This document shows, piece after piece, positions 1 to 64,000 of a DNA stretch of 64,000 bases. The position numbers and the translations under genes are program-made. Each line of letters opens with the position of its first letter. Positions within the stretch are counted from its first letter, which is position 1. A model generated the notes under the pieces. It ran no database searches and was not told where the DNA came from. It saw only the letters and a program-made list of their open reading frames with translations. The stretch comes from Mobula hypostoma (Eukaryota), in contig NC_086108.1 of the NCBI RefSeq assembly GCF_963921235.1, forward strand, positions 13,702,001 through 13,766,000, given 5' to 3'.

Positions 1-936
1 TAATATTTCTAACAAAAGGCAAGGCCACCCAATCAACCAACTCGTTGGGATATTTCAAACTATTTTATTCATTGAAAGATTCAGCACGGTAACAGGCGCT
101 TCTGACTCAACAACCCTGCATTGCCCAATTACACCCATGCGACAATTAACCCACTAATCCATACAGATTTAGAATGCAAGAAGAAACTGGAGCATCTGGA
201 GGCCACAATAAAGTGGCCACCGAGAGAAAAGTAGTGGGCACAACACTAAGCCCTATGGATCACCAGATACCAGCAAGCAACCAGAGAGGCCCCTTTGTTC
301 ACATTCTGCCTTTTGCCAGTCAGCCAATCCTCTGTCTGTGCTAGCATCTTTCCTGTAAAGTTGGGCTCTTATTTTAACAGCCTCATGCATGGCATATTGT
401 TCAAGGCCTTTTAAAAATCCAAGTAAACAACATCCACCGAGTCTCCTTTGTCTATTCTGTCTGTAATTTCCTCAAAGATTTCCAACAGATTGACAAACAA
501 GATTTTCCCATGCTGACGTCAGCCTCATCTATCATGCACCTCCAAGTACCCTGAGACTTCATCCTTAATAATGGATTCAAACATCTTGCCAATCACCGAA
601 GCCAGGCTAACTGGCCTATAATTTCCTGTCTTTTGTTTTCCTTCCTTCTTGGAGTAATGACATTAAGAACGACAGCATGACAAGCCAAATAACTAAAAGG
701 CAATTAGTCTAATATCAGTAGTGGTGAGGGACAGAATCAACCAGCATATAGACAAAGTATGATTAGGAGTTAGCAAAGGCGTTGTGCACGGAAGTCTTGC
801 TTGATACACCTTTTAGAACTTTTAAAAGAATGAAAAAAAAGAAATATGAGGGCAGAACAGTGCATGCTGTCTATCACGAGTAAACTCACCAAACCTCTGA
901 CTCAGGAAGTTAATGTCTGCTTCTGCAAATGGATGC

Positions 937-1217
937 AACACACATAAAAGTTGCTGGTGAACGCAGCAGGCCAGGCAGCATCTCTAGGAAGAGGTACAGT
1001 CGACGTTTTGGGCCGAGTCCCTTCATCAGGACTAACTGAAAGTAGTTAGTCCTTCTTTCACATTGTTACTTCTTTCAGTTAGTCCTGACGAAGGGTCTCG
1101 GTCCAAAACGTCGACTGTACCTCTTCCTAGAGATGCTGCCTGGCCTGCTGCGTTCACCAGCAACTTTTATGTGTGTTGCTTGAAATTCCACCATCTGCAG
1201 ATTTCCTCGTGTTTGCG
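937..1217. mobile_element. Penelope-derived fold-back mini-element
   Basis: 106-bp inverted arms 937-1042 / 1072-1177 with about 3 mismatches; 16-bp TSD TTCTGCAAATGGATGC (921-936, 1218-1233); similar to the 3' end of the Penelope element at 60760-60860. Confidence 0.85.
1081..1116 (+). ncRNA. Hammerhead-ribozyme-like motif (minimal type I, Penelope-associated; G12 mutated)
   Basis: AGTC-CTGACGA-AGGGTCTCGGTCC-AAAAC-GTC-GACT; inverted copy at 998-1033. Confidence 0.55.
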
Positions 1218-2659
1218 TTCTGCAAATGGATGCTTGATTTTCTAAAGAACAGTCTACAGTCAGTAAAGGTAAGCAGCAACACCTTGTCACAATTATTCTA
1301 AACACTGGTGCTACACAAGATTAAGTCCTCACACCCCTACTCTACTCCCACTGATATGAGTGTGCAGCCACATTCTGCTCTAACTCCATCTGTAAGTTTG
1401 CAGGTAATAATACTATAGTGGAACACATCTCAAATAACAGTGAGTTTACGTACAGGAAGGAGAAACCGCTTCATGACAACCACCTCAATGTCAACGAGAG
1501 TTGGTAATGGTATATGTGACAATAATAAACTAATATCATTTGAAGTTTGGCAAAGCCTTCAAGGCCCTGCACAGTAGGCTGCTCTGGAAGGTTAGATCCC
1601 ATGGAATCCAGCTGGAGTTAGCTAGGCACTATGAAAATTAACTTTGAGACTGGAAGCTTAGGGTGGTGGTTGAAAGTTGTTACATGGAATGGACACTGGT
1701 GACTTGCCAGAGTGATAGGTATTCCTTGCATATAAAAATGATTAGAATGGTGAATTGATGACTCTTTATATAAATTATTTGATTGCAAAGCCACGGGGCT
1801 TGATCAGCAAGTTTGACTAATGGAAAGCATCACAGATAATGTTAAAAAAAAAATATTCAGCATGCTGGCTTTCATCAGCAAGGGCAGTGAATATAAAAGT
1901 TGGGACATTATTTTGCAGTTATATAATTTATAGAATTTTGCACAGAATTTTGTCATGTTGTTATAGGAAAGATGGGGTTAAACTAGAAAGTACAGAAAAA
2001 TTTACAAGGATGTCCCAGGACTCCACAGCCTGAGTAATAGGGAGAGGCTGGCCAGGCTAGGTCTTTCTTCTTTGGTGCGTAGAGAATGAGGGACAAACTT
2101 ATAGAAATGTTTAAAGCTATGAAGGGCTTAAAAGAGGTTCATGGTAACAATCTTTTCCCCAGGCTGGAGGAGTTGAAAACTAAAGGAAATAGATTGAGGG
2201 TGAGAGGGGAAACATTTAAAAGGCAATATGTGATATATGGAATGAGCTGCCACAGGAAGTATCATTTAAGAACGAGTTGGACTAATACATGAAGGGAGAG
2301 GCAGGGAGGAGTATGGACCAAAACAGGAAATTTGGACGAGGTGGGTGGGACTCGTGACCATGGACCCAAAGGGCCGAGGTCTCTACATTCATAATGTACT
2401 GCTCGATGACTCTGTAACATAGTAACAGGCCCAATGGCTCTTCACGTTGATCCATATACATTTAGAAATGTGACAGTCTGTGCAACCACCGCCCTCTCAG
2501 GTATGTTTCCGTTCATACCTTCACCAAACAAAAGTCTTGATCACTGCATCTCCTCAGCAGCATTTGCTGTCCAAACTTGCCCAGGTGTCTGGTCAACACA
2601 AACCCTCTTCCTGCTCATCCACTGCACCGGGAACTAGACAGTGATTACCAAACATGATC

Positions 2660-3750
2660 CACAGTGAGGCCGGGGATGCTCCGCTAAGCCGCCAGCAGAC
2701 AACCCTTAGTGTCCGAGGCGTGGGCAGACAAGAGACGGAGCTGCTCTTACATACCGGCTCGGATCTTCCTCCTTCCCCTTAGTCGTCGCTGCGGGGTGAG
2801 GCTGACTCCCAAGCCGGGGAGTCTCATGCGGCCCGTAAGTAGGTGTGGGGCTGATACCGCAACCCGAAGTCTAATGCCAAGGGCCGGGGCAACAAGCCAG
2901 GCTCGAGTCGCCCAGTGCCGGAGAGGAGTCTTGTCTCCTCACACTCGCCCCCCACTCCTCCCCCTCCCTCTCTCCCCAATTAGTCCCCATCCCCATGCCC
3001 TCCACGCCTCACCACACGAAGTCGCTGTTCTTGTCCTCGTACGAGTTCACTAGGCCATTGAGGAGCGGCCGCTTCTTGCTGCCAGAAGCAGGCGTCTTGC
3101 CGGGCCCGCGGCTGCTGCCCGGGGCGGGGGCCGAGCCGGGAGCAGAGGCGCCGCCCACCGAGCCAGGCCCAGTACCGGTCCCGGGCTGTGGGCTCGAGCT
3201 GTGGCGGTTACTCGCCATGTCCGCGCTCGGCACAGCACAACACCGCCAACCGCCGGAAGGTGAGTGCACGGCATCCTGGGAGTCGTAGTCCATGTCCGGA
3301 AGTGGTGAAGCAGGAAGGGCAGGAGATGGAGGTGGGAGGGAATGTATGGGCTCGGTGGTGCCTGCTGTGGGCAGGACTTACCAGGAGCGGTCCTGGCCAG
3401 TGTAGAACGAGAACTGGGCGAAGAATGCAGCGTTATATGGGCGGGGCAAGATAAATGTAGGTGGGGGTTAGGTCTGTGCCCCCAGATTTGCTGCAGAGGT
3501 ACGACTATTTCCAATAACCACAAAAAAATGGAAAGAGCAGGAGCTCTTACTGAATCTTCTGGGGTGAGGGCGGAGGCGCTGTCCGTGCAGGACAGTAGGA
3601 TCTTAGCACCTCTGGCTTTTCTGGTGTCCTCTCGGCCTTAATAACTCACCTCGGGAGAACGAGATGTGGACGTCGAGTCACTTCGAGCGATGCCGTTGCC
3701 AATGATTCTGCCTCATCTTTGCCACTTACAAGCGAGCATCTATTAGAATC
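2660..3750. promoter_or_regulatory. CpG island / COP1 promoter with ZNF143(Staf)-type, ETS and GC-box motifs
   Basis: High GC/CpG; minus-strand GACTACGACTCCCAGGATGCC (3290-3270); CCGGAAGTG 3296-3304; GGGCGGGGC 3439-3447. Confidence 0.75.
3013..3218 (-). CDS. COP1: COP1 (RFWD2) E3 ubiquitin ligase exon 1; gene continues beyond the left edge
   Basis: G/S/P-rich N-terminus then SKKRPLLNGLVNSYEDKNSDFV(C), like human [26 protein letters not shown]; phase-2 donor TG|GTGAGG inside the first RING Cys codon; ATG at 3218 in GACATGG context (in-frame alternative ATG at 3293). Confidence 0.92.
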
Positions 3751-5066
3751 AGGCTTATTATCACTGACGTACGTCGTGAAATGTGTGGTTTTGCGGTAGC
3801 GGTGCAATACATAAAATGATCAATACATAGTGCAAAAAGAGAGCAAAATGAGGTAGCGTTCGTAGATCATTCAGAGATCTAATGGCGGAAAGAGAGAAGC
3901 TGTTCCTAAAACATTGTGTGCGCGTCTTCGGAGTCGTGTACTGTACTTCCTTCTTGATGATAGTAATAAGAGGGCATAACTTGGCAGATGGGGGTCGCTA
4001 AAAATGGATGCTTCCGTTTTGAGGCACCGCCCTTTGAAGGTGTCCTTGATGGAGGGAGGCGAATGCCCAAGGTAAAGCTAGATGAAACCCCCTGAAGCTT
4101 TTTTTCTTATTATGTAGCAGCTTCCATACTTGACAGTGATACAATAAATCAGAATACCCTCCCCAGTACATCTGTACGTATTTTCTAGTTATTGGTGACA
4201 TAAGACATGGGAGCAGATTTGGGCCATTCAATCATGGCTAATGCTTCTTTACCCCTCCTCAGCCCCACTCCCCAGCCTTCTCCCCATAACCTTTGATGCC
4301 ATAACCAATCAAGAACCTATCAAACTCTGCCTTAAATACACCCAACGACTGGGCCTCCACAGCTGTCTCTGGTAATAAATTCCACAAATTCACCACCCTC
4401 TGGCTAAAGAAATTGCTCAGCATTTTTGTTTTGAATGGACGCCCCTCTATCCTGAGGCAGTGCCCTCTTGTCCTAGACTCTCCCACCATGAGAAACATCC
4501 TTTCCACATCTACTCTGTCTAGGCCTTTCAACATTAGAAAGGTTTCAATGAGATCCCCCCTTATTCTTCATCGAGTACAGACCCAGAGCTATCAAATGTT
4601 CCTCATATGATAACCATTCTCGGAATCGTCCTTGTGAATCTCCTCTGGACCCTCCCCAATGCCAGCGCATCTTTTCTTAGATGAGGAGCCCAAAACTGTT
4701 CACAATACTTAAGTGTGAAGAACACAACAGTGTTCATTGAGGAGTTAGCAATGGTAAGGGTGAGCAGCTTCAAGCTGAGTGTCAGCTTCTCAGAAGGTCT
4801 ATCCTAGGCCCAACAGAAGAATACTTAAGGTGAGGCCTTATAAAGCCTCAGCATCACATCCCTGTTCTTATATGCTAGACCTCTTGAGATGATTGCTAAA
4901 ATTGCATTTGCCTTCCTCACCACTAACTCTACCTGCAAGTTAACCTTTAGGTTGGTCTGCACAAGGATTCCCAATGTTACATGCCTCAAGGAGATTTTTT
5001 CTTTTTTTTTGTATAAGTTGTTAAAATTTTCTTCTTTAAGAGACCAAATTTTTTTTTGGAGGGAGG

Positions 5067-5946
5067 TGTTACATGCCTCAAGGAGATCCGTGTTTTTTTG
5101 TGAGAATGATGTAATGGTCTTTTGGAGGTCACCTGATGTAATTTTCCCGCCGATGTGAGGTCATGTGATGACATGTGCACCACGGGTATATAAGGGAAGA
5201 CCCCAGATGACACAGTTAGTTTTTAGTTTTTAGATTTCCAGCTAGAACGTACTGTGTCTCTGTTTCTGTTGCGTATTTGTTTTTATGACGCAGTTTCATT
5301 TTTAAAACGGTTGTACGTTCTGTTGCAAGGTACAATATTACTGGACTGGAAATTTTTGGCTAGATGTGCTGATGTACCTTATTCCAGCAGTAGAAGAGAG
5401 AGTGAAGACTTTATCAAAGTACAGGATCCGAAGGATTGAGAGGAGTCGGTATCGTTCGGCAGTTTAACAAAGGATCGACCTTATTGAGTCTTTGTTGAAG
5501 GAGTAGTGACCTGCATCAACGATAACTCTTGCCAAAAGAGCAAGGAGTTCATGCGGGATTTGCTCTCTAGAAGAATTTACAGTCAGTTGTATTAAACTGT
5601 TTATTTTCGGCATGGTGAATCCTGTGGACAGAACCAGCAGGAAAGTCGCTTCTATGAAGAAATCCTTCTCCAGAGAAGTCTCTCCCAACTGAACGTATAA
5701 GTTTGTTGGACTTTCGAATTTACCATTTTAAGAACCATATCTGACTTTACCACTTTAAGAACTGTTTTCACATTTAACGTTTTAAGAACCAGGGCCGAGT
5801 GACTATTTGTTGAACGGCTGCATAACGGTTAACTTCCAGTTAAGGTTTTTGTTTGTTTTTTTATCGTTTATCCGTGTTTAATAAATGTTTGGTTGTTTTT
5901 ATATAAACTGTCTCGATTGATATTCATTGTTGCCAGTTACGTAACA
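5067..5946 (+). repeat. 5' LTR of Gmr1-like element
   Basis: TGTTAC...GTAACA ends; direct repeat of 10804-11675, roughly 95% identical by eye; TATATAA and AATAAA inside. Confidence 0.95.
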
Positions 5947-5953
5947 TAATCTG

Positions 5954-5963
5954 TGGGGGCTCG
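5954..5963 (+). promoter_or_regulatory. Primer-binding site, tRNA-Pro type
   Basis: TGGGGGCTCG is complementary to the tRNA-Pro 3' end (CGAGCCCCCA); starts after a 7-nt gap from the LTR end. Confidence 0.7.
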
Positions 5964-8900
5964 CGGGAGATGTTCCGATTTTGAGTTTAAGTGCTGGTAA
6001 TTGCCATTTTTATTTGGAAAAGGAAACTACTAGTTTTTTTTTGTTTGATTGGTGTATGAGTGGTATTCGGCAACAATGACTATTGATAGGTTTATGGACA
6101 CGCCTGACGCGGGGTCTTTAGAGAATGCGAGAAAACCTGAGGTATTGAAGATTGCTGGGAGGTTGGATATTAAAGGAATTACAAAGAATTCCACCAAGGC
6201 TTTCATACAAAGAAAAATCGCTGAGCATTATATAACTTTGAAACTGTTTGATGAAGAGGTGTTAGATAGGATTCCAATGAGTAATCTGGAAATGCAGTTA
6301 CATCTTGAACAGTTAAAGTTTGAAAGATTTAAAGCAGAAATGGCTGAAAGAGAGGCTAATAAAATAAGGGAATTTGAAGAAAGAGAAGCTGAAAACCAGA
6401 GGAAATTTGAGCTAGAGATGCAGAAATTAAAGTCCAGGAATCAGTCTTCTGGTTCTACGAAACAGTTTATTGCTAGTCGTGTGGTTATTTTGGCTCCTCC
6501 ATTTAATGAAGCTGAAGTGGACAAATATTTCCAGCATTTCGAAACTGTTGCTCTAAGTTTAAAGTGGCCGAAAGAGCAATGGCCAGTGATGTTACAAAGT
6601 GTAATTAAAGGCAAGGCACAACAAGTTTATACAGCTTTAAATGCTGATCAAGCACTGGATTATGATATTGTTAAGCAGCATATTTTAAAGGCATATGAGA
6701 TGGTTCCGGAAGCATATAGAGAAAGATTCAGAAATTTGAAGAAATCTGTGGAAAAAACTTATGTGGAATTTGTCTATGAGAAGTCTGTTTTGAGAGATGG
6801 GTTTCCTCTAAAAATGTGAATGGGGGGTATAATAAATTAAAAGAGTTGATTTTGCAGGAGGAATTTAAAAGAAGCATTACTGTTGAAGTGAGAACATACT
6901 TAAATGAACGGGACACTGCTACATTGCAGGAGGTTGCTAAATTAGCTGATGAGTATATTTAATTCATAAGAATAAATTTTCTCCAGGTAAAACTTTTAAA
7001 AGGAAAAATAGCACAAAGAGTCAAGGTAAACCAGAAATTAGACCTGAAGTTAGTGAGAAAAGTAAGGATGAAGGGAGACATGTGAAGGAAAGACATTTTG
7101 GTATTAATTGTAATTATTGTAAGAAACCTGGACATGTAGTAGCTAATTGCTTTCGATTGAAAAGGAAAGAGAAAGAAGTGGCCCCAGATGCTTGTGTGCA
7201 GCATATTGAAAAACCTGTAAAGCCACAGGGTTCAGAAAATATTAATGAAGATGTGTCAGAGTCTGACCAAGTTAAGAGGGGAGATGAAATTTTATAACAG
7301 AAGGATTTGCATCCTTGAAAGAAGGATCCAATTCAGTACCAATAAGGATACTTAGAGATACTGGAGCTTCTCAATCACTAATATTAGACAGTGCGCTAGT
7401 TTAGTGATGAATCTGACATTGCTGAGGTAAATTATATAAGAGGAGTTGGGAGTGCCCTTATGCCAGTACATTTACATAGAGTAAATTTAAGGTCAGGATT
7501 AGTTATAGGGGTTGTTAAAGTAGGACTACAATCCAGTTTACCTGTGAATGATGTTTCTCTTTTGTTAGGGAGTGATTTAGCAGGTGGACAAGTTTTTCCT
7601 GAAGTGCATTTGACAATAATTTCAAATTCTGAGGAACCACAGAGGGATTCTAACACAGATTCTTCCTGTGCTGTAACAAGAGCTATGGCTAAAAATACTG
7701 ATATACAGGTTGAGGTTGTTACCCATGATTGTTCAAATCAAGATTCAAATTTTGAGGATGTATCAGAAACTTTCTTACCTACACTGTTTGATCAGGATTT
7801 TGGTGGTAAATCTGACCAGAAAGATTTGTCTTTATCTCGGAAGGAGATGATAGCAGAGCAGGGTAGAGATCCTGAGATAGTTAAATTGAAAGAACAAGCT
7901 CTTCGAGATAGTGAAATTGAAAAAGTACCAGGAGGATATTATTTTGAAAATGGGGTATTAATGAGAAAGTGGAGATCGCCTACAATTCCTGCTAGTGAGG
8001 AATGGGAAGTTAATCATCAGGTAGTAGTTCCTAAAATTTACCGAAATGAGATTTTAACTATGGCTCATAGCATTCCTTTGGGTGGTCATTTAGGTGTAAA
8101 GAAAACTATGAACAAAGTTTCTAAACATTTTTATTGGCCTAGTTTAAGACAAGATGTGGCGACATTTTGTAGAACGTGTCATACGTGTCAAATTGTGGGT
8201 GAACCTAATCAGGTTACTCCAGTGGCCCTACTGCAACCAATTCCAGTATTCAGTGAGCCGTTCTCAAAAATCATTGTAGACTGTGTAGGTCCTTTGCCAA
8301 AATCTAAAACTAGACATCAATATTTATTAACCATTATGTGCACAGCGTCTAGGTTTCCAGAGGCAGTACCTCTTAGGAATATAACAGCCAAAACTGTGAC
8401 AAAGGCTCTTATAAAATTCTTTACTTATTTTGGGTTGCCTAAGGAAATACAATCAGATCAAGGTAGTAATTTTATGTCTGGGTTGTTTCAGCAGATAGTT
8501 TATAAACTGGGAGCAAAACAGATTATTTCATCAGCCTATCATCCAGAATCACAAGGAGCCTTGGAGAGATTTCATTCTGCACTAAAAACTATGATTAGGA
8601 CATAATGTGTGGAAAATGAAAAGGACTGGGATGAACGTATACATTTACTACTTTTTGCAGTACGAGAGGCAGTACAGGAATCGTTAGGTTTTAGTCCTTT
8701 CGAACTTGTGTCTGAGCATAGAGTTCGAGGACCTTTGGCCTTGTTGAATGAACAGTGGATTAATAAAGAAGTACACACTAATTTGCTGGATTATGTTTTA
8801 GATTTTAAAGAAAGATTGTATAGAGCTTGTAGCTTGGCCAAGGAAATTTTAAAGTTAGCTCAAGAGAAGATGAAGACTTGGTATGATAAGGAAGGTAGGA

Positions 8901-10803
8901 TAAGGTCATTTAAACCTGGAGATAAGGTATTGGTTCTTTTCCCAGTGCAAACGAACCCATTACAAGTCAAATTTCATGGTCCTTTTGAGATTAAATCTAA
9001 AGGAAATGATGTAGATTACGTGGTAAACACCCCAGATCGGAGAAAGACAACACAGCAAATATGATAAAACCGTATTATGAAAGAGAAGCTGCTACTATGA
9101 CTGTTGTGATTAATAATGAGTCTGATCTTGATAAAAACTTAATGGAGGATTCATCTGAAACTCAGTTTAGACCCAACATTATTTCAACCAGGTTACCAAA
9201 TTCAAAAATTCTAGAAGATATTGATGAAAAATTAGTTCATTTACAGCCAGAGCAGAGAGAGCAGATGAAACAGTTAATTTTTAAATATAGAGATTTATTT
9301 CCAGACGTCCCTAGAAGAACCACCGTAGCTACGCATGATGTAGATGCAAAACCCATGAAACAACATCCCTATCAAATGAACAGGGAAAAATGTGAACTTG
9401 CTGAACAAGAAATTAAGTGTATGTTAGAGAATGATGTTATTAGACATTCTAATTCGAATTGGAGTTCACCGTGTGTTATGGTGCCTAAGCCAGACCATGG
9501 TATTAGATTTTGTACGGATTACAGAAAGGTGAATGCTGTGACAAAGACCGATGCATAGCCAATGCCTAGGGTAGATGATTGTGTGGATAAAGTTGGACAG
9601 GCCAAATTCCTTACAAAAATTGATTTGTTAGAAGGTTATTGGTGTGTTCCATTGACAGATTCCATTTCAGCATTTGTAACCCCATCTGGGTTATATAAAT
9701 ATAATGTTCTTTCATTTGGGATGAAGAATGCACCAGGTACTTTTCAGAGGATGATTAATAGTGTGATTCACGGATTAAAAGATACAGATGCCTATATTGA
9801 TGATTTAGTTACAGGAAATAATACGTGGAAAGCGCATATTACTGCGGTGGAGAAACTATTTGAGAGACTTTCAAAAGCTAACTTAACTATTAACTTAGCT
9901 AAAAGTGAATTTGGTCATGCCACAGTGACTTACCTTGGTTATATTGTGGGTCAGGGAAAATTAGCACCTGTTCAAGCAAAAGTTCAGGCAATTTTAGAAG
10001 TACCCACTCCAACTGGTAGAAAAACTCTCAGAAGATTCTTGGGTGTGGTAGGATATTACAGAAAATTTTGTAAGGATTTTGCGAACATTGCTCTTCCATT
10101 AACTAATCTCTTGAAGAAAACTAAAAAGTTTGTTTGGACAGAGTCTTGTCAGGAGGCATTTGGTAAATTGAAAACTATAATATGTAGTCAACCTGTACTT
10201 AAATCTCCTGACTTTGAAAAACCATCTTCATTAGCTGTAGATGCTAGTGATGAAGCTGCAGGAGCAGTGTTACTCAAAGAGATGATGGTGATGAAGTTGA
10301 TTGTCCGGTAGCTTATTTTTCTAAGAAATTTAATGCCCATCAAAGAGATTATTTAACAATAGAAAAAGAATTGTTATCTCTTGTTTTAGCTTTACAACCT
10401 TTTGAAGTGTATGTTGGTACTACTCATAAACCATTCACAGTTTATACCGATTACAATCCGTTAGTGTTTTTGAGTAAGATGAAAAACAAAAATAGAAGAT
10501 TATTAAATTGGAGTTTAATTTTACAGGAGTACAATATTTTGATCACTCATATTAAGGGTAAAGATAATGTGATCGCTGATTGTTTATCTAGATGTTAAAT
10601 GTACAATGAAAATTTGTTTTTTATGGAGTGGTATTTTAACATTTGTAACACTCCTACTGTATATTAGTTTGTAAAGTGTTGAAAGGTGAGACTGTATATA
10701 TTGTGTATGTTGTAAATTTTATACCTTTGTATTTTTTTCTCTTTTTTTTGTATAAATTGTTAAAAATTTGTTCTTTAAGATACCAAATTTTTTTGGAAGG
10801 AGG

Positions 10804-11675
10804 TGTTACATACCTCAAGGAGATCTGTGATTTTTTTTGTGAGAATGATGTAATGGTCTTTTGGAGGTCACCTGATGTAATTTTCCTGCCGATGTGAGGT
10901 CACGTGATGACATGTGCACCACGGGTATATAAGGGAAGACCCCAGATGACGCAGTAAGTTTTTAGTTTTTAGATTTCCAGCTAGAAAGTACTGCGTCTCT
11001 GATTTGGTTGCGTATTTGTTTTTATGACGCAGTTTCGTTTTTAAAATGGTTGTTACGTTCTGTTGCAAAGTACAATATTACTGGACTGGAAATTTTTGGC
11101 TAGGTGTACTGATGTACCTTATTCCAGCAGTAGAAGGGAGAGTGAAGACTTTATCAAAGTACAGGACCCGAAGGATTGAGAGGAGTCGGTGTCGTTTGGC
11201 AGTTTAACAAAGGATCGACCTTATTGAGTCTTTGTTAAAGGAGTAGTGACCTGCATCGACGATAACTCTTGCTAAAAGAGCAAGGAGTTCATGCAGGATT
11301 TGCTTTCTAGAAGAATTTAAGGTCAGTTGTATTAAACTGTTTATTTTCGGCATGGTGAATCCTGTGGACAGAACCAGCAGGAAAGTCGCATCTATGAAGA
11401 AATCCTTCTCCAGAGAAGTCTCTCCCAATTGAACGTATAAATCTGTTGGACTTTCGAATTTACCATTTTAAGAACTATATCTGACGTTACCGCTTTAAGA
11501 ACTGTTTTCGCATTTAACGTTTAAGAACCAGTGCCGAGTGACTATTTGTTGAACGGCTGCATAACAGTTAACTTCCAGTTAAGGTTTTCGTTTGTTTTTT
11601 TATCGTTTATCCGTGTTTAATAAATGTTTGTTTGTTTTTATATAACCAGTCTCAACTGATATTCATTACGTAACA
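10804..11675 (+). repeat. 3' LTR of Gmr1-like element
   Basis: Preceded by PPT GGAAGGAGG (10795-10803); 10-bp deletion near its 3' end relative to the 5' LTR. Confidence 0.95.
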
Positions 11676-14479
11676 CCAAGCCCCTTTGTATCTCAGTCTT
11701 CTGAGATTTTCTCCCTGTTTAGAAAACAGTCTGCACATTTATTTCTACTGCCAAAGTGCATGACCATGCATTTTCCAACATTGTATTTCAATTACCACTC
11801 TCTTGCCCAATCTACTAAACTAAGTCCTTCTGCAGCCTACCTGTTTCATCAACACTACCTGCCCCTCCACTATCTTCATATTATCTGCAAACTTGGCAAC
11901 AAAGCCATCAATTTCATCATCTAAATCATTGATATACAGCATAAAAAGAAGTGGTCCCAACACCAACCCCAGCAGAACACCACTAGTCACTGACAGCCAA
12001 CCAGGAAAGGAACCTTTTGTTCCCACTGGCTGCCTCCTATCAATTAGCCAATGTTCTAACCATGCCAGTAACTTTCCTGTAATGCCATGGGCTCTTAACT
12101 TGGTAAGCAGCCTCATGTATGTCACTTTGTCAAAGGCCTTCTGAAAGTCCAAATATACAACATCCACTGCATCCCCTCATCCATACCACATTTCTTCAAA
12201 CTCCTAAAGAAATATAACCACAAGTCATGCCTTCTTCATAATTGCATCAATATGTTGGGCCTAGGATAGAACTTCTGAGAAGTTGACACTCAACTTGAAG
12301 CTGCTCACCCTTACCATTGCTAACTCCTCAATGAATACTGTTGTGTGTACTCCTTCCTAACAAGAGAAATCAGGTAGACTCTCGCCTCCAGTCCCAACAC
12401 CTTACCTTTCCAGTCTATCTGGGCTGATATTTAAATTGTCCAAAAAAGTAGAACATGCCTCGCATTAGGACCCAGGCCCTGACGCAGCAAACACCCTGGG
12501 CCTAGACCACGCCATCCAGCCCGAAGCTGTCCTTGACCTCTCTGAATCAGCTCTATGCTGAGAGCAATCCAACCTTGCACCTGGATTAATTAGGCGGGCA
12601 TCTAAACTCCTCTGCCTGGATAACTTCTCTCTGAATTGCTCGCTCCAACTCCATCTGTGTCGATTTTGCAATGCAGAAGCACGGCTCATCCCTCAAATTC
12701 GCTCACCTCTTCATTATTTGTGGTGATAGTTTACCAAAATTCACTTCAGAAAATGTCACTAGTAATGTTTTTAGTTGAATCTCTTACCTTTCGAGATACC
12801 AGTACGCTGTTGCTCACCTTTAGTAGCACCATTTTAAACCAGAGGTTTTCCATGATTCTATTATCTATTACCTTTGTACACTTCTGTCAAATCTCCCCTC
12901 ATTTTCATACACTCCAGGGAATCTTAAGCAACACACACCAAATAGTAGTGGAACTCAGCTGAAACATTTATAGAGGGAAATGAAGAGTCAACATTTGGGC
13001 CAAGACTTATCATCACAACAGGACGATCAAGACCTTAAACCCACTAAGTTATGGTCTTCTGACAGCAGTAATTTCCATCTTCTTGAGACATGGATAATGT
13101 CTGGCAAGAATCTCAAGTCATTAGGTATCGTGCTCCATTGTTTGTCATCTATATTTAAAAAAAAAATTTGCAATATACTGTGCTGCTGTAAAATACAAAT
13201 TTTCATGGTATTTATATATTGCAAATGTATACCCATGACAGTAAACTTCAACTTGATCATGAGGCAGTGATAAGATCACGGTCTTTTCCACATGGTGTAC
13301 GAATCTAAAATAAAGAGACAGGTTTAAAGGCAAAAGGGGAAGATTTCTCACATAGTGCTGAGAATGTGGTAAAGGTGACTAAAATTACAATATTTAAAAG
13401 ATATTTGGATAGGTACATTGATTGGAAAGGCTTAGAGGAATGTGGGTTAAATGCAGGCAAATGGGACGAGCTTAGGTAGTCAACTTTGTCGGCAAAGACA
13501 AATTACGCTGCAGAGCCCGTTTCCATGCTGTATGTCTGTAAATCCACTGAGAGAATCCTGTAAGGGAATGGACATCAGCGTCCTCTCCCAGGCCCAATAT
13601 TTCCACCATTAATGCCTCTAGTTACACTAATTTAGCAATTTTGGTCAGACCACATGGCCCATAGCACTCTCCTGAAACAGATTTAATATTTTCACTCTGT
13701 CCATACATTAAGGATAAGAATCAAGGAGGTTACCTTAAATCCTTTAAGAAAATGATCCTTTAGAATGGACTGGTGTTCAGCTCACTGCGCAGTGAGGTTT
13801 ACTCGTCTCTGCACTGAACTGAGGCCGTGGCCGGTAACGAACAGGCCCCTGGTCCGGCTGCAGTGATGACTGGTTGCGTAGCTGTGAACTCACTTTTGTG
13901 AACTTCAGTTCTGAATGTTATTTGTTTATTTTTTATTGTTTGCATCATTTCTTTTTTTGCACCTCGAGTGGTGGTCTTTTTTAAATGGGTTTTACGGAAT
14001 TTCTTTGTTTTGTGGCTGCCTCTAAGGAAATGAATCTCAAGCTTGTATATAGTATATGTACAAATGGTATAATAATTGTACTTTGAACTTTTGGACTTCG
14101 AAATCCCACTGACTACTGTGAATCTCTGATTCATGAGAAGCAGCATTCAAGATGATATGGAGAAAATCATCCATATGTTGGGAATATACAGAAACCTCAA
14201 GGTGGAAGGAGTTCACTGCCTCACAAACTATCCACCAGGCACCTCCTGTTTAAACATTGTGATTGTACCCACCTCCACTACTTCCTCTGGGAACCGTGTA
14301 AAAATATTTGCTCCTCAGGTTCTTACTAAATCTTCCACCTCTAACTTTAAAACTATATCCTCTCATCTTCAGTTCCCCAACCCTGGAAAAAAAGGACTGC
14401 TCACCATATTTATGCCCCACATTATTTTGTATACTTCTACGTCTCAATTTCCTGTGCTTTTGTCTAACCTTTCCCGATA

Positions 14480-17400
14480 ACTCGGTCCCTTAAGTCCTGA
14501 CAAGCTGATAACAAGCTGGCCAAAACTGAATGCAATACTACAAGCGTAGCTTCATGAACATCTTGTACAACATCACAATTATAACCACAACATCACCTCC
14601 TAACTTATATATTTAATGCCTAATGCCAAAAGCCTGTACTCCAAGGTCCCTCGGTCTGCAACAGTACCCGGGACCCTTCTGTTCAATGTTATAGTCTACT
14701 CTACCTTGATTTATCTTTCTAAAAATGTAACACTTAATTTGAATTAAGTTCCATTTGCCATTCTGCAGCCCACCTACCCAGCTAATTAAGATCTAACTGC
14801 ATTTCCTGATAATCCTCTTCACTGTCAATACCACATATTAGTGCCAACTGAAAATTCACTGTTTCCATTTATTTTAATACAAATCATTAATACACAACAG
14901 GCCCAGCAATGACCCCCGGGTATACTAGAAGTCACATACCTCTAATTTGACTTAAAAAAAAATTCTTCCACCATCATACTCTGTTTCCTACCATCCACCC
15001 AATTTTATATCCAGTTTGCCAGCTCTCCTTGGATGATATGCAATCTAACCTTCCAGAACAGCCTATCAGGCGGAACCTTATCAATAGCCACACTGAAATC
15101 CATATATATCTATTACCCTCCCCTCATCAACCTTCCATGCCATCTCAAAACACTCAATCAAATTCATAAGACAAGATAAGCCTAAATTCCACCCTGCCTT
15201 TCCAAATTTAAGTACATCTTATCCCTCAGAATGCTTTCCAACATTTTACCTAACACAACTGTTAGGCTGACAGCTCTATAATTACCTGGTCTATCTTTAC
15301 AGCTCTTCTTAAATAATGGCACAATACTTGCTATTCTCCAGTCTTCTGGCACCTCACCAGATGAGAGGGAATTTGCAAATACCTCGGTAGGTCTCCTGCT
15401 GTTTCTTCCCTAGCTTCCCGTAATCTTGTCTAGCTTTATACATCATAACACATGGAACTCTCTTCTATGGTAACATGTAGTGCTCCCAAAGCATCACCAT
15501 TAACTCTGCCAGGTTCCCAAGTCTTCACATCTTTCTCCATGGTAAAAAAAAAGAGAGATTAGATTAGGTTATGAGGACACTCAGTCCTTGTTTATTGTCA
15601 TTTAGAAATGCATGCATTAAATGATACAATATTCCTCCAGAATGATATCACATAAAAAAAGGACAAACCAAAGACTAACACTGACAAGACCACATAATTA
15701 TAACATATGGTTACAGCAGTGCAAAGCAATACCATAATTTGATAAAGAGCAGACCATGGGCATGGTGAAAAAAAGTCTCAAAGTTCCAATCGACTCCCGA
15801 TAGCAGGCGGCAAAAGGGAGAAACTCTTCCTACCGTAAACCTCCAGGTGCCGACAACTGCCTATGCATTGGAAGCACCCGACCACAGCCGACTCTGAGAA
15901 ATAATACTGAGAACTCTGCCATCTCCAGTTGCTCCAGGATTTCCAAATTGGTCTTTGAGGGACCCTATTCTCTCCCTAATCATTTTATCACCTTAATATA
16001 CTTTAATATCCTTGGAATTCTCTGCTAAAGCCATGTCATGCCCCCTTTGGCCTAATTTCCTTCTCGGGTGTATTCTGACATCCTCTATGCCTCCAGTGAT
16101 TGATCCCAGCCATCCATTTCTAAACCTAAGCCTCCTTTTTCTTGACAGGAGTTACAAAATCTATTGGCATCCAGGGTTCCCAGCAGTTTTGCCTTTTATG
16201 TAGTCCTTGAATTATTGCTATCTCACTTAAAAGCCTCACATTTATCAGAGGTCCCTTTGCCTGCAAACTTTGCAAGCTCCTATCCAATGCTGTCAAAATT
16301 TACCTTGTCCCAATTCAGAATTTGAATCTGCAGACCAGTTCTGTGCCTTTCCATAACCATTTATAAAATCATGGAACTATGGACGCTGGATGTCAAATGC
16401 TCCACTACTTTGGCCTCAGTCACTTGACCTTCTTTCTTCCCCAGCAGTACATTTAACTTTGCTCCGTCCGTGGAACCTTCTGCCTTCTGCCTGAGGAAAT
16501 TTCCCTGAACACACTGAACAAGTTCTATTCCAGATAGACCTTTAATACAATGACACTATTATAGAAGTTAAAATCTCACAATGATAAACCTATTCTTCTC
16601 ACAACTCTACCCAATTTCCCTGCACATTCATTCCTCTAATTCCCAAGGACTACTTGGGGAAAGAGGGGTGAAAAAGGTGATCATTTTTCAGTCCCATCCA
16701 TAAACCCTCACCAGATAATCTTTCAGTAACATCATCTTTAACTACTGTCATGATGTTTCTCTTCTTCAAAAATAAATCTCCCTTGTTTCCTCCATTTTGT
16801 CAAAAGCACCTGTGTCCCATAACATTAAACTACACCCGCCCTTCCATCAGCCATATCTCCAATAATAGCTCTAAAACCCTAGTCAAATACCTATCCATTT
16901 CCTAAATTCATCCATCTTTCCTACCAGACCTCTTGCACTGAAGTACATTCAATTTAATCCCAACTTTACCATGCTCTTTCCCGTCCTGCCAGCTCAATTT
17001 GCTTTTGCTCCTTTTTCTATCACTATCCTGCCTGTCAATTATCTCATTTAAACCCTTCCTAGTGGTACAAGAAAATCCGCTCATTAGGATATTTGTCTCC
17101 CTTCTGTTTAGGTGTAACCCATTCCTCTCATACAGGTCAACCCTGCCCAAAATGAAATCCCAATGGCCCAAAAATACGAATTCCTGCCCTTTGCGCAAAT
17201 TCTTCAGCTGTCTTGTGAGGGTAAAAATTCCTTCCCTCAGAATCCCATGGTATAGGGTGCAATCTGGATCTTACCTCCCTGGAGGTATTGCTTCTTAACT
17301 TCTTCCCTAACACCCTATATTCATTCCACAGGACCTCATCCTTATTTCTACTCAAGTCATTTGTGCCAATTTGCACAATAATTTACGGTAGCACACTCTC

Positions 17401-17540
17401 CTCTTTGAGAATGTGCTGCAATAATATTCAAACAGAACACTTGTTTTTGAGAATGGCCATAGGAGAATCCTGCACTCTCTGTCTACTTGCTCTTCCTAGT
17501 GGTCACCCAACTACTTCCAGCCTGAACTTCAACAGTAACC
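14480..17540 (-). mobile_element. Long, degraded CR1 (ORF1 esterase to RT)
   Basis: QIGTNDL and DLYERNGLHLNR ORF1 text (16908-17376); degraded RT downstream. Confidence 0.65.
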
Positions 17541-17554
17541 ACTTTATAACTTTA

Positions 17555-18225
17555 TAACCATATAACAATTACAGCACGGACACAGGCCATCTCGGCCCTT
17601 CTAGTTCGTGCCGAACTCTTACTCTCACCTAGTCCCACTGACTTACACTCAGCCCATAACTCTCCATTCCTTTCCTGTCCATACATCTATCCAATTTAAC
17701 TTTAAACAACAACATCGAACCTGCCTCAACCACTTCTGCTGGAAGCTCATTCCACACAGCTACCACTCTCTGAGTAAATAAGTTCCCCCTCATGTTACCC
17801 CTAAACTTTTGTCCTTTAACTCTCAACTCTTGTCCTCTTGTTTGAATCTTTCCCACCCTCAATAGAAAAAGCCTATCCACATCAACTCTATCAATCCCCC
17901 TCATAATTTTAAACACCTCTATCAAGTCCCCCCTCTACCTTCTACGCTCCAAAGAATAAAGACCTAACTTGTTCAACCTTTCTCTGTAACTTAGGAGATG
18001 AAACCCAGGCAACATTTTAGTAAACCTCCTTTGTACTCTCAATTTTATTGACATCTTTCCTATAATTCGGTGACCAGAACTGTACACAATACTCCAGATT
18101 TGGCCTTACCAATGCCCTATACAATTTCAACATTACATCCCAACTCCTATACTCAATGCTCTGATTAATAAAGGCCAGCATACCAAAAGCTTTCACCACC
18201 ACCCTATCCACATGAGATTCCATTT
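17555..18225 (-). mobile_element. CR1 3' end
   Basis: LYRALVRPNLEYCVQFWSP; MIEVFKIMRGIDRVD...FTQRVVAVWNELP. Confidence 0.85.
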
Positions 18226-18853
18226 TGAACTTTGCCATCAGATTTCTGAAAGATCAATGAACACTACTTCATATTTGTCGTCTTTTTGTCACTTCTAATA
18301 ATTTTTGTTTCAAACTGTCCACCTGCTACAAAACAAAAAAAAACTTCACAATACATCAGTGACAAAGACCTGATTCTGAAATCTAACAAAAATTTTCAGC
18401 CTTACATCCGCAAGGGCAAGACAAGTTGATACAGGATTCCTTACCAACATATAATGGTTCCACAACCCGCACCCACAGTTTTCTGAAGATGAAGATTGAA
18501 ACGTGAACTCATCATCTCAGTAATGGCAAAGCAGAAGATGTTTGCTGACAAGACTTCTAAAGCAGGTTTCCCAACACAACCCCATTTCCCGCAGCTTCCA
18601 GCTGAGAGACTAGGGTAGCAGTAGGTACAAGCAGTGCAGAGAGACTTAGAGCTTTATGATACGACTTCCTGCAATAGTCTCCTTATTGACTGAGGAAAAT
18701 ACTTGTTCAGTTATTATGGTGATGAGCATATGAAAACAAATCTTGAAATTGATGACTGTTCAAAAACAGGCTCCCTTCAGTGTTAGAAAAACTTCAAAGC
18801 AAGTTCGGAAATGCAATGCCTTAGAAGTCTCAGAAGTCAAAGACATTGACACA

Positions 18854-19011
18854 CAGAATGCAGGAGGAACTCAGCAGGCCAAGCAGCCTCTATAGAAAAA
18901 AAGTAAATGACTATTTACACTTTTCTATTGATGCTGCCTGGCTTGCTGACTTCCTCCGGTACTTTGTGCATGTTGCTTGGGTTTCCAGCATCTGCAGATT
19001 TTCTTGTGTTT
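18854..19011. mobile_element. Penelope-derived fold-back mini-element with deleted centre
   Basis: Same arm sequence (GGAACTCAGCAGGCC / GCTGCCTGGC..GCTGA); 9-bp TSD ATTGACACA (18845-18853, 19012-19020). Confidence 0.65.
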
Positions 19012-20323
19012 ATTGACACATGAAGATGTGCATTGTCTGCCTTAATTCAAATATACTGTTTTTATTTATTGTGTGTGTGTTTTGAATTGGTGAATTAGCT
19101 GCATCAAACAGAGTCAGAGCACAGAAAAAGGCCCTTTGGCCCATCATGTCCAGACCAGCCATCAAGTACACACCTGTGTCTATATTTTGGCATTTCAATG
19201 TTGATCTGAAAGGTTCTTGTGAGAGAAACTCCCTTGGGCAGCAAGTTCCAAGTTATTTTCAACCTCTGAGTGAAAAAAACTGTCAGGTCTCCCCTACATT
19301 TACTCCATCTTACTTTAGACCTTTGCTATCTAACCACAGACCCCTTCGCTGAGGGGTCAGGTTTCTCACGACCTATCCTTACAATTCTGTACACCTGAAT
19401 CAGCTTTTTCCTCCCCAAGTAAAACCCCCAACCTATCGAGTCTCTCCTTGAAACAAAAATACCCCATCCCCAGTGAGTGCCCCCTGCACCTCTACAGTGC
19501 AATCACATCTTTCTTTCACTCTTTATTTCTCTCTCCGAAGCTCAGAAAATATGAAAAAAACACCTTTTCAGATGTGTTCTGTGTCTGATCATCATCTTGG
19601 GTTTTGTCAGCAGTGACATACATAAAAGCAATAAATTGAAACTGCTGATACCTCGTATGTTTAAATCAGGCAGTTGTTCTCTTTGTAACAACTGATGTGT
19701 ATACCTACTATATAAAGACACCAATACAGAAGGTACAGTAATGATCTCCAAGTTCCTTGATTAGGTTGTAGAGAAAACACAGATGAGAAAGATCTCCCAG
19801 CATCTTCTAACAAACATTTAAAACCAATGTATGTCCTTGTAATTGATAAAGCCATTTTGATGGTATGTGATTTTATTCAATGTACGAGTGAGATCAATTT
19901 CTACACAGTTACAGCACAATGTTATCTTTCACTCAGCCCCGTTGCTCCGATCCACACCGGCCTGTGGACAGACAGATTTCAGAAGGTCATTCTCTCTGTG
20001 GATGATTTTGCTACTGCATTTTTCAAAATTTCCAATCTTAAAATGATTCAGAAAACAAAATTAACATTTATTATTCGTCTTCAGATGTTAGAATGCACAT
20101 TCCAAAGGGCTTCTTCAGTTCAACATCTGTCATTGGTAAATGTAGTTTAATCGTGCCAAATACTAAAGGCCTATCATATCATAGTAATTACAACATAAAG
20201 ACAGACCAATATCCAGAATAACTGGCAATAAATTGCAGGCCTCAGAGAAAGTGCATTCCAGGAACTCTCAGAATTTGGTGCAATGAGCACAGATCACTCA
20301 CGCCACATTACATTCAGTCAATT

Positions 20324-20478
20324 TTAGAGCCACCAGAATCGTACATAAACTATTAGCATTACTGCAAAAACGGCGACGGCTGCCAGCTTAGCATATGTCG
20401 AACGCATGTTCAAGTACTTGGCATCTTGTCGGTACTTCTTCGACAAGCTAGAAAGACCGCTGGCCTTACTGTCCAAAG
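20324..20478 (-). CDS. SEC22B: SEC22B exon 5 (coding part, C-terminal TM anchor and stop)
   Basis: ttacag|CTTTGGAC; encodes (A)[50 protein letters not shown]; total CDS 648 nt. Confidence 0.97.
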
Positions 20479-20610
20479 CTGTAAAAACATAGAATGAAAA
20501 AGAATTATTCCAAATGTAGAAGCTGGATAGTAGCAACTGGGACTGGTGGGTTGAGGGTGAAGCAAATACCTGAACCATCAATTCTACAACTCAGACCCCA
20601 AGACCGTCCA

Positions 20611-20911
20611 TAGGCATCCGTTAGTCTCATGAGACCATGGATTTGCGCCTTGGAAGGTTTCCAGGGCTCAGGCCTGGGTAAGGTTGTATGGAAGACCGGC
20701 AGTTGCCCATGCTGCAAGTCTCCCCTCTCCATGTCACCGATGTTGTCCAAGGGAAGGGCACTAGGGCCGATACAGTTTGGCACCGGTGTCGTCGCAGAGC
20801 AATGTGTGGTTAAGTGCCTTGCTCAAGGACACAACACGCTGCCTCAGCTGAGGCTCGAACTAGCGACCTTCAGATCACTAGACCAATGCCTTAACCACTT
20901 GGCCACGTGCC
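20611..20911 (-). mobile_element. tRNA-derived SINE with CORE-like segment
   Basis: A box TGGCCAAGTGG (20905-20895), B box GTTCGAGCC (20860-20852), then GTGTCCTTGAGCAAGGCACTTAA. Confidence 0.75.
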
Positions 20912-21839
20912 AACACAAGGCCATCCAATGGTGTAAAAAGGCTGTGTATGGTTTTATCAATTCTACCTTGAAATCTAATCTACAGCAATATACTTGTAAG
21001 CTCAACTTTCCTATGCTTGCTTGTAGCTTTATATAATAACCTATATACATAAAACTGTTCAGCAACTTCCCCAGTAATTATAGTACTGTTGCTTCTCTAT
21101 TTTCCTAGAAACTTTTAATTTTCAGGAACAGATGTCATGCTACTTGTATCTGGTTGTTTTATAAGTTAATTATTATCACTGCAATTTTCGTTATCTCTAG
21201 TTTGAGTATGAGATGACCATGACTGCTCTTTTCTTTGTTTTCTTGGCTTCTCTTTTTTGTGTGTTTTCCACTCTGTAACCTTCAATAAAGCATTCATAAG
21301 CAATCAGTTTTATGCCTCATTCTTGACTTCCGAAGAACTTTGTATCACAAAACCATTAGGATTCAACAACATGTACTTCCTCTTTATGTTAGAGCTCCCA
21401 AAGCCCAGCACCTCACACTTGTCTGCATTAAACTCCATCTTCCATCACAATTAATGAAACAAAGACAGTTTGAGCAAAGATAGTAAGCAACAAAGGTCAA
21501 GAAAAAATGCCGTATAGATTTAACTGAGGAACAAAAAAGTCAGACCGAAGGTCAATGACTTGAAAATTAAATTCTTCAAATATTGCCTGATCTGCAGAGT
21601 GTTTCCAGCACTTCCTGTTTTGAAAAAAAAGTGGCACATTGTCTAAGTTCAAGGGAGGCACAAGAGTGTGTAATATTATGAGAGGTGCACAATAATAAAT
21701 TTCAGCTACTTTAACAATAAATGGAAAAGGTACAAGAATGTAGGACCAGAATTGTTTGTAAAAGAAAACGTAAGCTGAAAGTAATAAAATAGTTGTGGTA
21801 AAAGCTAGCATTGGTCCACAAGTTAAAATCCTACATTGG

Positions 21840-23760
21840 AGCTAGACTAATTTTAATGGCATTAAATGAGAATTTGCAAAGGTTGATTGGCAGAGGCTGT
21901 TAGTAGCTACAGGGACATCTGGCAATGGGAGGAGGGGGTGGAGGGCTTTTATATGTCAGGCAAGGAGAGTTCAGAACTTACATGTTCCTGTCATAGAGTG
22001 CAGGACAAGGGTGGCAGGAATAAGAAAACCGTGGCTACCTGGGAATATTGAGGCTCTGGTCAGAGACAGGCAGTGGGAATCAAGCAAATCTCTTCAAGAG
22101 TATAACAGGTATAGGAACACACTTATAAAGGAAATTAGAAGGGAAAAACGGGACACAAGATATTCCTGACAAATAAGGTAAAGGAGAAGCTTAAGTGTTT
22201 CCATTTTTTGTGTGTGAAACCATGAAGCATATATGAAGTGCATGTGCAATCTTTGCTTCTCCCAGGGCAGGCGACAGGGCATAAGTTTAAGGTAAGCGTT
22301 GAAAGATTGAAATGGGACTTGAAGCAAACTCTTAAACCAGAGGGAGGTCGGTATATTGAATGAGCTTCCGGAGACAATGGTTGATGCAGGTACAGTAAGA
22401 GAATTTAAAAACATTAAATAGATAGGAGGGGTTTAGAAAGATATGGGCAAATAGGTGGGAACTAAAATCAGCATGGATGAGTTGGGCTGAAGAGTCTATT
22501 TCCACGTAGTATTACTCTATGACTCTACAACTAAGTAGATTAAGAACAAGTGGGTAATTGCAGAGGGAAAAAGCCTCCCTTAGGAATCAATGTGGCCACC
22601 TATATGTACATCCTTGAGAGTTGGGCGAGGTCCTAAATGAGTACTTCTTGTCTGCATTTACCAGGGAGAAGGTCATGGAAGGGAGGGAATTTAGGGAAAA
22701 GTACTGTGATGTCCTGAAACAGGTCAATGTGATAAAAGAGAAAGTGTTGGCTGTTTTGAGGCATATAAAAGTAGATAAATCCCAGGTGCTGAAAGAATAG
22801 CTTAGGATGTAGGAAGCAAGGGAAGAAATTCCCGCGGCACTGTTCACAGATTTTTTTTAAATCTTCTTTGCCATGGGTGTGGTACTGGAAGGCTGGATGA
22901 TGGACAATTGGCTTTCATTTAAGAAGGGTGCAAGGACATGCCCAGCCGATAAGCTTAAAATCAGTGATGGAAAAGTTACTGAAGGAGTACTGTATTGAGA
23001 GGTAGGATCTACTTGCATTTGAAAAGGACTGATTAGGGATTACCATCATGGCTTTGTGTATTTTTTTTTAAAAAGAGGTTACTGTTAAGGAATAGATATC
23101 ACACTTCAAGTTTTTTTCTCGTGTCATGACTGATTTCTTACCCATTATTTTATACCTGTGGCTCCTAGTCCTCTGTTCCTTCACCAATAGAAAACAAACT
23201 CCCACTATTCACTCCATCCAGACTTCCATCATTTTCTATAATTCTATCTTATCTCCCTCAACGATCTCCAGAGAAACCAGCCCCAACCTCTCCAATCTGT
23301 CCTTCTAATTGTAGTCCAACATCCCACAAGCTATTTTAGTAAACTTCCGCCGCACATTTCACACAATGAAGCAACCAGAATTGAAAACAGTACTCCAGCT
23401 GTATTTGGACTAAGTGGTTATTTGGAAGTTCAGCACAATCTTCTTGCTTTTATACAAAATGTCTGTGTGGATAGAGCCCAGAACCATGTATGCCTGCATT
23501 CTCAATCTTACCCACCATTTTGAATGATTTCTGTGACTATACCGCAAAGTCCCTCTCTTCTTCAACCTCTTTAGAACAGTACCCTTTATTCCAGAATGCT
23601 TCTCTTCAGTACTCTTACCACCTTAGATGTTTCAGTATCAAACTTCATCTGCCATTTGTCTGCCCATTCTACCAGTTTACTTTTCTGAAATATTTCGCTA
23701 TCCTCATACCGTCAAGTTTTGCTTCATCTGCAAATTTAGAAATTGCAGGTGATCCTGATC
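21840..23760. mobile_element. Cluster of degraded CR1 fragments on both strands
   Basis: Recognisable CR1 ORF2 and 3' tail text (VLNEYFLSAFT.E; TATGACTCTA tail). Confidence 0.55.
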
Positions 23761-25011
23761 AAATACATTTTCTTACAATGAACACTTGAATTAAATGTTT
23801 GTTTTGAAACAAATGCCTTCATTTAATGTGATCATCAAACTGTTGGGATTTAAAAAATTCAAAGCACATGGTCCATTCATGTCCTTTAGGGAGGGAAATC
23901 CCTATCCTTACTCAGTCTTCAATACTACTACAGAAAGGTCTTTAAAATTACAGCCAAATCCAGTACAACTGGGTGCTTTATGAAGGGCTCACTGTTTCAA
24001 TTAAAGGCCTGAGGTTGTGCAAGGACACAGAGGCAAAGAGATGGAATCTGAATAACCGATCAGACTGACCAAGACCTGTGGCTGAGGTCATTGTTACAGG
24101 TACACAGTAACTTGGGAGATTATCTTTGACTAACTTTTTGAAGGAGCCACCCAACACATCAGGATGAGGAGGAGCTTAGGAGACAATGGCGACTGCTTTG
24201 CTTGCATCTTCAGAAACAGCTCTATTTCCATCTTTAACATCTCTATTTTCCCCTTTCAGGGTTCTTCTGAAGACCCTGACCTGGAGTTACACATTGACTT
24301 CAGTTCTTTGCAGGAATGGGACCTGCCCTTGGGGTTTCACGACTGGCCGTTATTCGATATGCCTAGGATGTGGCCTAACAGCTTAGCTTGCCTTCGGAGA
24401 TCTGGGATCGCGTGGCTCTGGAGATGGGCAGACTGAAGGGTCAGTGTCTCTGCAGGAATCCGGGGAGTCATGGGAGATGGAAGATCGAAAGCAGCAAGCT
24501 GGCTGCGTGCCCAGAGACCAGAGTTCTTTGGGCACAGAGCTCGGAAAAAGCGATGCAACAGACTTTTAACATCATAAATCAGCGAGTTGTTTGTCATGTA
24601 TCCCCTCTTGCCCTGAAACAGGATAAGGTTATAAGGGAGAAAGCAAGCCTGTGGTGTGTTGAATTACCTGGTGAACAAGTAGTCTTTGGGGTACTGTAAG
24701 TCTGTGTCTTTGCTGATGCTTTGCTGCATGCTTGAGTGCTCGATGGGTGGGGGGGGTACTGATGCTTTTTTTTGCTGGTGGGGGAGGGGGGATTGTTGCT
24801 TTGCTGCTGCTTACATGTGGGAGGGGAGAGATGGGGGGTTTTGGGGTTCTAACATTTAATTGTTATTCATTCTTTGGGGGCACACCTCTGTTTTCCTGGA
24901 TGGTTGCAAAGAAAAAGCATTTCAGGATGTATATTGTATACATGTCTCTGACATTAAATGTACCTTTGAAACACATCCTAAATTGCTGTTGCTCAGACAC
25001 AGAAACTTTAC

Positions 25012-25158
25012 CTGAGAGTGCTTCTCCTCGCTGCAATACTTCTTCAATATTGGCCACCATTATTCTCTGCACATCTTGTAGCTCTGTGTTTATGGAGCCA
25101 AGGTTTCTCCGTGCTCTGCTATCAATATAGGATTTCTTTGTTTTCTGAATGTATGTGT
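25012..25158 (-). CDS. SEC22B: SEC22B exon 4
   Basis: ttcag|ACACATAC...TCAG|gtaaag; encodes (D)[48 protein letters not shown], including the NIE segment and R-SNARE Arg; 147 nt. Confidence 0.97.
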
Positions 25159-27689
25159 CTGAAAGAAAACATGAAAAGCAAAACTTAAGTTACATTTGAC
25201 AATCACCATCCATATAATCTGGCTCCTTACCACCCAGTCACCTCCCAGTTATCAGTTCAGGAGCGGAGATGTTCAGTGGTACGTGTAGAACATTCAATTT
25301 CAATCACAACCCCTCAGCAAATGAACCAATCCACACCCGCACACAGCAAGTCAACTTGCAGGTATGGTCAATAATTCCCAGGCAGTGACCATCTTGCAAA
25401 AATGCAAATCAAACCGCCAAACCTTGATATTCAAAGGTATTAACATTGCTGAGACCCCACCGACAACGTTCTGGGATTGAGTTCAAAAGTCAAGAGGTTA
25501 TGTCGCAACCTTATAAAATTCTGGTTAGGCCACATCCGGAGTATTGCAATCAGCTCTAGTCACCCCATTATAGGAAGGATGTTGAAGCTTTGGAGAGGGT
25601 GCAGAAGTGATTTACCAGGATGCTGCCTGGGTTAGAGAGCATGTGCTATCATGAGAGGCTGAACAAACTTGGGTCGTTTCCTTTCGAGCGGCAGAGGCTG
25701 AGGGGAGATCAGATAGAGGTTAATAAGGTCGATAGGTTTCAATGAGCTTCCCCTTATTCTTCTGAAGTCCAGGATGTCCCCGGAATCATTCTTTTGAATC
25801 TCGACTCTCTCCAATGCCAGCACATCTTTCCTTAGATAAGGGGCCAAACTTATTCAAAATACCTCAAGTACAGTCTGACCAATGCCTTGTCTCTCTCTCT
25901 ATTCTTCTGTACTCCCATTACTCTCCATGACATTTACATATCAGAAGTAAATCATTTTTATTCCTGGACAGAGTATTATTCTCTAGGGACATGCTGAAGG
26001 ACTCAGTCTCAAACATCAACAGTTTATTCCCTTTCATAGATGTTGCTGAGTTCCTACAATGTTCTGCATGTGTTGCTCTAGATTTCCAGAATCTCTAGTG
26101 TTACTTGGTTTGAAGGGTGTATAATTAAGGACAATTAAATAGGAAAACTAGCTTGGAGAAGACAATGTAGAACATGGAGGGAAAGCCATTGGGATAAGCG
26201 CTGAATGCTGGGAGACCTACAAAAGGAGCTGGGTGTAATAAATTAGCATAAGAGTAAGAGTACTGCAGCACAGAACAGGCTTTTCGGTCTATCTGGTCCA
26301 TGCCAAACTGTTATTCTGTTTAATCCCATCAACCTGCACCATGACCACTGCCCTCCAAACCAGTACCATCCCTGTATTTATCCCAACTTAAATGTTGCAA
26401 TTAAAACCCACATCCACCACTTGCACTAGCAGCTCATTCCACACTTGCACCACCCTCTGAGTGAAAAAGTTCCCCCCAGGTGCCTCTTAAATATTTTACC
26501 CTTAACCTATGACCTCTGGTTCTAGACTCTTCCCAACCCCACAGAAAAAAAGTCTGTTGCATTTACCCTATCTATATCCCTCATAATTTGTATACTTTTG
26601 ATCAAATTTCCCCTCATTCTCCTGTAATCCAGGGAATAAAGTCCTAACCTATACAACCTCAGGTCCTCAAGTCCCAGCAATAACCTTGCAAATTTCTCTA
26701 TACACTTCCAATTTTATTGTTACCTTTCCTGTAGGTAGGTGACCAGAACTGCTCACAATACTACAGATTAGGCCTCACCAACATCTTATACAACTTTACA
26801 TAACATCCCAACTCCTGTACTCGATACTTTGATTTATGAAGGACAATGTGCCAAAAGCTCTCTTTATGACTCTATCAGGTTAACCATATTGTCATCTACA
26901 TTAATGATCTGGAAAATAAGCAACAATAGGTCCAGCACTGATCCCTGTGGCACCCCACTAGCCATAGGCAACCATCGACTACCACTTTATGGTTTCTCCC
27001 ACAAAGCCAATGTCCCATTCAATTTCCTGAATGCCGAGCAATTGTACCTTTCAACCAGACACTCATGGCCTTGCTAATGTTCATGTGGACAACATCAACT
27101 GTCTTGTAGACCCCAAGATGGTGCTATGCTTTGTGGGCAGCTTACAAAACTTCTAAATTTACTTCCTCTGAAGTACTCTCATGCAATCTGCAGCTTGCAA
27201 TTTACCTTTAAATTATGTACTTCTGAACCATCTTAACGAACAAGCGATTTCATGATCTTCTGAAGGACTTTGTGACTTACAGTACCTACAAAGAGTATTC
27301 ACCCCCCTTGGAAGCTTTCATGTTTTATCGTTTAACAACATTGAACTGGATGGATAGGACTGCTGATTTGGCAAAGCCAAAAGGTGCCGGGGGGGGGGGT
27401 GCGCTCTGTTATTTATGATAAACTATTTGAAGTGCTCGGACACAGTGTTCTTGTTGCCCTCGTTTCCCTGACCTGGAACTTCTAATGATTAAGTGCCGAC
27501 TGTTCTACTTACCAGGAGAGTTCTCCTCCATGATCCTGACCGAAGACTGATGTTAGGCAGGCACTCGAAATGTTGAGTGCCACCGTCAGCAAACAAGGAA
27601 AAGCCGAACCAACACTGTTCAAATTATTGTCTGGCTTCTTTGAAGAAATCTTTGCCCAGTTATGATCAATGTATCACCTACAGCACGGC

Positions 27690-30075
27690 TTAAAGTCAGC
27701 ATGGTTTCCTTAAGGCAGTGGTCCCCAACCACCGGGCCACAGAGCATGCGCTACCGGGCCGCGAGGAAACGATATGATTTGGCGATAGGAGTCAGCTGCA
27801 CCTTTCTTCATTCCCTGTCACGGCCACTGTTGAGCTATTACGCATGCGAGGTCATTACCCGCGTGTCATCCATGTCAGCACGGGAACAGGATCAACTCCT
27901 CGAGCTTGCCAATGACGGCGGGCTGAAAAGTACGTTTGACATAACATCTCTGCCGGCATTATGGATCAAAGTCAAGGCTAAATATCCTGAGATAGTCAGG
28001 AAAGCACTGAAAACGTTGCTTCCATTTCCAACGTATCTCTGCAATGAATGCAACGAAAACTAAATTGCGGAATAGACTGGACATTAGGAACCCCGTTCGA
28101 GTATCGCTGTCTCCCATCACCCTTCGATAGGACCGTCTTGTTGCAGTAAAACAATCCCAGGGCTTCCACTGATTCAGCGATTATTGGTGCGTTGCAATGA
28201 TTTTATATGTTCATACGGGGAAAATATGTGCTGCGCGTTTAATATCCAAACGATACTTAAAATGTTATGATGCTATTGACTTATATAACTATATAACAAT
28301 TACAGCACAGAAACAGGCCATCTCTGCCCTTCTAGTCCGTGCTGAACGCTACTCTCACCTAGTCCCACTGACCTGCACTCAGCCCATAACGCTCCATTCC
28401 CTTCCTGTCCATATACTTATCCAATTTTTCTTTAAATGATAATATCGAACCTGCCTTTACCACTTCTACTGGAAGTTCGTTCAACATTTACTTCAAGCTC
28501 CCCTGATAATTGACTTATCACTATATTCATGCGAGGAAAATATGCGCTGTGTGTTTAATATTAAATTCGTTAGATAAACCCTTTTAGAAATGAAATTGAG
28601 TGTATTAGCTAATTATCATCTATATTCCGGTCGTGATTAACACCCCCCTGAACAGAATCGCCAAAAACGATTTGCTGAAAAAAAAAATCGTACACGCATG
28701 CGCGCTGGTGCCCGTGCAAGGCTTCATGGTCATTGTAGTCTCTCTCGGGGTAAACCCAGTGTATTTGACTGCTACTCTTGTCCATTGACAACCCTACTCC
28801 CCCACCCCGGTCAGCCGGTCCGCAAGAATATTGTCAATGTGAAACCGGTCCGCAGTGCGATAAAGGTTGGGAACCCCTGCCTTAAGGGAAAATCTTGCCT
28901 GACGAACAAGTTGGAATTCTTTGAGGAGATCATATATAGCTTAAAGGGGTTGCAGTGGATGGTGTATATTTGGACTTTCAGAAGGCCTTTGACAAGGGCC
29001 ACACATGAGGCTGCTTACCAAGTTAAGAGCCCATGGCATTACAGGAAAGTTACTAACATGGTTAGAGCACTGGCTGATTGGTAGGAGGCAATGAGTGGGA
29101 ATAAAAGGTTGGTTGCCAGTGACTGGTGGTGTTCCCCAGGGGTCAGTGTTGGAACCGCTTCTTTTTATGCTGTATATAAATGATTTAGATGATGGAATAG
29201 ATGGCTTTGCAGGTGATACAAAGACTGATGGAGGGCCAGGTAGTGTTGAGGAAACAGGTAGGCTGCAAAGGACTTAGACAGATCAGGAGAACAAGCAAGA
29301 GAGTGGCAAATGAAATACAATGTTGGAAAATGCATGGCAGACACTTTGGTGGTAGAAATAAATGAGCAGACTATTTTCTAAATGGGGAGAAAATCCAAAA
29401 ATCCGAGATGAAAGGAACTTGGGAGAACAACCTAAAGGTTAACTTGCAGGTAGAGTCAGTGGTGAGGAAGGCAAATGCAATGTTAGCATTCATTTCAAGA
29501 GGTCTAGCATACAAGAACAGGAATGCGATGGTGAGGCTTTATAAGGCATTGCTGAGGCCTCACCTTCAGTATTGCGAACAGCTTTGGTCTCCGCATCCAA
29601 GAACCAATGTGCTGGAATTGGAGAGGGTTCAGAGGAGATTCACAAGGATAATTTTGGGAATGAAAGAGTTGTCACACTAGGAATGTTTGATGGCTCTGGG
29701 TCTGTAAAGGATGGGTGGGGGGGATCTCATTGAAACCTTTCGAAAATTGAAAGGCCTATATAGAGGATGTTTCCCATGGTGGGAAAGTCTAGCACAAGAG
29801 GGCACAGCCTCAGGATAGAGGGGCATCCATTTAAAACAAAGATGCAGAGAAATTTCTTTAGCCAGAGGATGGTGAATTTGTGGAATTTATTACCACAGGC
29901 AGCTGTGGTGGCTAGGTCCTTGGGTCTAATTAAGGAAGAATTTGATAGGTTCTTGATTGGTCACAGCAACAAAGGTTACGGGGAGAAAGCTAGGGAGGGC
30001 TGAGGAGGGAATTAAAGGATTAGCCATGATTGAATGGGCCAAAAAGCCTAATTCTGCTCCTGTCTTATGGTCTTA
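27690..30075 (+). mobile_element. 5'-truncated CR1 (RT to tail) interrupted by the hAT element
   Basis: SQHGFLK|GKSCLTN continuous across the hAT TSD; GVPQGSVL; TCTTATGGTCTTA tail. Confidence 0.85.
27716..28879 (+). mobile_element. Non-autonomous hAT (Charlie/Buster-like) transposon
   Basis: TIRs CAGTGGTCCCCAACC / GGTTGGGAACCCCTG; 8-bp TSD CCTTAAGG (27708-27715, 28880-28887); hAT dimerisation-domain remnant LWIKVKAKYPEIVRKALKTLLPFPTYLC; embedded CR1 tail ~28285-28477. Confidence 0.9.
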
Positions 30076-30828
30076 CACCACCAGGAGATCTAATACACTA
30101 AACTACTGCTATATGACCATAAGGAATGTCTACCTTTCAATCCCTAGATCGCATTTTGGGAAATCTGACCATTTGGAGGATCATCTGATCCTCCTACCTC
30201 CACAAAGGCAGAGGCTAAAGGGCACGGCTCCAGTAGTAAGGACAACAAAGAGGTGGTTGCAGGAGGCAGAGAAGCAGCTGTGGGATTGCTTCTAGTCAGC
30301 AGATTGGACTGTGTTCTAGGACTTATCAGAGGATCTGAATAACAGTTGTCACAGACTTTTTAAAACAGTTGTAGATGAGTGTGCTCCCATAAAATCTTCC
30401 CCAACCAGAAGCACTGGATGAGCCATGAGATCCACAATCTGTTTATGGCCAGATTAATGGCATCCATGTCTGGAAACCAAGTAAAATACAAGAGGTCCAG
30501 GAACAGTCTCCAGAAAGCCCTCTCACATGCAAGGTGGCAATTCCATACCAAATCTGAATCATTGAAGGATGGTCAACAGTTGTGGCAAGGCTTGAATGCT
30601 AACAGCTCCTATAAAGTGAAACCGAGTGAAAAAGGTGACAAGAAGGCTTTGCTCCCAGGTGAGATCAATGCCTTTTATGCTTGCTGTGACCTTCAGAACA
30701 TGGAGGCACAACTTGCATGCCATATCCCTTGCAATGAAGCCATCTGAAAGCAAATTAAGAAAGATACTAGATGATGATACAACAGTCTCGATTCAGAACA
30801 CCATGAACCATTGCTCAACAGAGAACAA

Positions 30829-31390
30829 GCATTGGTGCCAACATCTGTGCCTCTGGTTGGGCAGCATATTGGAACAAGGAAGGACCGGGCTGCTCAGGGG
30901 AAGTGTGGAAATGATGAAAGCAGTGGTCTGACTACAACAGTTTTTGTAGGGAACATTATCTGAGAAAGCCTCTGATATGTTAAGCAGGCAGTGACTTGCA
31001 AAATCTGGCTTAGTTTTAAGCTCGAAGGAAGTTCAAGGAGCTTCAGGAAAGTTATAAGCATTCAGCTTTTGTGAGTATAAAGAACCAGGATCTACTCTGT
31101 GTGCATTAACGTTATTGGATGAACTTTAAGTGAGAAACAAAAAACTGCTTGTAAAAGTAGATGCAAAGACCAAAGGCCAGCTGGATGAATGGAAGGCCAA
31201 AAAGAAAGGAGTCAATAAAGATACAAAACCAGAGGATTTATCATCAGCTGATATTGTGGATGAGGAAACCAAAAGGAGAGAACAGATCGTAGGGGGAGCA
31301 ACGAAAGGATCAATAAGAGAATACTCCAGTGAACTAAATGAACCTTCCCAAGATCAAGATGCACAAACTAGAAGAAAAAGGAAGAAGAAA
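30829..31390 (+). pseudogene. RBM25: RBM25 processed-pseudogene fragment (RRM and flanks)
   Basis: ALVPT...TTTVFVGNI/SEKASDML.RQ*LAKSGLVLS..VQGASGKL*AFSFCEYKEP.STL.AL.LL.EL*V..KKLLVKVDAKTKGQLDEWKAKKK...DEETKRREQ...IREYSSELNEPSQ; +1 frameshift near 30958; stops at 30992, 31055, 31127; no introns. Confidence 0.9.
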
Positions 31391-31949
31391 CTACTCTCAG
31401 AACTACTTCCTGCTGTCTCAGAGTCAACTCCCACAACCACCACAGAGGCCTTAGAACCAGAAATTGTTTCACAGCCACAAGTCTCAACTGCCATGCAGAG
31501 CGAACCCCTTTATCAGTAAAGACATTATTCCACAACAGTAAGAATCATCCACAACAATTAAATCTTTAGGTCTGAATGGGACAATTTAAAATTTACTATG
31601 GTGTGGATATCTGTTTATAGTAGTCGTATTATATAATATACTTTGTATAGAGTTGAGATGTGTTCTCTGTTGAGTTGGATTTTATAGTTAAGCAGGGAGG
31701 AATGTATTTAATATTTCAGTAATATTTGGGTAATCTTGTATATATATTGTTTGATTAAGCATTCTTGTTTGTTTAAATAATTCATTAATGGTTATATGTA
31801 TACGAACATGAATTGCATATACTGTATGTCCTCACACTACCACGTGATACATATGCACCTTGCTTAAAGTAAACATGACGTTAGGCACACATTTTGGACT
31901 CTGTCTTCCCTTGAATTAGTTTAATGTTTCAAAGATACAAAACATAACA
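31391..31949 (+). mobile_element. Gypsy LTR retrotransposon 3' end: pol tail, PPT and LTR (31703-31949)
   Basis: Low-complexity pol tail ending Q*RHYSTTVR (RRYP.R.R-like); purine tract AAGCAGGGAGGAA directly before TGT...AACA. Confidence 0.75.
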
Positions 31950-32900
31950 CCCTCCAGTTCAGGTGGAAACTGTGTACAGGTCCTACCTGCCATGGAAGAC
32001 TGCCCAATGACTCAAAAATGTGAAGCTCTCCCTTCTGCACCATCTCCTAAGCCGTGTGTTAAACAGTATTATCTTCCTATTTCTAGCCTCACTAGCACAT
32101 GGCATAGGTGCAATCTGGAGATCATCATCCCGTCCTTTAGCTTTGCTCCTAACTCCCGAACTCACTTTCCAAGGCCCCGTCAACCTTCCTGCCTTTGCCA
32201 TTGGTACCAACGTATGCACAATCTTTGGCTGCTCACCTTCCCCATTAAGAACGCTATGGACTGAATCCAGGATGTTTCTGACCCTAACACCTGGGAGTCA
32301 ACATACTATCCGGAGATCTCATTCTCATACAAAAAAAAAATCACCTATCTGTCCCTAGTGCTCGCCTCTTCTCCTCCCTTCCCTTCAGTCACAGAGCCAG
32401 ACTCAGTGCCAGAAACCTGAATGCTTGGCTTTGCTGCTATCCAAAACAATATACTCATTATTGAGGCAAACGTCACAGGCATATCCTGTACTGGCTGCCT
32501 ACCCTCTTTCTCTCTTCTGATGGTCGCTCAGTTACATGTCACCTTAGGTGTAACAACTTCCCTGTAAATCCTATCAATCACCTCTCCATTTCCCGTATGA
32601 CCCAAAGGTCATTCAGCTCCAGTTGCAGTTCCCTAAAGTGGTCTGTAAGAAGCTGCAGTTGTATGACCTTGTAGGTGTGGCAGCCAGCGATACCGAAGGT
32701 CTCTCTGCCTTCCCACATTCCGCAAGAGGAGCCCTCCAATGTCCCGACTGTCATTCCCACTGCTTTAACTGGGCAGTAAGCAAGAAAGAAAGAAACTTAA
32801 CAGAAGCTTACCTAAACTTTCACCTCTTCTTGCCAAAGCATCCTGATCCAAAGCCTCAGCTCCCCATTCTAACCCTGGCACATTCTAACAATGGCTGCTC
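31950..32900 (-). mobile_element. CR1 5' region / ORF1 remnant
   Basis: CGMWE...LQLLTDHFRELQLELNDL..IRE; WCRRESFTFLSHW. Confidence 0.7.
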
Positions 32901-33326
32901 CTACAATGGTCGTTTGGTTTAAAACTAACTTCTTTCTATTAGTCCTTGCCAAATTCCTAATTATCCATACAATCTCAAGCTCTGAAGAAAGTCCCAACAG
33001 GTCCCGTTCACCTTCTTAACCTAGCATGTTACTCTCTGCAAGTAACTGTCCTGCAATCGCAAACTCCACAGAAAACCCCAACTTCAATTTTAAATCTGGT
33101 CCACTACTCTCCAAAAGTAATTGTCTCGTGATCTCAAATTCCTGAAAAAAATCAAAAGAATGTGGAATGCTTAGACTAATTTTCTTTTTAAATAAAATTA
33201 AAGCTTCCCTTCTAAAAGTCTCACCCTCACTGAACACCTATAAACCGAACAAGGAGGCAGCTAGGTGTGAGTGACAAGAGAGGCGATTGCAAATAAAAGA
33301 GCAAGACCAGGGAATGGTACACTCAC

Positions 33327-33487
33327 CAAATTCAATGAACGAGTAAGGGCGGGAGACTGTTGGGACTTTCTTTCCATGCTGCTCGTCAAATTCTGCCTGC
33401 AGGTCCTCAAGATACGCAAAAGCCAGTTTTTTTGAATATGATGCATCACATAAGACCAAATAGCAGACACCTTTCTCTATCACATAG
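33327..33487 (-). CDS. SEC22B: SEC22B exon 3
   Basis: acag|CTATGTG...TTTG|gtgagt; encodes [53 protein letters not shown]; 161 nt; phases fit exons 2 and 4. Confidence 0.97.
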
Positions 33488-34457
33488 CTGTAAAAGAAAA
33501 AAATCATGTTAGAGAAATAACTTCTGTTAAGGCAATAGTTCAATGATCATTTAGGATAACACATCTAACACTTCTGTTCCAAATGGAAAATTCCAATCAT
33601 TAACTGCAGCAGAAGTAGGAGACAAAGTTTTCAGATTTGCTCATCCACAAAAGTGTAATTCTTTCACTGCCATCTCATTTCACAATGGATAGTTTATCCA
33701 ATTTAAACTGACTAAATTGTTAAACCACTGCTTATATTTTGTTGATTGCTTACAAATAGACGCTGTCCATGCATTACTGATTATTTATTCAGGTTTACCG
33801 GCATTATCTTACGATTTAGTGATATCAGAATCAGGTTTACTATCACTGGCATGTGACGTGAAACTTGTTAACCTAGCAGCAGCAGTTCAATACAATATAT
33901 AATCCAGCAGAGAAAAAAATAATAATAAATAAAATAAAACTTAATAATAAACAAATTAATTATGTATATCGAATAGATTTTTAAAATGTGCAAAAACAGA
34001 AATAATGTATATTAAAAAAGTGAGGTAGTGTACATTATTGGTCATTTTAGTGCAATGCAACTCAATGTACACAATGTAGTGAGTATTTTATGCAAATTCC
34101 ATGTTCACATGATGACACTGATAAGTTAATTCTGTATATTTCCACAGATGCCGTTTGACCTCCTGGGTGTTGATTTCTTAAAAGTCATCAAGAAGCTTTT
34201 GGAAAATAATGACTACTCTGTGTGTGCATGCATAAACCAATGAATGCTGCGAGTACTCAAGAAATCAGGCTGCATCTGTGGACAAAGAAGCAGAGTTAAG
34301 ACTTTAACTATAAGATTTCTGACATGAATTGTTAAAATTTCTCTTTGCATAGATGATGTCCGAGTTTCAGCAGCATGATCTGTTTTTATTTCTGATTTCC
34401 AGCATACACCGTCTAATTTTCGAACTGAAAACAACATTCCCTACTGTCAGAATTTTA

Positions 34458-35930
34458 CAACAGATTCAAGTTAATTGGGTCATTGGTTAATCAGGATAGC
34501 CACTTATTTAAGACAACTCTTAAAGAACAAAAACTAATGAAGAAAATAACCAGGTTTCCCTTCATTTAGTTGGAACACAATGCCGCTTAATTGGGACAGG
34601 ACACTGTTTCTAACAAGCGCCAGTCACGTGCACTTGTGTGGCTGTTGTGTGGCAGACACTATGCCTTGCTTAGAGCAAACAGTTTTTAAACAATGTCAGT
34701 AGCGTGTGCTTGTGTTACGTTGTCCATTGGGTCGATGGATGAAGATTCAAAAATCAGTGATTTTTGATCATTTTGTTTTGCTTTAATTTTTGACTTAAAA
34801 AAAATTTGAGACCCTTGCCAAGGTGACATGAAAGGATTTGACAATTGCCAAAAAAATTACCCTTCTGGATCAAATTAAAAGTCATCCGCCTACCACTACT
34901 CATCGTCAGCTGGCAGAGACATCTAGAGTGCCGAAATCTGAAATTGCACGCTTGATAGAGGCAATGGGCATTAAACAAGTGACAACAGGGAACATCCCAA
35001 AAATGAAGGTGTGAAGGCAAGATGTTTAAGAGGCCCTCAATGAATGATTTTCCATTGTAACTGGACAAGCTGCGTGTGTCAGTGGACCAATGTTAAAAAC
35101 AAGTCAGAGGAGTTATCTAAGAAGGTCGTCACAGGATTTTAAAGCAACAGATGGTTGGTTGTCTCACTGGAAATGTCGGCACATTAAATTCAAGAAAACG
35201 CATGCCGAGAAAGATAGTGCTAATGCTCTACGTGCAGAAACATGGAAATCGACAAAACTCACTGACTTGCTTCAAAAATTTTGATCAGGTGATATTCACA
35301 ATGCCAATGAAACAGGCCTTTTTGGAAAAAAATCACACCCCACCTGATAGTTCCCTCTACTATAAAGACACAACAATATCAGGTTCAAAGAAAACAATGG
35401 ATTGCAAACTGTGTAGCATTGTTCAAATATGTCAAGAACTGATAAAAAGAAATTGTTAGCTACTGGGAAGAGCGTTAAGCCTCGATACTTTCAGGGGCTA
35501 AGAGTGGATAGTTTACCATTCGAGTACTATGCTAAAAAGAATGCATGCATGACTTCTGAAATTTTAAGTAATGTCTGATGAGTTGGGATATGAAGCTACA
35601 ACGGAAATCAAGTAAAGTTCTTAGGCTTATTGACAATTGTACAGTACACCCTGATTCAGAATGTTTGAGAAACATCCGGCTGGAATTTCTGCCTGCCAAT
35701 CCAACATCCTTAATGCAGTCAATTTATATGGGAATCATAAAAAATTTAAAGATATTATCGCAGAAAACTGGTGAACAACCAAGGGAGAAAGTGCAAAGGT
35801 TAACCTTTTACAGGCAGTAGAGTTTGTCAGTGATAATTGGTGAAAAGTGAGCAGTAAACAATTCAGAACTGTTTTGTATCAGTCTTCACTGGCAACATGC
35901 CAGAAATTCAACAGATAGGGACAGAAGTGA
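34458..35930 (+). mobile_element. Tigger/pogo DNA transposon, decayed transposase
   Basis: CENP-B-type FKATDGWLSHWKCRH; DIHNANETGLF (35291-35323); LIDNCTVHP...LEFLPANPTSLMQ DDE-region motifs; many stops and frameshifts. Confidence 0.85.
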
Positions 35931-36309
35931 GTGAACTCTCTTCCACAGTATCCAAAATATCTTCACGGAGCAGTGCCTCAGAGAGGTGGTGTCCATCATT
36001 AAGGGCCCCCTTCGCCGACGACATGCCTTCTTCTCATTGCTACAATCAGGCTGGAGGTACAGAAACCTGAAGGCACACACTCAGTGATTCAGAAACAGCT
36101 TCTTCCCCATCGCCATCAAATTTCTAAATGGACATTGAACCCATGAACAGTGCCTCACTTTTTTATTATTTCTGTTTTTGCACCATTTTAAATTTAACTA
36201 TTTAACATACATATATACTTATTGTAATCCATATATTTATTTTTTTCTACATTTATAATGTCTTGCATTGTACTGCTGCTGGTAAGTTAACAAATTTTAT
36301 GAGATATGC

Positions 36310-37840
36310 TGGTGATTCATTACTAAGGAGGTGGTGCCTGCAAAGCAATAAGGTCTAAAGGTGGACAAGTCACCTGGACTGGATGAACTACACCCCAGCC
36401 TTCTGAAAGAGGCAGCCAAAGAGATTGTGGAAGCACTCGCAGTGATTCTTGAAGAATCACCACAGTCAGGAATGGTTCCAGAGCACACAACAAGTCTGCA
36501 AATGTCGCTCCAATCTTAAGAAAGGAGGGAGGCAAAGGATGGGAAATTACTGGTTTATTAGCATGACCTCATTATTTAAGGATGAGTCCATTATTTAAGG
36601 AGGTGGTTTCAGGGAACTTGGAAGCATGTGAAAAAACAACCCAAAATCAGCATGGTTTCCTTAAAGCGAGATGTTGCCTGACAAATCTGTTCTAATTCTT
36701 TGAGGAAGTAAAAAGCAGAATAAACAAAGGAGCATCAGTGGATGTTGCTTACATTGATTTTCTGAATGCCTTTGACAAGGTGTTGCACGTGAGGCTGCTA
36801 AACAAGGTAAAAGCCCATGGTTTTACAGAATAGAAACTAGCATGGATAGAAGACCGGCTGACTAGCAGAAGTCAAAGAGTGGGAATGAAGGAGGCCTTCT
36901 CAGGTTGGCTGCTGCTGATTAGTGGTGTTCCATAGGGAGTCTGAGTTGGATCCACTACTTTTTACGTTACATGTTAATAAGCTGAATGATGGGATTGATG
37001 GCTTTGTGGCCAAGTTTGCGGATGACACAAAGATAAGTTGAAGGGTAGTGCTTCAGTTAAACTGGAGAGGAACTAATTTCCTAGCCAGAAGATTCACTAG
37101 TGCCACTTGAGAGAGTTTAAACTAGTTTTTGCAGGGGGATGGGCAGCAGGCTACAAGGTCAGAAAGTGGAGGGATGCAGAGGAAGGTAGATGTCAGGACC
37201 AGTAAAAATAGGCAGGAGAAAAGTAATACATACAATGGGGTGGAAAGGATAAAGTTTGTGCATTTTAATGCTAGGAGTATTATGGGTAAAAATGATGAAC
37301 TTTGAGTATGGCTCTTGCTTGAGATAGGGCCAGGAATGGGTTCTAAATGTCCCAGGGTTTTGATGTTTTAGAAAAGATAGAGAGGGAGGTAACAGAAGGG
37401 TGGGGAGGGGGTAGGTGCACCACTAATCAGGGACAATATCACATCTGCACTCAGAAAAGACATATGGGTAGAACTCAAAAATAGAAAGGGTGCAATCATT
37501 CTGATGGAATCGTATGATAGATCCCCAATAGCCACCTGGACTGTGAGGAACAGATGTGCAGGCAGATTAAAGAAATGTATAAAAACAATAGGGCTGTTGT
37601 TCCTTATATAACTGGGACCTTCTTAGTACAAATGGTTTAGATGGGGAACAACTTGTTCAGTGCATCCAAGAGGGTTGCTTAAATAAATATGTAGATAGTT
37701 CAACAAGAGGGGAGGCTGTAATGGACCTGGTGTTGGGTAATGAGCCTTGGCTAGGTGACTGACCTTTCAGTGGATGAGCAGTTAGGGAACAGTGACAACA
37801 ACTCCTCAAGTTTTAAGAAAGCTATAGATAAGGATCTTGC
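36310..37840 (+). mobile_element. Degraded CR1 fragments (RT 36310-37050; endonuclease 37250-37840)
   Basis: KSPGLD, AFDKV, KFADDTK; FNARSIMGK. Confidence 0.7.
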
Positions 37841-37849
37841 AGGACGCAT

Positions 37850-40800
37850 CAGGGATGCGAAAAAAGAGCTACCTTTTAATCAAGATGTCGATAGAGATTT
37901 TAAAGACAGAGTTTCGTAGCAGTTTCTCTAAGTTGAGGAGTGACCAATCAGCAAGAGGGCGTGCATAAAAATAGCTACCTTTCAGTTAGGTCTGCATTCA
38001 AGATTTAAGATGCATGTTTCGCACCCGTTTTCTCTGAGTTAGACAATCCACGTCGGGGTGAGGGAAAAGAGTTACCTTTTAATCAGGACGGTGATCAAGA
38101 TTTTAAAGACAGAGTATTGCAGTAGTTTCCCTGAGTTGAGGAGTGACCAATCAGCAAGAGGGGTTCATTAGAAGGGGCAGATAAAAATACCTCAAGTGCA
38201 AGTGGAACAGCCATTGGTTTGGAGAGTGCCAGTGTTAAGAGTGGCTTTGGCTCATCAGGCTTGGGTGAGATTAGGTTTGGACGTGGCATTTTATTTTATA
38301 AGTTACCCTCTCTCTCTCTGTTCTTATTTATTCATTTCTCGTCTGTTAGGGTATTGTAGTTCAGTGAGAATGGCTCCGGGGCAGTGTTTTGTATTCTGTG
38401 CAGAATGAGGGAAGTCTGGGAGATCTCCAGACTCCCGAATAAACACATCTGCTCCAGGTGCACCAAGCTGCAACTCCTGAAAGAACATATCAAGGAACTG
38501 GAACTGCAGCTCGATGACCTTTGATTCATACGGGAGAATGAGGAACAAAGTTGATGAACTGAGAGCTTGGATACATACATGGAATTATGATGTAGTGGCC
38601 ATTACAGAGACTTGGCCGGCACCAGGGCAGGAATGGATTTTCAATATTCCTGGATTTCAGTGCTTTAAGAGAGATAGAGAGAGTGGAAAAAGGGGAGGAG
38701 GAGTGGCATTACTAGTCAGGGATAATATTACAGCTATAGAAAGGGTGGATAATGGAGCAGGATCCTACTTTGAGTCAGTATGGGTGGAAGTCAGGAACAG
38801 GAAGGGAGCAGTTACTCTATTGGGGGTATTCTATAGGCCCCCTGGTAGCAGCAGAGATACAGAGGAGCAGATTGGGAGGCAGATTTTGGAAAGGTGCAAA
38901 AATAACAGGGTTGTTATCATGGGTGACTTTAACTTCCCTAATATTGATTGGCACCTGTTTAGTTCCAAGGGTTTAGATGGGGCAGAGTTTATTAAGTGTG
39001 TCCAGGACAGATTCCTGTCACAGTATGTGGACAGGCCGACTAGGGGAATGCCATATTAGATCTAGTACTAGGTAATGAACCGAGTCAGGTCACAGATCTC
39101 TCAGTGGGTGAGCATCTGGGGGACAGTGACCACCACTCCCTGACCTTTAGCATTATCATGGAAAAGGATAGAATCAGAGAGGACAGGAAAATTTTTAATT
39201 GGGGAAAGGCAAATTATGAAGCTATAAGGCTAGAACTTGCGGGTGTGAATTGGGATGATGTTTTTGCAGGAAAATGTACTATAGACATGTGGTCGATGTT
39301 TAGAGATCTCTTGCAGGATGTTAGGGATAAACTTGTCCTGGCGAGGAAGATAAAGAATGGTAGGGTGAAGGAATCATGGGTGACAAGTGAGGTGGAAAAT
39401 CTAGTCAGGTGGAAGAAGGCAGCATACATGAGGTTTAGGAAGCAAGGATCAGATGGGTCTATTGAGGAATACAGGGAAGCAAGAAAGGAGCTTAAGAAGG
39501 GGCTGAGAAGAGCAAGAAGGGGGCATGAGAAGGTCTTGGTGAGTAGGGTAAAGGAAAACCCCAAGGCATTCTTCAATTATGTGAAGAAAAAAAGGATGAC
39601 AGGAGTGAAGGTAGGACCAATTAGAGATAAAGGTGGAAAGATGTGCCTGGAGGCTGTGGAAGTGAGCGAAGTCCTCAATGAATACTTCTCTTCAGTATTC
39701 ACTAATGAGAGGGAACTTGATGATGGTAAGGACAATATGAGTGAGGTTGATGTTCTGGAGCATGTTCATATTAAGGGAGAGGAGGTGTTGGAGTTGTTAA
39801 AGTACATGAGGACAGATAAGTCCCCGGGGCCTGATGGAATATTCCCCAGGCTGCTCCACGAGGCGAGGGAAGAGATTGCTGAGCCTCTGGCTAGGATCTT
39901 TATGTCCTCGTTGTCCACGGGAATGGTACCGGAGGATTGGAGGGAGGCGAATGTTGTCCCCTTGTTCAAAAAAGGTAGTAGGGATAGTCCGGGTAATTAT
40001 AGACCACTGAGCCTTACGTCTGTGGTGGGAAAGCTGTTGGAAAAGATTCTTAGAGATAGGATCTATAGGCATTTAGAGAATCATGGTCTGATCAGGGACA
40101 GTCAGCATGGCTTTGTGAAGGGTAAATCGTGTCTAACAAGCCTGATAGAGTTCTTTGAGGAGGTGACCAGGCATATAGATGAGGGTAGTGCAGTGGATGT
40201 GATCTATATGGATTTTAGTAAGGCATTTGACAAGGATCCACACGGCACACTTATTCAGAAAGTCAGAAGGCATGGGATCCAGGGAAGTTTGGCCAGGTAG
40301 ATTCAGAATTGGCTTGCCTGCAGAAGGCAGAGGGTGGTGGTGGAGGGAGTACATTCAGATTGGAGGATTGTGACTAGTGGTGTCCCACAAGGATCTGTTC
40401 TGGGACCTCTACTTTTTGTGATTTTTATTACTGACCTGGATGTGGGGGTAGAAGGGTGGGTTGGCAAGTTTTCAGATGACACAAAGGTTGGTGGTGTTGT
40501 AGATAGTGTAGAGGATTGTCAGAGATTGCAGAGAGACATTGACAGGATGCAGAAGTGGGCTGAGAAGTGGCAGATGGAGCTCAACCCGGAGAACTGTGAG
40601 GTGGTACACTTTGGAAGGACAAACTCCAAGGCAGAGTACAAAGTAAATGGCAGGATACTTGGTAGTGTGGAGGAGCAGAGGGATCTCGGGGTACATGTCC
40701 ACAGATCCCTGAAAGTTGCCTCACAGGTGGATAGGGTAGTTAAGAAGGCTTATGGGGTGTTAGCCTTCATAAGTCGAGGGATAGAGTTTAAGAGTCGCGA

Positions 40801-43130
40801 TGTAATGATGCAGCTCTATAAAACTCTGGTTAGGCCACACTTGGAGTACCGTGTCCAGTTCTGGTCGCCTCATTATAGGAAGGATGTGGAAGCATTGGAA
40901 AGGGTACAGAGGAGATTTACCAGGATGCTGCCTGGTTTAGAAAGTATGCATTATGATCAGAGATTAAGGGAGCGAGGGCTTTACTCATTGGAGTGAAGGA
41001 GGATGAGAGGAGACAAGATAGAGGTGTACAAGATAAAAAGAAGAATAGATAGAGTGGATAGCCAGCGCCTTTTCCCCAGGGCACCACTGCTCAATACAAG
41101 AGGACATGGCTTTAAAGTAAGGGGTGGGAAGTTCAAGGGGGATATTAGAGGAAGGTTTTTTCCACTCAGAGAGTGGTTGGTGCATGGAATGCCCTGCCTG
41201 AGTCAGTGATGGACGCAGATACACTAGTGAAGTTTGAGAGACTACTGGACAGGTATATGGAGGAATTTAAGCTGGGGGCTTATATGGGAGGCAGGGTTTG
41301 AGGGTCAGCACAACATTGGGGGCCGAAGGGCCTGTACTGTGCTGTACTATTCTATGTTTTATAATGAGGAGATGATAGACAGGAGCTACAGGGAAGTAGT
41401 CACCCCTGGGTTGCGGGAGACAGGTAACTAGGTGACTGTCAGGAAGAGGGGAAATGCACAGAGAGTGCAGAGTACAACTGTGGCTGTTCCCTCAATAACA
41501 AGTATACAACTTTAGATACCATTGAGGGGAACGACCTATCGGGAGGAACCAGAGTGACCAGGTCTCTGGCACTGAGTCCGGTGCTGTGGCTCAAAAGAAC
41601 AGAAAGGTGAAGAGGACTGCAGAGTTCATAGGAGATTGCTTAGTCAGAAGAACAGAGATTAGGTTCTGTGGGTGTGACAGAGACACATCTGGTGCCAGGA
41701 TCAGGGATGTCTCAGATCAGGTCCATGGCACTTTCAAGGGCGAAGGTGAGCAGCCAGAAGTCTTGGTACATATTGGCACCAATGACATTAGGTGGACACG
41801 GTGAAGAGGTCCTGAAGAGAGATTTTAGGGAGCTTGGTGGTACCTCTAGGGTAGTAATCTCTGAATTGCTGCCTGTGCCATGTACCAGTGAAGGTAAGAA
41901 TAGTATGATTTGGCAGGTGAATGTGTGGGCTGAGGAACTGGTGCAGGGTGCAGGGGTTCAGAAGATGAGATTGTTGGTTTACAAAGACAATGTGTAGTGA
42001 GACTCTTAGCAAGGAGAGGTTGGTGCTGGGCAAAATTACAATCAACAAGATGAGTTGCAACATATAAGGTGGACAAGATTGAAAAGGGTGAATACAGGAC
42101 TAAAGGTGTTATACTTCAATGCGCACAATATACGGAATAAGGTAGATAAACCTGTAGCACAGTTACAGATTGGCGAGAATGATGTTGGCATCACTGAATT
42201 ATAAATCAGAATATAGCTGGGAGCTTAATGTCCAAGGATAAACATCGTATCAAAAGGACAGGCAGGAAGGCAGAGGTGGTGACATTGCTCTGTTGATAAA
42301 ATATGAACTCAAATGATTAGGAATAAGTGACATAAGGTCAGAAAGTGTTGAATCGTTGTGAATTGAGCTAAGAAACTGCAAGGATAAAAACACCCTGATG
42401 AAAGATGTATTCAGACCCCCTTACAGTAGTAAGGATGTGGTCTACAAATTACAATGGGAGATAGAAAATGCATGCCAAAAGGGCAGTGTTACAATAGTCA
42501 TGGAGGATTTTGATATGCAAGTAGATTGGGAAAATCAGGTAGGTGCTGGATTCCGGGGGTGGCGGCGGGGGGGGGGGGGGGTTAGTTTCTTTAGTGCCTA
42601 TGAGATGGCTCATTATGGGATCAGCTATTCTGGATTGGGTGTTGTGCTGTGAACCTGAATTGATCAGAGAGCTTAGGGTAAAAGAACCCTTAAGGGCGAG
42701 TGATAATAACATGATCAGATTCACTCTGAAATTTGAGAAGGAGAAGTTAAAGTCAGATATATCAGTATTACAGTAGAGGAAAAGGCAATACAGAGACATG
42801 AGAGAGGAGCTGGCCAAAATTAATTTAAAAAGTTCACTGGCAGGGATGACGCCAAAGCAGCAATGGCTGGAATTTCTGGAAGCAATTTGAAAGGCACAGG
42901 TTATATACATTCCAAAAAGGAAGAAATATTTTAAAGGCAAGATGACACAACCATGAATAAGAGAAATCAAAGCTAACATAAAAGCCAAACAGAGGGCATA
43001 TAGTAGAGCAAAAATTAGTGGCAAGTTAGAGGATTGGGAAGCATTTGAATACTAACAGAAGGCAACCAAAAAAAGATAAAGATGGAATACAAAAGTAAGC
43101 AAGCCAATAATATTAAAGAGGATACCAAAA
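37850..43130 (+). mobile_element. Older CR1 5' half (5'UTR, ORF1 zipper + SGNH esterase, ORF2 endonuclease) hosting the young CR1
   Basis: ORF1 ELELQLDDL..IRE|NEEMIDRSYREVVTP continues across the insert; FIGDCLVR, VHIGTNDI; endonuclease LYFNAHNIRNK near 42110. Confidence 0.8.
38545..41362 (+). mobile_element. Young CR1 LINE, nearly whole ORF2 (APE endonuclease + RT)
   Basis: VVAITETW, MGDFNFP, SPGPDG, NYRPLSLTS, DFSKAFD, GVPQGSVLGP, FSDD; few lesions; TTCTATG-type tail; flanking AATGAGGA (38537-38544, 41363-41370). Confidence 0.93.
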
Positions 43131-43673
43131 GGTGAGATTTTTTTCCAGTCTTGATGAAGGGTCTTGGTCCAAAACGTCAACTGTATTTTTCATAGGTGTT
43201 GCCTAGCCTGCTGAGTTCCGCCAGCATTTTGTGTGCGTTGTTTGGATTTCCAGCATCTGCAGATTTTCTCTTGTTTGTAGATGATATTGTGCAGTGTGTT
43301 AGATTTAATTCATGACCTCATTGTGAAGATGCCTCAAGGTAACAATGATGTGAATTTTACAGTTGAAGGAGACGGATACCAGACTTGTATTTTAACTTAT
43401 GTCAGGGCATGAAAGCAGAGCCAGACAATCAGGTTACAGGATTAGACAATCAAACTGCAGAGGTAGACATCTGAGGGAATCTTTTCCAAACAGAAGCATT
43501 CCACAAGAAAGAAAATTCCAAGGGGGAAAAACCAGCATCTGTAGTTAACTAACAAGTTAAAAAAAAGTATCAACATTATAGAAACAGGTGACATGTCAAA
43601 AGATCACATATAAAACAGCAAAGACTAACAGGGTAAGAAGTAATAAAAAAAAACAGAATGAGACAAATCTGAG

Positions 43674-44088
43674 CAACACACACAAAATGCTGGATGAACT
43701 GAACAGGCCAGGCAGCACCTACAAAAAAAAGCACAGTCGACATTTCGGGCTGAAACCCTTTGGCAGGAGTGGAGAAAAAATTGAGGAGTAGATTTAAAAA
43801 GTGGGGGAAGGAGAGAGAGAAACAAGATGATAGGTGAAACCTGGAGAAGGAGGGATGAAATAAAGAGCTGGGAAGTTGATTGGTGAAAGAGACAGAAAGC
43901 CATGGAAAAAAGAAAAAGGGGGGAGTGGGGGAGTACCAGATGGTGGCGATGGGCAGGCAAGGATATAAGGTGAAAGAAGGAAAAGAGATTTGAAAATGGT
44001 GGAAGAGGGGGTGTGGGTGGCATCACTGGATGTTTGAGAACTCTCTCCCTTACCTTCTGCTTTCCGCAGGGATCGCTCCCTACGCGAC
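43674..44088 (-). mobile_element. Penelope-like 3' fragment with a short inverted piece (44041-44088)
   Basis: Reverse complement resembles 60540-60860; the adjacent plus-strand piece resembles 60080-60115. Confidence 0.7.
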
Positions 44089-44640
44089 GTGTGGTGGAGA
44101 GTATATTGACTGGCTACATCACAGCCTGGTATGGAAACACCAAAACCCTTGAACAGAAAATCCTACATAAAGTAGTGGACATAGCCCAGTCCGTCACAGG
44201 TAAAGCCCTCCCCACAAAGCAGTATCTATCGGCTAGGACCCCCACCATCTAGTCCATGCTCTCTTTCTCACTGCAGCCATCAGGTAGGAGGTATAGGAGC
44301 CTCAGGACTCACAACACCAGGTTCAGGAATAGTTATCACCAACCACCAGGCTCTTGAACCAGAGAGGATAACTTCACTCACACCATCAGTGAACTGTTCC
44401 CACAACCTATGGACTCTTCATCTCAAGTTCTCCATACTTATAGCTTATTTATTTATTATTATTATGTATTTGCACAGTTTGTTGTCTTTTGCACATTGAT
44501 TGTTTGTCTGTCCTTTTGGGTTCAGTCTTTCATTGATTCTATTGTGTTTCTTGGATTTACTGTGTATGCCTGCAAGAAAATGAATCTCAGGATTGTAAAT
44601 CGTGGAATACATGTACTTCGATAATACAGTTAATTTGAAC
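44089..44640 (+). mobile_element. Rex1-like 3' end
   Basis: VESILTGYITAWYGN...LHKVVDIAQSVTG; similar fragments at ~35960-36310 and ~62438-62854. Confidence 0.75.
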
Positions 44641-47425
44641 CATATTTCACGTGCAAGAAGTATTGGTGTGGACAAAAGATGGGCTGCTAACAAGGAACAC
44701 AGAAAAGGAATGAATAGGTCATTGCTAAGTAAAATTAGAACAAAAGGTGCGCCAGAGTGAATGGTGTTGGAGCCTCAGTTTTTATAATTTATATAGTGAC
44801 TTAGACACACACTGAAGATAGCATTGCTAAATTTGCTGATGACACAATTAAAGTAGGAAATTAGCAGAAGACAACACAAGGAAATTGCAGAGGAATACAG
44901 GTTGGTTAAGTGAGTGGGCAAAGATCTGGCAAACATGAACAGAGAACAGTACAGTATAGAACAGACCCTTCCACCCACCATGTTGCATGGAAATAAGGGC
45001 TGAAACCCTTCATCAGGACTGGAAAGAAAGAGGCAGAACATTTGACTTTTAATAAATGCTGCCTGGCCTGCTGAATTCCTCCAGCATTGTATGTGTGTTC
45101 CCCAAGATTTCCAGCATCTGCAGAATCTCTTGCTTAAGTATGCCATTCATCTTCTTTGTGACCCTATCAACCTGTGCAGCCACTTTCAGGGATCTGTAAC
45201 TTGAACCCCAAGATCTTTCAGTACATTTACACTGTTATGGTCTTGCCATTAACGATGTACTGCCCTATAAAGTGCAAGAGACTCCAGTATGGATCACTGT
45301 GGAACATTACAAGTCACAGATCTCCAGCCCAATAAGTCTCATCAACCACTACCCTATGTCTTCTATGGACAAGCAATTCAGAGTACAAATGGCAAAGTTA
45401 CTGTGGAACCCATGCACCTTAATCATCTGCATTAGCCTCCCATGAGGGACCTTGACAAATACCTTACTAAAATCCACGTGAACAACACTGACAGCTCTAC
45501 CTTTATCATTTACCTTTGTCAGGTCCTCAAAAACCTCAATCAGACATGATTTGCCACTAATGTTTTGCTCATAGTTTTCAAAATGCTCATAAATCCTCTC
45601 CAATAGCTTTCCTACCACTATATCAGACTCACTGATCGATAATTCCCAGCATTATTCCTATTTCTCTACATGAAAATGGAACTTTAGCAAATTGGCAGTC
45701 TTCCAAAACCCTGGCTAGAGAGGCCACAAAGATCTAGATCAAAGCCATGGCAATCTCATCTCTTGCCTCTCTCAAATAACCATCAAGCCTTGTGGATCTA
45801 TTTGTCTTAATATTCTTTAAGTGACCCAACACTACCTCTGTCTTTAGCTCAAATGCCCTGCACAGACCTCACTACCCTCCACGTTCTTCTCCTAAATAAA
45901 TTCTGATGCAAAGTACTCATTTAGGACCTCACCCACATGCTCTGTCGCCAAGCACGTTCCCCTATCCTTGAGTGGTCCTATCCATTTCCTTGTTATCATC
46001 TTGCTCTTGACTGATGTATTGAATGCCTTGGGATTCTCTTTAATCCTACTTGTCAAGGATTCCAAAGCTCCACCTGGCTTTCCTAATTCCCCTCTTGAGT
46101 TCTTGTCTAGCTTCTTTATAATGTCCAAGAGCTGTTTGATGTTGGTTTCCTAAACTTGAAATAAAGCATACAAGATATAAAGCACAGTACAGGCCCTTCG
46201 ACCCACAATGTTGTACTAACCTTTTAACCAAGATTAATCAAACCCTTCCCTTCCGCAATGTCCTCCATTTTAATTTTATTTTTTGTTATTAAATTCTCCT
46301 CCTCTTTCACAAAAGGTTGTCTATTTTGGCATTTCTGCTCGTAAAAAATAAAATAATTCCTTTATCACAAGAGATTGTAGAGCTCTGAGTTGCAGAGGGA
46401 TTTGACGGTCATGGTTTACAGAAGGATGGTGTGTGCATGTACATTGAGTAAACGAGAATGCTCAGGTTGTTGTTGTTTAAAACAAGGGAAATTGAATAAC
46501 AAACTAGGGATGTTATGCTTTAATGATACAGAGCCTTGATAAAACTATGTCTAGAATACCATGTACATTATTATTCTGCTTATTTATGGATAAATGTTAA
46601 CGTTGGAAGCAGACATTAACACTTGGAACTGTACTGGGAGTGGGCAAGTTGTCATCTGAGACTAAGTGTTGGACAAGTTAGGCTCGTGTCCACTGGAGCT
46701 TTGATTTGACTAAGACATGAACAGAGAGCCACAGAGCACAGATGCAGGCCCTTCAGCCCAATGAGTCCATACCAACCATGATACCCACCCAGCTACTCCC
46801 AATTTCCTGCATTTACCCATATTCCCCTAAGCCCTGGCCCTCCATGTACCTATCCAACTGCTTTTTAAATGATACTACTATGCCTGTATCAACCACTTCT
46901 TTTGGCAGCAGCTTCTTTTCTCCTGAAGATATCTTACAGTGAATGTGAAGAGAATAGTTCCTCTTGTGGGAGAATCTGGAACTTGTTACCTTTTGCATAT
47001 GGAGGGGACATTTCCATTACTATGAGTGTCCAGAATTTGAGGGCATAGCCTCAAAATAAAGGCAACTGAGATGAGGAGGAATTTCTTTAGCCAGAATGCG
47101 GTCAATCTGTGGAGTTTAAGTCAATGGGTGACTTTAAAACAGGCTCTTGAATGGTTAAGGGATTGAGAGTTGAGGGATAATGTAGGTGAACGTGATTGAG
47201 AAAGCTGAATGGCTAACTCTGCTCTTACAGTAAATTGTAACTGCCTGGATCACTTTCTCCGGCAGCTTGTTCCATTTACACATCACCCACTGTGTCAACA
47301 GAAGGATGGCCCTTTAGAACAGAGATGAAGGAATTTCTTTTACCAGAAGGTAGTGAACCTGCAGAATTCATTGCCACAGATGACTTTGGAGGATGAGTCA
47401 TTGGGTATATTTAAAGAGGAGGTTG

Positions 47426-49441
47426 TCTTGGAAACCACTTTTTTTAAAACTAATACTTTTTATAAGATTTGTACCTTTTAAAAAAAGTTCATGTAAGTTC
47501 AGACGGATGTTTGTTTGCTTGTAACCTGATATTATGGTTACAGCGGGGATTGTGAGATTTGTGACATTCAAAAGTGGAGTTTTCTTTAATATCAAAATTA
47601 ACGGCCAAAGCTTTGAAACAGACTGGCGGTTCACTTGAAAAGTTAAATGAAATCTTAACTACTTACTTAAGTGATTCATATAAACAATACCGTTGGTAAA
47701 TAAATAGAGGAAATGCGCTGTCAATGCTAGCTATAGGACAATTTGACTCAGTTACTCAGGAGCCCCAGGAATAAGCGAAAATAATATTGAAGACACTATA
47801 TTTGGCCCTCTTTCGTGGATGGTGAAGCTAACAAGAGCAAATTGGAGTAAAAGTGCTGTATCCGACAGTGAACTAATATAAGCTGCCAAACAAGTAGAAC
47901 AGGATATCGACGTCCAAATGAGATCAGTACAGAGTGTTCAACGGTCTCCACTTGCTGACCAATAACAAGTGGAATTGGACATGCAAATTATGTGGGAGAA
48001 GAGGGCATTGAACTAGATCTCGTTGGCATAGGAAACCAACTTCACCACAGTGAAGATAAGCCATCCAATTTTTGCTCTACCACTGCAGACAAAGGCTGCA
48101 GGCCCAAGCCTAGTCATTTTTGCAACTTTGACCACATCTCCATTACATTTGCAACTGTAGCCTGAAATTATGCAATGCTTTTCTTCTCTTGTGAGGTAAG
48201 AGGTTGACTATATTCCGAGATGGGAATTGCCATGCCACATTGACTCTGACCAGGAAATGCATTTCACTGGAAATGTTTGTCAAGAATTATCGTCGACTGA
48301 TGAAGTTTGAATGGTCTTTACACTGCCCACATCATCCAGAGTCATCAGGACAACTGTCACGAGGACACTGGCATCATCAAACAATGGCTGACTTGGTATC
48401 ACGAGGAAGGTGTACCATGGCCTACAGCTCTTCCTTTGGCTTTATGCAGCATCAGGGCAACCCCAAACAAGAAAACAAAACTGATCCATTTGAAGTGGTG
48501 ACGGGGTGACCCATGTCACTACTGGGAGCGCTTGATCTTGATACACATGTTATGTCAGATACTTCAGTTGATTATTGTCCAAAACTAACATAAACTGTTT
48601 AGACTGCTTCTCAACAGGATTCTGCTGTATAGAGTACTCTATCAGAAGGACACACCTCGATTCCTGGCGAGTGGGTCCTGGTGAAGAAACCGCATAAGGA
48701 ATCCCTGGGGGCTCGGTGGGAAGTACTGTTAATTACCAATTCAGAAGTCAAGGTAGAAAATAAAAGTAAGTGGATACACACCAGCCACTGCAAGCAAGCT
48801 AAAGTGACTCCAGATTAAGACAGGTACTGTGGGAAGACTTCACGCACAAATATAATTACTGGACATTTTTATTGGATATTATCATAATCTACATTTTTTG
48901 TGTTTGTTTACTCTGTAATGTAAACACTTAAGTTTTTTTGCCTCTGAATTTTCATATGTGATTCTGTCACGATCCCTTATAGAATCAAAAGGGAGGACTG
49001 CTGGAAACAACTTTTTTTAAAATAATACTTTTCTAAAATTTGTAGTTTTTAAACAAACTCATGTATTTTTCAAACTCACTGGCAGAAACGCTCAAACACA
49101 GCTAAACTACCGGTTATCACCTTTCTCATTGGCTACGTTTTAGCACATTACCCACGTGATGCAATTGTTTTAGTTAAGTAGCCTACTAACTAATTTGTCT
49201 CCATGGAAGGAATTTATGTTATCTATAAATGTGATAGATTTTTCAGAGGTACTATCTTTTATTTATACCTTTGTCTTACACCCTTCAGCATTAATTTCCC
49301 TGTTACCATTGTTTCTCAGCTCTTTATTTAGGGTGTGTGTTTGTACTCAAAAATAAACTGCAATGTTGAAATTAAGACCGCTTGCCATTTTTGACACCCA
49401 GAAGAACCCCAAGGATCAGAAATTAAACAGAGATTTTAACA
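47426..49441 (+). mobile_element. Class I (gamma/epsilon-like) endogenous retrovirus remnant, internally deleted
   Basis: Integrase PRWELPCHIDSDQEMHFTG, HCPHHPESSGQ, WPTALPLAL.SIRATP, GEWVLVK, WIHTSHCK; PPT AAAAGGGAGGAC; 3' LTR 48999-49441 (TG...CA, AATAAA 49352); ~70 bp of 5' LTR at 47426; TSD GTTG/GTCG inside a CR1 tail. Confidence 0.75.
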
Positions 49442-50526
49442 GTCGATATGTTCTTGATTAGTAAGGGTGTTAAAGATAGTGGGCAAAAGGCATGAGAATG
49501 GGGTTAAGACGAAAAATAAATCAGTAATGATCAAATGACAAAGCAGACTCGATAGGCCAAATGCCTAATATCTTGTGGTCTATGTGAAGATTATTTATCC
49601 ACTTAGTTAGCTCTCTCCTTAGCTTTGCCAAAGTCTGAAAAGATAACATCCACTGCCCTGCTCTCATTAATTCTACTGGTAATTCTTCAAAAATTTATTT
49701 TAATAATCTCCCATAAACAAAGTTGAGCAGGATATCCTTAATCAATCTTTACCTATTCAAATGCTGGTAGATCCTATACCTCAGAAAACCAATCAGTAAC
49801 TTACTGTTGTCAGACTGACTTTCCTGTAGTTCCTCACTTGTCTCTGTTGCCCTTCTTAAATAATGGTAAAACATTACCCACCCTCTAGTCTTCTGGATCT
49901 TTACCCATGATGCTTGCAAAAGTCACTGCAACTTGTTCTCTAGCTTCCCAGAAAGTCACTTCCTTGTAGGGCGATACAATAGTTACAGCACCATATTGCA
50001 CAGATACAAACCCTTCAGCCCAACTCACCCATACCATTCGAGATACTTTTCTACACCAATGCCATTTTCCTGCATTTAGACTCATAGAAAAGTACAGCCC
50101 AGAAACAGGCCCTTTGGCCCATCTAGTCTGTGCCAAACAATTTAAGCTGCCTACTCCCATCAACGTTGACTGGGACCATAGCCCTACCATCCAAGTACCT
50201 ATCCAAACTTCTCTTATACTTTGAAATTAAGCTCCCATGCTCATTCCACACTCTCATGACCCTCTGAGTGAAGAACATTCCCCTCATGTTGCCCTTATCT
50301 TTGAGTGCTGAAACTGGAAAGGATTCAACGGAGGTTCACGAAAATGATTCCAGAATGGAATGGCTTGTCGTATGAAGAGCATTTGATAGCTCTGGGCCTG
50401 TATTCACAGCTAATTTTATAAATCTCTACAAGCTCACCCGCATCCTCCTACATTTCAGTGAAAATCCCAGTCTATATAAAAACTTGTTAGTAACGAAAGC
50501 CCTCTATTCCAGGTAACATCCTAGTG

Positions 50527-51279
50527 CAGCGGTCCCCAACCACCGGGCCGCAAAGCATGTGCTACCGGGCCACAAGGAAACGATATGAGTCAGCTGCACC
50601 TTTCCTCATTCCCTGTCACGCACTGTTGAACTTGAACATAGGGTTGCCAACTGTCCCGTATTTGCCGGGACATCCCGTATATTGGGCTAAATTGGTTTGT
50701 CCCATACGGGACCGCCCTTGTCCCGTATTTCCCCCGCTAAGGTAGAGCGTTCCTATGAAACCTTTCGTGCTGAAATGGGTAAAGCGAAGAAGCAATTACC
50801 ATTAATTTATATGGGAAAAATTTTTGAGCGTTCCCAGACCCAAAAAATAACCTACCAAATCACACCAAATAACACATAAAACTGAAAATAACACTAACAT
50901 ATAGTAAAAGCAGGAATGATATGATAAATACACAGCCTATATAAAGTAGAAATAATGTATATACAGTATAGTTGGGAAGATGAAGGCAAAACTGATTTGT
51001 GGAAAAAAATCGGCACGTACGCACATGCGCACACAGGTGCCCGCGCAAGGCTTCATGGTCATGGTAGTCTTTCCTGGGGTAAATACAAGTGTCCCTGGAT
51101 TTGACTGCTACTTTTGTCCCTTATTTGGGAGTGAGAAAGTTGGCAACCCTAACTGTAAAAGACATGTTGAGGTGAGTTTAACCCTACTTGAACACCCCCC
51201 CCCCCCCCGGTCGGCCAGTCTGCAAGAATATTGTCAATATTAAACTGGTCCATGGTGCAAAGAAGGTTGGGGACCCCTG
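50527..51279 (+). mobile_element. Non-autonomous hAT MITE, same TIR family, with an inner second TIR pair (50639-51151)
   Basis: TIRs CAGCGGTCCCCAACC / GGTTGGGGACCCCTG; 8-bp TSD TCCTAGTG (50519-50526, 51280-51287); inner TAGGGTTGCCAACT...AGTTGGCAACCCTA. Confidence 0.9.
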
Positions 51280-51724
51280 TCCTAGTGAATCGCTTCTGCA
51301 ATTTTTCTAACACCATCCTAAGCTTCCAATTATATGGTGACAAGAGATAAACACAATACTTCGAGTGTGGCCTAACCAATGTATGGTACAGCTGCAACCT
51401 AATGTTCCAACTCTTTTACTCAATGAGCTGTCTATGAAGAAAAGCAAGCAAAATGCCTTCCTTACCACCTATCCACCCATGATACCATTTTCAGGGAGCT
51501 ATGAACTCGTACGCAAGTTCAGTTTGTACACCATTTGTCACAACTTTACACGCCAGTATACCCGCAGCTAGTAGTAAGACAGCCCGGTGTATTCCTTCAC
51601 ACTTGTCTGAATTAAATTCCATCTGTCATTACTCCACCCAATTTCCAGCTGATTTATATCCTGCTGTGTCCTTGGTCAACCATCTATAACTCTACTAATC
51701 AGCAAACTTAGGTGGAAGACAACC

Positions 51725-51936
51725 TCCAATTTTAACCCTAACCTAATCACAGGACAATTTACAATGATCAATTAACTTACTAACTGGCATTACAGGAGGA
51801 AACCAAAGCACCCAGAGAAAACCCATGCATTCCATGGGGAAAATGTACAGACTCCTTGCAGAGGACGTCGGAATGGAACACCGAACTCTTTTGATGCCTT
51901 GAGCAGTAAAAGTGCCGTGCTAGCCGCTACACTACA
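51725..51936 (-). mobile_element. V-SINE (HE1-like) fragment
   Basis: tRNA-like head GTAGTGTAGCGGCTAGC and V-domain-like GGGTTTTCTCTGGGTGCTTTGGTTTCCTCC; related fragment near 60-205. Confidence 0.6.
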
Positions 51937-52007
51937 GTATTACTGCAGATAAAAGGGTGTGAAAGGTTCTTTCAGACAGACTGAATGCAGTATCAAGGTG
52001 AAAACTA

Positions 52008-52503
52008 AAGCCTGATTTATACTTCTGCGTTAACTGGACGCTGTAACCTATGCAAGTGGCCTACGCGCGTTGTGAGCATTTATACTTGTGCGTTGGTGTG
52101 TCCGCGTCGCTCTGCATTTCATGCACGTCATGCATGCGCACACACCTGCCCGCGCAAGACTTCATGGTCATGGTAGTCTTTCTCGGGGTAACAAGAAACG
52201 AGCGTCTTTTTTCGTAAAAGCAAAATGTGTCCTCCATAATTTCGGAGGTCTGTAAAGCTTTATGGAAAGCATTGCAGCTGGAGTTCCTTCCCTGCCCTTC
52301 AGTCGCCCAATGGGAAGCTATTGCAGCGTAGGATGAAATACGACGTTACCAAGCGGACCAGAGTTGTTGCGTTCTGCGTTGCCGCGATGCGCGGTTACAT
52401 TTTGGGAGAGGTGCGCATCGCAGGCTCTCGCGTAGGGTTCCGCGTCGGCTTTGCGGCGACACAGTACTTACGGCGACGCATTGACATATGGTTCAGCAGG
52501 CTC
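52008..52503 (+). mobile_element. CpG-rich non-autonomous DNA transposon, Harbinger-like ends
   Basis: AAGCCTGATTTATACTTCTGCGT ... ACGCA...CAGGCTC in TA/TAA context; internal repeat ATTTATACTTGTGCGT near 52078. Confidence 0.55.
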
Positions 52504-53114
52504 TAAAGGCTGAGTCGCCTGCCCCTGTTCTGAATGTGCTTGCTGGTGTGGAAAGGCTTAGCTCTGTGGGTCAAGGTGGCCTTGCACACAGCCAGGACAG
52601 ACTCAATCGTCTGAATCGTTTGATCCTTCAATGATTCTATAATGCAGTTGAGTGAATTTCTGGCCCACTAAGAGGGCAGACAAGAATTAGGCCTTGGGTT
52701 TTAAAGTACACATCAGCCAGATTGGGTGCAGACAGCAAATCACATTCTCACAAAGCTTTAGGTGGATCTTTACAATGTGTCACAGTTTCACCATCGCCAC
52801 TGGTACTCAACCAAGATTTATTTTACTAAACTGGATTTAAATTGCTGAATAAATTATTCAGAAACACAGCCACGTTGGGATTTGAATTCAACAGCTGGGT
52901 TTCTGGGTGGTTTGCATGATGTTGTAATCACTATGCTGTCTACATTTACACAATCTGAAGACAACATATCCACATCGAGTAGGATTAGCTTACATACCTA
53001 CTCTAATAGAAACAAAAGGACGCAGAGATCCACTGTCAAAGCACTTGGAAACATAAAACAACGTCATAAAAAGGGATCAAAGTGTGCTGGTTATTCTGCA
53101 AGGATAGCACTTAC

Positions 53115-53224
53115 TGGAAGGACATGGATCCTGCTTGCAACGTACATCGAGTGGGTGACTGCTCATTAAGCTTGCGGAACAGCTGCTTGGCCTGGCTTTG
53201 ATAAAGTTGCAGATCTCGTCCAGA
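53115..53224 (-). CDS. SEC22B: SEC22B exon 2
   Basis: tttcag|TCTGGA...TTCCA|gtaagt; encodes [36 protein letters not shown](H); 110 nt; not in the ORF track. Confidence 0.96.
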
Positions 53225-53727
53225 CTGAAAGAAACAATGGATTGGGTTGAGCAAAGATGAAATAAGGAACGTTTAATTCAAACTGTACTAGTGCCAGCTC
53301 CATATTGTTTGCAGCACCACTTTAACAGACTTCGCACTCAACATTATGCAGATGTTCACTCGCTGTATTGGGTATTTATATTTCTCCATGATGACAAGTA
53401 CTTACACATCTCAACTTTTTTCTCTAATCTTTTATAGGACGGAAGCGTTGCTACTCTGGCCAAAATTTATAGCCCATCACAAGATGGTGGTGAACAAATC
53501 AGTGGTAAAGTACTACCTAACCAGCTTCACTGCAGGAATTCCAGGATCTGGATCTGGATTTGGATCCTGTGTCGGTAACAGAGAGCAATGATTGCATCTT
53601 GCTCCAGTCTAAAGCTTCTCTCCTCACTGTTAAGCACATGAGTAATCAGGTCCTTCACGGTAAACTGGCCCGAAAAGTTAAAGCGCAATGGGTCCAAGTA
53701 AGATGACAAACTGGATTCAAGACTAAC

Positions 53728-53972
53728 ACATACAAAATGCTGGAGGAACTCAGCAGGCCAGGCAGCAGCTATGGAAAAGAGTACAGTCGACGTTTCGGGC
53801 CGAGACCCTTCGGCAAGACTGGAAGGGGAAAAGAAGCAGTCCTGCTGAAGGGTCTCGGCCTAAAACGTCGACTGTACTCTTTTCCATAGCTGCTGCCTGG
53901 CCTAGTGAGTTCCTCCAGATTTGTGTGTGTATTGCTTGGATTTCCAGTATCTGTAGATTTTCTCTTGTTAGT
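53728..53972. mobile_element. Penelope-derived fold-back mini-element
   Basis: Inverted arms around a short spacer; 14-bp TSD GATTCAA(G/A)ACTAAC (53714-53727, 53973-53986). Confidence 0.85.
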
Positions 53973-54114
53973 GATTCAAAACTAACCTGATGGTTGGAGG
54001 CAGATGGGATGGTGGAAGCAGACTGACAAAACTGAGCAATATGGAAGCTGTAATAGAGAGATTTAGAAGTCTATCTAAAACAACAGATCTTCTTCAGAGA
54101 ATCTAGAACCTTCT

Positions 54115-55170
54115 TGTAAAGTTTAAAGGCAGTTGGCAGACCAACATAAGTTGCATTATCGCCTTCTTGAGTTTGGGTGTGGAGCAGAGACAGGATATAT
54201 ACCCACTAAATTTCACCTCCCCTAAAAAAACTCAAATACTATCAAAAAGTCTAGTGCTTTTCATCAAGTCAAATACACATTATATATATTACAATGGCAA
54301 TGATATCCTGACAAACTTTCCATGTGAAACTGTGTCTGTCCTAAAGATCTCAGTTGAGCAATTAGATGCTTCCTTTGCACCTCATAGGATCTGCCTTCAA
54401 ACTATACTTCACTGTTTCTTGACAAGTGCACACCCGACAAATGCCTATATCATGCATGTTAATTCTGAACAAGGAATAATTCAACCGAGCATGTGCATTA
54501 TGTAAACATGAAAACATAACTTCTTTTCTCCTTTTATATCCATCTCCCAGTTGAGTTCCCACCATCTTCTGAATTTTATATAAATGACATCCTTTCTTTT
54601 CTTTACCGCAACTCTGTTGCCAGTGATCAAATACACTTTTTAATTATGGCTTTCATGACCCGTTTATGCAAAGGCACCACTACATTTACATCCTTAATTC
54701 TAAGTGATTGCTTGGCAAGAATGTCTGCCACCTCCTTTCCTTCAACCCAACATGGGCAGGAACCCGTAAGACATGTACACACAAGCCCAGACCCTGTAGC
54801 CTCAACAGATGTTGTCCAATCTCAAGAAGAATATCTGGCCTACAATTTGAAACACCTGCTTTAATAGATGTCAAAACCAAGATGAAATCAGAGCACTTAA
54901 GCAGATCATCAGGGCGTATGTCCTCAACCCATTCCAAGGCTAAAATGACAGCAACCACCTCAGGCGCAAATACTGATACTTTGTCTGATAACCTTTTCTT
55001 ACTATTCACCTGAAACTTTGGAAGACAAACAGAAACAGCTGAATGACCTGTCACTAGATTTTTTCAACCATCTGTATTGAAATATATGAAGCTTTAATAT
55101 CTGTCTTGCATAGGGTATTGCTGAACTACCAATGCCATGATATACAATCATTCTTCATCTTGATCATCTC
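54115..55170 (-). mobile_element. I-clade/Nimb-like LINE 3' end with RNase H domain (copy 1)
   Basis: RLSDKVSVFAPEVVAVILALEWVE...CSD...RVPAHVG RNase H text (ORF 54686-55054). Confidence 0.75.
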
Positions 55171-55839
55171 CAGAGGCAATGTTTAATACTTTTTAAATAC
55201 AAAGATAACAATAAGTGATTAACGATGGCTATAATCACCTACTTAGCTTTTAGCATTTTGAATGTAGACAAGTAACTTGGAGTACATATTTAACATGGTA
55301 GCAAATCCCAACTCACAAAATGTCACTGATTATTCGAAGAATGGTAGTTGATCTTAGCACCAACTTCAGACACCCCAAATATATCTCTTTTATTGCAGTG
55401 TTGAGAGATGGCTCCCTGATCATACAACTAGCCAGAACATTAAGAGACAAAACAGACCTATCTTGATCTGGTAATATGTCTTAAATGATACTCAAGACAG
55501 GAGATAGTCTTCCCTGAACATCCTGAAATTTTCAATGACGTCCTATTAAAATTTACAATCATTTATTGTCGTCAATTGGTACAGAATCAGAATGTCCCAC
55601 ACCCAGTATCTGGTTTAATTGCCTTAAAGTGTCAGTTAAATTGTGAGCAAGTTTTATTTCTGGAAGTCCCATTGAAGGGATTTGCAACATTCCTCTCCAA
55701 AGATGCTGCCTGACCTGCTGAGTTTCACCAGCATTTTGTGTGTGTTACTCTTCTTTTCTTGAAGACTAGTTCTCATTTTAATTAATATCTGCTATCTATC
55801 ATTTACTAACTCTAGAATAATTCCTAACAGAGTACCATG

Positions 55840-58728
55840 GGGGCTTGTGCTGGATGCAAGTACAGGAGAATGATCAGCAAGTTTGTGAATGACACAAAAT
55901 GCGGGCAGTGAGGAAGGTTGTCTACAGCGACAGCAGGACATAGAGTGGATGCAAAATTGGATAGGGCATTGGCAAACAATTTAATCCCAACAATACAAGG
56001 AGATACACTTGTGAAGTCACATATGGGTAGGGCATGCACAGTAAGTGGCAGGATACTGAAGAACGTTGATAAACAAAATAGATCTCAGAGTTTAAGTTAG
56101 ATCCGAGAAGTGGCAATAGAATAGGTTTGGAATATGAAAGTTGGGCCATTACATTGCAAATTTACAAACACTGGTTAGACCATACTTGGAGAATTGTGCG
56201 TAATTCTGATTGCTACGCAGGAAAGGACTGGGAGAGAATGCAGAGAAGATTTTCCAGAAAGGATTGAAGAATTTTATTTTGGGAGAAAAATTGGATAGGC
56301 TGGAGTAAAGGAGCCGAGGAGTGACCTGATGTCAAATTATAAGAGCCATAATCAAAGTTGATAATCAAAATCTTTTTCCCATGTTAGGGGTTTCAAAAAC
56401 AAGAGGGTATAGTTTAAAATGAGTGGAAGGGGTTTAAAAGGGGATCTGAGGGGTAAGTATTTTACTCACTTAAATAGGCAAGGCATAGAAGGATATCGAC
56501 CTAGTGCTGGAAAATAGAATTAATGTTCGTGACTAAAAATGGCTGGCTTCATCCCCCTTCCTCTTCAGTCCTGTTGAAGGGTCTCAGCCCAAATTGTTGT
56601 CTGCTGATTCCCTTTCATAGATGCTGCCTGACCTGCTGAGTTTCTCCAGCACTTTGTGTGTGTTGCTTTGGATTTCCAGCATCTGCAGAATAGTGTGGTT
56701 ATGATTTGGCATGGATGTGGCAGTCCGAGCGCCCTGTTCTGTGCTGTATAACTCTGTGACTCATTGAGCACAACTAATATTTGTTACCATCCAATTTACT
56801 ACATCTGCACAATCCCTCAATACATTCAAATCACGTAGTACTTTCCTACACCCACAAGACCCAACCTCACGCCTAGCTTGTGTCCTCTACAAACTTGTAG
56901 GTATTATATTTATTCCCCAGTCATCAGTATATATTGTGAATAGCTGATGTGCCAGCACTGACCCTGTGATTATCACTGGCTTAGGGAAAGGCATCAGAGG
57001 GTGGCACTGGAGGGTTGTTTATCAGACCAGACTGAATAGATCTGAGCTGAGCCCCCTGCTGTTTGTCATCTATATAATCAATTTGTGTGGGAATGTAAGT
57101 GTCATAATTAATACGTTTGCAATGTTTACCACAACTGAGGTGAAAAAGGTTGCAAAAGGACCTAGATCAAATAGGAAAGGAGGCAAAGGAATGGCAGATG
57201 GAATTTAACTTGGACAAGTGCAGTGATGAATTCTGGGAAGTTAAACCAAGGCTGGACTTGCATACTGAACAACAGGGCACTGGAGAATGTTGTACAACAG
57301 AAAGACCTCAGGGTACAGGTATACAGTTCCCTGAAAGTGGTCACACAGGTAGACAGAAGGTGGTGTATTGCATGTTTGATCATGAGTAGCAAAGATAAGG
57401 TGTATAGTCATGATCTTTTTTTCAGATGAGGGAAGTCTAAAACTAGAGGCAGTTTTAAGGTGCGATGGAAATGATTTAAAGCAAATCTGAGATGTAAGTT
57501 TTCCACACAGAAGCTGGTGGGCACATGTTATGAGCTGGCAGAGGCAGAGGTAGATACAATTACAATACTTAAAATGTATTTGAAGTATATACATAGATAG
57601 AAAAGGTTTATGGACCAAATGTAGGCGAATGGGACTAGCCAGGAAGGCCCTTGGGCAAGCTGAGCTGAAGGGCCTGTTTCTGTGCTTTGTAATTCTATGA
57701 CAGCTTCCACTCAGGAAAAAAAAACTATTTATTCCTGCTCCTTGTTTACTGTCAGCCACATTAGCACTTTACCCCAATCCCACGTTTCATTTTTTTTTCA
57801 TCTCTTTTATGCAAACCTTATCTACATTTACGTAAAAGTCCAAATACACCACAGCCACTCAATCTCCCCATCTATTCTGCTGGCTAGATCACAGAAAAAT
57901 TCCAGATGTGACAAGCATGATCTCCCTTTCACAAATCTTTGTCCAAACCTGTCACTAATCTTCAACTGCTCCACTATTATCCTGGAACCTCGCATTTCCC
58001 CACCACTGATGTCAGGCTAATTAGTCTACAAGTCCGTTTTCATTTCCCCTCTACCTCTGGGGGTGACATTATCCACCCTGCAATCCACTGGAATTGTTCC
58101 AGACTCTAAAGATTGTTGGGAAATGGCCACTGCTATTTTACAGTCACCTCCCCAGACGCTCTGGGTTGCAATCTGTTAGGCCCTGGGGACTTATCAGTCT
58201 ACAATCTCATCAAATTCCCTAATAACCCTGATTTTCTACAGTTGTCTCTCTCACTGGACCCTGTGTTCAACATTCCCGGGAGGTTATTGATGTTAACCTT
58301 TATGAAGTCAGATGAAAGTACTTGATCAACTGGTCTGCATATGTCTTGTTCGCCATATCCTGTTTTGACTGTAAGGGAGCCACATTTGACTTCACCAGTT
58401 TATTTCTCTTCACATATCTCTACAAGCATCTACACTTGATTTTTATCTTTCTTACAAGCTTATCATCATTCTCAATTTGCTGTACTGAAACCCGATCCTA
58501 GCCCTTACCTATATATGCTGCTTTTCAGGGGATTTTCCTGGATATAACACTGAGTTCCAGAGTTTCCTTTGTCAGCCACAGCTGAGATAATCTTCCCAGT
58601 TATTTTTGGAAAAGAAACAATTTCATTTACATGGATAAGCAAGGCTTTTGACAAGTTTCCACATGCTAGGCTGCTCCTGAAAGTTAAGGCACAAGGGATA
58701 AGTGGCCTGTTGCCACACTGGCTTAGAA
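55840..58728. mobile_element. Cluster of degraded CR1 fragments with a Penelope terminal piece (~56550-56690)
   Basis: KFVNDTK, WQMEFNLDKC, KAFDKFPH. Confidence 0.55.
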
Positions 58729-60860
58729 TCTCCTCTTACTTACCGCTCGAACAGGACCCCACTAAAGAACACCAAGCCACTGTCTCCCACACCATCACCA
58801 ACCTTATTGACTCTGAGGATCTCCCATCCTCCGCCACCAAGCTCATAGTTCCCTTGCCCTGCACCATCTGTTTCTACCTCCTACCCAAGACTGACAAACC
58901 CGCTTGTCCAGGCAGACCCATTGCTTCAGCTTGTTCCTGCCCCACTGAACTCATATCGGCTTACTGCGACTCTGTTTTATCCCCCCTGGTTCTATCCCTC
59001 CCTACTACATTCGTGACACCTCACACACACTTGATCTTTTCAAGAATTTCAAGGTCCCTGGCCCCCATCATCTCATTTTTACTATGGATGTCCAGTCCCT
59101 GATCACCTCCATCCTCCACCAGGAAGGCGTCAAAGCTCTCGGTTTTATTTCTAGACACCAGACATAACCAGTTCCCCTCCACCACCACTCTCCTTCGCCT
59201 AGTGGAATTTGTCCTCACTCTCAATAATTTCTCCTTTGGGTTCTCCCACTTCCTTCAAACAAAAGAGATCGCCATGGGCACTTGCAAGGGTCCCAGCTAT
59301 GCCTGCCTGTTTGTCAGCTATGTGGAACAGTCTATGTTCCAAGCCTACACTGGTGACCGTCCCGCACTTTTCCTGCACTACATCGATGACTGCATTGGTG
59401 CTGCTTCCTGCACTCATTCTGAACTCGTCGACTTCATCATCTTTGCCTCCAACTTCCATTCTGCCCTCAAATTTACCTGGTCCATTTCTGACATCTCCCT
59501 CCCCTTTCTTGATCTCTCTGTCTCTGTCTCTAGAGCCAGCTTATCCACTGATGGCTATTATAAACACAAGGACTCTCACAGCTAGCTGGACTATACCTCT
59601 TCCTACCCTGTTACTTATAAAAATGCCATCCCCTTCCTAATTCCTCCTTCTCCACTGCATCTGCTCTCAGGATGAGGCTTTTCATTGTCCTCCCTTTTCA
59701 AAGAAAGGGACTTCCCTTCCTCGACCATCAACGCTGAACTCAGCCGCATCTCTTCTATTTAACATAGAACATAGAATAGTACAGCACAGTACAGGCCCTT
59801 CGGCCCACAATATTGTGCCAACACTTAAACCCTGCCTCCCATATAACCACCCACCTTAAATTCCTCCGCATACCCATCTAGTAGTCTCTTAAATTTCACT
59901 AGTGTATCTGCCTCCACCACCGACTCACGCATCCTTCTGCCACCCTACCGGGGATAGGATTCCTCTGGTCCTCACCTACCACCCCACCAGCCTCCGTGTC
60001 CAGCACACAATTCTCCGAAATTTCTGCCATCTCCAACGGGATCCCACCACCAAGCACATCTTACCCCGCTCCTTGCCCACTTTCTGCTTTCCAAAGGTAT
60101 AGCTCCCTACGTGACCCACTTGTCCATTCGTCCCTCCCCACTGATCTCTCTCCTGACACATCCTTGCAAGCGGAACAAGTGTTACACCTGCCCCTACACC
60201 TCCTCCATCACTACCATTCAGGGTCCCAAACAGTCCTTCTAGGTGAGATAACACTTCACCTGTGATTCTGTTGGAGTCATATACTGTGTCTGGTGCTCCC
60301 GGTGTGGCCTCCTGTATATTGGTGAGACCCAACCTAGAATGGCAGACCACTTCATCGAGTACCTACGCTCCACCCGCCTGAATAAACGGGATCTCCCAGC
60401 GGCCACCCATTTTAATTCCACTTCCCATTCCGATATGTCAATCCTGTACCTCCTCCAGGGTCATGAAGAGGCCACAATTATGTTGGAGGAACAACACCTT
60501 ATATTCTATTTGGGTGGCCTCCAACCTGATGGCATGAACATCAATTTCTCGAACTTCTGATAATGTCCCCCCCCCACCTTCACCAATTCCCATCCCCTTT
60601 TCCCTCTCTCCCCTTATCTCCATCACCTCCCCCTCTATCACTTCACCAATCAACTTCCCAGCTCTTCACTTCATCCCTCCCCCTACAGGTTTCACCTATC
60701 ACCTTGTGTTTCTCTCTGCCCTCCCCCAACCTTTTAAATCTACTCCTCAGCTTTTCTTTCTCCAGTCCTGCCGAAGGTTCTCGGCCTGAAACCTCGACTG
60801 TACTTCTTTCCATAGATGCTGCCTGGCCTTCTGAGTTCCTCCAGCATTTTGTGTGTTGCT
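58728..60860 (+). mobile_element. Penelope-like retroelement (RT + GIY-YIG), degraded, inserted in a CR1; contains a CR1 tail at ~59760-59925
   Basis: FYLLPK..KPACPGRPI; AMGT..GPSYACLF; YIDD; VIYCVWCSRCGLLYIGET endonuclease motif near 60275-60330; terminal repeat with HHR-like core at 60764-60799. Confidence 0.9.
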
Positions 60861-61559
60861 TGGAAGCAGGAGGTAGATGGCAGTTAATGGTTATTTTGAC
60901 TAGAGTCTGTGACAATTGGTGTACTGCAAGGAGAGTACTGGGACCCTGAAATATACTGAAATTAGTTGGATGAGAATGTAGCTATTCTGATTAATAATTT
61001 TGCAGACAACACTAAGGTGTATTCTGATGCAGGGTCTCGACCCAAAATGTCAACTACCCCTTTGCCACAGATTCTGTCAAACCCACTGAATTCCTCTTGC
61101 AGTTTATCTTTGAATGAGGTAACTCAGAGAGTTGAGGAGGTGAGCTCAGGTGACAAAGATCATATTATACAAGGACTTTAGTAAGCAACCTGGTATGCGA
61201 ATCAAATAAAAGCCCATGGGTTTCAAGAAAAAAGTACACCAAGTCCAAAACTAACAATGGCCAATAACTCGGAATATGGTGGGTTACAGAAGGCCGAAGC
61301 CACTGCACTCTGCAGTATTCATAATGCAGACTTGTCCTTAGGGAACACAGTCGGGAAATAATAACAGAAAGTTACATAAATTCACAGCAGGCCCAATGAC
61401 ACAAGTGGAAAGAGAATCTGCTTCGGACTGCCGACCTGTCTCTCTCTTCTCCCCCTCCCCACCAGGCGCTGCCTAATCTGGTGAGATTATCTAGTATTGT
61501 CAGTTTATTTCAAATTTCTAGCAAAGAAGAACACCGCCAATGAAATAGGTTAACTGCAG

Positions 61560-62200
61560 AGATGCGTGAACTGGCGAGCTGAACAATGTACGTGAGTGAG
61601 AGGGAGAAGACAAGGTGCAGTGCGGACAGCGCTCGGTCCCAGTCTCGGGCAGTGACGTGGCCCGGCGGGACAATGAGTGGGACTGAGGCGGGGCTGTTGT
61701 CGGGCCCAAACTGGGCCACCACCGACCCGTCCTGGGCAACCGCGTAAAGTCAGGAGGGGCCGAAGGGCCAGCTCTCACCTGCTCATCCTCTTGCATGGAG
61801 GCAGCGAGCGGCAGGCCGTCGGCCACCCGGGCGATCATCGTCAGCAGCACCATCGTGGGTAAGTTCCCCCACCGGCCCGCAGCTGGGCCGTAGGCTCAGG
61901 TTCTCCTGGGGACGCGCCTCGGCCGGGCTGGGACGCTCTCGGCCTCAGGTTCTCCGGGACACGAGCCTCTCCTCGTCGGCCCGGGATCTCCGAGTGTCCA
62001 GGACCAGGCCTCGAACTGAGCTTCTCCTGGGTTCGGCTTCGTGCTGCGATGCCGTCACCAGCAGAGGGAGCGGTTGCGGGGACGGACAGGGGGCGGGGGC
62101 GGGGCAGGACTTCTCGTCGGCCGCCCGGGGTCTGATCCCGATCCCGACCCCGACCCCCCGCTCCCGGCTGTGGGGGGCGAGTGCTGATGGGATCAGTGAA
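61560..62200. promoter_or_regulatory. CpG island / SEC22B promoter and exon 1
   Basis: CpG-dense; tandem GC boxes GGGGGCGGGGGCGGGGC near 62089-62105; TGACGTGG at 61653-61660. Confidence 0.75.
61779..61853 (-). CDS. SEC22B: SEC22B exon 1 (coding part), vesicle-trafficking longin R-SNARE
   Basis: [25 protein letters not shown] matches the SEC22B N-terminus; donor CAG|GTGAGA with GT at 61778-61777; lies in a CpG island. Confidence 0.97.
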
Positions 62201-62204
62201 CGTC

Positions 62205-63655
62205 TTGTTCTTGTAAATGGTGATTGCAGTCGCCATGAAACTTTAAAGTGCATTATTGCCACCTGCTGAGTTGGAGCGTGGAGCAAAGAGACAGGAAGTG
62301 ATCCCACTAAATTCCTCCCCGAACAATGCTTTTCAGAAAGTCAAATACATATTATATACATTACGATGGTAGTGATAACCTAACAAACATGTTAAATTGC
62401 GTCTGTCCCAAAGATCTCAGTTCAACAGCAATTGAATAGGTAAGACTCTCCCAACCATTGAGTACATCTACAGGAAACGTTGCCGTAGAAAAGCAGCATC
62501 CAACATCGAAGATTCTCTCCACTCAGGCTATGCTATTTTCTCGCTGCTGTCATCAGGTAGAAAGTACAAGAGCCTCAGGACTTACAACATCAAGTTCAAG
62601 AACAGTTACTACCCCTTGACCATCAGGCTCTTGAACAATGGGGGATAATTACACTCATTTAAGGACTTTTTTTCTTGTTAATTCATGCTCATTGTTTATT
62701 GCTATTTAATCATATCTGCATTTGAACAGTTAGTTTACAGTTTTTGTTCTGTAGATTTGCTATGTCCACAGAAAAAGAATCTCCAGGTTGCCTGTGATGA
62801 CATGTATGTACTCTGATAAGAAATTTTACTTTAAAGTTTTGAACCTTGAACTTTGTTTCCTTTGCACTTCTTAGGAACTGCATTTAAATAATATATGCTG
62901 CACATATGCAGTCCATACAAATGCCCACATCCTGCATGTTAATTCTGAACAAGGAATTGTTCAACCTAGTATGTCCAGTATGTAAATGTTTATGTATAAC
63001 TTCTTCTTTCCTTTTATACTCATCTCTCAATTGAGTTCCCAGCATCCTCTAAATTTTATATAAATACCATTCTTTCTTTGCCTTATCCCAACTCTGTTGC
63101 CACAGTGAGCAAATAGACTTTTTAATTATGGCTTTCATTTCTCATTTATACAAAGGCAGCACAACATTTACGTCCTTAATTCTAAGTGATTGCTTGGCAA
63201 GAATGTCTGCCACCTCCTCTCCTTCAACCCCAACATGTGCAGGGAGCTGTAAGACATCTACACACAAGCCTGTGTGACTCTGCAGCCTCAACAGATGTTG
63301 TCCAATCTCAAGAAGAATATCTGGTCTACAATTTGAAGTACCTGTTAAAATAGATGTCAAAACCGAGAATGAATCAGAGCACAGAAGCTCATAATCAGAG
63401 TGTACTTCCTCGACCCATTCCAAGGCTAAGATGATATCAATATTCACATCTCGGATGTGAATATTGATACTTTCTCTGATATTCTTTTTTTAATAATCAC
63501 CTGAAACTTTGGAACATAGACAGAAACACCTGAATGATATGTCACTGGATCTTTTGAACCAGCTGTATAGATGTGTAAGGAGCCATAATATATGCTTTGC
63601 ATCTATTGCTGAATTACCTGTGCCATTGATATGCAATCATTCTTCATCTTGAAGG
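62205..63655 (-). mobile_element. I-clade/Nimb-like LINE 3' end with RNase H domain (copy 2), interrupted by a Rex1 tail (~62438-62854)
   Basis: ILALEWVEE...CSDSFSVL...PAHVGVEGEEVADILAK (ORF 63142-63447); colinear with copy 1. Confidence 0.75.
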
Positions 63656-64000
63656 CTTAAATCAACCCAGGCAATGGTAAATACATGGAAGAGCGACAGA
63701 AAAGGGTACACTGGGACTATATTCTACATTAAACGACCCAAGATTTTGTACCCATTCAATTCTCATCCACCCAAAAATGCAGTGCTCACAACACTCTACT
63801 AATGTTACCAATATTGGACGACCCATTGCTTCTGTACTTAGGAGACAGACACTGACTAAGAAGTGAGCTAAAGTGGCATCAACTTCATAGATCCTGTACA
63901 GATTACAGAGGAAGAAGTATTTACTGTCCTGAGGCAAATTAGAGTGGATAAATTCCCAGGGTCTGACAAAGTGTTCCCTTATACCCTGCAGGAGGCAAGT

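Follow-up and report, generated by a model that had tools for sequence, protein, structure and literature searches.

The window analysed here (the whole stretch of DNA, 64,000 nt) holds one dead, front-truncated copy of an abundant family, in which a decayed, intron-less piece of RBM25 mRNA is embedded in the sequence of an LTR retrotransposon (Table 1). Taking together the three routes by which the chimera could have arisen, namely template switching, splicing-in or LINE insertion, we hold it almost certain that this is a chimeric, amplified family. The route that we regard as likely is an LTR-mediated capture by a double template switch, followed by non-autonomous spread in trans.

Table 1. 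Features of the RBM25-bearing element and of its host gene, in window coordinates.
Feature	Position	Strand	Remarks
SEC22B-like gene	~20300-61900	-	covers most of the window; exon frames near 61835, 33330-33450, 25010-25158 and 20413
SEC22B-like gene intron	25159..33326	-	exon frames and GT/AG borders read from the sequence
Pol-like internal remnant	30706..30787	+	open frame; approximate start; LINE-like fragment adjoining upstream
41-bp linker between pol-like piece and RBM25 homology	30788..30828	+	no RBM25 match past chance extension; no self-match in the window
Decayed intron-less RBM25 mRNA piece including the RRM	30829..31390	+	residues ~53-240; protein search and tblastn
Pol-like C-terminal tail	31391..31570	+	in frame with the RBM25 piece; stop 31517-31519; likely 1-bp loss near 31542
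3' untranslated internal sequence	31571..31688	+	repeat depth 80,595 in bin 31571-31629 of run X1
Polypurine tract	31689..31702	+	directly before the LTR
3' LTR, 247 bp, TG...CA	31703..31949	+	loose-end pile-ups at both edges in 4/4 runs

Identity and decay of the RBM25 piece

The read-through of 30962-31390, with X at the stops, matched 223 of 853 candidate proteins with a best E of 1.8e-47. Among the 120 of these 223 matches listed, every named protein was RBM25, the rest being unnamed or hypothetical RRM proteins, and no cartilaginous-fish RBM25 was found. When the same 120 proteins were compared with the window by tblastn, matches were obtained only between 30,000 and 32,000, in two segments, 30832-30957 (frame 1) and 30950-31390 (frame 2), corresponding to residues 54-240 of a mammalian RBM25 with 60% and 66% identity, respectively; the tblastn check proposed in an earlier note on this DNA, run here against the window, thus matched 30832-31390 only. 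Pfam returned no match for the RBM25 read-through or for the flanking LINE-like frames, and a PDB search gave nothing significant.

The piece is disabled by one frameshift near 30957 and by stops at 30992, 31055 and 31127. As neutral decay at 8-16% divergence predicts 1.5-2.7 stops, with P(>=3) between 0.20 and 0.51, the three stops fit such a process. The homology ends at residue ~240 of ~840, so that ~600 C-terminal residues, the 3' three quarters of the mRNA, are absent, and no poly(A) follows, its 3' end having no A run longer than 5. The earlier note had described 30829-31390 as a decayed RBM25 RRM region with one frameshift, three stops and no poly(A) tail, and both the protein search and the length of the A runs agree with that description.

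Intron positions were taken from other vertebrates. In L002, a metagenome contig carrying vertebrate genomic RBM25, an exon starts after AG at residue 182 and ends at GT after residue 243, and at the 181/182 position (31220) the window sequence is not interrupted by any intron. Between KLQ and A (window 31058), a 5-residue insert is seen in five fish proteins; it is the mark of an alternative donor and therefore of a second intron, also absent in the window. The exon border of L002 and the breakpoints of the fish isoforms support the predicted loss, from the window piece, of two or more introns that lie inside this span in the RBM25 of other vertebrates, in line with the earlier proposal of an intron-less retrocopy of a multi-exonic segment.

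The carrier element

On the 5' side of the RBM25 piece, ESKLRKILDDDTTV occupies 30746-30787 and falls in a repeat bin of high depth (30745-30803, depth 13,387 in X1); judging from the reading frame, the start of the pol-like text may be near 30706 instead of 30744. By resemblance, 30706-30787 is the putative protease-RT linker of gypsy pol. Because of the 41-bp linker that follows, this pol-like piece and the first RBM25 segment are in different frames. On the 3' side, frame 2 continues from RBM25 into a 43-codon low-complexity tail rich in Ser, Thr, Pro and Glu, up to its stop, and the loose ends that precede 31557, translated in this frame, give R/Y-P-x-R-x-R-x-P-P, a motif that we assume to be typical of vertebrate gypsy pol C-termini. 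Protein searches with the 5' pol-like piece and with the tail, both short and biased queries, gave no match, a negative of little weight. Therefore, where the earlier note had read gypsy pol text at 30746-30787 and an in-frame run from RBM25 into a gypsy pol tail, the sequence, its repeat depth and the in-frame run hold, whereas the gypsy assignment obtained no protein match.

The LTR was delimited more sharply. Loose ends pile exactly at 31703 and at 31949, the three DNA runs having 698, 694 and 709 contigs at the former and 356, 331 and 367 at the latter, so that both edges are exact, and the depth reaches ~200,000 in X1 bins 31689-31806; the purine tract ends at 31702, which confirms the earlier reading of a polypurine tract followed by a TG...CA LTR. 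The loose ends also suggest that most LTRs of the family have five extra letters at the 5' end compared to the window copy. Behind 31949 the loose ends begin with a motif, at an agreement of only 0.38-0.41, that may weakly resemble a tRNA primer site. A pattern search with the LTR yielded one chance 22-mer in viral contigs (L001, with no further similarity) and 0 matches in metagenomes.

Self-comparison of the window revealed no second LTR, gag or protease, and the RT, RNase H and integrase domains are absent from the window copy. A search upstream of the element for sequence continuing the 3' flank found none, so that neither the 5' insertion site nor the target-site duplication survives. The observed TG...CA ends and polypurine tract, together with the resemblance of the flanks to gypsy pol, would fit a Ty3/gypsy-type carrier.

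Copies in three organisms

Four runs were aligned to the window at 80% likeness: three DNA runs from three organisms (A, B and C) and X6, which is presumed to be RNA; none of the runs listed as sharing sequence with the window is registered as RNA. Over the RBM25 part, the summed depth in X1 was 4,372-65,619 compared to 18 for the own contig of the locus, with the reservation that summed depth is not copy number and is inflated by overlapping short contigs. At the RBM25 sites listed, 67-127 distinct contigs per site (counted to 128) carried another letter in each of the three organisms. The window copy stood apart at two of its three stops, where 73-118 contigs in each DNA run, and no less than 85% of the depth, read differently; therefore, those two stops are not family-wide.

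The alignment produced 81,961 pieces in all, and the piece-level results that follow come from the longest 32. All 23 DNA-run pieces on RBM25 ran across an intron position, with 31 letters or more on either side; 16 did so at the first position and 9 at the second. They are thus intron-less copies and not the parent gene. Identity to the window copy averaged 83% in 24 of the 31 RBM25 pieces (of the 7 left out, most were gap-rich), a mean biased by the 80% floor and by the divergence of long contigs. Five pieces ended at a common edge, 31383-31386, and one X6 contig covered 31068-31430 at ~83% identity. No contig bridging the 5' junction was found among these 32 pieces, and one X5 piece had 71 unaligned letters upstream of 30842; the 5' ends may differ among copies of the family.

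A joint between RBM25 and the tail, 31376→31467, was present in all four runs (3, 1, 3 and 3 contigs, with a shorter side of 27-78 letters), and a second variant, leaving RBM25 at 31390, was detected in X1 and X6, although repeats can produce such joints at 80% likeness. The joints 31376→31467, 31444→31558, 31448→31543/31557 and 31390→31550 indicate that, in other copies, sequence between the end of RBM25 and the tail has been deleted or replaced in several ways, from which subfamilies with different 3' junction regions within 31390-31557 can be distinguished.

For organisms A, B and C, the depth of RBM25 relative to that of the tail was 0.59, 0.57 and 0.57, and their depth profiles correlated at 0.98-1.0; this constancy across the three suggests that the family spread before they split. 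The X6 ratio, 1.84, would fit an added contribution of parent mRNA in this presumed RNA run. Organism B shares 0.34-0.40 of words with the window, and no orthologous insertion was found among its contigs listed. The earlier suggestion that the chimera may have amplified is supported by the high-copy RBM25 piece in three organisms and by the recurrence of the 3' joint in every run; the chimera spread as a family that probably reached hundreds of copies or more.

Origin of the chimera

In the capture that we favour, a Ty3/gypsy-type LTR retrotransposon would have co-packaged a spliced RBM25 mRNA, and reverse transcription would have switched template onto this mRNA and then back, with ~560 nt of RBM25 coding sequence taking the place of RT, RNase H and integrase. 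The chimera would have retained its cis signals (LTRs, primer site and purine tract) and, mobilised in trans by intact relatives, have reached hundreds of sites or more while the three sampled organisms still shared an ancestor. The copy in the window would have inserted antisense into the SEC22B intron, later losing its 5' half and decaying as a neutral relic, with its truncated 5' side now abutting a LINE-like fragment. Within this account, we infer the gypsy identity, the template switching, the trans mobilisation and the timing. As the RBM25 piece is cut at both ends, lacks poly(A) and replaces internal sequence, its structure matches that of the retrocopies in the sections of Tan et al. 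2016 (PMC5131818) used here. The LTR-mediated retrocopy put forward in the earlier note is thus supported by the intron-less partial mRNA, the missing poly(A), the recurrent 3' joint and the LTR.

The same amplified chimera could have formed with a spliced 5' junction, in the manner of oncogene transduction by retroviruses, a route described for them in the portions of PMC4299795 and PMC9143442 available to us. The element would then have sat upstream of or inside RBM25, with a pol donor joined to the acceptor of the residue-53 exon and only the 3' junction owed to a template switch. This would account for the start of the RBM25 homology at an exon edge, namely the codon at which three database proteins swap their N-termini, just before VLVPT/VLLPT, and for its end 3-4 codons inside an exon, before the L002 donor that follows residue 243. 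However, the coincidence with an exon edge is drawn from distant proteins, the 41-bp linker may be diverged RBM25 upstream sequence, the X5 piece differs upstream of 30842 and the bases before 30829 end in AA instead of the usual AG of a donor exon, and we consider splicing-in unlikely. Its extension, in which the RRM cargo spliced in at the exon acceptor was kept in frame with the pol tail under purifying selection during the spread, is very doubtful.

Similarly doubtful is insertion by a LINE enzyme, in which an RBM25 cDNA, primed internally and truncated at its 5' end, would have entered a non-autonomous LTR element that had already suffered its deletion and was amplified afterwards. The window is rich in LINEs, the RBM25 piece ends in an A-rich purine run, and a 7-mer occurring at 30793 and at 31397 (31397-31403) could be a target-site duplication, but this 7-mer lies 29 and 6 nt away from the homology edges and is shared at chance level (such a match arises in 7% of shuffled sequences and in 9% of pairs drawn from the window), and poly(A) is absent.

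Still less probable are many independent RBM25 processed pseudogenes or segmental duplicates, of which the window copy would lie beside LTR debris by chance. A single piece among the longest 32 of 81,961 spans the 3' junction end to end, and 14,081 retrocopies have been counted in cartilaginous fishes, with non-mammalian retrocopies attributed to CR1/Tx1 in the sections used here of a 2026 preprint (10.64898/2026.06.26.734816). Independent events are nevertheless hard to reconcile with RBM25-to-tail joints in 4/4 runs, with five pieces sharing the edge 31383-31386 and with a depth ratio constant in three organisms; moreover, LINE retrocopies start at the mRNA 3' end, and here the 3' three quarters are missing. 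The scenario with which the earlier note would have been overturned, a separate LINE-type retrocopy next to an LTR, is unlikely on the same grounds, together with the lack of poly(A). A circular RNA template, considered as the piece roughly spans whole exons, was rejected since no back-splice sequence precedes 30829.

Host gene and surrounding repeats

The RBM25-bearing LTR element lies antisense within an intron of a SEC22B-like gene, the exon frames of which match Pfam Longin (E 6.8e-19) and synaptobrevin (E 1.9e-6). Upstream of the element, 27230-30706 consists of nested repeats, in which a LINE-like element is split by an insert at ~27715-28880 and a fragment at 28880-30070. We take the insert to be hAT-like, the fragment to be a CR1 3' fragment and a remnant near 27290 to be a short Tc1-like terminus; repeat comparison of the window also revealed what are presumably CR1-like LINEs and SINEs, which give it the look of cartilaginous-fish DNA.

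A near-complete LTR retrotransposon is present at 5068-11667 (+), in which integrase precedes RT/RNase H (Pfam rve, RVT_1 and RT_RNaseH), a Gmr1-like domain order. It is nested within a CR1-like LINE and contains several stops and frameshifts, and the direct repeats at 4995-5928 and 10733-11667 share 94% identity. As ~75 bp before the 5' LTR are included in the repeat, a remnant of a tandem element is suggested. This retrotransposon was considered as a relative of the RBM25 carrier and found to be unrelated (tblastx best E 0.2). Elsewhere in the window, a SINE-like repeat forms two inverted pairs, 924-1190 and 53725-53933, with arms of 123 and 97 nt and spacings of 21 and 15 nt, which have the potential to form long hairpins. 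An Rfam search of the whole window gave 0 matches.

Previous reports and significance

No report of an RBM25-carrying retrotransposon was found in the literature searched; repeat libraries may contain an entry for the family. None of 9 supplementary files of Tan et al. (PMC5131818) mentions RBM25, shark or skate. In the sections used here of the 2026 preprint with the count of cartilaginous-fish retrocopies (10.64898/2026.06.26.734816), which credits CR1/Tx1, SUDS3 is among the top parents and a terminal exon junction is required; RBM25 is not named in the corresponding main text, and its supplements may list it. The consulted portion of a batoid genome preprint (10.64898/2026.10.27.761883) mentions neither RBM25 nor retrocopies.

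The mechanism is a known one, and it is the scale of amplification that seems to lie far beyond the published cases: LTR-borne gene captures have been reported with one to about ten copies, against probably hundreds or more for the RBM25 family. Cargo-bearing chimeras could thus become major repeats in a vertebrate, and so many natural replicates would allow the capture to be dated and the cargo to be tested for selection. The terminal-exon-junction rule of 10.64898/2026.06.26.734816, as worded in the sections used, would filter out an internal piece like the RBM25 copy, and full-length cargoes of LTR elements could be miscounted as independent retrocopy events. If the cargo was selected, this would be a gypsy lineage that replicates with the help of an RNA-binding domain taken from its host, in packaging, export or splicing control, and the RBM25-bearing elements would make up, by depth, roughly half of all elements with the same pol tail.

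Comparison with known systems

With a LINE-made processed pseudogene, the RBM25 piece shares the condition of an intron-less, decayed gene copy, but it has no poly(A), misses the 3' part of the mRNA, is embedded in LTR-element sequence and has a 3' junction common to several copies.

Closer parallels are found among LTR elements that carry host genes. In the portions of PMC4299795 available to us, the crocodilian CrocERV29 carries KIT-ligand in nine copies and CrocERV31 carries nectin3 in six; both are, like the element described here, ancient vertebrate LTR elements that captured a host mRNA and multiplied, and nectin3 replaced a viral gene. Those elements are retroviruses with intact ORFs under purifying selection, whereas the present one is gypsy-like (by resemblance), with the pol core replaced and the ORF broken. 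Maize Bs1, as treated in the sections of PMC5131818 used, is likewise an LTR element with host exons that was recopied with shared switch points; it has 1-5 copies, three parental genes and a reported functional protein, in contrast to the single parent, the probable hundreds of copies or more and the dead window copy of the RBM25 family.

The closest match is with the LTR-mediated retrocopies, or pseudo-LTR retrotransposons, that the same sections of Tan et al. 2016 (PMC5131818) describe from fly, mosquito, zebrafish, chicken and mouse as well as human. As in those cases, a partial spliced mRNA cut at both ends replaces part of the internal ORF, poly(A) is absent, the insertion is intronic and secondary retroposition has taken place. 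Microsimilarity at the switch points is the key signature there. As to shared switch points, the 3' joint recurs here in 4/4 runs; as to flanks from one family, the 3' side leads into the polypurine tract and LTR, and the 5' side is a repeat by depth that may belong to a gypsy element. The window copy has no 5' LTR, so that its formal membership is incomplete, while one-sided loss of LTR remnants is also seen in the older cases of that study; in its manner of working, the RBM25 element behaves like an LTR-mediated retrocopy. Unlike those cases, with one or few sites each (nine fly retrocopies account for 18 sites), the RBM25 cargo is a high-copy repeat in three organisms.
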